A stretch of 64,000 nt of DNA from an uncultured Rickettsiales bacterium (GTDB lineage: Bacteria; Pseudomonadota; Alphaproteobacteria; Rickettsiales; UBA8987), in assembly GCA_964588995.1 (NCBI GenBank), contig CAZPQM010000002.1:59459-123458 (forward strand), read 5' to 3'. Under the pieces are notes generated by a model. That model was not told the DNA's origin and did no database searches. It was given only the letters and a program-made list of their open reading frames with translations. Below, piece by piece: positions 1-64,000 of the stretch (position 1 is its first letter; each line of letters starts with the position of its first letter). The translations under genes and the position numbers were made by a program.

Positions 1-234
1 ATGCCCGATATGGACGGGCTGGAATTTACCCGCTATTGCAAATCGCAGGAAAGTCTGAAGCATATTCCCATTGTCGCGTTAACCTCACATCGAAAAGAGC
101 AGATATTGCAACAGCATGAGGATCCCGGATTCAGCGCCTTTGTCAGCAAATCGGAGCGTGACAGGGTTGCCGATGTCATTCAGCAATGTATATCTGCCGG
201 TAGTTCGCTGGAGGAGGTAAATCATGGCTCGTAG
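1..234 (+). CDS. cheA: C-terminal receiver domain of hybrid CheA-CheY histidine kinase (5' truncated by window)
   Basis: Receiver motifs MPDMDGLE and PIVALT; lies immediately upstream of and overlaps cheW, as in cheAY-cheW-cheY-cheB-cheR operons. Confidence 0.65.
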   Translation: MPDMDGLEFTRYCKSQESLKHIPIVALTSHRKEQILQQHEDPGFSAFVSKSERDRVADVIQQCISAGSSLEEVNHGS

Positions 235-712
235 CTCGACGGTTCAGCAGAGTGTATCGATATCTGCGAAAGAAATGGAACAGCTCGTAACGGTTGAAAT
301 TGCGGGCCAGCTATTTGGGTTTCCCGTTTTGGATGTTCAGGATATTCTTCGCCAACAATGTATCACAAAAGTGCCGAATGCGGATGAGGTTATCAAAGGA
401 TTGATTAATCTGCGCGGGCGTATCGTGACCTGCATCGACATGCGCAAACGGCTCGGTCTGGATCCGATGGGGGCAGATCACGAGCCGATGATGGTCGTTA
501 TTGAGAGGCAGAGCGAATTATTCGCGCTGGAAGTTGACACGGTGGGTGACGTGCTGAACCTGCCGATGAAAGATTTTGAGAATAGTCCGCCGAACCTGGA
601 CCCGGCGTGGAAGCAAATCGCGTCGGGGGTTTTTAGGCTTGAGAAGCGCCTTCTGGTCGTTGTGAATATTCCGAGCCTGTTAAATATTATCACGGAAGAG
701 AAACCTGCATGA
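224..712 (+). CDS. cheW: Chemotaxis coupling protein CheW
   Basis: GLINLRGRIVTCID motif, 162 aa, operon context. Confidence 0.95.
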   Translation: MARSSTVQQSVSISAKEMEQLVTVEIAGQLFGFPVLDVQDILRQQCITKVPNADEVIKGLINLRGRIVTCIDMRKRLGLDPMGADHEPMMVVIERQSELFALEVDTVGDVLNLPMKDFENSPPNLDPAWKQIASGVFRLEKRLLVVVNIPSLLNIITEEKPA

Positions 713-1080
713 ATGTAGCATTGGTTGTTGATGACTCCAAGGTCGTCCGTAGTGTTTCACGTCGTATATTGGAAGCGCTGGAATATGAAGTCATAGAAGC
801 GGAGGATGGTAAAGTCGCGCTCGAGCAGGCAAGGGCACATCCACCTTCGGTGGTGTTTCTTGACTGGAATATGCCGGTTATGGACGGTATGGAATTTCTG
901 AAACAGTTCAGGCAATTAAAAGAGTTCAAAGATACGAAAGTAATATTCTGTACCACCGAAAATGACTTCGCCAAGATTCAGGAAGCGATCATGCATGGTG
1001 CCGATGAATATATTATGAAGCCGTATGATGAGCAAATCATCAAAGATAAGCTGATTCAAATCGGGCTGATGGAAGGATAG
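709..1080 (+). CDS. cheY: Chemotaxis response regulator CheY
   Basis: Single receiver domain (VVDDS, FLDWNMPVMDG, YIMKP); ATGA overlap with cheW. Confidence 0.92.
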   Translation: MNVALVVDDSKVVRSVSRRILEALEYEVIEAEDGKVALEQARAHPPSVVFLDWNMPVMDGMEFLKQFRQLKEFKDTKVIFCTTENDFAKIQEAIMHGADEYIMKPYDEQIIKDKLIQIGLMEG

Positions 1081-1082
1081 GG

Positions 1083-2201
1083 GTGACGGCAAACACACCT
1101 GAAAAAGCGGATGCGCCTATTCGCCTGATGATTGTTGATGATTCGTCACCGATTCGGATTATTCTGCGACGGATTTTCGACCGGGCAGAGGGAATTGAAG
1201 TCGCCATGGTCGCCAAAAACGGTAAGGAAGCGGTCGAGATGCTGGACCCGTCTCACCCGGATCACAGTCCGGTCGATGTTGTGACGCTGGATGTTGAAAT
1301 GCCGGAGATGGATGGGCTGACCGCTTTGCCGCTGATGCTCAAAAAGCAGCCGAATCTGGGCGTTATCATGGTATCCACTCTAACGGAAAAAGGCTCGAAA
1401 GCGGCATTAAAGGCCATTTCGCTTGGTGCGGCGTCCTGTATTGGTAAACCCAGTAATAACATCGCGGAGATTACCTCGCTTAGTGAATTCGGTGATGAAC
1501 TCGTACAGAAAGCAAAGCAGGTCTACCGGATGCGTCGCAATACGGGCGCGACGGCCTTTGCCGGCAAGCGGACGGAGCAGGCTGAGCCGATCACCTTGCG
1601 GGACAAGCCAGTTCAACCGGTTCGTGCCATTGCCATTGCCTCTTCCACCGGTGGTCCGGAAGCGCTGAATGTATTTTTTACCGCCTTTAAAGGGCTGAAA
1701 GCGCAGGTGCCCCTATTTCTTACGCAGCACATGCCTGCAAGCTTTACTCGTATGCTGGCTCTGCAGGTGGCAAGTGCGTCCGGAATGGAGTGCGAGGAAG
1801 GGCAGGACGGCGAAGTTGTCAAAGCCGGAAAGATTTACCTTGCGCCGGGGGATTACCATATGCAGGTGAAAAAGCAGGGAGCGGATATCTGTATTGCTAC
1901 AAATCAGGATCCACCGGAAAATTTTTGCCGTCCGGCAGCTGACCCGATGTTGCGAAGTCTTGCCGAGCTGTATGGCAGCGGCGTGCTTCTCGTGGTGTTA
2001 ACGGGCATGGGTGCGGACGGTCTAAAAGGCGCATTAGCCGTTACTGAAAAAGGCGGAACGGTGGTTGCGCAGGATAAAGCCACAAGCGTGGTATGGGGTA
2101 TGCCCGGCGCGGTAGCAAAAGCCGGTCTCTGCAAAGGGGTTTATCCGCTACCCGAGATGGGAGCAAAGGTGAAGGCGTTAATTCCGGGGGTGTTCCGATG
2201 A
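1083..2201 (+). CDS. cheB: Chemotaxis methylesterase CheB (receiver + esterase)
   Basis: LDVEMPEMDG receiver; ASSTGGP, TQHMP and LTGMGADG catalytic motifs. Confidence 0.97.
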   Translation: MTANTPEKADAPIRLMIVDDSSPIRIILRRIFDRAEGIEVAMVAKNGKEAVEMLDPSHPDHSPVDVVTLDVEMPEMDGLTALPLMLKKQPNLGVIMVSTLTEKGSKAALKAISLGAASCIGKPSNNIAEITSLSEFGDELVQKAKQVYRMRRNTGATAFAGKRTEQAEPITLRDKPVQPVRAIAIASSTGGPEALNVFFTAFKGLKAQVPLFLTQHMPASFTRMLALQVASASGMECEEGQDGEVVKAGKIYLAPGDYHMQVKKQGADICIATNQDPPENFCRPAADPMLRSLAELYGSGVLLVVLTGMGADGLKGALAVTEKGGTVVAQDKATSVVWGMPGAVAKAGLCKGVYPLPEMGAKVKALIPGVFR

Positions 2202-3034
2202 GCGTCGCGCCGCAGGATTTTAGCTATTTTCAGGATTTTTTACAGGCAAAGACGGGGATATATATTTCCGAAGATAAGCTCTATTTGCTTGAATCGCGTT
2301 TGCTGCCGCTGGCGCGCAAGCGTAATCTGGATTCGATACAGGCGCTTATCAGGGAAATGCGTGCCGGGGGCGCCATGCAAGCCGCGCTCATAAAGGAAAT
2401 TACCGAAGCGATGACGACCAATGAAACGATGTTTTTCCGTGATAGCAAGCCGTTTGATTATCTGAAGAACGAGATGATGCCCTATATTAAGAAGCATAAC
2501 AAATCCGGAAAACTCCGTATCTGGTGCGCTGCCTGCTCAACAGGGCAGGAGCCTTATTCCATTGCTATGACAATAAAGGAAAACCCGGCTCTTTTCGGCA
2601 GCTTTAGTACGGTTGAAATTATCGGCACTGACATCGATACGACCGCACTCCATAAAGCGGAGCAGGGGCAATACACCCAATTCGAAGTGCAGCGGGGATT
2701 ACCGATTCAGCTATTAATGAAATATTTTACGCAGTTGGAGAGCTACGGTGATGTATGGCAGCTGAAGGACGATATCAAAAAGATGGTTGGCTTCAAGCAG
2801 CTGAATCTGCTTGAGAGCTATATGTCGCTCGGCAGGTTTGATATCATTTTTTGTCGTAATGTACTGATTTATTTCCGGCAGGAAACCAAGAGTGATGTCC
2901 TCAACCGCCTTTCAGGACAACTTCAACCTTATGGTTTCCTAATGCTCGGCTCGTCGGAAAATACCATGGGCCTGACTGACCGTTATGAGAAATTCAATCA
3001 GATCAATGGGCTGTTGAATTTAAAAGCGGCTTAA
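2198..3034 (+). CDS. cheR: Chemotaxis methyltransferase CheR
   Basis: TTNETMFFRD, IWCAACSTGQEPYS, FDIIFCRNVLIYF; start placed at ATG 2198 (ATGA overlap with cheB stop). Confidence 0.97.
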   Translation: MSVAPQDFSYFQDFLQAKTGIYISEDKLYLLESRLLPLARKRNLDSIQALIREMRAGGAMQAALIKEITEAMTTNETMFFRDSKPFDYLKNEMMPYIKKHNKSGKLRIWCAACSTGQEPYSIAMTIKENPALFGSFSTVEIIGTDIDTTALHKAEQGQYTQFEVQRGLPIQLLMKYFTQLESYGDVWQLKDDIKKMVGFKQLNLLESYMSLGRFDIIFCRNVLIYFRQETKSDVLNRLSGQLQPYGFLMLGSSENTMGLTDRYEKFNQINGLLNLKAA

Positions 3035-4248
3035 ACCAGCTCGCCTTGCAATAAGGTAGCTGTATCATATTTGCCCATCGCATGCTTCATGAAAAATTGC
3101 TTAACATCCGGAAGGTTTTCCACAGCACGTAAGCCAAGCCTGCGGGAGAGGGCGAGCGGCATGGCATTATTAGAGAATAAGCGGTTCAGTACATCCGTTA
3201 CCGCGATCATGCTGTAATTATCACGCTTGCGCTTACGTTCATACGTCTGCAATAGTTGCGCGCTACCGACATCGAGGCCAAGCCGTTTATGCTCGACAAC
3301 GAGCTCCGTTAACGTCGCAATATCGCGCATACTGAGGTTAAACCCTTGCCCGGCAATCGGGTGGATGCCGTGAGCGGCATCACCAATCAACACCGCTCTT
3401 TCCTGATAATAACGTGTGGTGAAACTCAGGGTAAGCGGGTAGCTGAAGCGTTCACCAACGAGGGATAAGCCGCCGAGAAAGTTACCGAAGCGCTCTTCGA
3501 TTGCCGATATAAACGCCTGATCGTTTGCATCACTATAATGCGCTGCCTCGTCACGTTTTTCCGTCCAGACGAGCGAGGAGTGATGCGGATTCTGCATAGG
3601 TAGAATGGCAAATGGGCCGCTCGGCAAAAATCGCTCCACCGCAAGCCCATCATGCGGCTGCTCATGCTCTACGGTACACACAATCGCTGTTTGCTTATAG
3701 TCCCAGGTGATCGGTTTGATGCCAAGAATGTCGCGAGTGGCGGAGCGCTTGCCATCGGCGACGATGACTAGCCCGGCTGATAGCTCCCTGCCGGATTCCG
3801 TGGAAAGCTGTGCGCGCTCAATATCCAACTCGGTGATCGTTTCAGGGGCCAGCAATACTACCGTCTCGAGCGCCGCTATCCGGTCGAGCAGCGCCCCACG
3901 AATATGGCGGTTTTCGAGGATATAACCCATTGCATCGGGCCCGACGTCGCGGTGATCGTAATGCAGCCAGAGCGGGGAGTCCTGATCGACGATGCGAATG
4001 TCATTGATCGGCCCGGCCTGCGGTTCCATTTTTTCCCAGACGCCGATCGCGCGTAATAACTGTTTAGATGCATGGGCGATCGCGCTGACCCGGCCATCAA
4101 AGGCTTGTTTTCGGTAATGCTCGGGGTTCTGGCGCTCGATAATCGTTGTGGTGATGCCATGCGTACCGAGGGCAACAGCCATCGTCAGCCCAGCCAGCCC
4201 GCCACCTATAATCATCACATCAGTTGAAGTTGTGTTATCTTTATTCAT
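3031..4248 (-). CDS. UbiH/UbiL/UbiF-family FAD-dependent monooxygenase (ubiquinone biosynthesis)
   Basis: IIGGGLAG FAD motif, DGRVSAI, IVADG, LIGDAAHGIHPIAGQGFNL; start placed at ATG 4248, coupled to the upstream stop. Confidence 0.9.
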   Translation of the reverse strand: MNKDNTTSTDVMIIGGGLAGLTMAVALGTHGITTTIIERQNPEHYRKQAFDGRVSAIAHASKQLLRAIGVWEKMEPQAGPINDIRIVDQDSPLWLHYDHRDVGPDAMGYILENRHIRGALLDRIAALETVVLLAPETITELDIERAQLSTESGRELSAGLVIVADGKRSATRDILGIKPITWDYKQTAIVCTVEHEQPHDGLAVERFLPSGPFAILPMQNPHHSSLVWTEKRDEAAHYSDANDQAFISAIEERFGNFLGGLSLVGERFSYPLTLSFTTRYYQERAVLIGDAAHGIHPIAGQGFNLSMRDIATLTELVVEHKRLGLDVGSAQLLQTYERKRKRDNYSMIAVTDVLNRLFSNNAMPLALSRRLGLRAVENLPDVKQFFMKHAMGKYDTATLLQGELV

Positions 4249-5270
4249 CACGTTGCCTTTCTGGGGTCGAGCGCATCGCGTGTCGCTTCCCCTATGAATA
4301 CCAGTAAGCTGAGTATCACCGCAATGACGATAAAGCCCGTCAGGCCCAACCACGGTGCCTGCAGGTTGGCTTTGCCCTGCGCGAGTAATTCACCGAGCGA
4401 GGGGCTGCCGGGGGGCAGGCCGAAGCCGAGGAAATCAATGGAGGTCAGGGTTGTAATCGCGCCGTTGAGAATAAAGGGCATAAAGGTAACGGTGACGACA
4501 AGGCTGTTGGGCAGCACATGCCGAAACAGAATAAGTCGCTCACGGACACCAAGCGCACGGGCCGCTTTCACATAATCCATATTACGGGTCTTGAGGCATT
4601 CGGCACGCACCCCATCTACTAAAGACATCCACGAGAAGAGAAGCATAATCAATAAGATCCACCAGAAAGTTGGCGTAACGATCGAAGCAAGGATGATGAG
4701 CAGGAACAATGTTGGCAGGCTACTCCAGATTTCGATAAAGCGTTGCAGCCCTAAATCGACCCAGCCGCCGAGATAGCCCTGCAAGGCCCCGGCAATCACG
4801 CCGATGATGGAGGAAAGAATCGTGAGCGCAAGGCCGAACAGGACGGAAATGCGAAAGCCATAGATCACCCGGGCGAGTACGTCGCGCCCCTGATCGTCCG
4901 TTCCAAGCCAGTTTTCCTCATCCGGCGGAGAGGGGGCGGGTGTGGGCAAATCGTAATTTACCGTCTGGTAGGAATAGGGAATCGGCGGCCAGAGCGTCCA
5001 GCCATCCTCCTGAATTAACGACTGAATATAGGGGTCGCGGTAATCTGTCTCGGTTTCAAAATCCCCGCCGAAGGTGGTTTCCGGATAGGAAAACAGAACG
5101 GGAAAATAAAGCTCATCCTGATAAGAGATGAGCAATGGCTTATCATTTGCGACCAGTTCGGCGAAGAGTGTGAGGACGAAAAGCACCATAAAAATCAGGA
5201 AGCTGTAATAGCCGCGTTTATTGGCTTTAAACCGGTTCAAGCGTGCCTGATTAATGTCAGAGAGTTGCAT
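4248..5270 (-). CDS. yejE: Peptide ABC transporter permease, YejE-like
   Basis: RFKANKRGYYS, NWLGTDDQGRDVLARVIYGFRIS, EAA-type loop, RDALDPRK C-terminus. Confidence 0.85.
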   Translation of the reverse strand: MQLSDINQARLNRFKANKRGYYSFLIFMVLFVLTLFAELVANDKPLLISYQDELYFPVLFSYPETTFGGDFETETDYRDPYIQSLIQEDGWTLWPPIPYSYQTVNYDLPTPAPSPPDEENWLGTDDQGRDVLARVIYGFRISVLFGLALTILSSIIGVIAGALQGYLGGWVDLGLQRFIEIWSSLPTLFLLIILASIVTPTFWWILLIMLLFSWMSLVDGVRAECLKTRNMDYVKAARALGVRERLILFRHVLPNSLVVTVTFMPFILNGAITTLTSIDFLGFGLPPGSPSLGELLAQGKANLQAPWLGLTGFIVIAVILSLLVFIGEATRDALDPRKAT

Positions 5271-5367
5271 AGACGGGAGTATAGCGCAATTCTGCTTCTT
5301 TTCAATTTTTCACGCATAAAAAATACAACCTTAGAAAAGCTATGATAAATCAAGAAGTAACGATTGG

Positions 5368-5383
5368 TTAACGAAAAGTTAAC
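5368..5383 (+). promoter_or_regulatory. CtrA-binding box
   Basis: TTAA-CGAAAAG-TTAAC is an exact TTAA-N7-TTAAC match, with a further TTAA at 5391; lies in the divergent intergenic region yejE / small ORF. Confidence 0.6.
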
Positions 5384-5447
5384 AAAGGCGTTAAATACGC
5401 AGAAAGCCAATGACTTTCGGGTCAAAATTTGGTACAATACATATATT

Positions 5448-5714
5448 ATGGGAAGTTTAGCTATTTCATGGACCACTAACAGCGCCGGGTACAAATGCGA
5501 CCTACAAGTGCTTTATGCATGGGTAAATAATCCCCAGAAACGCTGGCTAAACGAACAAACCGGTTTTTTTGGTAATGCCGGTAATGAAATTCTTGCAGGC
5601 TCAGATGGTATTCAAGTCTCCGATCCAAGCGCTGGAGGCGGCGGAGGCAGTCCTATAGATCATCAATCTGTGAACCAAGCAGCGCGTATCGCTCAGGCAG
5701 CGATGCAGCGCTAA
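5448..5714 (+). CDS. Small hypothetical protein (88 aa)
   Basis: ORF fills the gap between yejE and bfr; TACAAT -10-like element upstream; ATG 5448 preferred over 5364; no recognisable motif. Confidence 0.5.
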   Translation: MGSLAISWTTNSAGYKCDLQVLYAWVNNPQKRWLNEQTGFFGNAGNEILAGSDGIQVSDPSAGGGGGSPIDHQSVNQAARIAQAAMQR

Positions 5715-5723
5715 CGATGCAAG

Positions 5724-6188
5724 TTACACCTGCGATTGCAGGTAGTTCTGCTCACCCAGATCCCGAATCAGCCCCAATTGCTGTTCCAGCCACAGATAGT
5801 GCGACTCCTCTGAAATAAGAATCTGCTGTAGTAAATCTTCCGTCCCCTTATCGTTGACCGTATCGCTATGGGCGAGGGCGGCACGCAAATCTTCAATGGC
5901 TCCTTTTTCCATTTCAAAATCAGCCTCTAACATTTCGCGTACTGTTTCACCAATATGTAACTTACCTAAATCCTGAAAATTCGGTAATCCACCTAGAAAC
6001 AAAATGCGTTGTGCTATTTCATCGGCATGCTTCATCTCATCAATGGATTCTTCATATTCCTTATCACCCAGTGTGTGATATCCCCGATGTTTTAACATTT
6101 TTGCATGCAAGAAATATTGGTTAATCGAGGTGAGCTCATTTTTGAGAATGGTATTGAGATGGCTGATCATCTTCTTATCGTTTAACAT
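5724..6188 (-). CDS. bfr: Bacterioferritin
   Basis: ELTSINQYFLHA, EEEsidEMKHAD-type ferroxidase segment (EESIDEMKHAD), LFLGGLPNFQ, EESHYLWLE. Confidence 0.97.
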   Translation of the reverse strand: MLNDKKMISHLNTILKNELTSINQYFLHAKMLKHRGYHTLGDKEYEESIDEMKHADEIAQRILFLGGLPNFQDLGKLHIGETVREMLEADFEMEKGAIEDLRAALAHSDTVNDKGTEDLLQQILISEESHYLWLEQQLGLIRDLGEQNYLQSQV

Positions 6189-6253
6189 GCGCTATCCTTT
6201 TCTGTAGAACGATGATGTTAGCATCTGCTCCAGAGTCAATCAAGCGAAAAGGG

Positions 6254-6268
6254 TGAGAATAAGTATTA
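6254..6268. promoter_or_regulatory. Possible Fur-family box upstream of bfr
   Basis: TGAGAAT-A-AGTATTA has 3 mismatches to the 7-1-7 TGATAAT-N-ATTATCA core; sits ~65 bp upstream of bfr. Confidence 0.3.
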
Positions 6269-6338
6269 ATTACAATTGTTTATGTGATTGGCTCTTGACG
6301 CATTGACGGATAAGACCGGGAGGGCTATGACATAATAT

Positions 6339-6650
6339 ATGGCGTTACGACAGGGGAAAGAGCTGGACAGGGTGTTTCACGCGTTGGCGAACAGCGCGCG
6401 ACGTAAGATTATCGCCCGGCTTTCGGAAGAAAGTGCGACCATTTCCGAACTCGCGGAGCCGTTTGATATGTCGCTAGCTGCAATTTCCAAGAACATCAAA
6501 GTGCTGGAAAAGGCCGGTTTTATTATTAAAAAGCGCGAGGGTACGACCTATCGTTGTTATCTGAATTATGCACCGGTTCGCTCTGCTGCCGCACTGATCC
6601 AATATCTCGAGCAACGCCAGTTGGAAGAAGAAGAGTTGGTGGTGGCTTAG
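6339..6650 (+). CDS. ArsR/SmtB-family transcriptional regulator
   Basis: LDRVFHALANSARRKIIARL, ISELAEPFDMSLAAISKNIKVLEKAG HTH. Confidence 0.9.
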   Translation: MALRQGKELDRVFHALANSARRKIIARLSEESATISELAEPFDMSLAAISKNIKVLEKAGFIIKKREGTTYRCYLNYAPVRSAAALIQYLEQRQLEEEELVVA

Positions 6651-6691
6651 CAATCCCGGTCATTCTCTTGCCAGAACAGGCGTGCTATTGA

Positions 6692-7969
<1,278 letters not shown>

Positions 7970-7976
7970 TAGAGCT

Positions 7977-8060
7977 CGTCATTGCGAGGAGTGAAACGAC
8001 GAAGCAATCTGGCGCAACCTCTGACCGCATGAGATTGTTTCGCTGGCGCTCGCAATGACG
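7977..8060. repeat. CGTCAT..ATGACG palindromic (REP-like) element
   Basis: cgtcattgcgag...ctcgcaatgacg terminal inverted repeat; first 34 nt identical to 20607-20640; lies between convergent genes. Confidence 0.9.
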
Positions 8061-8068
8061 TCGATTAA

Positions 8069-9547
8069 TTACGCCATCGCCTCAAGCAGCTTTGCCAGCG
8101 CGCCGTATTTCTGCTGGCCGGACTTGCGGCCATCATAAATGATGCGGTCCTCATAGCCGGAAATCCACAGTGCTTCGGGGTTGCGCTTGGCGATGATCAA
8201 ATCACCTTGGCGCGACGTATCTGGCGTGCGGTGCAGCTTCAACACCACGATGCCATCGCCAAGGATGGACTGAAATGCTTGCGCTACCGCATGATCTTCA
8301 ATCCCAAACGCTGTCGGGTCAAAGCCATCAATCACACTGACCACTTCCATTTTGCCGTCTTCGGTGGACATCGCGTAACGCGATTTTTCTATGCCGGAGA
8401 GGCCCTTTTGCGAGTCTTTATGAATTTTCCATGCGGTTTCAACCGGCACGGCGAAGGTTTTGTAGCCTTCAATCTCACGGCACTGGAAATAATAGTGATT
8501 ATTTACGCCAATGCGCTTCAACTCGACCTGCAGCCTGCGGAGCGCCTCGGCGGAATCGTTTACTGAGTCAATGATAGGCGTTTGGTTTTCAAGCGTGACA
8601 AAAGGCCGTGACCGTAAGCCCCGGATAGCTTTTTCGGTTAGCGGCAGTCGTTCAAAATGTCCGGTCTCTTTTGGGATATAGTTGCCGTTCTCATCCAGCT
8701 TGAGCAACTCGTCTGCATGGGTAAAATGCGTCATGAAGGCGAGGTTCACTTCCGGGTGAATCTCATGGAACAGGTCAATCATCTCAAGAAAATTCGCATC
8801 AAATCGTTCCGGGAAAAAGGCGAGCTCTTTCGTACCGATACGGATCGTGCGCACCCCGGCATCGGCAAGCCCATCGAGGTAGAGGAATAGGTTCGTATTC
8901 GAGAGCACCATTGGGTCCCCGCCCGAAAGCAGGGCCTCGCGGATAGGGAACATCTCTTCCCCGTTTTCAAGGTAGGATTTGTCATTGCCGTAATCACCCA
9001 CTTTGCGGTTATGCTCGCGGATATAGTTGGCGATCTGGCTGATCGAGGCGATGTCTTTTTCCGTTTTGGAGGTCAGGAAGTCCGAGCGGTAGCAATAACG
9101 GCACCAGGACGAGCAGACACGCACAACATAAAGCAGCACGAGTTCATATTTATGTAAGAGGCCAGGTACGGGGGAGTATTTCAGCTGGTTGGACGGGTCT
9201 TTTTCTCCGGATAAATCGTCCATCTCTTCCGGCCTCGCTTTGATTAGGTTCGCGATGGCCGTACTCTTCATGGCGAGTTCCATATAGTAGCTGGTCGCAC
9301 GGGGAGGCAAGCGATCCGAAACACCGGCCTGCTTGATTTCCGCAATCTCCTGATCGGAATACAGTTTAGCGCCACCGCGAGCGACATAGCGTTCATAGCC
9401 CGCAATGTCATGCGCGATATAGCGGTTAAAGCGGCTTTCTTTAATTCGCTTTGCCGCATTGGATAAGACTTTTTTATCCCGCTTATTGCGGACTTTCGCT
9501 TTCACGGGTTGTACCCGGGTTTCGGTGCGTTCAAGCAGTTCTGTCAT
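8069..9547 (-). CDS. KamA-family radical SAM/PLP 2,3-aminomutase-like protein
   Basis: C145xxxC149xxC152-Y-R154 (CSSWCRYCYR), LLSGGDPM, THFTH, YYFQC, probable PLP Lys in STEDGK; 492 aa, longer than EpmB. Confidence 0.88.
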   Translation of the reverse strand: MTELLERTETRVQPVKAKVRNKRDKKVLSNAAKRIKESRFNRYIAHDIAGYERYVARGGAKLYSDQEIAEIKQAGVSDRLPPRATSYYMELAMKSTAIANLIKARPEEMDDLSGEKDPSNQLKYSPVPGLLHKYELVLLYVVRVCSSWCRYCYRSDFLTSKTEKDIASISQIANYIREHNRKVGDYGNDKSYLENGEEMFPIREALLSGGDPMVLSNTNLFLYLDGLADAGVRTIRIGTKELAFFPERFDANFLEMIDLFHEIHPEVNLAFMTHFTHADELLKLDENGNYIPKETGHFERLPLTEKAIRGLRSRPFVTLENQTPIIDSVNDSAEALRRLQVELKRIGVNNHYYFQCREIEGYKTFAVPVETAWKIHKDSQKGLSGIEKSRYAMSTEDGKMEVVSVIDGFDPTAFGIEDHAVAQAFQSILGDGIVVLKLHRTPDTSRQGDLIIAKRNPEALWISGYEDRIIYDGRKSGQQKYGALAKLLEAMA

Positions 9548-10908
9548 GCCAGTACCTCACTAAGACTCTCACTCAGTTTTGTGATCAATTCATCCATGTG
9601 TTTTTCTTCAATGATAAAGGGCGGAGCAATCAGAATATGCGCGCCATTTTTACCATCGATCGTACCACCCATCGGATAAATCATCAGGCCACGCTCCATC
9701 GCTGTCTTTTTTATTTTAGTATGAATGGCCGACTCCTGCGGGAACGGATCTTTCGTTGCACGATCCTGTACCAGCTCTAGCCCAAGAAATAGCCCGCTGC
9801 CCCGTATGTCTCCGATATGCGGATGTGCGCCAAAAGCATCCATCAATTTTTGCTTTAGTTTGTTTCCCTGCTCCTGAACGCGCGCGACCAGATTATCTCG
9901 CTCAATGATCTGTTGCACTTTCAGCGCGGCGGCGCAGGCCACCGGGTGAGCGAGATAGGTATGGCCGTGCTGGAAAAAGCCGGAGCCGTTATAGATAGCA
10001 TCAAAGATTTTATCCTGACAGAGTAGCGCGCCAATCGGTTGATAGCCGCCGCCGAGCCCTTTGGCAACGGTGATCATATCCGGTACAATGTCATCCGTTT
10101 CACAGGCATAGTAGCTACCGGTGCGTCCCATACCGCACATTACTTCATCCAGAATCAGCAAGACATCATATTGATCGCAAATCTCACGAATGCGCTTCAG
10201 ATAGCCGTCAACGGCAGGAACGGCACCCATGGTAGCGCCGACCACGGGTTCGCAAATGAAGGCGGCAATGTTGCTGGCTCCTTCATGCAGGATGGTCTCT
10301 TCCAGCCGATTCGCTACGCGCTGCCCGTATGCGTATTCCGTTTCATCCTCACGCTTGTCTCTGTACGGGTAGCAAGGCGGGATATGGATCATATCCACCA
10401 GCATCGGAGAAAATTGGGCGCGCCTCCAGCGGTTGCCACCGGCGGATAAGGCGCCGATCGTATTACCGTGGTAGCTTTGCCAGCGGGCTATAAATTTACT
10501 TTTCTCCGGTTTGCCGATCTCTACAAAATATTGCCGTGCCAGCTTGAGGGCCGATTCGACTGCTTCTGAACCTCCTGAAACAAAATAAACATGATTCAGA
10601 CCTTCCGGCGCTAGCCGTGTTAAATGATCCGCTAGCTGTTCCGCCGGTTCATTGGTGAAGAAGCCTGTATGAGCAAAGGCGATCGAATCGACCTGCTGGT
10701 GAATAGCGTCGCGAACCTCATCATTACTATGTCCGAGACAGGAAACTGCTGCACCGCAACACGCGTCTAAGTAGTATTTGCCATTTTGGTCAATAATGTA
10801 GACACCTTCACCCTGAGTTGCAGTAGGGTAGTGGCTGTGTGTATGGCGGTGGAAGACACGAGTATCAGGGCGATTGTTAACGGGAATAGAGGCAGCAACA
10901 TTTGCCAT
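9544..10908 (-). CDS. Class-III (omega-type) PLP aminotransferase
   Basis: YLDACCGAAVSCLGH, SGGSEAVE, SYHGNT, LILDEVMCGMGRTG, VAKGLGGGY, HGHTY; ATGA overlap with the KamA-like gene; start ATG 10908 (ORF extends to TTG 10950). Confidence 0.93.
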   Translation of the reverse strand: MANVAASIPVNNRPDTRVFHRHTHSHYPTATQGEGVYIIDQNGKYYLDACCGAAVSCLGHSNDEVRDAIHQQVDSIAFAHTGFFTNEPAEQLADHLTRLAPEGLNHVYFVSGGSEAVESALKLARQYFVEIGKPEKSKFIARWQSYHGNTIGALSAGGNRWRRAQFSPMLVDMIHIPPCYPYRDKREDETEYAYGQRVANRLEETILHEGASNIAAFICEPVVGATMGAVPAVDGYLKRIREICDQYDVLLILDEVMCGMGRTGSYYACETDDIVPDMITVAKGLGGGYQPIGALLCQDKIFDAIYNGSGFFQHGHTYLAHPVACAAALKVQQIIERDNLVARVQEQGNKLKQKLMDAFGAHPHIGDIRGSGLFLGLELVQDRATKDPFPQESAIHTKIKKTAMERGLMIYPMGGTIDGKNGAHILIAPPFIIEEKHMDELITKLSESLSEVLA

Positions 10909-11195
10909 AATGAAATCCTTAGCAGCAGCGTATTTGCTGCTATCATACAATGTAAAATCGGGAAATCAACTTATGACTGTGCGCTGCAACAAAGAGTGAT
11001 GAGACAGGGAGCCGGCATCGGCGTGTGTGAGGAGCGGGTTGTGTTGCGATGATAGCCGACCCCCTGATCTCGCATTTGCTTTGCAGCAAACGACCTCACG
11101 CATTTGGTGTGTGGTCACTAAACCTCTCTCCCAATTACGTGTTGCATCCGCACGCTAACATAAGCAAAAGTGTAAATCCAGAAAAAACTATATCT

Positions 11196-11219
11196 TGTGG
11201 ATAAAATAACTGTGGATAA
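11196..11219. promoter_or_regulatory. Two perfect tandem DnaA boxes
   Basis: TGTGGATAA at 11196-11204 and 11211-11219 (reverse complement of TTATCCACA), 6 nt apart, intergenic. Confidence 0.75.
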
Positions 11220-11268
11220 CTAGATGTAGTTACTGATGATAAGACTGGAAGCTGTTTTGACCTGCCAA

Positions 11269-11883
11269 TTATTCGCTATTTTTGATGATGCGTGGCAAGT
11301 GCCAGTCTTTCGCGTGGGCGACAAGCCGTAGGGTTAATCCCAATACAAACAAAACAGTAAGTGACGTGTTATTCAGCAAACCTACACTATCAAGCGCGAA
11401 AATGATGAGTGCAATGATGATGGCAACGCTACCGTAGAAACCGCTGGAAAGCAATGCCGGCACCTCGTTGAGTAAAATATCGCGGATCATCCCGCCACCG
11501 GTAGCGGTGAGGAAGGCAAGCAGAATAACGCCGAATATGTTGAGGTCATATTCCAGCGCGACCAGCGCGCCGGTAAAGCTGAACGCGACCAGGCCAATCG
11601 AATCACTCACAACAAAAAACCAGCGACGTTCAATCCGCGTGTAATGATTCAGCTTAAACAGAATGGCCGCGATAAAAGTGCCAAGAACTAGATAGAATGA
11701 AAACGGATCCGTGAGTACGCCGGGAATTTTTCCGACGAGCACATCCCGTAACGCGCCTCCACCGTTCGCGGTCAGCATCGCCATGATAAAGAGCCCCATA
11801 GCATCCAGCTCTTTACGTACCCCGAGCATGAAACCGGAAAGGGCAAAGGCGATTGAGCCGATAATGGAGGCGATTTCAAACAC
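11269..11883 (-). CDS. Trimeric intracellular cation channel (TRIC/YadS) family membrane protein
   Basis: Two internal repeats AFALSG..TANGGGALRD and AFSFTG..TATGGGMIRD; hydrophobic. Confidence 0.9.
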   Translation of the reverse strand: MFEIASIIGSIAFALSGFMLGVRKELDAMGLFIMAMLTANGGGALRDVLVGKIPGVLTDPFSFYLVLGTFIAAILFKLNHYTRIERRWFFVVSDSIGLVAFSFTGALVALEYDLNIFGVILLAFLTATGGGMIRDILLNEVPALLSSGFYGSVAIIIALIIFALDSVGLLNNTSLTVLFVLGLTLRLVAHAKDWHLPRIIKNSE

Positions 11884-12257
11884 TAGCGTAAATCACTATC
11901 CCCACTCAACAACGGACCCAGCGGCTTGCCTCCCAGAATATGGATGTGGAAGTGCGGCACGGTTTGGTGCGCATGGGAGCCGTGATTCGTAATCAGGCGG
12001 AAGCCGTCTTGCTCCAGCCCGAGCGTTTCGACTACTTTATTCACCCGTTCGAAGAAAATACCGACACCTTTAGACCCTGCCGTTTGGGCAAAGTCATGGA
12101 AGGAGGTGTATTTTCCTTTCGGGATGACGAGCACATGCGTAGGCGCTGCCGGATGGATATCATTAAAGGCTAAAATAAATTCATCTTCATAGACCGGATC
12201 GACCTGAATTTCTCCTGTGAGCATTTGTGCAAAAATATTATCGTCGTTATAGCGCAT
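11883..12257 (-). CDS. hinT: HIT-family nucleotide hydrolase
   Basis: AFNDIHPAAPTHVLVIPK and QTVPHFHIHILGG histidine triad. Confidence 0.93.
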   Translation of the reverse strand: MRYNDDNIFAQMLTGEIQVDPVYEDEFILAFNDIHPAAPTHVLVIPKGKYTSFHDFAQTAGSKGVGIFFERVNKVVETLGLEQDGFRLITNHGSHAHQTVPHFHIHILGGKPLGPLLSGDSDLR

Positions 12258-12403
12258 GACGCCCCCTTGCTTTTTTTGATGGTCCCCACTAAAAGGTCAC
12301 CATAATTTGCGTTACTAATCAGCTTCGTGCAAGGTTTAATCCAATCATATCGCCTAATTTGTTAACGGACGAAATATAATGAAAAAGGAATTTGCAGCAT
12401 AAT

Positions 12404-13963
12404 ATGACGATAAAACGCGCGTTACTCTCCGTTTCCGACAAAACGGGTATTGTAGAATTTGCAAAGTTTTTAGCCGCGCAAGGGGTTACCCTGCTATCTA
12501 CCGGTGGTACGGCTAAGGCTCTCCGGGATGCCGGGCTGGACGTTACCGATGTTTCTGATGTAACCGGTTTTCCGGAAATCATGGAGGGCCGTGTAAAGAC
12601 GCTGCATCCGAAAATACATGGTGGCTTGCTCGCCAAACGGGACAAGCCTGATCACGTAGAGGCGATGGAAACGCATGACATTGAAGGGATTGATCTGGTC
12701 GCGATTAATCTCTATCCGTTTGAGGAAACGGTTGCGAGTGGTGCAGACTGGCAGAGTTGTATCGAGCATATCGATATAGGTGGTCCGGCCATGATTCGTG
12801 CTTCGGCAAAAAACCATCAGCATGTAGTCGTAGTCACCAACCCGGTGCGCTATTCTTCCATTCAGCAGGAGATTATCGAAAGCGGGAATGTATCTGAAGC
12901 AACGCGGGCGCAACTGGCGTTAGAGGCATTCAGCAAAACGGCTTCTTATGATGCGGCGATTAGTGCATGGATGGGGGGCAGCCAGCAAGGCGATGATAAG
13001 ACTCAGGAACATTTGCATATAGATGCCACCCTTAAGCAAACACTGCGCTACGGAGAAAATCCGCACCAATCAGCGCAGCTATATGTAGAAGATAGTCCGC
13101 CTGCCGGCGTAGCTTCAGCGCGGCAATTACAGGGGAAAGAGCTTAGCTATAATAACATTGCGGATACGGATGCGGCGTTTGATCTGGTGAGTGAATTTAC
13201 CGATCCGGCCTGCGCGATTATCAAACATGCAAATCCGTGCGGTGTTGCGGTTGGCTCCGATCAGGTCGATGCGTATGAGCGCGCCTTTGCCTGTGATCCG
13301 GTGAGTGCGTATGGCGGTATTCTGGCCTATAATCAGGTTTTTTCCAGGGCCATGGCAGAGCGGCTAGGTAAGCATTTTGTTGAGGTCATCATTGCACCTT
13401 CGTTCGATGAGGAGGCGCTTGCCATCCTATCGGCGAAAAAGAATTTGCGTCTGCTGGAAACAGGCACCATGCCGGATGCTGCGGCCAAACGGCAAACGGT
13501 CAAATCCATCAGCGGCGGCTATCTGGTGCAGGAGCGTGATCATATGGTGCTGCATGAGGCAGATTTGAAGGTGGTGACAGAGCGTGCGCCTACCGAGGAA
13601 GAAATGGCGGATCTGAAATTTGCTTTTACCGTGTGTAAGCATGTGAAGTCGAATGCGATTGTCTACGCGAAAGACCGTGCAAGTGTCGGCATTGGTGCCG
13701 GGCAGATGAGCCGCGTCGATTCTGCGCGGATAGGTGCGTGGAAAGCGAAAGAAACTGCTACCTCTGTTGAAAGTGCGAAGGGGGCGGTGCTTGCGTCCGA
13801 TGCGTTCTTTCCGTTTGCCGATGGGCTTGAGAGCGCTGCCGAGCATGGGGTCACGGCTGTCATTCAGCCGGGCGGCTCGATTCGGGATGATGAGGTAATT
13901 GAAGCGGCCAATAAGCACTATATCGCGATGGTGATGACCGGTATCCGCCATTTCCGGCATTGA
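12404..13963 (+). CDS. purH: Bifunctional AICAR transformylase / IMP cyclohydrolase
   Basis: [51 protein letters not shown]; start ATG 12404 (or TTG 12392). Confidence 0.98.
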
Positions 13964-13981
13964 TTTCTTGTTATCTTCGAA

Positions 13982-14050
13982 ACTGATCCGAGGGTCTTCT
14001 TGAGGAGCAAAGTGAGTGAAGCTCCACGGGTCAAGCCCGGGGAAAACAGT
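13982..14050. repeat. Degenerate palindromic repeat downstream of purH
   Basis: Contains ccacgggtcaagcccgggg hairpin resembling the right halves of the other palindromes; actg..cagt ends. Confidence 0.45.
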
Positions 14051-14125
14051 GTTATATAGTTCTTACCCATTGACTCGCTCATCCTACCTTTCTAGATTGC
14101 AGCCTTACGCCATGGGGAGTGATGG

Positions 14126-14506
14126 ATGGTTGACGAGCGTGTGCTTTCCAGCACCAAAATTATAAATCAGCCGGGTAACCGCGAAGCCCTTCAGCTATGG
14201 TACAAAGCGAATTTATCTACCGTACGTGATGATTACCCGGATCTGTCGGCGCGTCAACTGGTCATTCTGCTTGCAATTGCAACGGATAAAGGCCCGCATA
14301 CGGTACGGGGGCTGGCTGCGCTTCTCGGTATTACGAAGCCCGCGATCTGCCGGGCGCTGGATTCGCTCTCGCGCTACAAAATGGCGCAGCGTGTGGTCGA
14401 TCAGAAGGATCGGCGGAACGTATTTATCATGCCGACGGAAAAGGGAATTAATTATCTCGCCGAGCTTTCGGAAAAGATCATGCAGCAATTAATGGAGATT
14501 TCATAA
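14126..14506 (+). CDS. MarR-family transcriptional regulator
   Basis: LSARQLVILL, HTVRGLAALLGITKPAICRALDSL HTH, DQKDRRNVFI wing. Confidence 0.9.
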   Translation: MVDERVLSSTKIINQPGNREALQLWYKANLSTVRDDYPDLSARQLVILLAIATDKGPHTVRGLAALLGITKPAICRALDSLSRYKMAQRVVDQKDRRNVFIMPTEKGINYLAELSEKIMQQLMEIS

Positions 14507-15217
14507 GTGGGACCGGTTATCGGCATCACACTGGACGGTGAAGAGCAAGGAGAATATTCCGATTTTCCGTATTATGCGCTTCGGCAGAATTACTTCGAAG
14601 CGGTGGCGTCCTTCGGAGGTGTACCGCTTGCCTTGCCGCAACACCCCGAGCTCGCCGAGAGCTATCTGCAAATGATCGATGGGTTGATTATTACCGGTGG
14701 TCAATTCGATATTGATCCACGTTATTATGGAGAGGCGACACTGCACGAAACGGTGACGACAAAAGATCGGCGCACTGCTTTTGAGTTTGCTATTACCAAG
14801 GCCGCGCTGAAACGTTCCAAGCCGCTCCTCGGTATTTGTGGCGGAGAGCAGCTGATCAATGTTGTGCTGGGCGGTTCGCTCGTGCAGGATATCGCCGCCG
14901 ACATTGAGGGTGCGCTGGAACATGAAGTGAAGGACCGGTTAAAACCGGCGCATGATATTACGATCACATCAGGGAGTTTGTTGCATCGCATCATAAATCA
15001 GGAAATAGTAGGCGTGAACACGTCGCATCACCAGTCGGTTAAAGCGCCGGGAGAGGGTGTCGCAATCACGGCAACGACCTCGGACGGTGTCGTCGAAGCG
15101 ATTGAATATGATGCGCACCCGTTCTGCTTAGGTGTGCAGTGGCATCCTGAATATCAGGCGAACCCGCATGATAAAGCCATTATGAAAGCGTTTGTAGAAG
15201 CGTGCCGGACCGCATAG
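14507..15217 (+). CDS. Gamma-glutamyl-gamma-aminobutyrate hydrolase family (peptidase C26, glutamine amidotransferase type 1)
   Basis: GLIITGG-DIDP, PLLGICGG, VNTSHHQ, GVQWHPE. Confidence 0.9.
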   Translation: MGPVIGITLDGEEQGEYSDFPYYALRQNYFEAVASFGGVPLALPQHPELAESYLQMIDGLIITGGQFDIDPRYYGEATLHETVTTKDRRTAFEFAITKAALKRSKPLLGICGGEQLINVVLGGSLVQDIAADIEGALEHEVKDRLKPAHDITITSGSLLHRIINQEIVGVNTSHHQSVKAPGEGVAITATTSDGVVEAIEYDAHPFCLGVQWHPEYQANPHDKAIMKAFVEACRTA

Positions 15218-15930
15218 CTAAGGTGATCGCCCGCAGTGGCTTGTGTTCCCGCCGTGAGGCCGAGCAGTGGATTCGGGACGGGCGCGTGGAGGTTGACGGC
15301 AAGCGAATTGATTCTCCGGCGCTGAATGTTGACTCAGAACAGAACGTGCGCGTCGATGGCAAGGCTATTCCGTCAATCGATGCCGTGCGGTTATGGCTGT
15401 ATCACAAGCCGCAAGGGTTGATTACCACCCATAGCGATCCGCGCGGAAGACCGACGATTTTCAAGCATTTGCCGAACGATATGCCGCGGGTGGTCTCCGT
15501 TGGGCGGCTGGATGTAAATACGGAAGGGCTGCTGCTGCTTACGAATGACGGCGCGTTTGCCGGGAAGCTCGCGCATCCGTCGATGGGCTGGGCGCGGACC
15601 TACCGGGTGCGGGTCAAAGGTGAGGTTACGCAAGACGCGCTCGATGCGCTTAAAGACGGGGTGGAAGTCAGCAATAAAAATGGAACCGTGACACGCTTCG
15701 GACGGATTGAGGCTACGATTGAGAATCGGGGTGAAGGTACAAATCAGTGGCTCCGCATGACGATTTATGAAGGGAAATACCGTGAAATCCGGCGTATCTG
15801 CCAGCATTTAGGGTTGCAGGTCAGTCGGTTAATCCGCACGCATTACGGTCCATTTACGCTGGAAAAAATACCGCGCGGTAAAGTGATTGAACTTGCGGAA
15901 GCGGAGTTTGCGCGTTACGTTGAGGTATGA
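15202..15930 (+). CDS. rluB: rRNA pseudouridine synthase, RsuA/RluB family with S4 domain
   Basis: S4 domain RIAKVIARSGLCSRREAE; VGRLDVNTEGLLLLTNDG; EGKYREIRR. Confidence 0.85.
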   Translation: MPDRIAKVIARSGLCSRREAEQWIRDGRVEVDGKRIDSPALNVDSEQNVRVDGKAIPSIDAVRLWLYHKPQGLITTHSDPRGRPTIFKHLPNDMPRVVSVGRLDVNTEGLLLLTNDGAFAGKLAHPSMGWARTYRVRVKGEVTQDALDALKDGVEVSNKNGTVTRFGRIEATIENRGEGTNQWLRMTIYEGKYREIRRICQHLGLQVSRLIRTHYGPFTLEKIPRGKVIELAEAEFARYVEV

Positions 15931-16517
15931 AAATTCTTGGGGGTGCATTAAAGGGCAAGAATATCGAGGCGGTTCGCGATCGTAATATTCGTCCTACCAA
16001 ATCCATGGTGCGGGAGACGATTTTTAACATTCTGAAGCATGGAAAATTCCTCTTTGATGATGCGTTTATTGAAGACGATAATCCGAGTACGGTGGAAGAC
16101 CGGCATGTAATCGATATTTTCTGCGGAACCGGTGCGCTCGGCTTTGAAGCGCTCTCGCGCGGTGCCAAGCATGTGACCTTTGTTGATCAGAACAGCGCGA
16201 CGATTGCGCAGGCCAAAGAAAATGCCAATCACCTTGGTGTACGACCCGAAACGCGCTTTATCAAAAGCGATTCAACGCAATTACCACCCGCGTCGCACGC
16301 CTGTCAGCTGGCTTTTGTCGATCCGCCGTATGAAAAATTGCTGGGTAAAAAGGCGATCAAGTCATTGCGGGATCAGGGGTGGCTTTCGCGTGGTGCCGTG
16401 GTCTTGCTTGAGTCGAGCAAGCAATATGACGCGCCGGAGATTGAAGGCTTCCGCCTGATGGACGACCGGATACATGATAAAACCCGCATCAGCTTTTATC
16501 AGTATGAGGGTGAGTAA
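15927..16517 (+). CDS. rsmD: 16S rRNA m2G966 methyltransferase
   Basis: IRPTKSMVRETIFNIL, DIFCGTGALGFEALSRGA, DPPY. Confidence 0.93.
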   Translation: MKILGGALKGKNIEAVRDRNIRPTKSMVRETIFNILKHGKFLFDDAFIEDDNPSTVEDRHVIDIFCGTGALGFEALSRGAKHVTFVDQNSATIAQAKENANHLGVRPETRFIKSDSTQLPPASHACQLAFVDPPYEKLLGKKAIKSLRDQGWLSRGAVVLLESSKQYDAPEIEGFRLMDDRIHDKTRISFYQYEGE

Positions 16518-16662
16518 AAAAATGCTGCGCTAAGGTTGCTATAGGTTGTAAACTCGCCGGCGCCTTGCACGTCTGGAAACCATGATCGGAATTTGCGCTA
16601 CGCAGCTTTAAGTGATAAATCGGTGCAGTATATACAATTACATTTGCAGGCTGGAGAAAATT

Positions 16663-17241
16663 ATGACCACACTACTTTTTCTTTCGGGTAGTATTCGTAC
16701 CGGATCCTTAAACGAAAAGCTGGCGAAACTCGCTTGTTAGCTGGCTAAAGGGCAGGGGGCGGATGCCGAATATGTCGATCTACGGAACTACGATATGCCT
16801 GTCTATAATGGCGATTGGGAAGAACAAAACGGGCTGCCAGAAGCTGCAAAGAAGTTGAAACAGACATTCATAGACGCCGACGGCTTTTTTATCGCCAGCC
16901 CGGAATATAACAGCTCCTTTACACCGCTTCTGAAGAACACGCTCGACTGGATTTCACGTCCCGATGGTCCGAATGATAAGCAGATGTTGCAAGCGTATAA
17001 AGGTAAAGTTGCGGCGATCAGCGGTGCCTCCCTCGGCGCCTTTGGCGCGATGCGAGCGCTCGTTCCGCTGCGGATGATGCTCGGGAATATTCAGGTGCAT
17101 GTCGTACCGAATCAGGTGGCGATTTCACAGGCGCATCAGAAATTTGATGAATCCGGTAAGTTGACGGATGAGCGGGATCGGTCAATGCTTGAAGGCGTCG
17201 TGACGCAGCTGGTCGAAGTTGCAGGAAAATTCAGCGGATAA
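16663..17241 (+). pseudogene. NADPH-dependent FMN reductase interrupted by in-frame TAG at 16738-16740
   Basis: RBS ggag + ATG 16663 gives MTTLLFLSGSIRTGSLNEKLAKLAC*LAKGQG... in frame with ASPEYNSS and LLKNTLDWISR. Confidence 0.85.
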
Positions 17242-17315
17242 AACAGGTGGTAATAGTTTGGTTGCCATTTCGTGGGTGCAAGCTGTAATACAATAGTCAC
17301 CCCGCTATTTATGGT

Positions 17316-17588
17316 TAGACACTGTTAGCTAATTCTGAAGTATTTTGCCATGAGACTGATGTTGTTAAAGAACAAGGAAAATATCGCCGGGAATAGTGGG
17401 CTTATTTCCAAGAGATTTTTCGCCGTTATTTGGCAACATCAGCCATGGTTCTGCTAATTGCAGCCTAAATCGCTGCTCGCAGCGTTAAAGCGCTTGCCAA
17501 TAGAACCACTATTAACTGCACGCTTTGTCTTGCGAATCAACGATTTAGGCCAGCAACAAAATATTTCAGAATTAGCTAACAGTGTCTA
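17316..17588. mobile_element. MITE-like non-autonomous element with ~30-bp TIRs and TA flanks
   Basis: 17315-17347 ttagacactgttagctaattctgaagtattttg is the reverse complement of 17557-17589 with 1 mismatch in 33; TA on both sides of GACACTG..CAGTGTC; no transposase ORF. Confidence 0.75.
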
Positions 17589-17705
17589 ATGACTGTAGTA
17601 TGTTTAAGTTTTAATGGGTTAATGCATATATGCTGGGGGTTCAGCATTAAGAATTACGGTAGCCCACTTCATTCCAAACAGCCAATAACCCCAATATAAT
17701 AAGAG

Positions 17706-18245
17706 CTAAACCCGCTTAGCCAGCCAGATAGCTACTTTGCTGGCACCTTTAACTACGGTAGAGAGAGCGGCATAGCCGGGCGCTTCCAGTCCTTGATGCT
17801 CGATGCCAATATCGCGATGTTCCAACTCTTCCTCGCGGAAGCGGGTAATCGACTTTTTCATCTCTTCATCTTCTTCCTGTAATGTGTCCAGCTGCTCCGC
17901 ATAATGCTCGTCGATTACTTCTTCCACGGCAATCGTGCAAGCCATCGCCGCTTTTTCTCCTAGTAATGCGGTGCCGGCGCCAAGGGCAAAACCAGCCGCA
18001 TGCCAGAGCGGATGCAGTGCCGTCGGGCGAACCTGCCGTTCCGCAATTTTATGTTCGAAATATTCCAGATGCTCCAGCTCCTGCTCTTTCATATGCTCAA
18101 TGGTTTTAGCGCAGGGCTTGCCTTTGAGCACAGCGAGCTGGCCTTCATAAATGCGCTTTGCACCATACTCACCGGCATGATTGACACGGATCATCTGTTC
18201 CACCTGCTCTTTATAAGACGGATCGCCGGGTTTAATCTGAGGCAT
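17706..18245 (-). CDS. coq7: Demethoxyubiquinone hydroxylase (di-iron) Coq7
   Basis: IRVNHAGEYGAKRIYEGQ, ELEHL, AVEEVIDEHY, EELEHRD di-iron motifs. Confidence 0.95.
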   Translation of the reverse strand: MPQIKPGDPSYKEQVEQMIRVNHAGEYGAKRIYEGQLAVLKGKPCAKTIEHMKEQELEHLEYFEHKIAERQVRPTALHPLWHAAGFALGAGTALLGEKAAMACTIAVEEVIDEHYAEQLDTLQEEDEEMKKSITRFREEELEHRDIGIEHQGLEAPGYAALSTVVKGASKVAIWLAKRV

Positions 18246-18786
18246 TGTTCACTCCTTTTAGTTTATATTGCGGTAGGCCGAAGCGCATCTGCACGGTCAG
18301 CCAGCCAAGTACGATAGCGGCAAAAAACGACCAGACCATGTTCCAGCCCGCCATCGATAAGCCGAGAAAGACAAAGGCCGGGTCAGTACATTTCACTACC
18401 GGCGTATTCATAATGAGGGATTTCAGCTGCTCTACACTTTCGGCAACCATCCCTTGTGCGCCACAGGCTTCGGTACCTTCCCACCAGCCATATTCCACGC
18501 CCATATGGAAAAAGGCCAGCCCGGTGACGGCAAGCAAGGCAATCACGCCGAAGGCGCCAAGGCGCATCACGTCACCGATATTCGATTGCATGAAAAAGAC
18601 TAAGATACCGATAATCAGCAGCGCGTAGTAGGGGATGCGTTGATACAAGCAGAGCTGGCATGGATAAAGCCCAAAGCCATATTGCGAGATATAGGCAAAG
18701 CCAAGGGAAAATAGGGCGATGCCAATCATCACCACGCCCAGCAGGCATGGCGTACGAATCAACCGTTCTGAAATCGCTTGACGCAT
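18232..18786 (-). CDS. dsbB: Disulfide bond formation protein DsbB family
   Basis: PCQLCLYQRIPY CxxC, second Cys pair (ACG..VKCT), GLSMAGWN; start approximate. Confidence 0.88.
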   Translation of the reverse strand: MRQAISERLIRTPCLLGVVMIGIALFSLGFAYISQYGFGLYPCQLCLYQRIPYYALLIIGILVFFMQSNIGDVMRLGAFGVIALLAVTGLAFFHMGVEYGWWEGTEACGAQGMVAESVEQLKSLIMNTPVVKCTDPAFVFLGLSMAGWNMVWSFFAAIVLGWLTVQMRFGLPQYKLKGVNNASD

Positions 18787-18884
18787 AAATCTACTATATG
18801 TCAGTTAGCGTCATTCTTCCAGCGGTTTTGGCCAGAAGGTCTCCTCCTTGCCAATAGTGCTATTTTCTGCTAATTTCTGCCGCT

Positions 18885-19742
18885 ATGTCAAACGAGACCT
18901 ACCATATTGCGGCGTTTTACCGCTTTGTTGAACTAGCGGATTTTGAAGCGATAAAAGAGCCGCTGCTCGCTTTTTGCAAGGCGCACGACATGAAAGGTAC
19001 GATCCTGCTCGCTTCAGAAGGTATTAACTCGACCATCTCAGCAACCGAAGCGAATATGAAGGCGTTTTTTGCTTATCTCGATCAGGACGAGCGTTTGGCG
19101 AACATGCCGCATAAATTGCATACGGCAGCGTTTCAGCCCTTTGAGAAAATGAAAGTACGGCTCAAAAAAGAGATTGTCCGGCTGGCCTATGATAAATTGG
19201 ATATGGCGCAGATCGGGGACTATGTGAAGCCGGAAAAGTGGGATGACTTGATTAGCGACCCGGACGTGATTGTAATTGATACACGCAATGAATATGAGGT
19301 AGGGCTTGGCACATTTGAAGGAGCCGTCAACCCGCACACGCAGGAATTCCGTGCACTGCCCGAATGGGTGGATCAGCATCTGGATCCGCAAAAACATAAA
19401 AAAGTCGCGATGTTCTGCACCGGCGGCATACGCTGCGAAAAATCCACCGCGCTGTTGAAGCAGAAAGGATTTGAGGAAGTCTATCATCTGGAAGGCGGTA
19501 TTTTGCAATATTTAAAAGATACGGGAAATAAATCGGGTAAGTGGCAAGGCGACTGCTTCGTGTTCGACGATCGCATTGCCGTGAATGATCAACTCGAGCC
19601 CTCCTCAGATTATGCCTGCAGCGTGTGCGGAAGCCATGTGCTGATGGATGAAATTCGCTGGCTTTCGAAGGGCGATAGAATTATTTGCCGTCGTTGTTCC
19701 AACGACGAAGCGGCTAAAGCGAAGCTGCAAAATCTTGCGTAA
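18885..19742 (+). CDS. trhO: Rhodanese-domain tRNA uridine(34) hydroxylase TrhO (UPF0176)
   Basis: GTILLASEGINSTIS, DTRNEYEV, MFCTGGIRCEK, GDCFVFDDR, C-terminal Cys cluster. Confidence 0.92.
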   Translation: MSNETYHIAAFYRFVELADFEAIKEPLLAFCKAHDMKGTILLASEGINSTISATEANMKAFFAYLDQDERLANMPHKLHTAAFQPFEKMKVRLKKEIVRLAYDKLDMAQIGDYVKPEKWDDLISDPDVIVIDTRNEYEVGLGTFEGAVNPHTQEFRALPEWVDQHLDPQKHKKVAMFCTGGIRCEKSTALLKQKGFEEVYHLEGGILQYLKDTGNKSGKWQGDCFVFDDRIAVNDQLEPSSDYACSVCGSHVLMDEIRWLSKGDRIICRRCSNDEAAKAKLQNLA

Positions 19743-19852
19743 AAAGAACCACTAATTAAATTTACCACGCCTGCCTGTTTTTTCTGCTTTGAGCAGCCAA
19801 CGCGATGCGCTATGCTTTTAGTAGTTGGGTAGAGTTTGTTAAACTAACGTGC

Positions 19853-20206
19853 ATGGATATCGCTACGACAATCGCATCGTACCAGTATGGCGCTAATGCG
19901 CGCGGGCTGAATACGCCGCCGCAAAATCTGCAGCGGACAAACGCGCAGGAGCAAGCGCAGCAACAGCCGCTACAGTCCAATGCGGTGCCGCGCAATAGCG
20001 CGCTCAATGCACCACAGAGCCTGCAGGCGATTTCCCCGGTCGCAATAGCAAATTTAAGTATTTTGAATGAATCCGGTGATACGACCCAGCGCCCTGCACA
20101 GCCGCAATTTTTCCGGAATATCGGTGTGTCCGCTGAAGAAGCGTTTGAGCCGACAACGTCTGCGCGAGACATCCCTACCGATAATGGCCTCGATATCCGC
20201 GCTTAG
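19853..20206 (+). CDS. Hypothetical Gln/Ala/Pro-rich low-complexity protein (117 aa)
   Basis: ORF from ATG 19853 with plausible composition; ends GLDIRA; no recognised family. Confidence 0.55.
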   Translation: MDIATTIASYQYGANARGLNTPPQNLQRTNAQEQAQQQPLQSNAVPRNSALNAPQSLQAISPVAIANLSILNESGDTTQRPAQPQFFRNIGVSAEEAFEPTTSARDIPTDNGLDIRA

Positions 20207-20367
20207 CATGTAGCTGTAACGGTTGTGAGGGGTTGGATGCCCGTATAATTGCTGCGCCATTCGGGGTATGACGAGTCGCTATAATGGGTAACTATAACCA
20301 CTAAACACTAACCATCTTACACCCCCACCACTACGGCTAATATCCTTACGGATATAAGCCTCGTTGC

Positions 20368-20800
20368 CTCCCCCGCAGGCAGGGGAGGATGCGCTATAAT
20401 CCCCTCTCCCTATGGGAGAGGGCTAGGGTGAGGGTGACCCGTCATCCTGAACGTGATTCAGGATCTCATGAGGCGTTCTATATCCTGAGATTCCAGCGTT
20501 CGCTGGAATGACGCTGTCTTGTCCGGGCTTGCTCCTTTTATCCAGCTACCAAAGATCCTTCGGCTACGCTCGCGCTACGCTCAGGATGACGGGGGCTGTT
20601 TTTACTCGTCATTGCGAGGAGTGAAACGACGAAGCAATCTCGTGCGGCTGGGTATATGAGCCCAAGATCGCTTCACTGCGTTCGCGATGACGGGTCAAGA
20701 GATCCTTCGGCTACGCTCGCGCTCCGCTCAGGATGACGCGGGTAGGCGGGGGAGTATGCGCTTTTTATCCCCTCTCCCTAACCCCGCCCGCGGTAGGGTG
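20368..20800. repeat. Mosaic cluster of palindromic repeats (BIME-like)
   Basis: cctcccc..ggggagg and ccctctccc-tat-gggagaggg hairpins (20368-20434); full elements 20440-20513 and 20607-20692; 39-nt right-half copies 20553-20591 and 20700-20738 (1 mismatch). Confidence 0.88.
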
Positions 20801-21245
20801 GGACGCCCTGCGGTTCGATCCAGACAGCGTCCGGTTTTTCGCCATGCTGGAAAAAGACATCAATCGGGATCCCGCCACGCGGGTACCAATAGCCGCCAAT
20901 GCGTAAATAAGCAGGGTCGAGCAAACTGGCGAGCTTTTTGCCAATATCAACCGTACAGGCCTCATGAAACCCGGCATGATTGCGGAACGCACCGAGATAG
21001 AGCTTCAGCGACTTACTTTCCACGAGTAGCTTACCCGGCACATAGTCGATCACCAGATGGGCGAAATCCGGCTGGCCGGTAACAGGGCAGAGCGAGGTAA
21101 ATTCCGGACAAACAAAGCGCACTGCGTAGGCCACATCCGGGTGCGGATTCGGTACGGCCTCCAAAATAGCTTCTTCCGGAGAAGCGGGTAGCTTTGCGCT
21201 GGCTCCAAGCTGCTCAAGCCCGCCATAGATTTTTTCGTCACTCAT
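20778..21245 (-). CDS. queF: 7-cyano-7-deazaguanine (preQ0) reductase
   Basis: [43 protein letters not shown]. Confidence 0.97.
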
Positions 21246-21321
21246 GCTGAAATTCCTCTCATTCTATGCTATACTTCATATAGAAACCGGCTGAATAAGC
21301 CAAGGACAAGAAGGAGCGGAT

Positions 21322-21675
21322 ATGAAGAAATGGGTGATGGTAGGGGCATTGCTCTGCTTGCCGGCAACGCAGGTGCAGGCGCAGCAATTTACACCACAGG
21401 AAGTGGAGGAATATTCCCGCGTGGCTAACGAGTTGATGCAAAGCATGCCACCGGAAACGCGCAATATGGTCATGCAGCAGGTCATGCAGATGGTGAGTCA
21501 GGTGAATAATCTGTCGCCAGAAGAGAAAAAACGCGTCACCCGTCAGATGGAGCAGATGGGACGGCGGCTTTACGGGCAAATCAAGCAGGTGGATCCCTCT
21601 CAGATGGGCTCGGTAGGTGTTGATCAAGCGCAGCGGGCACTGGATGAGGCGCAACGGGCGATTAACAGGCGATAA
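21322..21675 (+). CDS. Secreted hypothetical Met/Gln-rich helical protein
   Basis: Signal peptide MKKWVMVGALLCLPATQVQA; aggag RBS. Confidence 0.75.
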   Translation: MKKWVMVGALLCLPATQVQAQQFTPQEVEEYSRVANELMQSMPPETRNMVMQQVMQMVSQVNNLSPEEKKRVTRQMEQMGRRLYGQIKQVDPSQMGSVGVDQAQRALDEAQRAINRR

Positions 21676-21716
21676 ACCCATAGCCTAAGGCGCGAAAATT
21701 CGCTAAACCCTCTTCT

Positions 21717-23318
21717 ATGGGGTCGAAGCAGTCATCATCGATATTATTGGTTACACCGGATTTTGCCGGGCCAACGCGCGGCGGCGGGATCGGCACGGCG
21801 TTTTATTACCTTGCCTGTTTTCTACGGGATGAAGGTTATGATGTGCATGTGCTCTACTGCCTGCCCGACTGGACGGATGACGGTTCGTCACTCGATGAGT
21901 GGAAAGAAACACTGAAAAAACAGAATATAACACTACATTCCTTGCCTGAGCGAACACGGGACATAGCGCAACTGTCGACCTGTTGGCACGCGAAAACCGC
22001 GATGGAGGTGGCAGAGCTCGCCTACAGGCTGCATCAGAAATATGGTTTTACTGCAATTCATATGCCGGAATGGGGTGGCTTCGGTTATTTTATAATCAAA
22101 GGCAAACGCGAGCAGAAAGCGTTTGCGGGGGCGGAGCTGATCGTCCAGACCCATAGCCCGACGAGTTGGCATCGGCGGTACAATCACGAGGCGATGGATA
22201 GTCTCGCCCTCGTCCAGATTGATGCGATGGAGCGCTACTCGGTTGCGCAGGCGGATCAGCTTATCAGCCCAAGCCGCTATATGCTGGACTGGTTGCAGCA
22301 GGAGGGCTGGAAGCTTGCGGAAACCAGACAGGTGATCCCTAATCTCTATAAGCCGGAACAACAGGCCGGAGCGCTTACCGGACAGGAGATAAACGAGATT
22401 GTTTTGTTCGGGCGGCTTGAAATACGTAAAGGCGTTGATCTTTTTTTAGATTCAGTGGCTAATATAAATCATAATAAGTATAAAATTACATTACTTGGAA
22501 AGGATGCTGAAATAAAAGGTGAATTATCATCTGATCATATTAAGCAACGTGCTGAAGATATGGGGCTGAAGGTCACTATAGTGACAGGCCATAACCAGCA
22601 ACAGGCGCTGGATTATGTCAAACAGCCCGGCCGCCTAACGGTCATCGCTTCACTGCAGGAAAACCTCCCCTATGTTGCGTATGAGTGTTTAGCGGAGGGG
22701 GTGCCGTGCCTGCTGTCGGATGCGGGAGGAACGGCTGAGCTGGTGGCAGAGGAAAGCCGGGATATTCTCTTTACGCCGGAGGTGGAGGTGCTCGCGCAAA
22801 AAATCAACCAAACGGTTAAGCAGATGACACAGACTGGTCAATTGGCGTTTTCTCAGGATGATGTGCAGGCCAGTTGGAGGGCGTTGCATGACGCTTCACC
22901 CACATTGAAAAAGCAAGCATCACCTGCTGCGATTGACCTAAAAGCGCTGTATGAGGGCTCGCCACTATCCTGGAAAAACAGAGCGGAGCTATTACAGCAA
23001 ACCTCTTTTGCGGAGGAATTGCTGGCAGGCTTGCTGGAAGAGCGGCATTATATGATCGATGCGATGCATGCTGTGCCGTGGTTTACGCAACATGACCGGC
23101 AGGATGATGTGCGTGTTTACGGAGAGTGGCTGAAAGATGCGGTTGAAGAAAATAATAAAAAAATCATAATATTAGAGAAAAAAAATGAAACTCTGAGAGA
23201 GGAACAATTATCAACCAGTGAATATATCGATGCTTTAACGCATTCCACCAGCTGGCGTATTACTGCGCCGCTTAGAGCAGCTATACATTGGTTACGCCGA
23301 ATCTTTTCGGCGGGTTAA
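21717..23318 (+). CDS. GT4-family glycosyltransferase with C-terminal coiled coil and STSWRITAPLR motif
   Basis: GGIGT, LFGRLEIRKGVDLF, ENLPYVAYECLAEGVP; C-terminal coiled coil followed by HSTSWRITAPLR. Confidence 0.88.
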   Translation: MGSKQSSSILLVTPDFAGPTRGGGIGTAFYYLACFLRDEGYDVHVLYCLPDWTDDGSSLDEWKETLKKQNITLHSLPERTRDIAQLSTCWHAKTAMEVAELAYRLHQKYGFTAIHMPEWGGFGYFIIKGKREQKAFAGAELIVQTHSPTSWHRRYNHEAMDSLALVQIDAMERYSVAQADQLISPSRYMLDWLQQEGWKLAETRQVIPNLYKPEQQAGALTGQEINEIVLFGRLEIRKGVDLFLDSVANINHNKYKITLLGKDAEIKGELSSDHIKQRAEDMGLKVTIVTGHNQQQALDYVKQPGRLTVIASLQENLPYVAYECLAEGVPCLLSDAGGTAELVAEESRDILFTPEVEVLAQKINQTVKQMTQTGQLAFSQDDVQASWRALHDASPTLKKQASPAAIDLKALYEGSPLSWKNRAELLQQTSFAEELLAGLLEERHYMIDAMHAVPWFTQHDRQDDVRVYGEWLKDAVEENNKKIIILEKKNETLREEQLSTSEYIDALTHSTSWRITAPLRAAIHWLRRIFSAG

Positions 23319-25382
23319 GGTGTGTTTTACCCGCTTGGCGCTGAGCGCAGTATTAGCAAGTAGCTTGAAATAGCGTCGTGACAGACCGTCCATCCGCGCT
23401 TCAAACCCCTTCCGCCAATAGCTGGATTTATATTGCTGCGCGAACTGATTGGGCTTGAAATAGAGCCATTTCAGGTTTGGCTTTGGCGCAATCGCACGGG
23501 TTAGATCCTGCTTGCCGATATTCTGAATATGCACAATATCATCAAACATCGCAGCCTCTTCGGGGAGCGGATTTTCCAGCAGGATTTTCAGCGGTAGAAT
23601 CATTTCCTCCTTACGGAAGGCGTGTAGCGGTCTCGTTTCCAGCATGGGTTTGACATCATTGATAAATTGCAACGCACCTTCTTGCAGTTCACGTACCGCC
23701 TGCAAGCGTCGTGGATGGTTTTCGGTTTTGTCTAAGACCGGCTCGACGCCGTTTTCCGTTTTTTCCAGATGGATCACGCTGCCGCACGGCGCGGTAAATA
23801 ACAGCTCGACAATCTCGATGCAGGTGGTGAGTGTTTCGGCAAAATAATAGGGGTGGTGGCCATCCACCATATAGGAGTAAACCGGAAACCCCGCCCGGCG
23901 TACATCGTTGATACGCTGCATGGTGCCAAAGAAAAAGGCTGAGAGCGGCTGCTCTTCCGTGGGGAGCATATCACGCAGCGCATACAGCATGGAGCCATGC
24001 CAGCCCACATCGACAATGGCTTTTTTCGTTCCATCCGCGGTTACGCCTTCTTCCTTCAGATGCGCCTGAAATGCGTCATATTCTTCCTGCGCTTTCTTCA
24101 TGATCGGTTCTTTCAAGGCGATGAAGCAGGCGCGGAGCCGTTTTACATCCTGCTTGGTGCGAACCATATCTTCAGGGCTCTTAAATCCATGTTCCTGAAT
24201 CACGGGCAGATAGTCCGCTTCAGTAAGGCCAAGCTGATTCCGTTCCATATAATTCCCGACCGTTTGCGGATGGCTCGGATCGGTGATGGTGAGATAATCC
24301 AGCCCGGTATTATCCAGCCCGTCTTTCAGGCGGGGGATTTGCAACGCCCGGCGGGAAACCAGTAAATACTTGCATTCGCAGTGGTTATTGTAAATAGGCT
24401 GTAGGAATTCAAACAGCTGCTTCATGATTTTTCCATCCCGTGCGAGGAAAAGTAACTGCTTAATGCCGGCAGCTTTGGTGGTTTCCAGCAGCCAGGTGAT
24501 GAATCCCAGATAGATCGGGCCAACGATATAATATCCAAAATGCTCCCAGTCGGTCGTAGGCGGATTAAAGCTCTCATCCTCTGCGCGTTTGAGCGCGCTT
24601 TTGGCGGCCATGGCCCCTAAAATAATCGACAGCTCCGGAGAATCGACCTTACGCTTTTTATCCCAGACCGTATCGGCATAATCATGATCAAAGAAATTAT
24701 CGATAGGCTTGGCCACATGATAGACGGAAAGCCCGGCGCGCTTCGCCTGACGAATATCCGCATGGAGATTATCTCCTATGTGAAGTATTTTATTAGGTTT
24801 AACGCCTAAATAACTGATTATCTCCTGATAAAGCGACCCCTTGTGTTTGGTTTTAACTACTGAAGACGATAGAAATAATTTATCGTAGCCCGTCAGTTCG
24901 TGCTTTGCTAACAGCTGTTTAATAAATTGCTCCGGCAGGTACATATCCGAAGCAATGACCACCGGCTTATCCTGCTTAACGGCATATTCAAACAACGGAT
25001 GGATGGCCTGATGCGGCACGCAGTGCGCCTCCTCCACTTCCAGCTCTTTATGCTTCACCCGTTCAATCGCTTTAGCATCCGCGTAGTGTAGCTCCTGCTG
25101 AATGAAGCGGTAGATTTCATCAAGCGTGACTTCCTCACGACCTTGACGATAGGCTTCATCGCGTGCGTCACGTTCGGCCTGCATGCGCAGCGTGTAAAAA
25201 TCCAGCATGGTATCGTTGAAGGCTTCGCGGGCCGTTGGCTCAATAAACCAGAATAGGTCGTGCGGGTTCGCCACTCGGCGTATCAGGAGCGTATCGAAGA
25301 TATCAAACGATATCGCCTCGGCTTTATCCATTTTCTTTAGGCAATCGGTCAGCAGGATGACCTGATCATGCGGGTGGTTCAT
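23292..25382 (-). CDS. HAD phosphatase + PRTase-like two-domain protein; probable bifunctional ribofuranosyltransferase
   Basis: HAD motifs FDIFDTLL, IASDMY, HIGDNLHAD in the N-half; FLARDG and IVDVGWHGS PRPP-loop-like motif in the C-half; flanked by glycosyltransferases. Confidence 0.7.
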   Translation of the reverse strand: MNHPHDQVILLTDCLKKMDKAEAISFDIFDTLLIRRVANPHDLFWFIEPTAREAFNDTMLDFYTLRMQAERDARDEAYRQGREEVTLDEIYRFIQQELHYADAKAIERVKHKELEVEEAHCVPHQAIHPLFEYAVKQDKPVVIASDMYLPEQFIKQLLAKHELTGYDKLFLSSSVVKTKHKGSLYQEIISYLGVKPNKILHIGDNLHADIRQAKRAGLSVYHVAKPIDNFFDHDYADTVWDKKRKVDSPELSIILGAMAAKSALKRAEDESFNPPTTDWEHFGYYIVGPIYLGFITWLLETTKAAGIKQLLFLARDGKIMKQLFEFLQPIYNNHCECKYLLVSRRALQIPRLKDGLDNTGLDYLTITDPSHPQTVGNYMERNQLGLTEADYLPVIQEHGFKSPEDMVRTKQDVKRLRACFIALKEPIMKKAQEEYDAFQAHLKEEGVTADGTKKAIVDVGWHGSMLYALRDMLPTEEQPLSAFFFGTMQRINDVRRAGFPVYSYMVDGHHPYYFAETLTTCIEIVELLFTAPCGSVIHLEKTENGVEPVLDKTENHPRRLQAVRELQEGALQFINDVKPMLETRPLHAFRKEEMILPLKILLENPLPEEAAMFDDIVHIQNIGKQDLTRAIAPKPNLKWLYFKPNQFAQQYKSSYWRKGFEARMDGLSRRYFKLLANTALSAKRVKHTLTRRKDSA

Positions 25383-26416
25383 GGTTTGCCTGCCAGCCAG
25401 TTTTTCAAGCGTATCAGTGGCTTAAAGGGGCTTCGTGCTTTCTTGAGGAAGTTAGCCGCCTGTTCAGCGCGCCAGTGTATGGTTTCCATGGAAGGCGCCA
25501 TATTGATTAAAAAGCCGATGCCCGTGGTGCCGCGTGCGATATCCTTGCGCAGTAATTCGTTTTTTATCATCGCATTATAAAAACGATGCTGATGCCATTT
25601 ACAATTGATCGTATTGGCATATACATCATTCCCGGTTTTGTCATGGATGCGATGATGGTAGTAGGCGAGTAGTTTGGGAATCACCGCGATATCATAGCTT
25701 TCCAGTAGGCGTAGGTTAAACTCCCAATCGCCCTGCACAGGCAGGTCTTCACGGAAGGACCCGCCGACCTCATCAAACGCTTTGCGGTGAATCAGTAGCG
25801 AAATGGGGGGGAAAAAATTCCCCGCCGCCATGCGCCATAGCGTCACATGCTCCACCCAGTCGTTAAAGGGTTCACGCGAATGTTCGGTAATGCTATCACC
25901 CTCGATGGTTTCATTGACTGAAAGAGAATGCGTCACCACAGCGCCGACATTGGGCAGGTTGAGTTCTTCAAACGCGGTGACGGTTTCTTTCAAAAACTCC
26001 TCATGCCACGCATCATCATCGTCGTGGATGACGATAAATTCCGATGTGCAGGCTTTCACGCCGACATTGCTGGCCGCTTCCATCCCTTTCGATGTTTTAT
26101 TGTGTATGACCAGTACGCGGTCGCCATAGCGCTTTTGATATTTCGCTACCAGCTCATCAACCGGCCGGGCATCGCCGCCATCATTGACGATCACGTGCAG
26201 CCAATCGTCAAAATGCTGGTTGAGAACGCTTTCTATCGCACGCTTGAGAAGGATAAGACGCTCCTTGGTGCGGGTAATCACGGCGACTTTGGCCGATGGT
26301 TTGCTGCTCCGTTTTTTGGCGGGCGCTTTAGTCGTTGGTTTTTTAGCTTTACTCTGCGCAGTTTTGGCGGGTTTTTTTGTGCTCGCTTTGGCAGGTGTTT
26401 TTTTGGTTGTCGGCAT
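25379..26416 (-). CDS. GT2-family glycosyltransferase with Lys/Pro/Ala-rich N-terminal tail
   Basis: VITRTKER, VIVNDGG, IHDDDD, QGDWEFNLR; first ~43 aa are PAKK-like low complexity. Confidence 0.9.
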   Translation of the reverse strand: MPTTKKTPAKASTKKPAKTAQSKAKKPTTKAPAKKRSSKPSAKVAVITRTKERLILLKRAIESVLNQHFDDWLHVIVNDGGDARPVDELVAKYQKRYGDRVLVIHNKTSKGMEAASNVGVKACTSEFIVIHDDDDAWHEEFLKETVTAFEELNLPNVGAVVTHSLSVNETIEGDSITEHSREPFNDWVEHVTLWRMAAGNFFPPISLLIHRKAFDEVGGSFREDLPVQGDWEFNLRLLESYDIAVIPKLLAYYHHRIHDKTGNDVYANTINCKWHQHRFYNAMIKNELLRKDIARGTTGIGFLINMAPSMETIHWRAEQAANFLKKARSPFKPLIRLKNWLAGKP

Positions 26417-26512
26417 GTATCCCCCTTATGGTCAGCACGATAATCTGCTTCATCTATCGCTAAATAAAGCCGGTAATGGCGCCAAGCAGCCTTCTTTTAC
26501 TCACAAACGGCA

Positions 26513-26752
26513 TCAATCGCAAGCCTCTCGTTCCTGCTTTATCTGTTCAAGCGCAAAGGCTTCTTCCAGCCAGTTGCGGCAATTACTGCCCGGCAGGATT
26601 TCATGTGCCGCAAGCAGGTCCAGCAAATCCTCCTTATCCCAGTCATCGTTAACTGCGATTGCAATCATTTCCTTCAGGCAGCGCTCAATAACGTCCTGAT
26701 CGCCGGTTTCAATGGCTTCAAACAGGGTGGGTTTGTAGGGTGTTAAGGTCAT
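26513..26752 (-). CDS. Small acidic hypothetical protein (79 aa)
   Basis: Isolated ORF in intergenic space with coding-like composition; no motif. Confidence 0.55.
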   Translation of the reverse strand: MTLTPYKPTLFEAIETGDQDVIERCLKEMIAIAVNDDWDKEDLLDLLAAHEILPGSNCRNWLEEAFALEQIKQEREACD

Positions 26753-26780
26753 CTTTGTAATATAGCGCTAAATACACCTA

Positions 26781-26870
26781 TTGTCATCCCGGCCCTGTGC
26801 CTGGATCTTCAGCCAGACGATAGGTTGTTGCGATTACGCTCTGGATCCCGGAATAAATCCGGGATGACAA
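26781..26870. repeat. GTCAT..ATGAC palindromic (REP-like) element
   Basis: ttgtcatcccgg...ccgggatgacaa 12-bp terminal inverted repeat plus an internal hairpin. Confidence 0.85.
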
Positions 26871-26921
26871 CTTTTATAAAATACGCTAAACGATAAGTGT
26901 TTAACTACAAAGGATAAATCT

Positions 26922-27929
26922 ATGGGACGCGTATTTTCCGGCGTGCAGCCAACGGGCAATTTACATCTCGGCAATTACCTCGGCGCCATCCGGCAATGGG
27001 TGAAGTTGCAGGAACGTTATGAGTGCCTGTTCTGCATTGTGGATTATCACGCGATTACCGTACCGCAAGATCCTACCAGCCTTCGGGAGCATACGATTCA
27101 AACCGCTGCGGCCTATATGGCGGCCGGGATCGACCCGGAAAAGCACCTGATTTTTCATCAATCGGGCGTACCGGAACATACCGAGCTTGCATGGATCCTT
27201 TCCTGTTACACGCGGATGGGGCAGCTTAACCGCATGACACAGTTTAAGGAGAAGGCGGGCAAGCAAAAAGACAGGGCGTTTCTCGGCCTGTTTTCGTATC
27301 CGGTACTGATGGCAGCGGATATTTTGCTTTATAAGGCGACCCACGTGCCGGTGGGGGAAGACCAGAAGCAGCATCTTGAACTTACCCGCGAAATTGCAGC
27401 GAGCTTCAATGATCGCCATTTTGATAATAATATCGACAAGGAGGCGTTTTTTCCTCTGCCCGAACCGATTATTATGGACGATACGGCGCGCATAATGAGT
27501 TTGCGGGATGGCACGAAAAAGATGAGCAAATCCGACCCATCCGATATGTCGCGCATCAACCTCACCGATGATGCGGATACGATTGCTAAGAAAATCCGTA
27601 AAGCCAAGTCCGACCCCATCGAAGGAATGACGTTTGATCGGGAGGCGAGACCGGAAGCAAGCAACCTGCTTGCTATCTATGCGGCACTCACCGATCAGAA
27701 CGTGGAACAGGTGACGGATCACTACGCAACTGCAAGTTTTAGTGAATTCAAGCAGGCGCTAACGGAAGTCTGTGTAGAGAGTCTGACGCCGGTAACACAA
27801 TCTATGCGGGAGTATCTTGAGGATAAAGGGCAGATTGAGGTATTATTACGTAAGCACGCTGATAAAGCCCGTGAACTAGCTAGATTGCAGATAGATACTG
27901 TGAAGGATCTGGTTGGGTTTTTTAAGTAA
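26922..27929 (+). CDS. trpS: Tryptophanyl-tRNA synthetase
   Basis: SGVQPTGNLHLGNYLG (HIGH), YPVLMAADIL, VPVGEDQKQH, KMSKS. Confidence 0.98.
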   Translation: MGRVFSGVQPTGNLHLGNYLGAIRQWVKLQERYECLFCIVDYHAITVPQDPTSLREHTIQTAAAYMAAGIDPEKHLIFHQSGVPEHTELAWILSCYTRMGQLNRMTQFKEKAGKQKDRAFLGLFSYPVLMAADILLYKATHVPVGEDQKQHLELTREIAASFNDRHFDNNIDKEAFFPLPEPIIMDDTARIMSLRDGTKKMSKSDPSDMSRINLTDDADTIAKKIRKAKSDPIEGMTFDREARPEASNLLAIYAALTDQNVEQVTDHYATASFSEFKQALTEVCVESLTPVTQSMREYLEDKGQIEVLLRKHADKARELARLQIDTVKDLVGFFK

Positions 27930-28039
27930 CACACAACCATTAAGTGCATATAGGTTCTTCCTGTTCGTTTAATTCACCTTGAGATCAACCAAAAAATAGT
28001 CCATGACGAACGATAATTTAGTTTACATTTTTGGGGGTT

Positions 28040-29557
28040 ATGGCCATGAAGACAAGCGCAGTGAATTCACAGCAACTACTGCAAGTAATGCCTGTTAATG
28101 TTATCACCTGTGATAAAAATACGCATGTTATTACGTTTGCGAACAGTCAGTCCAAAAAAACATTAAATCACCTTCAGAAGCTCCTCCCAAGGAACGTTAC
28201 CGGAGATAACATTGTTGGCCAACCTGCAGATATATTGCGCGGCGTGAGTGGCCAGTCAAAAGAATTATTGAGTAATCTGCCTTCGCTCCCTCATGAAAAA
28301 ATTGTAGCGCTGGGGCATGAGTTTCTAAAACTGAGCATTTCTGACATGCCGGGCTCAGGCGGCACACTCATGATCATGTGGGAGGTGGTTACCGAAACGG
28401 AGCGCTTAAAGCGGATGGCGGATAAAATGCCGATCAATCTGATGATGTGCGATCCGGTAGATTTTAACATTGTGTATTTGAATGAAACCAGCCTGAAGAC
28501 ACTCCGCGAGATTGAGCATTTATTGCCGATTAAAGCTGATGAGGTGCTTGGTTCCTGCATTGATGTGTTCCATAAAGAGCCTTCCTACCAGCGCGAAATC
28601 CTCAAAGATCCGAGTAATTTGCCGCATCGGGGGCGGATTCAACTCGGAGATCAGCAATTGGAGCTAAACGTGTCAGCCATTGTGGATGATGATGGTAGCT
28701 ATCTGGGGCCGATGGTCTCCTGGAGGGTAATGACGGATGAGTCTAGATTGACTGAAAAAGTCACCTCTATATCTGGGACAGTTGCTGCTGCGGCCACCGA
28801 GCTGTTGCAAACGGCGGATAATCTGGGTCAAATGACAAAGAATGCGAGCGAGCGCACGGAAGTAGTGTCCGAAGCGTCGACGAAAACCTCAAATAATGTG
28901 TCATCCATCGCTTCGGCGATTGAGGAAATGACCTCCTCCATTCAGGAAATTTCCGAGCAGATGGCAAACTCGCGCAATGAAGTGGAAAAGGCCGTTGACC
29001 TTACCACCAAGGCGGATAAGGCGTCGGGTACGTTGGCAGAAGCTGCCGGGTCGATTGATAAGGTGGTGCAGTTGATTAAGGACATTTCCTCGCAGATTAA
29101 CCTGCTCGCGCTCAATGCGACGATTGAGGCGGCGCGCGCCGGTGAGGCGGGTAAAGGCTTTGCTGTAGTCGCTAGCGAGGTGAAGGAGCTCGCCGGGCAG
29201 ACCAATAAGGCGACGGAGGAAATCAGTGGTAACATCGCGAATATCCAAGGCGTGTCGAAAGAAGTGGTTGAGTCGCTCACCAGCATCCGCGAGGCGGTGG
29301 AAACGGTCAATCAATATTCCGCTTCGGTCGCTGCTGCCGTGGAAGAGCAAAGCTCGGCTGCCGAGGAGATTTCCAACAATATGCAGGTGGCTAGTGACGG
29401 GGTGAATACGATCAATGAAAATGTGACTAATATCGCTTCAGATGTGCAGCATGCGGATCAATCGGCAAGTGAGTTGAAAGAAGCCGCGCAAAGCCTGTCA
29501 GCACAGGCGGAAGGGTTGAATCAGGAAATCGCTGAGTTCCTCGAAGGGACGAGGTAG
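28040..29557 (+). CDS. Soluble methyl-accepting chemotaxis protein with two PAS-like domains
   Basis: No TM segment; two related N-terminal repeats (MPVNVITCD.. and MPINLMMCD..); signalling hairpin [31 protein letters not shown]. Confidence 0.92.
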
Positions 29558-29601
29558 GCCACGGTGACGAGAAATACTTGTCATTGAAGGAACTGTCTAT
29601 A

Positions 29602-29835
29602 TCAAACCCGAAACTGATCCATGATGCCAAGGCTAAGGAGATACATTAGCACGATGGTGATAATCAGGGTCACGATTGATGTCAGCAGGATTTTTTTCCT
29701 GAGCATCGGGTGTTTAGGTGCTCCGGCATCATGCCCTTCTTCTGGCTTTTCCTCGCGCTTCATCCCAATTGGTAGCACCGCAAAAAAGCACAGCCACCAA
29801 ACAATGAGGTAAATAAAAAGGAATTGGATGATCAT
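29602..29835 (-). CDS. DUF1467-family small membrane protein
   Basis: YLIVWWLCFFAVLPIG..GHDAGAP..P..KK pattern. Confidence 0.8.
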   Translation of the reverse strand: MIIQFLFIYLIVWWLCFFAVLPIGMKREEKPEEGHDAGAPKHPMLRKKILLTSIVTLIITIVLMYLLSLGIMDQFRV

Positions 29836-29910
29836 TTGCAGCGCAGCCTGTAATAAAATGGTAATGTAAACTTGTTAGATTATAAACGTTTATTACATTT
29901 TTTGGCTTTT

Positions 29911-30123
29911 ATGAAACTTTTTCTTCTTGTAGTTTTGTTATTTCCGCTGCCAGCCTATGCTTATCTGGATTCGTTTACCGGCAGTATGATTGTCCAGGGG
30001 ATCATCGCCTTTATCGTGACTGTGATTTACGTTTGTAAAAAGAAGTGGCGGCAGCTTAAGGCCTTTCTGGGCTTTAAAAGCAATGATGATAGCCTCGAAG
30101 ATACGATAAATGACGACAAGTAA
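29911..30123 (+). CDS. Small membrane protein with AYLDxxTGSM motif
   Basis: MKLFLLVVLLFPLPAYAYLDSFTGSMIVQGIIAFIVTVIYVCKKKW; overlaps the start of the next gene. Confidence 0.75.
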   Translation: MKLFLLVVLLFPLPAYAYLDSFTGSMIVQGIIAFIVTVIYVCKKKWRQLKAFLGFKSNDDSLEDTINDDK

Positions 30124-31499
30124 GCTAAAGCCTCACCTTGGCTCTTTTAAAGACCCGGATTCAGGCGTTTACGTTTCAGACGGAAAAATTTACCGCACTA
30201 TCAACCTGTCAATGCAAAAAGACTTTGAGCATTTTTTGCAATCAGGCTTGTATAATGAATTGATAAATCGAAATTGGATTGTGCCGTTTGAGGAAACATC
30301 ACTCAAGCATAAAGGGGCTTGGAAGGTTCTGTCCCACCCTAAACTTCCCTTTATTAGCTTACCCCTATGAGTGGTGTTTTGGCCAATTGCAGGAAGCGGC
30401 ATTACTTACGCTAAAAATTCAAAGGCTCGCATTAGAGTACGGCATGAGCCTGAAAGATGCGAGCGCCTATAACGTTCAGATTGGACAGCAAGGTATGGTC
30501 TTTATCGATATCGGTTCATTTGAGCTATATGAAAAAGACACGCCTTGGGTCGCTTATATGCAATTTTGCGAGCATTTCTTGTATCCCTTGGCGTTGATGC
30601 AGTACACAGACTTAGGAATGAATCAGCTACTACAATTATACCCAGACGGTATTACGGCCAGATTATCTAAAAAGATGTTACCCTTTTACGCCAGATGTAA
30701 TCTTGGCTTGCTATTGCATCTTTATCTGCATGGTCATTCCGTTGAAGAGCATGAAAACACGTTTGACGCCGCGACGACAAAAGCCCAGTTAAGTAAATCT
30801 AAGCTGTATAAACTACTATCGAGTTTATACGACGCGATAAAAAAACTAAGGCCACGCAAGGAATCAACACAATGGGCAGACTACACGGCACTTACAAGTT
30901 ACACTGACGCATCAATGCAAAGTAAGAAAACCAGTATTCTGGAATGGCTTGTTGACATCAAACCGAACCGCCTTATCGATCTTGGCGCGAATAATGGTTA
31001 TTACACATTCGCTGCCGCAGAGTATGCACAAGAAATTATCGCCTGTGACATCGACCCCAACTGCGTTTCACAATTATGGAATGAAGCGGCCTCATCGCAA
31101 TTATACATTGCGCCGGTCTGCAATAATCTACTCGCACCCTCTCCCGCTATAGGTTGGAATAACACGGAACGATCTACTTTAATTGATCGACTGTCGGAGG
31201 CAGAGGTAGATTGCGTGCTTTCGCTTGCGCTTATACATCATTTATGCATTACAGGTCATGTTAGATTCGATCAGCTGGCCGTATGGTATCAGAGGATGGT
31301 TAAGCGCTATCTCATTCTTGAGTGGGTGCCTCTTGAAGATGAGCAAACGCAAAAATTGGTCGGCGGTAGAGCAGAGCAATTCTCTCATTATAAAGAGCGC
31401 TCTTTTTTGTCGGCTATGGAGCCATATTTTAATTTGGTCAAACAACAAGAGATAAAAGGGTCTTGCAGGAAATTACTGCTTTTTGAGGTTAAATGCTAA
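30110..31499 (+). pseudogene. NoeA-like kinase-like + class I SAM methyltransferase fusion, frameshifted at ~30359
   Basis: ORF1 ends PFISLPL*; ORF2 contains YPYEW; removing one T from AGCTTAC restores PFISYPYEW; LKDASAYN and FIDIGSF motifs; LIDLGANNG SAM motif. Confidence 0.8.
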
Positions 31500-33103
31500 G
31501 AATTGCTATTACATGTTATATGTTGCTGCTCGCAGCGTCTATGGTCGTGCTCGTTGCTTATCATGCATCAGCGGAATGGATGAGCAGGCCTTTTATGCTC
31601 GATGTGATAGCAGTGTTGTTTTTTGTATCCTTGGCTGTTCACTTATTATTGAACCTGAAATTACAGAATTACCTATTGACACTGAATATCGTCGTCTGGC
31701 TGATCCTGTTTTTATTACTCTATGACTTCTTTTTTCAATTCCTGGGGCTAGTTCTTAGTGTCGTAGCTGGAAACGCTACTATCCATATTTATGTGCAGCA
31801 TGGTATCGTGCTGACGCTTTATTTATTGCTTCTGTTTCTGTTAGTGAAAGTGGAAAAGCACTCCATTGTACTCATTACGATGATTACGCATATATTCACG
31901 CTGCCTCTGCTGGCTGAGAACCTCGCAATTTTTACTTCTCAGGAAATAACATTAAATCAGAAAAATATAATAGCAGGTCTGGATGATGATCAAGCGATTA
32001 AGCCCGATATTTTCTATATTGTGCCGGATGGGTATACGAATAACGAAAATCTGAAACAGTTTTATGACTTTGATAATTCGCAATTTACGGAAGAACTTGA
32101 AGAAAATGGATTTTATATTGCAGAGGATAGTCGCGCTAATTACTTAAATACTCATGGCTCATTATCATCCACCTTAAATCTAGATTATTTAGACGAAATG
32201 GTTCAGCGTCTGGGCGATAATGCCAAGGAGTTGGCGGATTTAGCACCTTACTTATCGAGTAATAAAGTAATGAATAGTCTTCACAAGCTAGGATATAAAA
32301 TGCTAATAGCTCCGTCATTTTATCGGTTTTTTGTGGAAAAGCTGGCCGAAGCTTATCGTGATAATGATAAAAAAGATGATCAGAAAACGGATTCCGGCCT
32401 AGTCCAAAATATTAAATCATTTTCCATCTTGTCTGCACAATTCAAGCGGCAAGAAAGTAACTCAAACTATCGCATTAATAGCACGTTGTTTGAGAACGTG
32501 GTTCGCAGGCTGGAAGGCCTGAGCCGCACGACCCAAGAGCCGATATTCTATTTTATGCACCTCTTGTTACCCCATAAACCTATGAATGTAGACGATAGAG
32601 GGAACTTTCAACCTGATCCTATTTTTCTGGATGGCCCCAAATTCTCTATGCGATACTGGAAAAGCGTAGAACAGGACAAAGATGATAACTATTTTTACGA
32701 TTTATATAAGCGTGGTTATGTTAATAATGTCCGCTTTTTTAACACGCGCTTTCTGGAATTTTTACGTTATTTGAAGTCACATCATCCGCGTCCATTCATT
32801 ATTATGCTTTTGGCCGACCATGGCTGGGCAGAAGCAGAAGTGAATCTAGAGCATATAGACAATAAAAAGAACAATAGACCTTTTGACCCCGTATATATAA
32901 AGCAACGCTCTTATATTTTAAATGCGGTTTATTTCCACAACCAAGATTATTCGGAGCTATCTCAAGATATAGGACCAATCAATACCTTCAGGGCATTGTT
33001 CAACACGCATTTTGGTACTACTCTTCCTTATTTAAAGGAGAGAAGCTTCCACAAAGGAAAAAAGAATGTCCTAGACTTTATAGATGTGACGGACTTAGAA
33101 TAA
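31493..33103 (+). CDS. Polytopic membrane protein with alkaline-phosphatase-superfamily (LtaS/sulfatase-like) domain
   Basis: Five N-terminal hydrophobic segments; PDIFYIVPDGY, NYLNTHGSLSSTLN (Thr nucleophile position), HLLLPHKP, LADHG; AT-rich. Confidence 0.8.
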   Translation: MLRIAITCYMLLLAASMVVLVAYHASAEWMSRPFMLDVIAVLFFVSLAVHLLLNLKLQNYLLTLNIVVWLILFLLLYDFFFQFLGLVLSVVAGNATIHIYVQHGIVLTLYLLLLFLLVKVEKHSIVLITMITHIFTLPLLAENLAIFTSQEITLNQKNIIAGLDDDQAIKPDIFYIVPDGYTNNENLKQFYDFDNSQFTEELEENGFYIAEDSRANYLNTHGSLSSTLNLDYLDEMVQRLGDNAKELADLAPYLSSNKVMNSLHKLGYKMLIAPSFYRFFVEKLAEAYRDNDKKDDQKTDSGLVQNIKSFSILSAQFKRQESNSNYRINSTLFENVVRRLEGLSRTTQEPIFYFMHLLLPHKPMNVDDRGNFQPDPIFLDGPKFSMRYWKSVEQDKDDNYFYDLYKRGYVNNVRFFNTRFLEFLRYLKSHHPRPFIIMLLADHGWAEAEVNLEHIDNKKNNRPFDPVYIKQRSYILNAVYFHNQDYSELSQDIGPINTFRALFNTHFGTTLPYLKERSFHKGKKNVLDFIDVTDLE

Positions 33104-33110
33104 GGCATTC

Positions 33111-34946
33111 ATGCCGCAGCAACTCGTACTCTCCATTACCGACGGATATGTCACCTTTGGCGGAAAACCGCTGTTTGAAGGGCTGGATTTTACCATCCAT
33201 GAAGGCGACCGCATCGCGCTAGTGGGCCGCAACGGCGCGGGGAAAACCACGTTGATGCGGTCCATCACCGGTGAACGGGAGCTCGACGGGGGCAAACGCT
33301 GGGAAATGCCTGGCGTCACGATTGGTTATTTGCAGCAGGATGTGACGCCGAAGCCAGGGCAAAGCGTGTATGAATTTGTCGCAACCGGGCTTGGTGAAGA
33401 TAAAGATATTGAGCTTTACGGCTATATGATCGACATGGTGATGGAGCCGTTTGAGCTGGATCCGAACGCGCTGATGACACAGCTTTCGGGCGGGCAAGTG
33501 CGGCGGGCAGCACTGGCGAAGTCGCTCGTTGAAGACCCGGATGTGCTGCTGCTCGATGAACCGACGAACCATCTCGATCTTGCGGGGATAGAGTGGCTCG
33601 AGGAATATCTTGCAAATTACCGCGGCACGCTACTTTGCGTCAGTCACGATAAAACCTTCTTAAGCAACATTACCAATAAAATCTTCTGGCTGGATCGCGG
33701 GCGGATTCGGGTGGCGCCAAAGGGCTTTAAATATTTTGATGAATGGTCGGAGGAGCTGCTGGAGCAGGAGCGGCGCGAGCTGGAGAACCGTAAGAAAATC
33801 GTCGCGCAGGAAGTGGAGTGGGCTAGCAAAGGCGTGAAAGCGCGGCGGAAGCGCAATGTGCGGCGCCTAGAACAAATGAAAGAAGCGCGCGATAGGCTTA
33901 AAAGCGACCAAAGCTCCTACCGCAAAATGGTGCGGAAAGTGGAGCTGGAGCCGCTCAAATCCGATCAGGCGAGTAAGGTGGTTGCGGAGTTTTTCAATGT
34001 GGGTAAATCATTTGAGCGTGATGGTAAGGTCAAGCCGATTCTCGACAAGTTCAATATGCGGATTATGCGCGGCGACCGGATCGGTATTCTCGGCAAAAAC
34101 GGCTCGGGCAAGACGACATTTTTAAAGCTCCTCATCAAACAGCTCGAGCCGGATAGCGGCAAGGTGAAGCTGAGCGATGCGGCAGAAATCGCCTATTTTG
34201 ACCAGAAGCGGGCGGATTTGAAACTCGATGAATCGATGCGGAAGAACCTCTGCCCCAATGGCGGCGATTACGTCAATGTGATGGGTAAGCCGCGCCATGT
34301 CTGCGGCTATTTAAAAGATTTTCTGTTCGATCCGAAAGAGGCGGATACACCAGTCAAAACCCTCTCTGGTGGACAGAAAAACCGGCTTATGCTAGCTAAA
34401 ACCCTCGCCAATCCGGGCAATTTTCTTATTCTGGACGAGCCGACCAACGATCTGGATGTCGATACGCTTGAAATGCTGGAAGAAACGCTGTCAAAATACG
34501 ACGGTACGCTGTTTGTGGTGAGCCATGATCGGGATTTTTTGGATCAGACGGTGACAAAAATTCTCGCGTTTGAAGGGAATGCTGAGGTGGAGGGGTTTAT
34601 TGGCGGCTATAGCGATTATCTGGCAGCGACGCGCGGGGTAAAGCCAGAAGCGACGAAAAAAACGCCGCAGCCTAAGCTCAAGCAGAATGACGAGAAAATC
34701 GTCCAAAAAGCGCCGCAGCAACTCTCCTATAAATACCAACGCGAACTGGATCAATTGCCTGAGGAAATTGCATCGCTTGAAAAGGAAAAAGAGGAACTTC
34801 AGACCCTGCTGAACCAGCCGGATTTATACATGGCTGATCCGGAAACGTTTGATAAGGCCAGCCGCCAGCTGGGGCGGGTAACTGAGGCGCTGGAGGCTAA
34901 AGAGACACGCTGGCTCGAGTTAGAGGCAATGCGCGAGGCGCTGTAG
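33111..34946 (+). CDS. uup: ABC-F family ATPase Uup
   Basis: Two ABC cassettes (GRNGAGKT / GKNGSGKT, LSGGQ, LDEPTN, SHD) and C-terminal LSYKYQREL..RWLELE tail. Confidence 0.92.
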   Translation: MPQQLVLSITDGYVTFGGKPLFEGLDFTIHEGDRIALVGRNGAGKTTLMRSITGERELDGGKRWEMPGVTIGYLQQDVTPKPGQSVYEFVATGLGEDKDIELYGYMIDMVMEPFELDPNALMTQLSGGQVRRAALAKSLVEDPDVLLLDEPTNHLDLAGIEWLEEYLANYRGTLLCVSHDKTFLSNITNKIFWLDRGRIRVAPKGFKYFDEWSEELLEQERRELENRKKIVAQEVEWASKGVKARRKRNVRRLEQMKEARDRLKSDQSSYRKMVRKVELEPLKSDQASKVVAEFFNVGKSFERDGKVKPILDKFNMRIMRGDRIGILGKNGSGKTTFLKLLIKQLEPDSGKVKLSDAAEIAYFDQKRADLKLDESMRKNLCPNGGDYVNVMGKPRHVCGYLKDFLFDPKEADTPVKTLSGGQKNRLMLAKTLANPGNFLILDEPTNDLDVDTLEMLEETLSKYDGTLFVVSHDRDFLDQTVTKILAFEGNAEVEGFIGGYSDYLAATRGVKPEATKKTPQPKLKQNDEKIVQKAPQQLSYKYQRELDQLPEEIASLEKEKEELQTLLNQPDLYMADPETFDKASRQLGRVTEALEAKETRWLELEAMREAL

Positions 34947-34951
34947 CGCCC

Positions 34952-35044
34952 CGTCATCACGAGGAGCGAAGCGACGCAGTGATCTCGCTTTGGCATACTC
35001 CGCCTGAGATTACTTCGTCAGGCAAAGCCTTCCTCGCAATGACG
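34952..35044. repeat. CGTCAT..ATGACG palindromic (REP-like) element
   Basis: cgtcatcacgaggag...cctcgcaatgacg, same family as 7977-8060; followed by a truncated left half gtcattctgaacttgattcag at 35061-35081. Confidence 0.85.
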
Positions 35045-35116
35045 GATAAGAACAGCCCCTGTCATTCTGAACTTGATTCAGCACCTCTTTATTGGAAAGC
35101 AAGGAAAGAAAGAGGC

Positions 35117-35171
35117 GGAGCCGCTTACTAGAGTGGTAGGGGGGGAGGAGAGGAGGAAGTTCAGCGGCTCC
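35117..35171 (-). terminator. Hairpin with large C/U-rich loop downstream of csbD (terminator or sRNA module)
   Basis: 9-bp stem ggagccgct/agcggctcc; on the minus strand the loop reads ttcctcctctcctccccccc and a pyrimidine tract follows. Confidence 0.45.
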
Positions 35172-35196
35172 TGTAGGTATCTATAAAAAGGCTACG

Positions 35197-35400
35197 TTAG
35201 GCAGCCTGACGGCTTTCCCACTCGTTAACCTGCTTTTCCGCTTCATCGCGAGCGATGCCATAGTTTTCCTGAATTTTTCCTACGAGCTGCTTGCGGTTGC
35301 CCTCAATCTTGTCAAGGTCGTCATTGGTGAGCTTGCCCCACTGCTCTTGTGCGGAACCTTTAAGATGTTTCCAGTTTCCTTTGATTTTATCTTCGTTCAT
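35197..35400 (-). CDS. csbD: CsbD-family general stress protein
   Basis: IKGNWKHLKGSAQEQWGKLTNDDLDKIEGNRKQLVGKIQENYG. Confidence 0.93.
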   Translation of the reverse strand: MNEDKIKGNWKHLKGSAQEQWGKLTNDDLDKIEGNRKQLVGKIQENYGIARDEAEKQVNEWESRQAA

Positions 35401-35554
35401 GGTGGACCTCAGTTCGTTGCGTCTGAGTTAATTACTATGCCGATTAATACAAATTTACGATGCGCCGGTTAAGGGCAAAATATAAAATTTCAATAAAAGC
35501 AGGGCGGTGCTTATTTGCCATTGCAGTTCATATCGTCTAAAAACGGGCCAGAGC

Positions 35555-35631
35555 GTCCCCGTAGCTCAGCAGGATAGAGCACAGGATTCCTAATCCTGGG
35601 GCCGTGGGTTCGAATCCCGCCGGGGACACCA
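35555..35631 (+). tRNA. tRNA-Arg (anticodon CCT)
   Basis: Acceptor stem GTCCCCG/CGGGGAC, D-arm GCTC/GAGC, anticodon arm CAGGA-TTCCTAA-TCCTG, GGTTCGAATCC T-loop, encoded CCA. Confidence 0.97.
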
Positions 35632-35800
35632 TCCTACAAAGGGTATATTCTTGTTAGATAGGTAACAGTTTATTCCTAAGACATAGTATACAATTATTCG
35701 ACAGCACTACTACAGGCTTATGTTGCAGCTCCGGCCGAAACACCCGCTCACAGGATGCATAGAAGTTATTACAATCTACGAGCGCAAACATAGGTTCCCC

Positions 35801-35829
35801 TTGCATTCTCGCTTATTATACGCTATAAT
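35801..35829 (+). promoter_or_regulatory. Orphan sigma70-like promoter
   Basis: TTGCAT-N17-TATAAT; the only downstream + strand ORF is aagga RBS + MWGCY*. Confidence 0.35.
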
Positions 35830-35903
35830 CCTGTTAATTATTATCTACATTCGTAGATGGCCTAAAGGACAAAATGTGGGGCTGTTATTAGGCTAATTTA
35901 CTT

Positions 35904-37907
35904 TCATTTTTTGCATTTCAGCAAGTATTTCGCACCTGCATGGAGCTCCCACTGATCGGCGACTAAGCCGGCGCCGATATAGAACTGATGCTCAGGAATG
36001 TAGGGCAGTTCATCGCCGGAGGTGACGTTACCCCATTCGTCAAATGCGCTTACGAAGCTGTTTTTGAACTCCGCATTGGTGTAGGTGTAGGTGAAGTGCA
36101 ATGGCACGGAGATATGCTTCAGGCCAAGCGCTTCTGCTGCATTATAGGAAAGCATCGCCTCTATACCATAGGTGTCAACCTCTCCGGCATTAAACTGTGT
36201 ACCCATCGGAGCTGTGCAGCCTGATGACAAGGTGCATTCGCCGAGCAGGTTGGAGTAATCGTGGAAAAAACCCGCGACTTCTGCGCTGAAGAGCCCCTGA
36301 TTGTAGCGGGTGCCTATCTCGTAGTTGATGCTCTCTTCCTCATCATCGTTGGTGCTGCCCGGGGAAGGCGGTGCAAAGCCTTTGTGCACGCCACCAAAGA
36401 GGCTGATGGAGGGGTTGATCTCATAGCCAATACCAAGACCGGGTACAAAGGCCTTTACGGTATTTTCACGGTAGCTGCCGGAGTTGAAGTCGGTCCGTTC
36501 CAGCTTAATATGCTCATAGCGGAAACCGGGCACGAAGGTCCATGCATCGTAATTGATTTCATCCTGCACGTAAAATGCAATCGCGCGGGCATCAGCTTCG
36601 CGGTTCGCATTGGAACCGGGTGCGCCAGTTGAGGCGAGCTGCATAATACCGTTGGTGATGCTATAGGCGTCTTCACGCTGGAAGCGGTCTTCCTGATCGT
36701 AATGCAGGCGTGCGCCCAGTTCCAGATCATGCGAAACATCGCCCGTCAGGAAAGACGTTGCCACATCGGATTGAATTCCCGTGGAATAATATTCCCGGTT
36801 ATTGGTGCGTAAGGTGATATTGTTGTCCGCGCTACCATCGAGATCAAGCTCGCCGCGTAGTGCGGCTAAATGGCTGGCACTCTCCAGCGCATCCCCAATA
36901 CCTTCTTTTGCGCCGGCAACTTCAACGCTTTGTGATTTATACCAGTCGCGTGCAAATTCATTGCGGTAGAGCGTTGTGGTGATGTCAAAACGCTCAAATT
37001 CGATATAGTGGCGAAGTTGGTATTGCTGATGATCGGCGTCCATATTATCGAACTGCGAGGCGGCATAACGGCGGTAAGGGTCGGCGTTGAAATCCGCTTC
37101 TGTCAGGCCGAGATAGGTTTCATCGGAATCCTCCTGCGTGTAGCCGAACTTAAACTCAAGCGACTGTTAGATATCTTCGCTTGCGTCGGTATTCACGAGG
37201 AACTTAGCCATTACGTCCTAAATGGAATAGCCGGTATCGCCGCCGGTCACATCCATATCCTTAAAGCCATCGGTCTGCTCATGTCCTAAATCAAATATGA
37301 AACCAAAATTATCCACACTGTTACCATGGTGAATATCAACGCGCTGCGTGTTATAATTACCATAACCGAGTAGCGCTTCAAATTCCCGTTCGCTCGGGAT
37401 GGAACTTGAAATCAGGTTGACTGCCCCGCTGGTCGTGCGCGGGCCGAATTTAATGGTGCTGGAGCCTTTCCGCACTTCCACCCCTTCCATGCGCGCTACA
37501 CGAGGGAAGTAATAAGCGGAGGGGGCTGCGTAGGGTGCAGGGGCGATCAGTACGCCATCTTCCATCAAGGTGATGTCAGCGCTACGCTCGGAGCGGCCAC
37601 CGCGGATACCGATATTCGGCCGGTTTCCGTAGCCTTCTTCTTCCTGAAGATTAATCCCCGGCACCTGACGCAGCACGCGGTTAATGTCGGTATATTTGTA
37701 ATGTTCCAGAGTTTCTTCGCCGATAAACTGAGCGGAACCAGCAATATCTTCCACTTTTTCGGCACTGCCGATAACCATAACACGCTCCATCATGGTGCGG
37801 TCATAATCTGCCGGTGTTTTTTGTGTGTCCTCTGCATATACTGCTGTGGCCAGTGATGCGGCGGTTAGTACGGTCGAAGCGACCAGACTTTTTTGAACGA
37901 TGGCCAT
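35904..37907 (-). pseudogene. FecA-family TonB-dependent receptor, decayed
   Basis: Signal peptide, plug motifs [19 protein letters not shown]; ORFs 37218-37907 and 35904-37043 are in one frame, separated by TAG (37218-37220) and TAA (37167-37169); C-terminus degenerates at AKYLLKCKK* with no terminal beta-strand. Confidence 0.9.
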
Positions 37908-38033
37908 GAATTACCCCTAGTTTATCTAAAAAGTGTCATTAAGCTTAGCAATGTAAGGGGCGGAACATAGGAGGGCTTATGTAGGCCTGTCAAGCGCATT
38001 TTTGCAAGGTATTATCAGTTACGAGTATTGTGT

Positions 38034-38840
38034 TTACCGCTTAAAACGAGAACGCTGCAACAGCCCCGCAACTGGAAACAGCATGGAAAAGAGCGCTGCG
38101 GAGGCGGCGACAATGGACGGGCCGGAGGGCGTATCCAGCGCAACGGAACCCCACATGCCGAGCGTGACCGCGATGATGCCAAGCAGGGTGGCGACCATCG
38201 CCATTGTCTCAGGCGAACGGACGAGCTGGCGCGCGGTTGCCGCCGGGATGATCAGCATTGAGGTGATGAGCAAAATGCCAACAATGCGGATAGAGACTGC
38301 GACGACAATGGTCATCAGAAACATTAGCAAAAGATGCATCAGGAACACGCGCACATTCTCTGCGCGGGCAAGGTCTTCATGCACCGTCATCAGCACAAGC
38401 GATGACCAGTTAAAGAGTAGCGCAATCAACACCACCGCACTACCTGCATAAATCCACCAGAGATCTTGCATGGTTACGGTAAGAATATCGCCGAATAAGT
38501 AGGCATGTAAGTCTATCCGTTGATCGAGCAGGCTGATTGTCACCATACCGACCGAAAGCGCCGCATGTGCGAGGATACCAAGCAGCGTATCGGTAGCGAG
38601 CACTTTCTTTTGTTGCATCCAGAGCAGTAGCAGCGCAAATAAGCTGCAGATGACAACGGTGCCGATATGCGTGCTGATGCCAGTGGCAAGGCCAAGCGCG
38701 ACACCGAGTAGCGCGCTGTGGGCGAGTGAATCTCCGAAATAAGCCATACGCCGCCAGACGACGAAACAGCCCATGATCCCGGCGATTACGGCAACGCCTA
38801 TGCCGGCCGCTAATGCGCGCAGTATAAAGGGTTCAAACAT
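38034..38840 (-). CDS. znuB: Zinc ABC transporter permease
   Basis: GCFVVWRRMAYFGDSLAHSALLG, YLFGDIL, VGILLITSMLIIPAATAR. Confidence 0.95.
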   Translation of the reverse strand: MFEPFILRALAAGIGVAVIAGIMGCFVVWRRMAYFGDSLAHSALLGVALGLATGISTHIGTVVICSLFALLLLWMQQKKVLATDTLLGILAHAALSVGMVTISLLDQRIDLHAYLFGDILTVTMQDLWWIYAGSAVVLIALLFNWSSLVLMTVHEDLARAENVRVFLMHLLLMFLMTIVVAVSIRIVGILLITSMLIIPAATARQLVRSPETMAMVATLLGIIAVTLGMWGSVALDTPSGPSIVAASAALFSMLFPVAGLLQRSRFKR

Positions 38841-39552
38841 CGCATTCCTCATGCGTATGGTTATGGCTGTGTTGATAGACGGCCATCATATTTGCCATAT
38901 CATGCCCAAATAGTGAGACGAACTCCGGGTCCTTTGTTACAACCTGCGGCTCTCCTGAACAGCAGACGTGGTGATAGAGGCAGACCACTTGCTTGGTAGA
39001 GGCCATCACCATGTGCAAATCGTGCGAGACCATGAGAATGCTCATTTTCCGTTCGTTATAAATACGCTCCAGCAATTTATAAAAGCCGAGCTGTCCGGTC
39101 ACGTCGAGGTTTTGCGCTGGTTCGTCCAGCACCAGCAGTTCAGGGTTATCCAGCAGAGCACGCGCGAGCAGGGCGCGTTGCAGTTCACCGCCGGATAGCA
39201 CGTAGAGTGGTTTTTCCAGTAACGCTTCGATGGCGGTTTCTTCGATGGTGCGTGCAAATGTATCCGGTTTGGCCTGTTTTCGCAGCCGCAAAAAACGTTT
39301 CACCGGCATCGGCATGGTATGGTCGGCTTGTAATCGCTGCGGAACATAGCCGATTTTCAGCCCGTCTTTACGTTTTAGCGTGCCGCTATCGGGCGAGTAA
39401 AACCCCATTAGGCATTTGAGGAGCATGGACTTCCCGGCACCGTTCGGACCGATGATAGTGATAAAATCCTGCTCGTCGATCGTCAACGATACATCCTTCA
39501 GGATATGGTTTCCCTGCCGGATGACGTTGAGTTTCTCAGCATTGATCAGCAC
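38833..39552 (-). CDS. znuC: Zinc ABC transporter ATP-binding subunit
   Basis: GPNGAGKS, LSGGELQR, LDEPAQNLD, HVCCSGEP, His-rich tail; start placed at GTG 39552 after the zur stop. Confidence 0.95.
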   Translation of the reverse strand: MLINAEKLNVIRQGNHILKDVSLTIDEQDFITIIGPNGAGKSMLLKCLMGFYSPDSGTLKRKDGLKIGYVPQRLQADHTMPMPVKRFLRLRKQAKPDTFARTIEETAIEALLEKPLYVLSGGELQRALLARALLDNPELLVLDEPAQNLDVTGQLGFYKLLERIYNERKMSILMVSHDLHMVMASTKQVVCLYHHVCCSGEPQVVTKDPEFVSLFGHDMANMMAVYQHSHNHTHEECDV

Positions 39553-39553
39553 G

Positions 39554-40018
39554 TTAATGCTTCGCTGCGCAAGGTGCGCAGATGCCTTCAATTTCCAGCG
39601 TAATGCGTTTGGCCCAAAACTGGTTACGCTCTGCCGTTGCTGCAATTGCTTGTTTCAGTTCGGCGTTACAGCATTCCTGAATATCCCCGCACTGGTTGCA
39701 GATAAGGAAATAACAAGCCGCGTGTTTTTGCGGATGGGAACAGCCCACATAGGCATTCTGGCTATTGAGTTTGTGAATCAGCCCGTGCTCGAGCAGGAAA
39801 TCGAGCGTGCGATACACGGTAGGGGGTTTGGCATCAATCCCCTGTTCTTTCAACTGGTCGAGAATATCGTATGCTTTTGCAGGTCCCTGACTCAGCCAGA
39901 TCATGCGTAAAATTGTACGGCGCAGCTTAGTGAAACGCAGGTTCTGTTCATCGCATAGCTCACGTGCTACGGATAAGGCCTCATCGGGGGAAATTTCATG
40001 GTGCGTATCGGAATGCAT
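39554..40018 (-). CDS. zur: Zinc uptake regulator (Fur family)
   Basis: AKAYDILDQL, KPPTVYRTLDFL, CSHP, CNQCG and CAPC zinc motifs. Confidence 0.95.
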   Translation of the reverse strand: MHSDTHHEISPDEALSVARELCDEQNLRFTKLRRTILRMIWLSQGPAKAYDILDQLKEQGIDAKPPTVYRTLDFLLEHGLIHKLNSQNAYVGCSHPQKHAACYFLICNQCGDIQECCNAELKQAIAATAERNQFWAKRITLEIEGICAPCAAKH

Positions 40019-40047
40019 GTGTTGCGGATAAATTCAATTGACTGATT

Positions 40048-40066
40048 AATGTTATACTATACCATT
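40048..40066. promoter_or_regulatory. Zur box
   Basis: AATGTTATA-C-TATACCATT is a 9-1-9 palindrome with 1 mismatch, between divergent zur and znuA. Confidence 0.8.
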
Positions 40067-40095
40067 ACAGCGGTTCACAAGGAGAAATATCTGAT

Positions 40096-41055
40096 ATGTC
40101 AAAGTTATTTGGTGCTCTGTTATTGGTAGTCGCTGTTAGTCTGGATAGTATTGGCGGGCTAAAGGCCAGAGAAGAGCAAAATGTGGTTGCGAGCATTAAG
40201 CCGCTGCATTCTCTTGTTCGTGGGGTAATGGGCGAGACCGGCAAGCCTGTTCTGCTCGTTAAAGGGATTAACTCACCGCATGATGTTTACCTCAAGCCTT
40301 CACAGATGCGGCAACTACAGCACGCCGCAGTGGTGTTTTATATTGATCCGGCATACGAAACCTTTCTGCAGACAACATTTAAGGCGCTGCCGGAGGAGGT
40401 TCGCACTGTATCGCTTATGAAAGCAGAAGGCATCAAGCAGTTGCCGGAGCGCAAGGGCGGGGCTTGGGAGGCGCATCACGCACATGATCATCACAGTCAT
40501 CACGATCATCATCATGCGAAAGCGGAGCAGGGCGATGCTACGCCGGATGTGCATATCTGGCTCGACCCGGAAAACGCGGCTGCAATGGTAAAAGATATTG
40601 CGCGTGTGTTGAGTGAAGTCTACCCGGAACATGAGGAGGTCTATCGCATGAATGCGGAGCAGATGGTGGAACGTTTGCGTATACTCGATGAAGAATTGCA
40701 GGCAATGCTGGCGCCCATAAAGGAGGCGGCGTATATCGTGTTTCACGATGCCTACCAGTATTTCGAGAAGGCGTATGGCTTGCGCGGTGTGGGCTCGATC
40801 ACGCTGGAGCCAGATGAATCTGCTTCTCCCAGGCGCATTCAGGCTGTGAGGGCAAAGTTAAAGGAAACGGGCGCAAAATGCGTATTCCGCGAGCCGCAAT
40901 TTTCTGATCAACTGATTGATAGGGTGATAGAGGGTACGGAAGCGAAGCGTGGAACTCTCGATCCTCTCGGAGCTCATCTGACAGATGGAGAGGATTTGTA
41001 CTTTGATCTGCTGCACAATATGGCGAGCAGTATACGAGATTGCTTAACGCGCTAA
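40096..41055 (+). CDS. znuA: Zinc ABC transporter periplasmic binding protein
   Basis: VVASIKPLHSLV, SPHD, His-rich loop HHAHDHHSHHDHHH, DVHIWLDP, FHDAYQYFE, LDPLG. Confidence 0.95.
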   Translation: MSKLFGALLLVVAVSLDSIGGLKAREEQNVVASIKPLHSLVRGVMGETGKPVLLVKGINSPHDVYLKPSQMRQLQHAAVVFYIDPAYETFLQTTFKALPEEVRTVSLMKAEGIKQLPERKGGAWEAHHAHDHHSHHDHHHAKAEQGDATPDVHIWLDPENAAAMVKDIARVLSEVYPEHEEVYRMNAEQMVERLRILDEELQAMLAPIKEAAYIVFHDAYQYFEKAYGLRGVGSITLEPDESASPRRIQAVRAKLKETGAKCVFREPQFSDQLIDRVIEGTEAKRGTLDPLGAHLTDGEDLYFDLLHNMASSIRDCLTR

Positions 41056-41065
41056 CGCTATAGCA

Positions 41066-41461
41066 TCAGTAAAAAATATGGACGGCGATAAAAGCGAAGA
41101 AAAAGCCGATAGCCCAGATGACAACAGAGCCCCAATATATCCAGCCGCTTATTGTGCGGAGCCTCGTACAGGCTTTGGCCTGATCGGGGTCAATGGGGCA
41201 GGGGGCGTTTCGTGCGCGATAGCGCATAATGCCGGCCAGCATGATCATCACGCCGGAAATGCCAAACGTCCACGCTTTATATTTTGATAACGCCACCAGC
41301 CACGGCGCGGCACTTACAATCCCTGCAAGTGCCGCACCGGCTCCAAGTGTGACAAAGAGTGCGGGCAGCGCACAACAGACCAACGTACCGACTGAGGTAA
41401 ATAGGCTCAGGGTCGGCAGAAACGTCTGTTTTACGCTGTAATGCCCGTTGCTCTTTTTCAT
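41066..41461 (-). CDS. MerT/MerF-like heavy-metal transport membrane protein
   Basis: TLVCCALPALFVTLG Cys pair in TM1, PCPIDP..ACT loop, three hydrophobic segments; start ATG 41461. Confidence 0.75.
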   Translation of the reverse strand: MKKSNGHYSVKQTFLPTLSLFTSVGTLVCCALPALFVTLGAGAALAGIVSAAPWLVALSKYKAWTFGISGVMIMLAGIMRYRARNAPCPIDPDQAKACTRLRTISGWIYWGSVVIWAIGFFFAFIAVHIFY

Positions 41462-41462
41462 A

Positions 41463-41795
41463 TTAGCAGCCTTCCAGAATGTTCCGCACATTATAGCCGG
41501 AATCCGTTATGAGTTTAGTCAAAGTTTCATCCTCCAATGTGGTATCCGGTTTCATACCTACGATAACCAACCCGTCATCCAGATTGACGTTAATATCTGT
41601 TACGTTCTCCTGTTTATAAAAGACCTTTTCCAGCGCGCGGGCACAGAAATCACAGACGAGTCCGTTTACTTCAACGCGAATTTCATTGTTGCAGGTTTCC
41701 GCAGCCTTAGCGGATGTGGTGAATAACATCAGACTTAGTACAGATAGTATGAATAACATCAGACTTAGTACAGATAGTATGAATAACAGTTTCAT
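41463..41795 (-). CDS. Exported heavy-metal-associated (HMA) domain protein
   Basis: Signal peptide; VNGLVCDFCARALEK CxxC; SGYNV. Confidence 0.88.
   Translation of the reverse strand: MKLLFILSVLSLMLFILSVLSLMLFTTSAKAAETCNNEIRVEVNGLVCDFCARALEKVFYKQENVTDINVNLDDGLVIVGMKPDTTLEDETLTKLITDSGYNVRNILEGC
41721..41788. repeat. Perfect 30-bp tandem duplication in the HMA protein signal peptide
   Basis: gaataacatcagacttagtacagatagtat at 41721-41750 and 41751-41780 plus 8 nt; encodes LFILSVLSLM twice. Confidence 0.95.
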
Positions 41796-41815
41796 TGTTT
41801 TTCTCCTTCTTACAT

Positions 41816-42460
41816 TTAGAATCGAATAATCCAGTTGAATAAAACGTCGCCGTCATTGCTGATCCCTGCTTCGGCCAGATACTCGTCTTTGAATAGGCGC
41901 ACCAGCGGCGTGAGCACCCATTCATCTTCCGCAGTCGGGTTATGATCGAGCTGTAGCATCAGCCAGCTGTGCAAATCGCCGTAATCCCCGATATAGGGCG
42001 CGATGCCGACTCGCGCTTTCTGGATGAAATGCTTTTCGATATCGCCCGCATAGAGCAGATGATTTTCATAGGACGTGAAATAACGCCGGTCTTCCCAGTC
42101 AAGCGCGATACCGGTGAAAGCGGCGGGTTCGGTCTTGCTGTCAAACGACTGATAGTCGCTATAGGCCAGACCGGCCCCGCTTTTCAGGTAAAAATTGGCT
42201 TGCGATGCCGGAGCGTTCCAGCGTTTGACCAGATAGTTCCACTGTAGACCGTGGAATTGCCAGTCTTCGTCGCGCCAGTACTGCGCCTTGTAGCCAAGCG
42301 AATGCTTTGCCGTTGGCGAGTAGTGCAGGTGGAAGCTGTGTGCATCCATGTCGTTCATCTGCATGACGTTCCACCCGCCGGGGTACGAAACCGGTCGCGC
42401 CTCAGCCTGCCCGGAAAGGGTCAGCATGATGATGCAGATCAATAGTCGTATTAAAGGCAT
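41816..42460 (-). CDS. Secreted, probable outer-membrane beta-barrel hypothetical protein
   Basis: aggag RBS, signal peptide ..AEA, alternating aromatic strands, C-terminal ..FNWIIRF. Confidence 0.7.
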   Translation of the reverse strand: MPLIRLLICIIMLTLSGQAEARPVSYPGGWNVMQMNDMDAHSFHLHYSPTAKHSLGYKAQYWRDEDWQFHGLQWNYLVKRWNAPASQANFYLKSGAGLAYSDYQSFDSKTEPAAFTGIALDWEDRRYFTSYENHLLYAGDIEKHFIQKARVGIAPYIGDYGDLHSWLMLQLDHNPTAEDEWVLTPLVRLFKDEYLAEAGISNDGDVLFNWIIRF

Positions 42461-42535
42461 AATCTCTCCTTGTATGAAACAATGATCGGCGGCATAGGAC
42501 GCAGCCGATAAACACAACCGTGGTGTGATCAAACG

Positions 42536-42898
42536 TTAGGAGAGGGGTTTCGGCGGTTGGAAAATCAGCTCGTGCAGATTAGAAGGCTGCCCTTGCTGAT
42601 GGATGGGCGGCTTGTCGGTTTTGAAAAGATAGACAGGCTCTTCTATCGTAGGAAGTATGCTGATTTGGGTGCCGTGCATACAACCGCATTGGTCGCATGG
42701 GGCGACTTGATCGCTTTGCGAATGAGTAGTGTCTGTTTTCTCATGGCATGGCATGGTTGCTTGGGTATCCGCTGCCTCCCAATGTATTTCTGACTCATCG
42801 CCGGATAAACAGCAACAGGCGGTCGCAGCGCTAGCGACATTGCCCGCCAGCACTATCAGGCAGGTGCACCAGACCAGAACGATTTTTATCAAATCCAT
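42536..42898 (-). CDS. Small Cys/His-rich exported hypothetical protein
   Basis: N-terminal hydrophobic segment, ACCC, MPCH, CDQCGCMH, terminal PPK; start ATG 42898. Confidence 0.65.
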   Translation of the reverse strand: MDLIKIVLVWCTCLIVLAGNVASAATACCCLSGDESEIHWEAADTQATMPCHEKTDTTHSQSDQVAPCDQCGCMHGTQISILPTIEEPVYLFKTDKPPIHQQGQPSNLHELIFQPPKPLS

Positions 42899-43004
42899 AC
42901 GGCTATGATAACATAAAATGGCAAAGCTGCCAACGGTGAGGCTCGATGCTACCGGAATGGGTGTTATACGCATGATAATGCTTTAAGATGAAAGCCATTC
43001 TGAT

Positions 43005-43519
43005 ATGAATAGAAGCGGAGGGGTGATTATGCTCACATCGCTAAACTGGATTTTACGAAGCCATCGAAACCCGCTCAGCCGGGCAGTATACCGTGTGTTG
43101 CAATATATTACCGGTTCGTATGTCAGCCCCATGCAAGCTTTGCCGGAAAGCCCTGCTTTCCGCACGGTATGCACGGTATTTTCATCAGCGGTGAAGCGAA
43201 AATCGGGAAGGATGCGGTCATTTTTCAGAATGTAACGATAGGAAATAATACGCTGGCTGATAGTAGGCAAGGAGCGCCGGTGATCGGCGATCATTGCTAT
43301 ATCGGGGCCGGAGCCACCCTTATCGGTGCAATCAGAATCGGCGATCATGTGCGGATCGGTGCAAATACGACCGTTCATGCCGACGTGCCGGATCATAGCG
43401 TTGTAGTAGGCGCGGAGCAGCGGGTCATCACGAAAGACACGCCACCGGATAACCGCTTCCGCACCCGCATTAAGGGAAAATGGCATGTGTGGGAGAACGG
43501 GAAGTATAGGCCGGAATAA
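43005..43519 (+). pseudogene. CysE/LacA-like hexapeptide acetyltransferase, frameshifted at ~43147-43150
   Basis: Frame 1 runs ..YVSPMQALPE; frame 2 from 43151 reads PCFPHGMHGIFIS..IFQNVTIG..IGDHCYIGAGA; one base appears to be missing in GAAAG. Confidence 0.8.
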
Positions 43520-43534
43520 GAAGATGATCGCGCT

Positions 43535-44785
43535 TTACAGCTCCCACAGTCCTGCGACATCGAGCACGGTCTTATCGCCCATGGCCTCTTTGTTCAGATA
43601 GCTGAAGGCGCGGTGGGAGACGAGCACGAGAATAATATCTGACTCAAGAATGGCGTTTAATCCATCCGTTAATTGCGTGTGCATTTTATCCAGCTTTTTC
43701 GGAAGCGTGGTGATATGCGGCTCGGCGATATTCAGCCGTATCGTACTATCGGCTGCGAGCGCTTCGGCGATTTCCACAGCCGGGCTTTCACGCAGATCAT
43801 CCACATCGGGTTTATAGGCGAGGCCGAGCACCGCAACCGAGCTGCCTTTTGCCCGTTTGAGCGCGCGTTTGGTCATGTCAACGACCTTGCCCGGCTTGCT
43901 ATCGTTAATCTGACGCGATTGCTTGATCAGCTTCGCCTGTTTGGGCGCACCGCTGACGATAAACCACGGATCAACGGCGATGCAATGCCCGCCGACACCG
44001 GCGCCGGGGCGGAGGATATTCACGCGGGGGTGACAGTTGGCCAGACGAATCACATCCCACACGTTTAGCCGGTGCTTATCGCATATCAGGGAAAGCTCGT
44101 TAGCAAAGGCGATATTGGTATCGCGGTAGGCATTTTCAGTGAGTTTCACGAGCTCAGCCGTAGCGGCGCCGGTCTGATAGCAGTTGCCGCGCACGAAGGT
44201 GCGGTAGAGCGCTTCCGCTTCGCTTGCACAGCGCGGAGTCATGCCGCCGATGATGCGATCATTATCCATCAACTCGGTAATAATGCGGCCGGGCAGCACG
44301 CGCTCCGGGCAGTAAGCAAGGCGGATATCGCTTTGATCGCCCACATCCTGCGGAAACGAGAGGTCTTTCCGCGCTTTCGCCAGAATCCCTGCGACGTGCT
44401 CGGTAGTACCAACCGGGGAGGTGGACTCAATAATCACCAGATTACCGTGCTCCAGCACCGGGGCGATTTCTTTCGCTGCGGCCTCAACGTAAGTCATATC
44501 AGGCGTTTTATCCGCTTTAATCGGGGTCGGGACGGTGATGATAAAGGCATCGGCTTTGACGGCTTTGTCGGTTGCCTTAAGCGCCTTATCCTGCACCACC
44601 TTGGCGACCAATCCTTCGAGATCCGGTTCGACAATGTGTATTTTGCCGTTATTGACGGTTTTCACGACTTCGGGATTTTTATCGACGCCGGCGACCTTCA
44701 GGCCACGGCTTGCAAACAGGGTCGAGGTGGGCAGGCCGATATAGCCGAGCCCCATAACGCAGAGAGTCTTGTGCTTTGCTGGCAT
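43535..44785 (-). CDS. wecC: UDP-N-acetyl-D-mannosamine dehydrogenase
   Basis: MGLGYIGLP, ESTSPVGTT, CPERVLPG, GVGGHCIAVDP, AYKPDVDDLRESP. Confidence 0.93.
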   Translation of the reverse strand: MPAKHKTLCVMGLGYIGLPTSTLFASRGLKVAGVDKNPEVVKTVNNGKIHIVEPDLEGLVAKVVQDKALKATDKAVKADAFIITVPTPIKADKTPDMTYVEAAAKEIAPVLEHGNLVIIESTSPVGTTEHVAGILAKARKDLSFPQDVGDQSDIRLAYCPERVLPGRIITELMDNDRIIGGMTPRCASEAEALYRTFVRGNCYQTGAATAELVKLTENAYRDTNIAFANELSLICDKHRLNVWDVIRLANCHPRVNILRPGAGVGGHCIAVDPWFIVSGAPKQAKLIKQSRQINDSKPGKVVDMTKRALKRAKGSSVAVLGLAYKPDVDDLRESPAVEIAEALAADSTIRLNIAEPHITTLPKKLDKMHTQLTDGLNAILESDIILVLVSHRAFSYLNKEAMGDKTVLDVAGLWEL

Positions 44786-44796
44786 GTTTTGTTTCC

Positions 44797-45966
44797 TTAT
44801 GCTTTTTTCAACCTCTCCCCCTGGGAAAGGTAATTTCTATCCTTCTCTATAATCGCCTCGGCAATGCGCTTCGCGGCGTGTCCGTCTCCATAGAGGGTTT
44901 CACCGCCTTGCATTGAAGCGTAAAAGATTTCATCCTTCAGAAGCTTATCCGCATAGTGCTTTATTTTCTCCGGGTCGGTGCCGACCAGTTTGGTTACCCC
45001 GGCTTTTATGCCTTCCGGGCGTTCAGTCGTGTTCCGCGTTACCAGCACCGGTTTTTTGAGGCCGGGCGCTTCTTCCTGCACACCGCCGGAGTCGGAAATC
45101 AGGAAATGGCAGCGGTTCATCAGGTAGATAAAGGCGAAATAATCCTGCGGGGCGGTCAGATGAATGGCAGGCTGGTCGGCAAGAATACTATCCGCGACCT
45201 GCTTGACTTTGGGGTTCAGATGGACGGGGAAGATGATTTCCGCTGACGGATGCTCTTCCGCAATGGCTTTCAGGGCTTCACAAATTGAGGCTATGCCGCC
45301 ATCGTGGTTTTCGCGCCGGTGAGCGGTTACGAGGATCAGTTGTTTCCGCTTGTCTAAAAAGCTGAATTGCTGCTCCAGCCTGCTAAGCTGCGCTTTATCT
45401 TCATGCAGTTTCTTCAGGAAGTAATGCAGCGCATCGATCACCGTATTTCCGGTCATGTAAATGCTTTCAGCCGGGATATGCTCGGCCAGTAAGGCCTTTT
45501 CCGCCGATTCCGTAGGGGCAAAATGCAGATCGGTCGCAATGGAAATAACCTTGCGATTAAATTCCTCAGGCCACGGCGCGGACAAGTCGCCGCTCCGCAA
45601 CCCCGCTTCAATGTGGCCAACCGCAATCCCGGCATAAAAGGCGGCGAGTGTCGTGGCAAATCCGGTGGTCGTGTCACCCTGCACGAGTACGCGGTCAGGC
45701 TTATGTTTTTCCAGAACATCCGTCACAGCAAGAAGTGCTCTGCTCGTAAGCTCAGGCAGGGTTTGATTCGGTTGCATCAGATCGAGATCAATATCTGCGT
45801 TTAGCCCAGCCATCTGCATCATTTGATCGAGCATTTCGCGGTGCTGCCCGGTTACGCAGATGATGGACTCGATTTCCCGGCGCTGCTCAAGCTCCAGCAG
45901 CACAGGAATGAATTTTATGACCTCCGGACGCGTACCGAATACGGAAAGGACTCGTATTTTCTGCAC
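44797..45966 (-). CDS. wecB: UDP-N-acetylglucosamine 2-epimerase (non-hydrolysing)
   Basis: VFGTRPEVIK, VQGDTTT, HIEAGLRS, TAHRREN, SDSGGVQEEAP, TERPEG. Confidence 0.96.
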   Translation of the reverse strand: MQKIRVLSVFGTRPEVIKFIPVLLELEQRREIESIICVTGQHREMLDQMMQMAGLNADIDLDLMQPNQTLPELTSRALLAVTDVLEKHKPDRVLVQGDTTTGFATTLAAFYAGIAVGHIEAGLRSGDLSAPWPEEFNRKVISIATDLHFAPTESAEKALLAEHIPAESIYMTGNTVIDALHYFLKKLHEDKAQLSRLEQQFSFLDKRKQLILVTAHRRENHDGGIASICEALKAIAEEHPSAEIIFPVHLNPKVKQVADSILADQPAIHLTAPQDYFAFIYLMNRCHFLISDSGGVQEEAPGLKKPVLVTRNTTERPEGIKAGVTKLVGTDPEKIKHYADKLLKDEIFYASMQGGETLYGDGHAAKRIAEAIIEKDRNYLSQGERLKKA

Positions 45967-46011
45967 AAGTAAGTTACCTAGTTATTTCGTGAATGTAACT
46001 TTAATACGCTT

Positions 46012-46794
46012 ATGAAAGAGACCAAACTTAAACCGTTCAAAATGCCCGAAGCGTATCAAGATAAACGCTTTGTGTTTCTCCGCTGCCCCATGGACGGGCT
46101 GACGATGCAGGAAACGGTGGATATCATTGCCGAAGCCATTGAAAAAGGACAGGCGGTTCAGCATGTCGTGGTGAATACGGCGAAGCTTGTCAATGTGCAG
46201 AAAGATCAGGAGCTTAAGCATAATGTCGCAGAGAGCGACATCATCAACATTGATGGGCAGGGCGTGGTTTGGGGTGCGCGTTTGATGGGCCATAAAGTGC
46301 CGGAACGGGTCACCGGCGTTGACCTGATGGACGCGCTCATGGCACTGTGTGCGGAAAAAGGCTACCGGCCTTACATCCTCGGGGCAACGGAGGTGGTGCT
46401 CTACAAGGCGGTTGAGAATATTAAAAAAACCTATCCTGCTATCGAATTTGCTGGGTATCGCAACGGGTATTTCGATAAGGAAGAAGAGGCGAACGTGATG
46501 CAGGAGATTGTCGATACGAAGCCGGATATGCTCTTTATCGCCATGCCGTCGCCGCATAAAGAACGGATCATGACGCAATATAAAGACAAGCTGCGTATTC
46601 CCTTTATGATGGGGGTCGGCGGCTCGGTCGATGTGTTCGCAGGCGTGACGAAGCGCGCGCCTAAATGGATGCAGAAATGCGGGCTGGAATGGTTCTACCG
46701 TATTATGCAGGAGCCAGGGCGGATGTGGAAGCGCTATCTGGTAACGAACACGAAATACGTGTTTTACCTGCTTCGGGAAATTATCTGGCGTTAG
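46012..46794 (+). CDS. wecG: WecG/TagA/CpsF-family glycosyltransferase (GT26)
   Basis: IDGQGVVW, RVTGVDL, GVGGSVD, RAPKWMQKCGLEWFYRIMQEPGR. Confidence 0.88.
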   Translation: MKETKLKPFKMPEAYQDKRFVFLRCPMDGLTMQETVDIIAEAIEKGQAVQHVVVNTAKLVNVQKDQELKHNVAESDIINIDGQGVVWGARLMGHKVPERVTGVDLMDALMALCAEKGYRPYILGATEVVLYKAVENIKKTYPAIEFAGYRNGYFDKEEEANVMQEIVDTKPDMLFIAMPSPHKERIMTQYKDKLRIPFMMGVGGSVDVFAGVTKRAPKWMQKCGLEWFYRIMQEPGRMWKRYLVTNTKYVFYLLREIIWR

Positions 46795-46804
46795 CGCCGG
46801 GATG

Positions 46805-47872
46805 TTATTGCACTAGTTGATTATATAAAGTTGTAATTTGCTCCGCGTATCGCGGCAGTGAAAAATGCTGTTGGTAAGCCTGACGCGCCGTACGGCCGAG
46901 GCGGTTTCGTCTATCCTTTGAGCTTACAAGCTGCTCAAGCGCTTGCTGTAAAGCGGCTACATCTTTTGCTGGAACGAGCAGGCCATTTTTTCCCGATGTG
47001 ATCATATCCGGCAGCGTACCCACCTCGGTCGCGACAATAGCGAGCCCGTGCGCCATTGCTTCAATAACCGAAAGCGGTTGATTTTCGACATGCGACGGCA
47101 GGACCAGTATATCCGCTGAGTGAAACAGCGCATCGAGCTCGGCCTGTTCCAGCCATCCGGGAAAAGTGACACGCTCCTCAATACCCGCCTCTTTTGCTAG
47201 TTGGCTGTAGTGTGCAATATCGCCCGACCCGGCAATCGTAAGCTTCCATTTCAGCCTCTGTACGTCGGGCGCGGCGAGCGCTTCGATCAATTCCTCTAGC
47301 CCTTTACGCGGCAGCACATGGCCGACAAAAATCAGGTGAGGTGTGTCTGATACTGTGCGCTCTACCGTCTTTGGTTCGGGTACGGCATTATAGATAATCG
47401 AAATGCGGTCCGGCGCAACGTCCAGCTCTTCATTAAGAAAACGCTTCCAATGCTCGCCAAGGACTACGGTATGATCTGTACCGTGAAATAAGGCACGAAT
47501 GCGGCGCTGGCGAGAAGCAGGGCTGGTTTGGTAAAACGCCTGAAACCCGCCGCCATGCAGGTGAATAACCGTTTTCACGCGAAACAGGCTGGCGATACGA
47601 AACAAAATATATTTCCGTGTAAAGCTTCCCTTGCTGGCAAGATTAAGATGCAGAATATCAACGCGCCTAAGTAGGCAGGCAGCGAATATGCGCAAGCACG
47701 CTAAACAAAAAACAAGGGTCGCTTGCATTTTACCCCCGTTCCCCCGGGTCTGCAGTTGGGTGCATGTAACCTCTTTTACATACCGGTCAATATAATCTTT
47801 CAGATACACCATCTGCTTGACGATACCGCCACGGCCATAGCGATTGCCCGGAGTTGCCAGATAAATCCGCAT
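46805..47872 (-). CDS. GT4-family glycosyltransferase
   Basis: HLHGG, FVGHVLPRKG, LPSHVENQPLSVIEAMAHG. Confidence 0.92.
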   Translation of the reverse strand: MRIYLATPGNRYGRGGIVKQMVYLKDYIDRYVKEVTCTQLQTRGNGGKMQATLVFCLACLRIFAACLLRRVDILHLNLASKGSFTRKYILFRIASLFRVKTVIHLHGGGFQAFYQTSPASRQRRIRALFHGTDHTVVLGEHWKRFLNEELDVAPDRISIIYNAVPEPKTVERTVSDTPHLIFVGHVLPRKGLEELIEALAAPDVQRLKWKLTIAGSGDIAHYSQLAKEAGIEERVTFPGWLEQAELDALFHSADILVLPSHVENQPLSVIEAMAHGLAIVATEVGTLPDMITSGKNGLLVPAKDVAALQQALEQLVSSKDRRNRLGRTARQAYQQHFSLPRYAEQITTLYNQLVQ

Positions 47873-49290
47873 CAGCGATATGGCTCCAGATTCAGCTTCT
47901 GATTGATAAAGGTGCGCTTACCGTTTGCTGTGTTGAACGGAATATCGTCGACGATCTGTAACGTAAACCGAATCGACTCGCCGTTTTTACGCTGAATTTC
48001 CTCTACAAAAGGACGCAGCTCCGCCTCGCTTACCCCCGGTTGGGGCACGACCCGGATACTCACCTCGCCAGGCACATCCTGATAGAGCTGAAAGGCATGC
48101 AGCTTTGCATAGACGGGGGAGTGGATATTGATGGCCGACATGGAAGTGAGCTCTCCTCCCTTGCCGACTGCATATTCCTCGCCCCATCGCCCCTGAATAT
48201 CACGCCAGCGTGCACGGTAGTGATTCACTTCATCTGCGGGATGGACAAGCGTTGCGATATCTTCTGTATCATAGCGGAGCAGTGGCATCGCCATCGACAA
48301 AAACCCGGTCCCGATGATGCGCCCGCTTTGCCCGGCTTCGGTGATAATATCACCCTGCTCGTCCACCAGTTCGCCGTATCCATAGAGCGGCTCAACATCA
48401 TAGAGGTTCGGATCATCTCCCACCTGCCCTGCAATGAGCACCTTCTCGCTCATCCCATAATACTTCATGATTTTCGCATGCGGAAAGGCGCGCTGAAAGG
48501 TCTCCAGCTGGTGCGGCTGTGTCGCCTCAGAGACCGGGAGAATACCTTTTAGCCGTCTGGGCGCTTCCCAACCGGCATTCAGCACATAACGCGCAAACAC
48601 GATAATGCTCGATGGGTAGCCGTGGATAAAATCTGCCTTATATTCCTCAATAAGCTGGCAGAAAAGCTCCATATTATCAGGTTTGAAATGAAACGGCGAT
48701 AGGCGTAGCTCTTTCAAAGCTGCATCGAAATACCATGGCTTATCATCAACTTTTTCAAAGTGTATGCCACGAAATACAGCACGAGTGTGTTTGCCCGCCT
48801 CAAAGCCAATACGAGACCAAAAATGTGTAACATAGGCAAGCTCTTTTACACCACGGTCTTTATCAAGGAAAAACTGCAGCGGACGGCCGGAACTGCCACT
48901 GGTTGAGGCGACATCCGTATCCTCTTTCGGTTTGGCAAGAAAGGCTTCCGGGTCATTGCGAAGATCCTCCTTCGTGAGGATCGGCAGCTTACGCAACGCC
49001 TCAAATGTGAAGCGATCAATATCGGGTATCCCGCCATAGGTTTTGTGAAAAAGCGATTGGTAATACGGGGTCTTAGCCGCGAAAGACATCAGCTCTCGTA
49101 GCTTCTGCAAGCGCGCCTCACGCGTAAAGTCCGGGTCCGCTTGCGCCGTGAGAATAGCCTGCCTTGTGTCAAAAAATGTGCGACCATACTTCAGCTTCAG
49201 CGGCAGCAGATCAATCAGCGGGCTGAGCTGCGCCTGCGTTTTCGGCGATGCACCGGCATACCAGTTCCGCAGATTATTGAGCACGGTCAC
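47872..49290 (-). CDS. Phenylacetate-CoA ligase-like (CapK-type) adenylate-forming enzyme
   Basis: PILTKEDLR, STSGSSGRP, HGYPSS, YGMSE, PLLRYDTED. Confidence 0.85.
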   Translation of the reverse strand: MTVLNNLRNWYAGASPKTQAQLSPLIDLLPLKLKYGRTFFDTRQAILTAQADPDFTREARLQKLRELMSFAAKTPYYQSLFHKTYGGIPDIDRFTFEALRKLPILTKEDLRNDPEAFLAKPKEDTDVASTSGSSGRPLQFFLDKDRGVKELAYVTHFWSRIGFEAGKHTRAVFRGIHFEKVDDKPWYFDAALKELRLSPFHFKPDNMELFCQLIEEYKADFIHGYPSSIIVFARYVLNAGWEAPRRLKGILPVSEATQPHQLETFQRAFPHAKIMKYYGMSEKVLIAGQVGDDPNLYDVEPLYGYGELVDEQGDIITEAGQSGRIIGTGFLSMAMPLLRYDTEDIATLVHPADEVNHYRARWRDIQGRWGEEYAVGKGGELTSMSAINIHSPVYAKLHAFQLYQDVPGEVSIRVVPQPGVSEAELRPFVEEIQRKNGESIRFTLQIVDDIPFNTANGKRTFINQKLNLEPYR

Positions 49291-51449
49291 ATCGTCACCT
49301 TTTCACCGCGTGTTAAGGATTCGACCGCGAGTAAGGTAAGTCGTGAGGTGTCGATGAGGCAGTCAAAATCTATCGGCATCGGCTGGCCTTGCTTAATACT
49401 GGCGACCCAGGCCTGCATTTCCTGCTGCTGCCCTTTATCATTCTTAAAGCCACCATGCGTTTTCGCCTTTTTATCACCGCGGTAGAGGGTTAGCGTTTCA
49501 AAGTTCAGCATGTGTGCGGTCACGCCGCCACCAATCACTTCCAGCGTCTCTTTCGGCGTTTTGCTACCCCCTTGTGTCAGGTAATGCAGTGTCGCGACCG
49601 AGCCGTCGGCATAATTCACTATCACGCTCATATTATCCGCATCATCATGCGTGGCTTGTTCCGCACGAATCGCCGTGGCATACACGGAAACCGGGCGGCT
49701 ACCGGTCAAATACGCAAATACATCCAGAAAATGCCCGGCCTCGCCAACAAACCGTCCGCCCTGATCCTTATCGTTAATCCACGCATCGGCCGGTAGCGCC
49801 CCGGCATGCACGCGATATTGCAGCGTCAGCGGGGAGTCGTCGGGTAGTGAGGCTTTCAATTGCTGGATAATAGGTGAAAAACGGCGATTGAACCCGACCA
49901 TCAGCTGATGATTTCCGCTCGACCCTGCCGCCTGTACAACCTGCTCCAGCCCGGCATTATCAATCGCAAGCGGTTTTTCGACAAAAACTGCTTTTCCCGC
50001 CTCAAGCGCCTGAGCCGCAAACCGTGCATGGCTTGCATGCCGCGTTGCGATCAACACCGCATTGATCTGCTCGTCACGTAAAATCTGTTTATAATCCGTA
50101 CTATGCGCAGCGAAATTAAACTTATTTGCCGCATTTTTGCACGAAAGCGAGGTTGCCGTAGCCACATGTGCAAGATAAGCATCCTTATGCTGTTTCAAGT
50201 GCGGCAATAACATACTAGAGGCATAATTGCCCGCGCCGATACAGCCAATCGCCACCGCATCCTGCGGCGCAGTGACCTGTGTCAGCTTCGGCTTGATATG
50301 TTTTAGGGATGCCGCCTTATCATACTCAAACAGTAGCCCTAACCCGCTAACCTCTCCGGCATGGATTTTCTCATAAATTCTATCGGCTTCGGCAAAGGGG
50401 TAGACCTGATCGATGATGGCGCCCATATTCAGTTTATTATGCGCAAGCAGTTGCATGAATGCCTGCAGGTTTCTCCCCTCCGTCCAGCGGACATAACCAA
50501 TGGGATAGTCGATCCCCTTATCCTCATAATGCGGATCATAGCGCCCTGGCCCGTAAGAGCGCGAAAAGCGGAACTCCACCTCTTTCTTGAAAGATTCGTT
50601 ATAGGGCAGATCCATGCGGGTTTTGCCGACACAGACAATCCGCCCCCGGTCTCGCACCAGCTCAAGCGCCTGCTCCAGCGGCTCATTGCTATCACTGCCG
50701 ACGGTCAGGAAAACGCAATCGGCACCGTGTGACTGCGTCAGGCGCATGAGTTGCTCGGTTATGCGTTCATCATCGGGCCGACCGCTCGCATACGCACCGG
50801 AAGCAATCGCACGCTCACAGCGCGATTCGGATAAATCAATACCGATCACCGTTACACCGCTTGCAACCGCGATCTGCGTCAATAGCTGCCCGACCAGACC
50901 GAGGCCGATTACAACGACCGTTTCGCCGAGCGTGCATTCCCCTTGCCGGAACCCATGCATTGCAATACTACCCATTGTAGTAAAGGCGGCGTTCTGCATA
51001 TCGACCGTATCCGGCACGGGCACGACCAGATTCACCGGTACCATATTATAATCGGCGTGGTTGGCTACACCCGCTCCGGCGCAGGCCACTTTCTGCCCAA
51101 CCGTATATTCCGTCACACCGCCCCCCACCGCTTCCACGACACCGGAACAGCTATAGCCAAGCGGGGTGAGCGAATCGAGGCGATTCATCACTTTCTGGTA
51201 GGTTGCTTTGAGCCCTTGCTGCTTGGCGGTGTTGATCACCTGCTTGACCTGATCCGGCCGCGCCTTCGCCTTTTGCAGCAGGTTCATTTTACCTTCGCGT
51301 AGCTTCATCCCCTCGGTGCCAAGCGAAATCACGCTGTAATGATTCCGCACGAGCACATGGCCTGATTTCAACGCGGGCGGATCCACCTCTTCCAAGGTGA
51401 TCGCGCCACTCTTATAATTCTGTGCGATTTGTTTTGCTGTATCGGACAT
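49287..51449 (-). CDS. Bi-domain oxidoreductase (MDR alcohol dehydrogenase + Gfo/Idh/MocA)
   Basis: ISLGTE, PLGYSCSG, IGLGLVG, SRSYGPGRYD, WTEGRN; then IGAGNYA, VEKPLA, VGFNRRFSP; start ATG 51449. Confidence 0.88.
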   Translation of the reverse strand: MSDTAKQIAQNYKSGAITLEEVDPPALKSGHVLVRNHYSVISLGTEGMKLREGKMNLLQKAKARPDQVKQVINTAKQQGLKATYQKVMNRLDSLTPLGYSCSGVVEAVGGGVTEYTVGQKVACAGAGVANHADYNMVPVNLVVPVPDTVDMQNAAFTTMGSIAMHGFRQGECTLGETVVVIGLGLVGQLLTQIAVASGVTVIGIDLSESRCERAIASGAYASGRPDDERITEQLMRLTQSHGADCVFLTVGSDSNEPLEQALELVRDRGRIVCVGKTRMDLPYNESFKKEVEFRFSRSYGPGRYDPHYEDKGIDYPIGYVRWTEGRNLQAFMQLLAHNKLNMGAIIDQVYPFAEADRIYEKIHAGEVSGLGLLFEYDKAASLKHIKPKLTQVTAPQDAVAIGCIGAGNYASSMLLPHLKQHKDAYLAHVATATSLSCKNAANKFNFAAHSTDYKQILRDEQINAVLIATRHASHARFAAQALEAGKAVFVEKPLAIDNAGLEQVVQAAGSSGNHQLMVGFNRRFSPIIQQLKASLPDDSPLTLQYRVHAGALPADAWINDKDQGGRFVGEAGHFLDVFAYLTGSRPVSVYATAIRAEQATHDDADNMSVIVNYADGSVATLHYLTQGGSKTPKETLEVIGGGVTAHMLNFETLTLYRGDKKAKTHGGFKNDKGQQQEMQAWVASIKQGQPMPIDFDCLIDTSRLTLLAVESLTRGEKVTM

Positions 51450-51729
51450 AATTGCCACTACCTTAGCTATTTTTGAAAACGCTACCATAACCATAAGTAG
51501 CCTGCCAATAAAAGCGCTTCTACCCATCAGCCTCATGCCCAATTACACGATCTGCCGTGTCAGAAATGTCTGATTCGGTGTGAATAAAAACAGTTCGCAG
51601 CGTTATTCCGCTAATAGTTGTGCACTTACAGGCACAACCTTATACGAATATCACAGGAAAGAATGAAACAGGGAAGGATTGCTTGCAAATCGTTAATCGA
51701 TTTGAAACAAGTCGAAATATGTTAGCAAA

Positions 51730-52821
51730 ATGGGGAAGTTAACACTGATGCGTCATCTGGCACTACTCTGCGGGGTTGCAACCCTTGCTTCCTGCGGCTA
51801 TGAGACTGTAAACCTGTCGACGCAAACAACTGCCGATTACACGGTAATACCCATTAGCGAAGCCGTTAAATCACCTCCTTTGCATTACTCAACCGCTTCA
51901 ACGGAAGAGATGCCCACCGCCAAGCGCTCTCAGGAATACACCTATTTGATCGGCCCAAGTGACCGTATTCAAATAATCCTCTACATCGTAAACCCTGAGG
52001 GTAATGGAGGCTTAATGCGGATTATTCCGCAGGATGCCCCTATTTCAAGCGAAACGGAATACATAGTCGATGATACAGGCTATATTCGCGTTCCCTTTGC
52101 AGGGCGCATTAAAGCTGCAGGGAAATCCGTTAATGCGCTGCACCAAGAGCTCCACAACGCGTTATCTAACTATTTTGTGGAGCCGCAGTTAAAAGTAGGC
52201 GTATCGACTTTTAGCAGTAGCCGTGCAGTGATAACAGGGGAAGTGGGGCAGCAGAAGGAGCTTATCCTCACCGATAAACCCATGACGGTGATGGAGGCGT
52301 TAAGCTCGGCAGGCGGCTATTCGCAGGCGGCGGATTTAAGTCAAGTCAGGTTGACCCGTGTCGATGGGGAAACCGAAACGATAGATTTGCGCAGCAGCTT
52401 GTTAGGGGGTGAACCGGTTTATAACCCCGTTCTTCAAACCGGAGATACCCTACATATTCCGCGCAACCATGGTAATGAAGTATTTATGCTCGGTGAGGTG
52501 GTCAACAACCAGATTCTTCAACTCAATAACCGTGATATGACCTTAACAAGTGCCCTATCGGCGGCAAGAGGGATAAACCCGATCACGGCCCAGCCTTCTG
52601 AAATATACGTAATTCGGGAGCTTCACGATGAAACATGGGTATTTCACCTCGATGCCAGTTCGCCCTCAGCCTATATCGAAGGTGACAATTTTTTATTGCA
52701 GCCGCGCGATGTCATCTATGTGGGCGCACGCCCCATTACGGACTGGAGCCGTTACATAAATCAATTGATTCCAAGCTCGATATCGCAACTGGTTAATAGG
52801 AATAATTATGAAGGGAACTGA
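51730..52821 (+). CDS. wza: Polysaccharide export outer-membrane lipoprotein
   Basis: Lipobox LASC, YLIGPSD, GYIRVPFAG, VITGEV, VFMLGEV, LQPRDVIYV. Confidence 0.9.
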   Translation: MGKLTLMRHLALLCGVATLASCGYETVNLSTQTTADYTVIPISEAVKSPPLHYSTASTEEMPTAKRSQEYTYLIGPSDRIQIILYIVNPEGNGGLMRIIPQDAPISSETEYIVDDTGYIRVPFAGRIKAAGKSVNALHQELHNALSNYFVEPQLKVGVSTFSSSRAVITGEVGQQKELILTDKPMTVMEALSSAGGYSQAADLSQVRLTRVDGETETIDLRSSLLGGEPVYNPVLQTGDTLHIPRNHGNEVFMLGEVVNNQILQLNNRDMTLTSALSAARGINPITAQPSEIYVIRELHDETWVFHLDASSPSAYIEGDNFLLQPRDVIYVGARPITDWSRYINQLIPSSISQLVNRNNYEGN

Positions 52822-54949
52822 GGCCTTTGGATCGTATGCGGAATTTGAACGGCCGGCTTCTTCGTCAGCTGGCTATCATGCCATTGATATGCGTAAATAC
52901 CTGAATGAGCTGAGCCAGTCTAAATTCACAGTGGCTCTATTCGCATTTGTATTTGCACTTGCCGGGGCGTTTTTTGCACTGCGTCCTCAACCTTATCATG
53001 CTGTGGCAACCTTAAAGCTGGAGGGAAGCGGCTTAGGCGGCATAATACAATCCGGTGGGTTAAATATAGATTCGGAAATTGGCACGATTAACTCCTGGAC
53101 AACCGTCAGCAAGGTGCTGGACCGTATGCAGTATTACGCGGTTGTAGAATCGGAAAAGCGCCCAAACTGGTTTTCCAATTTTATGAATGTGCTTCATTCG
53201 GAGCAACCCGGTGGAGCCGAATCGCTGGACGATAAACCCTCTATTCAGGTTAAGCACCTGCATTTACCGACCGTGTTGGATGGCCAGCAACTCATCTTTA
53301 AAATCATATCGATTAACACCTATATTCTCACCACTGCTGACAATAACATCGTCTTTACCGGCGAATTCGGTCGAACCTATACAGATTCGAATGCCAATAT
53401 CGCCGACAGCCGCGATAGTTTTATTATTCACATCGAAAATCATAACGCGCCTATCGGAAGCCTGTTTTACGTTAATCCACTTTCAACCGATGCCATGATT
53501 ACGCATGTGCTTCAAAAAATGGACGTCACGAAACGGAGCTCCCATCCTAACTCCAGCCTGATAGATGTCGATATTGTACATTATAATCCACAGTTCGCCC
53601 GAAGCTTTTTGAGCGCGCTGGTCGATTATTACATTGACAGTACGGCATCTCAGAAAAATGCGTCTAGTGAGAAAATACGCCGAAATTTTCAGGAAGAGAT
53701 TTCCGACCTTAAGCAGCAGATAGAACATCGCGAAAAGGAACTGACACGCTTTTTTGCGGAAAACGGCACCATCAATATCCAAGAAGAAACAAAGCTTTTG
53801 TTAAATAATATTCTTTCACTCGAGAACCAATTACTTGAAGCGGAGATGGAATTAGCGCAGGCGAAACTGATCTATCAAAATGAACATCCATCGTTAGAAA
53901 TTTTGAAAGACCGCGTTATAAGACTTCGGGCCAGATTAGAAAATATTGAACGTCGCGGCGAATCCTTACCCCTCTTGCAAAGTCGGCTATTTAGCTTACA
54001 GCGTGAACTTGATGTCGCAACCGACTTATACAGCGCTGCGATTGAACGATATGCCCGTCTGGAAGCCCAAATGGTGAGTGCAGCCGGTCAGGCTCATATT
54101 GTTAACGAGCCACGAATCAAACCGGATGCACTTCGTAATCAGCTGGCGCAGGTGGTCGTATTATCTGTCATTATGGGTATTTTAATTGCGCTAAGCCTGA
54201 TCTTACTTCGCCTTACTGCCCGGGTTCAGCGTATTGAAACTATCGATGACTTGCAATCCATTTCCATGTTCCCGGTAGTTGGTACCGTTCCGCACGATAA
54301 ACACGAGGCACAAAAGGGCAGTAAGGGCCAAACCTCCGTGTTATTTAGCAATCGCCGCAGCCCCACTATTACCAATCTAAAGACAATTGAATCCCAGTTT
54401 CACTACCTGACCCATGGCGCAAACAACAATGTGGTTGCCTTTACCAGCGATGTTGAAGGGCAGGGTAAAAGTTTTCTGGCACTCAATCTTGCACTTTTAT
54501 CGGCTAGCCGCCGCAAAACACTTTTTATCGATTGTGATATTAAACATTCCAGCATTCATAAAGTGTTAAAGTGTGCTCGTATGCCCGGCCTTTCTGATAT
54601 TATTACAGGGAACACGAACTTCGAAGATGCGTTGGTTGAGATTACGGAAGAGAAGTTTTACTACTTACCACCCGGGCTAAAATTAATGAATTATCAACCC
54701 CTCATGGATAAACGCCGCCTTAGTGATTTAATTGAAAAAACATCCAAAAGCTTCGACATTGTGATCATCGACTTTCCGGCCTTTAGCCAGTTACATGGGC
54801 GTACGGACTTACTGGATGCGGCGGGTACCCTGTTTCATGTGGTGAAACATGGCCGAAACGTGCAGGATCTTGAACTCTACTTAGAAAAGTTCGATGACGA
54901 TAATCAGGTTAATTCCCTGCTGCTTAATAATGTGCCAAACGTAAAATAA
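52808..54949 (+). CDS. wzc: Wzc-type polysaccharide co-polymerase / BY-kinase lacking a C-terminal Tyr cluster
   Basis: Two TMs flanking a periplasmic coiled coil; EGQGKS, FIDCD, IIDFP; ends LLLNNVPNVK. Confidence 0.85.
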   Translation: MKGTEAFGSYAEFERPASSSAGYHAIDMRKYLNELSQSKFTVALFAFVFALAGAFFALRPQPYHAVATLKLEGSGLGGIIQSGGLNIDSEIGTINSWTTVSKVLDRMQYYAVVESEKRPNWFSNFMNVLHSEQPGGAESLDDKPSIQVKHLHLPTVLDGQQLIFKIISINTYILTTADNNIVFTGEFGRTYTDSNANIADSRDSFIIHIENHNAPIGSLFYVNPLSTDAMITHVLQKMDVTKRSSHPNSSLIDVDIVHYNPQFARSFLSALVDYYIDSTASQKNASSEKIRRNFQEEISDLKQQIEHREKELTRFFAENGTINIQEETKLLLNNILSLENQLLEAEMELAQAKLIYQNEHPSLEILKDRVIRLRARLENIERRGESLPLLQSRLFSLQRELDVATDLYSAAIERYARLEAQMVSAAGQAHIVNEPRIKPDALRNQLAQVVVLSVIMGILIALSLILLRLTARVQRIETIDDLQSISMFPVVGTVPHDKHEAQKGSKGQTSVLFSNRRSPTITNLKTIESQFHYLTHGANNNVVAFTSDVEGQGKSFLALNLALLSASRRKTLFIDCDIKHSSIHKVLKCARMPGLSDIITGNTNFEDALVEITEEKFYYLPPGLKLMNYQPLMDKRRLSDLIEKTSKSFDIVIIDFPAFSQLHGRTDLLDAAGTLFHVVKHGRNVQDLELYLEKFDDDNQVNSLLLNNVPNVK

Positions 54950-54989
54950 CCCTGGCTTTCAAAAAAGCTATTGTGCTGCTGCGGCGTTA

Positions 54990-56138
54990 TTATTTCACGG
55001 GGTCATGTAAATACAGCGAGAGTGCCAAGAACATCCAGGCCTGTGTCCAGCGTAAATAGGTGATGCGGTTCGTATAGCGCTTATGCCGTTGATAGATGAA
55101 CGCTTGTTTTTGTTCGTCCCACAGGTCAGACAGGCTCCGCTCGACAACCTTGTGCACGAGAGGATGATTGTCGTTAATCAGATCGGATAATATGACATAT
55201 TGCGCCGCCGATTCCGGATCAATCGGATAGCGGTTATCCGCGTAGTATTTCGCCGTTCCATCCTGTTCAAAACAATTCTCGCGGTAAAATGCAAGGCCCT
55301 GTTTTATTGCCCGCCTGATAACAGGAGACCGGAGCCGTTGATTCATGAGATAAAGCGCTTCCAGATTATATCCTGTATGAAAGCCGTCAATGAATTGGTG
55401 GTGCGGCTCGGTGCCATAGCGCCAGCTTCCGTTCTCCTGCTGTGCTGCTAACGTGGTCGCAATTGCCTGTTCGGCCAGCTTGCGGTAACGTGCAACACCG
55501 GAATGTTCATGCGCGAGGATACATACATAACACGCCCACAGATTCGCATTATGTACCAGCGTATCGGAACCTGGAACATAGGCGAAATAGGGCTGGTCGG
55601 TCTGAACATTGCGGAATAAATGCGTTTCAACGAACTTTCCGGCTTCGATAAAGCTTTTTTTCGTTACTTTGCTGATTTCAGCGTTGTGTAATAGATCAAG
55701 CGCGCGGATAACATAAGCAGTCGTAATCACATTTGGCGTTGTTTTTCCTACGAAAAATGCCTTAGCCTGCCAGTCAAACGGGTAGCCCCAGGCGGCCTCT
55801 CCCCACTCTGTTCCGCACCGATGCTGCATAAGCAGGTCATAACAATAATCAGCATCCTCAAATTGTTGCTGCCGTATAAACCCGCGCAGATAAAGACTGA
55901 TCGCTTTAGCATTCTGCACTTTGGGCACCAGCGTTACAGGCCGGAAATTGACTGGGGAGCGTTTAAATAACTGCACCCATGCCAGCCGTAAAAACCGCGA
56001 GCGGTCCAGCTGAAGCATCTGAAAAAGCCTGCTGTTCAGGCCGTCAAACGGATCCCATCCCTTGTAGTCATGCTCTTTACCCAGCTGTTCGAGCGTATTA
56101 AGTATCTGGACTATATCTTCTCGGCTACAACCTGCCAT
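54990..56138 (-). CDS. Six-hairpin (alpha/alpha)-toroid protein of polysaccharide clusters, function unknown
   Basis: GWDPFDGLNS, WGYPFDWQ, PNVITT, HNANL, IDGFHTGYNL, YLRWTQAWM; start ATG 56138. Confidence 0.7.
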   Translation of the reverse strand: MAGCSREDIVQILNTLEQLGKEHDYKGWDPFDGLNSRLFQMLQLDRSRFLRLAWVQLFKRSPVNFRPVTLVPKVQNAKAISLYLRGFIRQQQFEDADYCYDLLMQHRCGTEWGEAAWGYPFDWQAKAFFVGKTTPNVITTAYVIRALDLLHNAEISKVTKKSFIEAGKFVETHLFRNVQTDQPYFAYVPGSDTLVHNANLWACYVCILAHEHSGVARYRKLAEQAIATTLAAQQENGSWRYGTEPHHQFIDGFHTGYNLEALYLMNQRLRSPVIRRAIKQGLAFYRENCFEQDGTAKYYADNRYPIDPESAAQYVILSDLINDNHPLVHKVVERSLSDLWDEQKQAFIYQRHKRYTNRITYLRWTQAWMFLALSLYLHDPVK

Positions 56139-56223
56139 CACATACCGTCGATGATTAACTGATAGGAGTGTAATACTATCTTTCGGCTTGTAAATGCCAT
56201 AGGCTGTAAACGGAGGTTTTCGC

Positions 56224-57207
56224 ATGCATATTTTGGTAACAGGTGGTGCCGGCTATATAGGAAGCCATGTATGCAAAATGCTGGCTGAAACGGGGTATAT
56301 ACCGGTAGTGTATGACAATCTATCGCGCGGCTATCGCGAGTCAGTCCGCTGGGGTGTGTTGGTTGAAGGTGACATCCGCGATCCAGTAGAGTTGAGACGC
56401 GCTTTTACGACGTATTGGCCACAAGCCGTCATGCATTTCGCCGCCCTCGCCTCGGTCCCGGAGTCATTTGAAAGGCCAGACCTTTATAACGAAAATAATG
56501 TCGAAGGTACGGCAACCCTTTTAGCCGTTATGGAAGAGATGAAGATAGCGCCCATTGTCCTCTCCAGCACCTGTGCAGTCTACGGTATGCCGGAAACTTC
56601 CGGTCAGGTGAGGGAGGAGACTGCGTTGCGGCCCATCAATCCGTATGGAGAATCCAAACTGCAGATGGAAAAGCAGGTGCAGACCTACACGCAGGAAGGT
56701 CGTATTCGGCCAATGATTCTTCGGTATTTTAATGCCGCTGGATGCGATCCGGAGGGCGAATTGCAGGACAAGCGAACACCTGTTACGGCTGTAATTCCGC
56801 TTTTGCTGCGTGCCTTTCGGGAGCAGCGCACTTTTCAGATATTCGGACAGGACTACGATACGCCGGATGGTACGGCCATACGCGATTATATTCATGTAAA
56901 CGATCTGGCGGCTGCTCATATTACCTCGCTTTCTGCGTTACTGGAAGGACATGCGGGTGATATTTATAACCTCGGAACGGAACGCGGTATTTCCGTACAG
57001 GAATTAGTTTCGGCTGCTGAAGAGGTGCTTGGAGCTCCGCTTAAGGTCGAATACGCTCCGCGCCGTCAAGGTGACCCGGCCGTAATGATTGCCGATAGCT
57101 CAAAAATCGCCGGAGAGCTTGGCTGGAAAGCGGGTATGAACGATATTAAAGCTATCCTACGCACGGCTGTAATGGCCTCTGAAATACCTGTATCTGCGAC
57201 GGGGTAA
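56224..57207 (+). CDS. galE: UDP-glucose 4-epimerase
   Basis: TGGAGYIGSH, SSTCAVYG, NPYGESK, LRYFNAAG, DGTAIRDYIHV. Confidence 0.93.
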   Translation: MHILVTGGAGYIGSHVCKMLAETGYIPVVYDNLSRGYRESVRWGVLVEGDIRDPVELRRAFTTYWPQAVMHFAALASVPESFERPDLYNENNVEGTATLLAVMEEMKIAPIVLSSTCAVYGMPETSGQVREETALRPINPYGESKLQMEKQVQTYTQEGRIRPMILRYFNAAGCDPEGELQDKRTPVTAVIPLLLRAFREQRTFQIFGQDYDTPDGTAIRDYIHVNDLAAAHITSLSALLEGHAGDIYNLGTERGISVQELVSAAEEVLGAPLKVEYAPRRQGDPAVMIADSSKIAGELGWKAGMNDIKAILRTAVMASEIPVSATG

Positions 57208-58425
57208 TGTTGTTTGCTCGCTTCTTTTAGCGTAAGCCGATGCATGTTGCCATTCATATCCGGCTGCGCTGATCAATATGAAATAACTGATCAAATGGAA
57301 GTGGTGAATAAAGGTATTGTCTGTAATCATGACCAGCAAATTATAGAGAAAAAGGTAAAGCCCGAATGTATTCTGCTTAAAAATCATGAAGAATGCTAAT
57401 AGCAGTATGGCAAACCCTACTATTCCGTAATCGTAAAAATAGAGTAGGTAAGAATTATGCACCTGCAGGGGATAATCAATCGTTACCTCAACCAGTTTGC
57501 GCGTTGAATCTCCAGGCCCATTGCCAAACAAAATATTCAGCACCGACTGGCCCTGATACTGAGCGGAGAGGATCTGGTACTCCAGTAGTCGTCCCATTGT
57601 AAATTCTGATACGGTCGCTTCCGAGCCCAGTATATCTGATAGCAGAGCAAAGAAGTCATAGTAGTACATATTCGCAAGCCCTGCGCCGATGATCATGACT
57701 GGAATAAAGATATAGAGTAATACCCGCTCCCGTACGCGAAGCAGCATACTGATGCCGCGCGTTAACACGTATAAAAACAACACGATAATAACCGCCGAGA
57801 ACGCGATACGCTTAAAGGCAATAAAAAATAAAAGAAAGGTGATGACGGACAAGATCCGCTTTTTAAAGATAAGGCAGTAGATAAATATACCACCAAGAGG
57901 AAAAGCAAGCCCGCTTTCCAACAGCCCTTGCGAGCTAGCAAAGTCAAGTCCACCGCGTGTCGTTCCCCCTCCGGAGACCCAAAGAAACACAGTAGTCAGT
58001 GCAAAAATAAGGACCATACCATCGACGGATTTACCGGTAAATTGCATTAGCGGTATAAACGCAATGATATAAAAAATTGGTTTAAAGGCATTGATCCAGG
58101 TAATCCAGCCAATAGGCTCATATTGAAGGAAAATAGACGGTAGTATTGCTACAATGTACAATACTAACGCCGAGGCAAATGCGCCATTAAAGTAGAAGCG
58201 GCTTCCTTTAGATAAGATCCATGCCAGCGCAAAAGAAATAATAGGTAAGGCATAGACGATAAACCGAAGCGGAGAGCCTGTAAAAAAAGAATAAGCCGGG
58301 GCGAATAATAAACCGAACGCCAGCAGGAACAAACTCGCATGTAGCCGAGATTGTTCCACAGCATGGGCAGCATAATAATGCATATCTTTTTTCTGTAAGC
58401 GCATGCTTGAGACACTCCCCTTCAT
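57157..58425 (-). CDS. wzy: Wzy/O-antigen-ligase-like polymerase
   Basis: About 10-11 TMs, FTMGR, LFGNGPG, VHNSYLLYFYDYGIVG; ATGA-coupled to wzx. Confidence 0.75.
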   Translation of the reverse strand: MKGSVSSMRLQKKDMHYYAAHAVEQSRLHASLFLLAFGLLFAPAYSFFTGSPLRFIVYALPIISFALAWILSKGSRFYFNGAFASALVLYIVAILPSIFLQYEPIGWITWINAFKPIFYIIAFIPLMQFTGKSVDGMVLIFALTTVFLWVSGGGTTRGGLDFASSQGLLESGLAFPLGGIFIYCLIFKKRILSVITFLLFFIAFKRIAFSAVIIVLFLYVLTRGISMLLRVRERVLLYIFIPVMIIGAGLANMYYYDFFALLSDILGSEATVSEFTMGRLLEYQILSAQYQGQSVLNILFGNGPGDSTRKLVEVTIDYPLQVHNSYLLYFYDYGIVGFAILLLAFFMIFKQNTFGLYLFLYNLLVMITDNTFIHHFHLISYFILISAAGYEWQHASAYAKRSEQTTLPRRRYRYFRGHYSRA

Positions 58426-59744
58426 CGCTTCATCTTACCCCTAGCGTATTGAAACAGCCTTGTATAACTTTTCCACGACCAAATACCCGGATAGAGTCCT
58501 GTATATTGATGCAAGCGGACATTTAGCCATACGTTACGCACAAACAGGCCAAAAAAGATGGCCCAGCCGATGCCGATTAACCCTAGCCAGGACCCCAGCA
58601 CCAGAATTAAGAATACGGTAAGAGCGGTCTCACCTATCGCAATGCGAAGTGTAACACGCTCCTGACCGGTCAGCATATATATGTGTGTCGTCGGTCCGGA
58701 TGCGGCATTCATTAAAAAGCCGGCGGCGATAAGGATCATGGGCAAATAAGCCGCTTGGTACTCCGGCTGTGTCAGCAGCGTAATGAGAGGAATGCCGTAG
58801 AGTAACAATAGCAAAAACAGAGCGAGCGCAGGTAAAAAAACCAGCCAGCAGCTTATGGTCAGTAACTTTTGTTGCATTTCAATATTACCTGCTTGATGCG
58901 TTTTGGAAATAATCGGCATAACGACAAACGCCATACACCATTGCATAAGACCAAGGAGCGAACCGAAGCGCGTCGCCGTTTCCAGAAACGCGGTTGCGGT
59001 CACCCCTAATAATAGCGGCGTAATTAATATCGGCAGGCGCAAATTCAGGTTATTAAGCGCAAGCGTACCGAACATACGAAAGGCGGTTTGACGAAACTCG
59101 CTAAGGAAGGCGGTCTGCTCTGCGCCCTCCTGATACGGGTATACGCTCCGCACGAAAAAGCGATACAGCAGAAAAACCAGCCAGACCAGCATGGTCTGGA
59201 CAGTCAGGATAGTAAGTAATGAATGAGCGTCAACCAGCACTAGAGTCAGAGTAATCAGTATCAATCCGGACGGAAGCAAAATCGATTCCGGAAAATGTGC
59301 CCGGACCTGTTTTTCTTTGGCTAGTAATTTGCCGGATTGCAGCGCGTTCAGCATATATGCCGGGGCGATCAGCAGGGTCAGTAATATCAGATGAAAATGA
59401 GGGTGTTGCCAATCCTGCCAAAACAGCCAGAGCACTCCTGGCAGCAGCATAATGTAAAATATAGCATGCACCTTCAGGCAAAAACGTACGGCATAGCGAT
59501 GCAGCGTTACGATCTCTCCGATGGATAATGTCGGAGTATATTTCACGAAGGCGAGATCCATCCCAAACGCGCCAAGTGCTCGCACCAGAAACAGAACCGC
59601 ATAGATAATACTGTAAATACCAACCAAAGCGATCGGCAGCGTTTTGGTTAATAGAATAAACCACAGCATTTGCAGGAAAATGCCACTGACGCGCATAAGA
59701 AACACTGACGTTAAACTTGTGAGAATATAGCGCGTCGAATACAT
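58422..59744 (-). CDS. wzx: Wzx-type oligosaccharide flippase
   Basis: About 12 TMs; ASGPTTHIYMLTG, GLIGIGWA motifs typical of MOP flippases. Confidence 0.82.
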   Translation of the reverse strand: MYSTRYILTSLTSVFLMRVSGIFLQMLWFILLTKTLPIALVGIYSIIYAVLFLVRALGAFGMDLAFVKYTPTLSIGEIVTLHRYAVRFCLKVHAIFYIMLLPGVLWLFWQDWQHPHFHLILLTLLIAPAYMLNALQSGKLLAKEKQVRAHFPESILLPSGLILITLTLVLVDAHSLLTILTVQTMLVWLVFLLYRFFVRSVYPYQEGAEQTAFLSEFRQTAFRMFGTLALNNLNLRLPILITPLLLGVTATAFLETATRFGSLLGLMQWCMAFVVMPIISKTHQAGNIEMQQKLLTISCWLVFLPALALFLLLLLYGIPLITLLTQPEYQAAYLPMILIAAGFLMNAASGPTTHIYMLTGQERVTLRIAIGETALTVFLILVLGSWLGLIGIGWAIFFGLFVRNVWLNVRLHQYTGLYPGIWSWKSYTRLFQYARGKMKR

Positions 59745-59796
59745 TTTTACTGCCGTTGGATAAAGAATATCGTTACAACATCAAATTCATAACAGA

Positions 59797-60768
59797 GTGC
59801 ATTGCGCACGTAAAAGGAACATTGTGGAAGAGCCCGGAATTGATGTCAGAACTGGTCGCACCTGGGGCGGGAATGTCAGTGAACGTGCCGCATTGCGGTT
59901 GATTCGCGCGGGTTCACACGGGTTTAGCCTGCTCCGCTTTCGTGGCTTGTGGCGATATACCCGGCTTATTGCAAGATTGCTTGGCATTAAACGGCGCATA
60001 TGGTGCCGGTGCGAAGACGATATTGTTCTAAGTGTGGACGTTAGAGACCCTTATTGGATACGACTTATCGCCCCTTATTTCACCTACGAGCCGGATATAC
60101 ATACCATACTGAAACGCATAAATCATATTAATTATCTTTTAATCGATGGGGGCGCCAATATGGGATATTGGTCCAGCTATATCACTAGCAAACTGTATCA
60201 AAAGCAGGCCATCGCAGTAGAGGCGCTGCAAAATAATGTCGATTTATTGACGCTGCATTGTAAGGCCAATGAAAAGCGTTTTACGGTACTGCATCGCGCG
60301 CTATCTGACACCCCAGATCAGGAACTGACGCTCTATCAAACTGGCGGTCACGCGAGTGTGTCTCTTGTCGGTAGCGAGGAGGCAGCGCGCCATACCGAAA
60401 CGGTTACCACAACTACTATCGACAAAATTATTACAGAAAATGCACCGCATATTCAGAATATTGTGCTAAAATTGGACGTAGAGGGGGTAGAGGTACAAGC
60501 ATTGCAGGGGGCAAAACAGGTGCTAAAAAAACAGCCGCTAATCTTATACGAAGACCACGGTGCGGACAAAAGTTCGCGCGTCACCGATTACATTATAAAC
60601 GTACTAAAGCTGGATTGTTTTTATCTGCATGAAAGCGGCACTCAGCAGAAAATTACGTCTCTGGATATGCTTAAGGCGATTAAAACCGATAAGCAGAAGG
60701 GCTATAATTTTGCCGCCTGCGCAAAGGATTCGGTGTTTTATCCCCACATGATGGAGGGTGAAACGTGA
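59797..60768 (+). CDS. FkbM-family methyltransferase
   Basis: LIDGGANMG, AVEAL, LKLDVEGVE; start codon uncertain. Confidence 0.88.
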   Translation: MHCARKRNIVEEPGIDVRTGRTWGGNVSERAALRLIRAGSHGFSLLRFRGLWRYTRLIARLLGIKRRIWCRCEDDIVLSVDVRDPYWIRLIAPYFTYEPDIHTILKRINHINYLLIDGGANMGYWSSYITSKLYQKQAIAVEALQNNVDLLTLHCKANEKRFTVLHRALSDTPDQELTLYQTGGHASVSLVGSEEAARHTETVTTTTIDKIITENAPHIQNIVLKLDVEGVEVQALQGAKQVLKKQPLILYEDHGADKSSRVTDYIINVLKLDCFYLHESGTQQKITSLDMLKAIKTDKQKGYNFAACAKDSVFYPHMMEGET

Positions 60769-61934
60769 AACATATCCTACTGGCGACGGTAGCTTCACTG
60801 GGCTTTTCCTTTTCGGCATCATCCGATAGCATGATACCGGATGAAGTCATGATCCAGCATTACCTTTCCGATAAGTTTATTACCCCTTATACCGTACAAT
60901 CCGGTACGCAGGACATGGCATCGCTGGAGGGTTATACCTACTTTGAAGGCGTTTATTTCCCTTACACGCAGCTTGCGGAAATGCTCGGCCTGTCTATTCT
61001 GCGAGATGAGAGCATATACAGCTTTAGGCATCAGGATATACGCTACGCTGTCGATACGTCTCGGCACATCGCTTATACCGGTGAGGCGCGCCAGTTGATT
61101 CCACAAGTGCATATTATTACCACATCGGACGAGCTGTATCTCCATGAGGCGTTTTTGGAAAACTGGTTGCCTTTTGATTTTATGGTCAATGTGAGGGGAA
61201 AACGGATCACTCTGCCTGATAGCAACAGGGACAAAACAGTTACGCCTGCCGAGACGGAGATTGTAATTGAGGATTCAGAGGCTTCTGCCGCACTCCAACA
61301 GGTTATTCGTGCACGCCGGATAAGGGCGTTACCACCTTCCGGTCCGGAGATACGAGCAGCACAAAATGCAACTATTGCAGCTTCTGCCACTGTGTCAGCC
61401 GTACCAACCAATAAGCCGGCATTTCAACAGGCTTTACCGAATACTCCGGCACGTATTACCCCCCTGTCTAAACCGCAAAAACATCGTAAAGCTACTGCAA
61501 AGCGGGAACCAAACCGCTTACGGACTAAACCGTTATATGCCAGCCCAGAGCAACAGCCCGTAAGGCGGAATCTGCGCGAGTCTCTGACCATGGTGCATTA
61601 CCGCTATAATACGCCGGCGGCGATGGTTACCACCTTTTACAATGAGTATCATGTTTATCTGCCTTTGACATCCCTGATGCGGCAGTTTGATTTAAACGTC
61701 ATAGAGAAAGCCGAACATATCTTTCACTTTCATCCCGGCGATGTGCAGCATGCGTTTTATCTTGATGTTCATAACAAGCAGATAACCAGACATAAGCAGT
61801 CAGTGCAGATCGAGTCTGATCAGCTTTTCTGGAGAGACGGTGAATTGTATCTATCCACAGCGCTTCTTAATCAATGTTTGCCGCAGAAAATTCAGATGCG
61901 TGATAATTATTATCTCGAGCTATCCGGTTTGTAG
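60765..61934 (+). CDS. Secreted hypothetical protein with a duplicated ~115-aa domain and Pro/Ala/Lys-rich linker
   Basis: Signal peptide; VYFPYTQLAEMLGL..DELYLHEAFLENWLP repeated as VYLPLTSLMRQFDL..GELYLSTALLNQCLP. Confidence 0.72.
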   Translation: MKHILLATVASLGFSFSASSDSMIPDEVMIQHYLSDKFITPYTVQSGTQDMASLEGYTYFEGVYFPYTQLAEMLGLSILRDESIYSFRHQDIRYAVDTSRHIAYTGEARQLIPQVHIITTSDELYLHEAFLENWLPFDFMVNVRGKRITLPDSNRDKTVTPAETEIVIEDSEASAALQQVIRARRIRALPPSGPEIRAAQNATIAASATVSAVPTNKPAFQQALPNTPARITPLSKPQKHRKATAKREPNRLRTKPLYASPEQQPVRRNLRESLTMVHYRYNTPAAMVTTFYNEYHVYLPLTSLMRQFDLNVIEKAEHIFHFHPGDVQHAFYLDVHNKQITRHKQSVQIESDQLFWRDGELYLSTALLNQCLPQKIQMRDNYYLELSGL

Positions 61935-63701
61935 CGTATCCTGAATCCGAACTATCAGCTCTTTTATAGCTGCTATTTCCTGCTTTACCCCGGCAATATC
62001 ATGATCGGCGAGTTTGTGCGGATCGATAGCCCTTCCGGATTCGATAATAGGACGTATTCTGGCTTCCATATCATCGACAACCTCAAGCGCAGAGCTGATG
62101 GACCCTTTGCTGATGCTAATTTCAGGCTCCGTGCTGGTTTCCCATGATTCAAGCGTTTCCTTGCTTTGTTCCGCTAGACGCCCTACGCGAAACACAGCAT
62201 CCTGCACCAGCTCGTCATATTCTTGCAAATCAACGCGGTGATCGCGTAATATATCAGCCATTTCGGTGTCTGTGTGTTGATCCGGAAACGCTTCCAGCAT
62301 AGCGGACAGACGAGCTACTTTTTCATCAAGCAAACTGATGGCCTCATGCACAATGTCATGCTGATGACCCGCGTTCGTTTCTTCCTGCAAAGGCTCGGCC
62401 TCCGCTATCTCTTCCGAAATTGCTTTTTTCTGTAATAATGCTTCGTGCTCCGTTTCCAAGTAAGCCAATTTATCCTGCAGAGCGTGCATTTCCGATTCGT
62501 GCGGATTGGCTTCTTCTTGTTCGCGGAAATGCTTATTAATACGACGTATTTCTTCGCCAAAGGGCGCCTGATCCAGATATGCAAGATTACCACGTATTGC
62601 TTTGCCCGTTGCAAGACGCTGAAGCGCATCCCTCAGCATCCTCGAGGACTTCAGGCCGGCCATACGTAACACGAGATGACTCAGCACAAGCAGCAAGATG
62701 CCAAGCACCAAAAGAACCGCCTGCTTCACCGTTACCGGTTGTTCTCCTCCGGTTGCGGATTGATGCGGGAAAAAATGGACCGCGTAATAGAGTTGACCGG
62801 CCAGCTCAATCGGCCGCGCGATAACGTAGCCAAGTTGTTTACCCTGATCCGATACTGCGGAAGCGGAGAATGAGGACGTATCCACCAGCGGCAGAAGATA
62901 ATCCTGAAAAAAACGAACATCACCTGAAACGACATGCAGGATAGAAAGGTCGCTGTCGGTGAGGTAAATCTGACGATCCGCTCCCACCTGATCGTGCAGC
63001 ATCTCAAGATCGCTGAGAATGACCAGCTTGCCGAGGGACTCACCGAAAGGAGATGTAATCGGATAGGCGGCGAGAATCGTCCCCTTGCCTGTATCGTCGG
63101 GGGAAATGGTAATAAGGTGGTTCGTTTCCAGCGGTTTCTGCAAAATGGCCTGTATATTTTTATCAAGCCCTTCGGCTTTTCCTAACGCATCTGCGAAATA
63201 AGCCGGCTTAAATACGGAGTAGATAATTTCATTCTCATTGGTAATGAAGAGCAAATCATCGTAGTTGCGGCTCTGTATCAAACTCCGCATGCGAGGGTGG
63301 TGCTCTTTATGAATGGCACTATAGGCAGAACCGTCCGGCGCAAAATCGAAATATTCCTTTTTCTCTTCCCCGTAGGGATTATCGGTAACATAAAGCTGTT
63401 TTACGCGTGAGCTTGCTACATCATCCAATTCCTTCCAGCCTTTATCCAGTTCAAAAAAGGCGGAGCGCGTCAGAGGAAGATTGCTGATATAGAGCAAATC
63501 CTGTTCCAGTAATGTCAGACTCTCGCGAGCGAGGTCCGTCGAAAGCGAAGCCACCGGCGATACATAATCCGGCACTTTTCCGGCACTTTTATCCGGCAAC
63601 AGCCACAGCGTGTAACACGCATAAAACATGGCTGCCAGACCGCATAATAGCAACAGCAGCGACCCGTGTTTCACCGAACGATGAATCAGCGCGTTAGACA
63701 C
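61920..63701 (-). CDS. Membrane sensor-like protein: TM - Cache-like domain - TM - HAMP-like - acidic coiled coil
   Basis: YSAIHKEHHP..YDDLLFIT..IIYSVFK resembles chemoreceptor Cache domains; no MCP hairpin or kinase motif in the cytoplasmic part. Confidence 0.65.
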   Translation of the reverse strand: MSNALIHRSVKHGSLLLLLCGLAAMFYACYTLWLLPDKSAGKVPDYVSPVASLSTDLARESLTLLEQDLLYISNLPLTRSAFFELDKGWKELDDVASSRVKQLYVTDNPYGEEKKEYFDFAPDGSAYSAIHKEHHPRMRSLIQSRNYDDLLFITNENEIIYSVFKPAYFADALGKAEGLDKNIQAILQKPLETNHLITISPDDTGKGTILAAYPITSPFGESLGKLVILSDLEMLHDQVGADRQIYLTDSDLSILHVVSGDVRFFQDYLLPLVDTSSFSASAVSDQGKQLGYVIARPIELAGQLYYAVHFFPHQSATGGEQPVTVKQAVLLVLGILLLVLSHLVLRMAGLKSSRMLRDALQRLATGKAIRGNLAYLDQAPFGEEIRRINKHFREQEEANPHESEMHALQDKLAYLETEHEALLQKKAISEEIAEAEPLQEETNAGHQHDIVHEAISLLDEKVARLSAMLEAFPDQHTDTEMADILRDHRVDLQEYDELVQDAVFRVGRLAEQSKETLESWETSTEPEISISKGSISSALEVVDDMEARIRPIIESGRAIDPHKLADHDIAGVKQEIAAIKELIVRIQDTLQTG

Positions 63702-63890
63702 ATTTTACCCCCTGCCATTGATGGCAATCAACTTATCTGGATTAATCCATGTTTTGAGCCGAAGTTCAAGGAGATAATGGGCGTTGCATCCAAGCCCTCA
63801 TCATTTCTGAAACCATAGCAGCACATAAAGCAGAAAATGCTGTACCACACAGTAAAGAGCAACGAAAAGCTTAGTTTTCCGGCTATTTTA

Positions 63891-63899
63891 TGCTATAAT
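63891..63899 (+). promoter_or_regulatory. Extended -10 promoter element
   Basis: TGCTATAAT, 18 nt upstream of gagg RBS + ATG 63917. Confidence 0.45.
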
Positions 63900-63916
63900 C
63901 TTCACTAAGAGGCATT

Positions 63917-64000
63917 ATGCATTTGGAAGGGTTTCATAGCTGGCATTATCCCGATCACCTGCTGGATCGGATTCATCACGGTGTTATTGCTACCAAGCAT
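63917..64000 (+). CDS. Start of a gene truncated by the window end
   Basis: RBS + ATG 63917, open to the window end; too short to identify. Confidence 0.35.
   Translation, partial: MHLEGFHSWHYPDHLLDRIHHGVIATKH

Follow-up and report, generated by a model that had tools for sequence, protein, structure and literature searches.

The lysine 2,3-aminomutase LAM (KamA) binds the side-chain (epsilon) amine of lysine through two aspartates, D293 and D330. To our knowledge, few specificities have been characterized among radical SAM/PLP aminomutases, namely, lysine in two stereochemical forms, glutamate, and arginine; the glutamate 2,3-aminomutase was reportedly described by Ruzicka and Frey in 2007. 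Lysine fermentation (KamA, KamDE, Kdd, Kce, and Kal) resembles the pathway proposed below in having a KamA-type aminomutase first and a beta-keto-acid-cleaving enzyme (BKACE) last, the latter turning a beta-keto acid into acetoacetate and an acyl-CoA; it differs in that our proposal has a transaminase where fermentation uses KamDE and Kdd. The lower beta-ketoadipate pathway, together with family NF053568 (Bastard et al. 2014), would have 3-oxoadipate and succinyl-CoA in common with the proposed route if the substrate of the latter were 2-aminoadipate, but entry is from aromatics in the former and from an amino acid in the latter. Finally, the CORE cycle (Nat Commun 2025, PMC11961710) contains an engineered module in which a class III beta-alanine transaminase yields a beta-keto acid or aldehyde and BKACE condenses this product with acetyl-CoA, as proposed here; that module is synthetic and works on a non-native substrate, whereas the pairing described below is natural and conserved, and an aminomutase would act before it.

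The genes compared with these systems lie in a window of 64,000 nucleotides of DNA from an uncultured Rickettsiales bacterium. On its reverse strand, a gene for a class III (omega-type) aminotransferase (AT3; positions 9544 to 10908) runs into a gene for a divergent homologue of the KamA-like radical SAM/PLP aminomutases (here called K; positions 8069 to 9547, 492 amino acids). The AT3 frame is open over positions 9544 to 10950, and its start is likely the ATG at 10908, which has AAGGA 7 nucleotides upstream and gives a protein of 454 amino acids. An earlier sequence-only reading had described an ATGA overlap between the two genes, and positions 9544 to 9547 (reverse strand) indeed belong to both, holding the TGA stop of AT3 and the ATG start of K (junction sequence GGCATGACAG); the overlap was not seen at other K loci for which gene coordinates were listed. 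Genes for AspAT, ArsR, and bacterioferritin stand on one flank, and those for a UPF0126-type membrane protein, HIT, and purH stand on the other. Profile matches of these neighbors agree with the same reading that no efp, epmA, ablB, or kamDE gene adjoins K; efp occurs on the same contig beyond the window. The convergent AspAT gene (positions 6746 to 7969) was rejected as a partner of K: with 606 bits on NF004769, its product is a standard aspartate transaminase, and the gene looks like a chance neighbor, since the protein is only 27 to 30% identical to the class I/II enzyme that adjoins K elsewhere. Promoter and terminator scans gave no more matches than chance, and this holds for a weak sigma-70-like consensus match ahead of AT3 (TTGATT-16-TATGAT, positions 10942 to 10969, reverse strand). 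Positions 7900 to 11400 have no Rfam match at an E value of ≤5, and the idea that AT3 is preceded by a leader RNA or riboswitch was also rejected.

The relationship of K to LAM is distant. A sequence search of the PDB with K gave 2A5H as the sole match, and the same entry was by far the best structural match to the AlphaFold model of K (pLDDT 83.6), heading the Foldseek results with an E value of 3e-18 and a TM score of 0.66 normalized to the target. 2A5H is the LAM (KamA) of Clostridium subterminale, reportedly described by Lepore et al. in 2005. K scored 106.2 bits on the KamA family model TIGR00238, below the curated cutoff of 199.2, and in a six-frame search of the genome with this model, K, found as two pieces of 58 and 41 bits, was the only KamA-family match. 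The radical SAM model PF04055 gave 22 bits (E value of 2e-4), under its gathering score of 29.5, with motif and fold nonetheless present. Models of named specificities scored lower still relative to their cutoffs: AblA (TIGR03820), 93.4 bits versus 525; EpmB (TIGR03821), 91.9 versus 369; arginine 2,3-aminomutase (TIGR04468), 98.1 versus 600; and glutamate 2,3-aminomutase (TIGR04368), 87.9 versus 650. In a phylogenetic tree, a long branch sets K apart from LAM, and the glutamate enzyme groups with LAM and EpmB, apart from K. Judged by sequence, K is part of a large clade that has no name and branches deeply as a sister to the KamA family. The 120 matches listed in a protein database clustered at 90% identity were all 62 to 78% identical to K, and 3,024 of 8,000 candidates scored there had E values of ≤0.001, a number that may include other KamA relatives.

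K and LAM have in common the fold, the CxxxCxxC motif, the carboxylate-binding arginine, the GGD and NQ SAM motifs, and a lysine that opens the strand after the specificity strand, and all seven residues singled out in the earlier reading (C145, C149, C152, R154, R357, S394, and K399) stand at exactly the positions given. The radical SAM [4Fe-4S] motif CSSWCRYC (C145-x3-C149-x2-C152; codons at 9092 to 9115, reverse strand) aligns with C125, C129, and C132 of LAM. The K-family alignment shows no variation at C149 or C152; C145 is conserved in at least 90% of its rows, and the departure from it, in L057, is an X due to ambiguous bases. Also invariant is R154 (9086 to 9088, reverse strand), the equivalent of the alpha-carboxylate binder R134 of LAM. 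The invariant K399 (8351 to 8353, reverse strand) is a fair candidate for the probable PLP-binding lysine; it matches K337 of LAM only with a two-residue gap, if the glycine loop of K is two residues shorter than that of LAM. An ungapped MAFFT alignment places E401 at this position, and the hhalign match ends at residue 392; in the AlphaFold model, K399 opens the next strand after a two-residue turn.

The differences from LAM are considerable. The two proteins are about 20 to 28% identical, and K has a divergent N-terminal region, a shorter glycine loop, and its own C-terminal domain, which is family specific and highly conserved (...NPEALWISGYEDRIIYDGR). The zinc cysteines of LAM (268, 375, 377, and 380) are absent from K, where the aligned positions hold S, N, or D or are gaps; the cysteines conserved across the K family are the three cluster ligands only. 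These departures, namely, a score of only 106 bits on the KamA model, the new domain, the absent zinc site, and the shortened loop, would also suit an enzyme that keeps the fold but runs a radical SAM/PLP reaction other than a 2,3-amino shift or acts on an amine that is not an amino acid. We regard such an enzyme as distinctly unlikely, given that the carboxylate-binding arginine, SAM motifs, and candidate PLP lysine are all invariant and that the chemistry of the partner enzymes described below suits a beta-amino acid.

Several comparisons bear on the side chain of the substrate. HMMER and hhalign alignments to the verified 2A5H sequence lay the YYFQC-R357 segment of K on YYIYQC-D293 of LAM, and the hhalign match runs without a gap to A392/V328. 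R357 (8477 to 8479, reverse strand) takes the D293 position in the HMMER, hhalign, and MAFFT alignments, and S394 (8366 to 8368, reverse strand) takes the D330 position in MAFFT and in an ungapped extension of the hhalign match. The two replacements, proposed earlier by eye, are thus upheld by alignment to LAM, and both residues are identical in 63 of 63 K-family rows of the MAFFT alignment. Acidic residues occupy both positions in LAM, in EpmB, and in two short relatives from the KamA family (D and D, or D and E in the EpmB of Escherichia coli). It is extremely improbable that K is an ordinary lysine 2,3-aminomutase feeding beta-lysine to AT3. LAM is the closest solved structure and JGI labels several K-family members "lysine 2,3-aminomutase," but no member keeps either of the aspartates that bind the epsilon-amine, and arginine stands in for one of them; the lysine-type equivalog scores are far under cutoff; kamDE, ablB, and epmA are not adjacent; and the branch from K to LAM is long. 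K was likewise rejected as EpmB, from which it differs in these residues, and the genome has no EpmB-type gene.

The sequence-only reading had added that glutamate 2,3-aminomutase has basic or neutral residues at these sites, and a reference sequence that passes TIGR04368 (696 bits; cutoff, 650) does show K in place of D293 and N in place of D330. The charge reversal at both lysine-binding sites is a likeness in kind between this enzyme and K, which has R and S there rather than K and N. Besides their separate places in the tree, the two differ in setting: the glutamate enzyme comes from anaerobes, whereas the host of K has cytochrome bd and a UbiH-type hydroxylase. Most likely, the side chain of the K substrate is anionic and would be held by the invariant R357. 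Two further invariant acidic residues, E396 and E401, lie near S394 and K399; E396, two residues past S394, could sit in the side-chain pocket, and the pair could neutralize R357 or bind a cationic group.

AT3 is a clear member of its class (PF00202, 351.8 bits; cutoff, 30.5) and passes NF005685 (757.6 bits; cutoff, 485), a model that names no specific function. By analogy with class III aminotransferases, K283 in the motif TVAKG (10060 to 10062, reverse strand) is its candidate PLP lysine. The suggestion that the aminotransferase is a true functional partner of K is supported. Of 61 species loci, 11 have AT3 next to K, and the two genes co-occur across 61 related genomes even when unlinked (P = 2.3e-8); the pairing is nevertheless confined to one clade, and in another (clade B) K is paired with a class I/II aminotransferase instead of AT3.

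A third gene extends this association. Among the 61 relatives, 20 carry K, 15 carry AT3, and 15 carry an orthologue from one BKACE subfamily; 13 carry the full set. AT3 and BKACE co-occur with a P value of 1e-11. G318, G323, and G354 have the trio in a cluster, G317 has an AT3-BKACE operon, and in G311, G351, G353, and this genome the genes lie apart. The idea of a beta-keto acid product, put forward from K and AT3 before BKACE was considered, gains independent support from this co-occurrence. In this genome BKACE lies outside the window, on another contig (C10, positions 58048 to 58926), and matches PF05853 with 202.6 bits (cutoff, 24.8). Its LHLHVRD and GFENN motifs align with IHLHIRE and GFEDN of Kce (2Y7D), so that the residues aligning with the Kce metal (zinc) ligands, which we take to be His-x-His and Glu, are kept. 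E14 and D231, acidic residues that presumably have a role in Kce, align with R and N, a difference from lysine fermentation that parallels the R and S of K. Assignment to a known specificity group was rejected, as BKACE falls far below the cutoffs of both the Kce model (NF052387, 116.4 bits; cutoff, 382) and the 3-oxoadipate:acetyl-CoA acetyltransferase model (NF053568, 90.9 bits; cutoff, 350), the family under which NCBIfam lists BKACE activity on 3-oxoadipate.

The distribution of these genes also has its exceptions. AT3 occurs in 0 of 22 clade B genomes, 19 of which lack any BKACE, and Oceanicaulis has K but neither AT3 nor a BKACE orthologue; the product of K therefore need not always enter the BKACE route. 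The BKACE of Oceanicaulis was rejected as an orthologue, being 25% identical and in a cluster resembling leucine degradation. The serC and serB-like genes beside a 685-amino-acid K-like gene in G337 were treated as housekeeping rather than as partners, because serC passes its own equivalog cutoffs. Alternatively, a beta-amino acid such as beta-glutamate could itself be the end product of K, as a compatible solute or building block, with aminotransferases merely supplying or recycling the substrate and an indirect link to BKACE. The solitary K of marine Oceanicaulis and Marinicauda and the clade B genomes, with an aminotransferase partner but mostly no BKACE, fit this picture. So does the fact that methanogens use 2,3-aminomutases for lysine and glutamate to make osmolytes (Tunckanat et al. 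2022, cited in bioRxiv 10.1101/2025.11.21.689712). We nonetheless think it quite unlikely: in the order to which the window belongs, AT3 and BKACE track K tightly, whether unlinked or in clusters and operons; an enzyme that cleaves beta-keto acids has no role in osmolyte synthesis; and no AblB-type acetyltransferase adjoins K.

We lean, by a modest measure, toward a catabolic route in which K is a radical SAM/PLP amino acid 2,3-aminomutase for a non-lysine substrate. The homology, fold, residue replacements, operon structure, and joint occurrence of the three genes are observed, and the chemistry, direction, and substrate of the route are what we infer. K would move the alpha-amino group of the amino acid to C-3, AT3, on the same mRNA, would remove the resulting beta-amino group to leave a beta-keto acid, and the dedicated BKACE would combine the latter with acetyl-CoA, releasing acetoacetate together with an acyl-CoA that has two carbons fewer. 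A CoA-transferase could then activate the acetoacetate for splitting by thiolase; this genome has genes for an AtoDA-like CoA-transferase and a thiolase, as well as a Bdh-like gene. In principle, the reactions of aminomutases, transaminases, and BKACE can all run backward, and the same enzymes could thus build an alpha-amino acid from an acyl-CoA and acetoacetate by way of the beta-keto and beta-amino acids. This direction appears very improbable. The distribution of K is patchy and accessory (20 of the 61 relatives, but 1 genome in an even sample of 301 from the class) and fits catabolism better. Acetoacetate disposal is suggested by the CoA-transferase and thiolase and by the AT3-BKACE-K cluster of G354, where the second gene downstream of the K-like one encodes a 3-hydroxybutyrate dehydrogenase.

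For the catabolic route, gene content points to 2-aminoadipate at least as much as to glutamate. 2-Aminoadipate, converted via 3-aminoadipate and 3-oxoadipate to succinyl-CoA and acetoacetate, is a possible substrate that we put forward tentatively; glutamate, converted via beta-glutamate and 3-oxoglutarate to malonyl-CoA and acetoacetate, is a more doubtful one, and the remaining probability goes to substrates that are neither. 2-Aminoadipate is favored because the genome should make it: on contig C15, a saccharopine-dehydrogenase-like (LysDH-like) gene adjoins one for L-piperideine-6-carboxylate (P6C) dehydrogenase (NF050084, 717.6 bits, below the cutoff of 730). P6C dehydrogenase occurs in 10 of the 13 genomes with all three genes versus 16 of the 48 others (P = 0.006), these 16 being relatives that have it without the three-gene set, and in 18 of the 22 clade B genomes with K. 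The BKACE activity on 3-oxoadipate listed by NCBIfam (NF053568) also speaks for 2-aminoadipate. It is absent from at least three complete K-bearing genomes (G302, G331, and G344) and from all four Oceanicaulis genomes. Searches of the literature on the K family, 3-aminoadipate, beta-glutamate transaminase, and aminomutases in a BKACE context returned nothing relevant.

The same three enzymes could instead act on a small, neutral or zwitterionic substrate, for example, alanine (via beta-alanine) or a compound with a distal amino-acid group such as diaminopimelate, and some loci offer a hint of this. A gene for a YdfG-like 3-hydroxy-acid dehydrogenase (an SDR; NF007829, 323 bits) stands between AT3 and K in three loci (L003, L004, and L006), and one lies near K in Oceanicaulis; its presence would also fit a malonate semialdehyde intermediate, which BKACE could convert to formyl-CoA and acetoacetate or a YdfG-like enzyme to 3-hydroxypropionate. 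An engineered route that joins a beta-alanine transaminase to BKACE, with malonate semialdehyde as the BKACE substrate, is functional in vivo, where YdfG is the competing sink (PMC11961710). The invariant E396 and E401 beside S394 and K399 would suit such substrates too. With diaminopimelate, R357 and E396 would bind the distal carboxylate and amine, respectively, and the BKACE product would be gamma-glutamyl-CoA; K occurs in predatory Micavibrio, consumers of bacterial cell walls. A substrate of this kind is unlikely. Alanine is trivially deaminated to pyruvate, and it would leave the invariant arginine in place of D293 without an obvious role. This genome has no YdfG-like orthologue (best match, 34% identity). 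It does have panC and panD, the latter 52% identical to that of E. coli, and so K is not needed for beta-alanine and was rejected as its source for CoA. For diaminopimelate, gene context gives no pointer.

Returning to 2-aminoadipate, we advance, as a still tentative proposal, that K is a 2-aminoadipate 2,3-aminomutase of aerobes that, with AT3 and BKACE, completes an undescribed branch of lysine catabolism. The operon on contig C15 would take lysine through piperideine-6-carboxylate to 2-aminoadipate, and K, AT3, and BKACE would take the latter through 3-aminoadipate and 3-oxoadipate to succinyl-CoA and acetoacetate. In clade B, K and the class I/II aminotransferase would feed 3-oxoadipate to an ordinary CoA-transferase and thiolase.

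Cultured carriers of K include Marinicauda, Oceanicaulis, and Albitalea terrae. A preprint (bioRxiv 10.1101/2025.11.21.689712) indicates that oxygen-tolerant aminomutases for acidic amino acids are wanted for the production of beta-amino acids and for proposed synthetic carbon fixation cycles. The K family is large, strongly conserved, and unnamed and occurs in oxygen-using organisms. If the proposed route is correct, it would add a new aminomutase specificity and a natural beta-amino-acid transaminase and would give an orphan BKACE subfamily a physiological role. With 2-aminoadipate as the substrate, it would be a charge-inverted copy of the logic of clostridial lysine fermentation and may be how some bacteria dispose of 2-aminoadipate derived from lysine.

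K, the divergent KamA-like radical SAM/PLP aminomutase homologue (8069-9547, minus strand, 492 aa), is co-directional with the aminotransferase gene AT3, whose open reading frame spans 9544-10950 on the minus strand; its likeliest start, an ATG at 10908 with AAGGA 7 nt upstream, gives 454 aa. The junction reads GGCATGACAG, and the TGA stop of AT3 and the ATG start of K therefore share bases 9544-9547 (minus strand), which bears out the ATGA overlap seen in the sequence-only reading. AT3 matched PF00202 at 352 bits and NF005685, a model without a functional name, at 758 bits (cutoff, 485), and on these matches it is clearly a predicted class III aminotransferase. The genes flanking the pair are unrelated to it: ubiH and genes for an ABC permease, bacterioferritin, ArsR, and a standard aspartate transaminase on one side, and genes for a UPF0126-type membrane protein and HIT, followed by purH, on the other. 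The aspartate transaminase gene (6746-7969, plus strand; NF004769, 606 bits; cutoff, 617) is convergent with K, the two lying ∼100 bp apart, but it is probably a chance neighbor, as this adjacency is not conserved elsewhere.

K is predicted to be a KamA-type aminomutase, yet it falls under the cutoff of every named family: the KamA family model TIGR00238 (106 bits; cutoff, 199) and the models for arginine 2,3-aminomutase (98 bits; cutoff, 600), the lysine 2,3-aminomutase AblA (93 bits; cutoff, 525), EpmB (92 bits; cutoff, 369), and glutamate 2,3-aminomutase (88 bits; cutoff, 650). Its sole PDB sequence match, with a single sequence and with a family profile alike, was lysine 2,3-aminomutase (LAM; 2A5H). 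Structural comparison of an AlphaFold model of K (pLDDT 83.6, pTM 0.84; input alignment of 34 sequences) confirmed the KamA fold, with 2a5h far ahead in Foldseek (E = 3e-18; runner-up, 9e-6). In a maximum-likelihood tree, the K family (n = 63) formed one group, parted from LAM, glutamate 2,3-aminomutase, and EpmB by a very long branch (support 100/100). No KamA-family gene other than K is present in this genome.

In the K sequence, C145, C149, C152, R154, R357, S394, and K399 each lie where the sequence-only reading had placed them. The LAM reference (2A5H chain A; all 416 residues identical) was aligned to the K family by hhalign and MAFFT. The three cluster cysteines and the SGGD and NQ motifs are common to K and LAM, and R154 is the equivalent of R134, which binds the alpha-carboxylate in LAM. 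C145 falls just short of invariance in alignment A1, because the homologue from Micavibrio sp. TMED27 (L057) contains several X residues derived from ambiguous bases. In contrast, K lacks two hallmarks of LAM, i.e., both lysine-binding aspartates and the zinc site. D293 is replaced by R and D330 by S, as the earlier by-eye alignment had suggested, in every K-family row shown, and the four zinc cysteines are absent from each of these rows. The accompanying statement that glutamate 2,3-aminomutase carries basic and neutral residues here was also correct: a Paraclostridium benzoelyticum protein passing the glutamate 2,3-aminomutase equivalog (696 bits; cutoff, 650) reads YYIFHS-K and YII-N-APKGKGK, equivalent to D293→K and D330→N. 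The corresponding residues are D and E in Escherichia coli EpmB and D and D in two short KamA-family relatives. K399 is invariant and starts a strand after a two-residue turn (alignment and AlphaFold model); because it pairs with the PLP lysine of LAM, K337, only when two residues are taken out of the APGGGG loop, it is a likely, rather than a demonstrated, PLP lysine.

Among 8,000 candidates scored in the protein database, 3,024 matched K at an E value of ≤0.001, and all of the matches listed (n = 120) were 62 to 78% identical to it; these are named “hypothetical,” “KamA family radical SAM protein,” or (JGI) “lysine 2,3-aminomutase.” Species-level genomes yielded 61 K loci, from “Rickettsiales”-labeled MAGs, Maricaulaceae (Oceanicaulis), Micavibrio-like bacteria, and some Burkholderiales. 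K is an accessory gene: in an even sample of the class (n = 301), this genome alone held an orthologue, and 20 of 61 close relatives, across 18 genera, carry one. Two much longer K-like proteins, of 635 aa (L159, G354:C90:1-9000) and 685 aa (L160, G337:C26:3000-13000), are ∼40% identical and retain the R and S that K has in place of D293 and D330. One of the two genes is clustered with AT3, a Fic-like gene, a gene for a β-keto-acid cleavage enzyme (BKACE; PF05853), and genes for a predicted holo-ACP synthase, 3-hydroxybutyrate dehydrogenase, and a 674-aa pentapeptide-repeat protein; the other is preceded by a LysR gene and followed by serC and a serB-like phosphatase gene.

The sole recurrent functional neighbors of K in the 61 loci are aminotransferases, of two unrelated kinds. 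AT3 orthologues (60 to 67% identical) adjoin K in 11 loci and a class I/II aminotransferase (c1) does so in at least 17, and the two types fall on opposite sides of a tree branch with support of 100/99. In Burkholderiales, c1 and K are accompanied by a divergent LysR regulator. The expectation that K and AT3 are conserved together thus stands in part: they are adjacent in those 11 loci and co-occur in relatives, but c1 takes the place of AT3 in another clade and Oceanicaulis has no AT3. In this second clade (clade B), the unrelated aminotransferase (∼435 aa) was seen around position 6000 in L030 to L036 (Burkholderiales) and L037 to L058 (Micavibrio-like). K and its clade A homologues begin with a low-confidence, strongly basic tail (residues 1 to 50; 9400-9547 in the window), e.g., KVRNKRDKK, or RPKKKK in relatives, which is absent from clade B. 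K relatives were also found standing alone, between fliI and ctrA, or adjoining a class I/II aminotransferase gene in the loci inspected. Among cultured carriers, Albitalea terrae S-16 has K in an operon with LysR and class I aminotransferase genes, and Marinicauda pacifica, M. algicola, and Oceanicaulis sp. LC35 have K by itself.

A BKACE gene lies within a few genes of K in seven loci, and this genome encodes a 57%-identical BKACE on a separate contig (C10:58048-58926). When the same 61 relatives were searched with the K, AT3, and BKACE proteins, K (20 genomes) and AT3 (15 genomes) were both present in 14, K only in 6, AT3 only in 1, and neither in 40 (Fisher P = 2.3e-8), and AT3 (15) and the BKACE orthologue (15) were both present in 14, each alone in 1, and neither in 45 (P = 1e-11), although these P values overstate the case because relatives are nonindependent samples. 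All three genes occur in 13 relatives. Incomplete or fragmented assemblies account for most of the exceptions (G303, G312, G339, and G355); K without both AT3 and BKACE was found in G316, G330, G337, and G344, which are 98 to 100% complete. The three genes are clustered in G318 (within 4.5 kb), G323, and G354; an AT3-BKACE operon lies far from K in G317; and all three are fully dispersed in G311, G351, G353, and this genome. That the genes are inherited together even when unlinked makes a good case for their acting in one pathway.

This pattern breaks down outside the order to which the window belongs, with BKACE absent from 19 of 22 clade B genomes and an AT3 orthologue from all 22. The Oceanicaulis BKACE was rejected as an orthologue, as it is 25% identical, belongs to another subfamily, and lies in a cluster resembling those for leucine degradation. 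At that locus (L065, G382:C1:2045000-2061500; read by eye from sequence starts), BKACE follows genes apparently encoding a MerR regulator, an acyl-CoA dehydrogenase, and the two methylcrotonyl-CoA carboxylase subunits, at about the place that HMG-CoA lyase would normally take in a leucine-degradation cluster. Occasional further neighbors include a YdfG-like NADP 3-hydroxy-acid dehydrogenase gene between AT3 and K in L003, L004, and L006, no orthologue of which was found in this genome; a DASS anion symporter gene adjoining BKACE in L003 and L004; and, in G354, a 3-hydroxybutyrate dehydrogenase gene (passing its own cutoffs) two genes downstream of the K-like gene. In Oceanicaulis (L019, L020, and L022), a YdfG-like gene lies downstream of K at a distance of a few genes, and such a gene thus recurs near K in two unrelated lineages.

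In the proposed pathway, K would move the amino group of an α-amino acid to C3, AT3 would convert the β-amino acid to a β-keto acid, and BKACE, with acetyl-CoA, would transfer the acyl part to CoA and release acetoacetate. The latter may be used by this organism, whose genome encodes an AtoDA-like CoA-transferase, a thiolase, and a Bdh-like protein. Clostridial lysine fermentation follows the same logic, its middle steps being replaced here by a transaminase. Compared with Kce, the BKACE of that fermentation (2Y7D), this BKACE keeps the residues aligned with the metal ligands, but E14 is R or K in most of the orthologues aligned and D231 is N in all. If E14 and D231 of Kce bind the substrate amino group, as they probably do, K and BKACE would share the same charge inversion.

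The invariant Arg at the D293 position argues for a side chain that is anionic or at least hydrogen-bond accepting, and glutamate offers a precedent for an acidic-substrate aminomutase. The earlier suggestion of an acidic substrate such as glutamate is retained in part, glutamate itself being ranked under 2-aminoadipate. Gene content adds the latter as a second candidate: an operon-like run in this genome, outside the window (C15:38409-44146), consists of a LysDH-like (saccharopine-dehydrogenase-family) gene, directly followed by an L-piperideine-6-carboxylate (P6C) dehydrogenase gene (NF050084, 717.6 bits; cutoff, 730; next-best model, 298) and then putA. The first two convert lysine to 2-aminoadipate in some alphaproteobacteria, and the run is a probable module for this conversion. 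P6C dehydrogenase occurs in 10 of the 13 genomes with all three genes versus 16 of 48 others (P = 0.006), in 18 of 22 clade B genomes, and in none of four Oceanicaulis genomes. We regard 2-aminoadipate as a tentative choice and glutamate as rather unlikely, other substrates (including alanine/β-alanine and zwitterionic compounds such as diaminopimelate) sharing the rest; the invariant E396 and E401, beside S394 and K399, could shift this ranking.

A literature search, with most subscription journals outside its reach, found no paper describing the K family, no 3-aminoadipate or β-glutamate transaminase route, and no BKACE in an aminomutase context. The proposed pathway rests on computational evidence that is consistent. 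With 2-aminoadipate as the substrate, it would yield 3-oxoadipate, a compound of a substrate class already known for BKACEs (NF053568), and from this succinyl-CoA.
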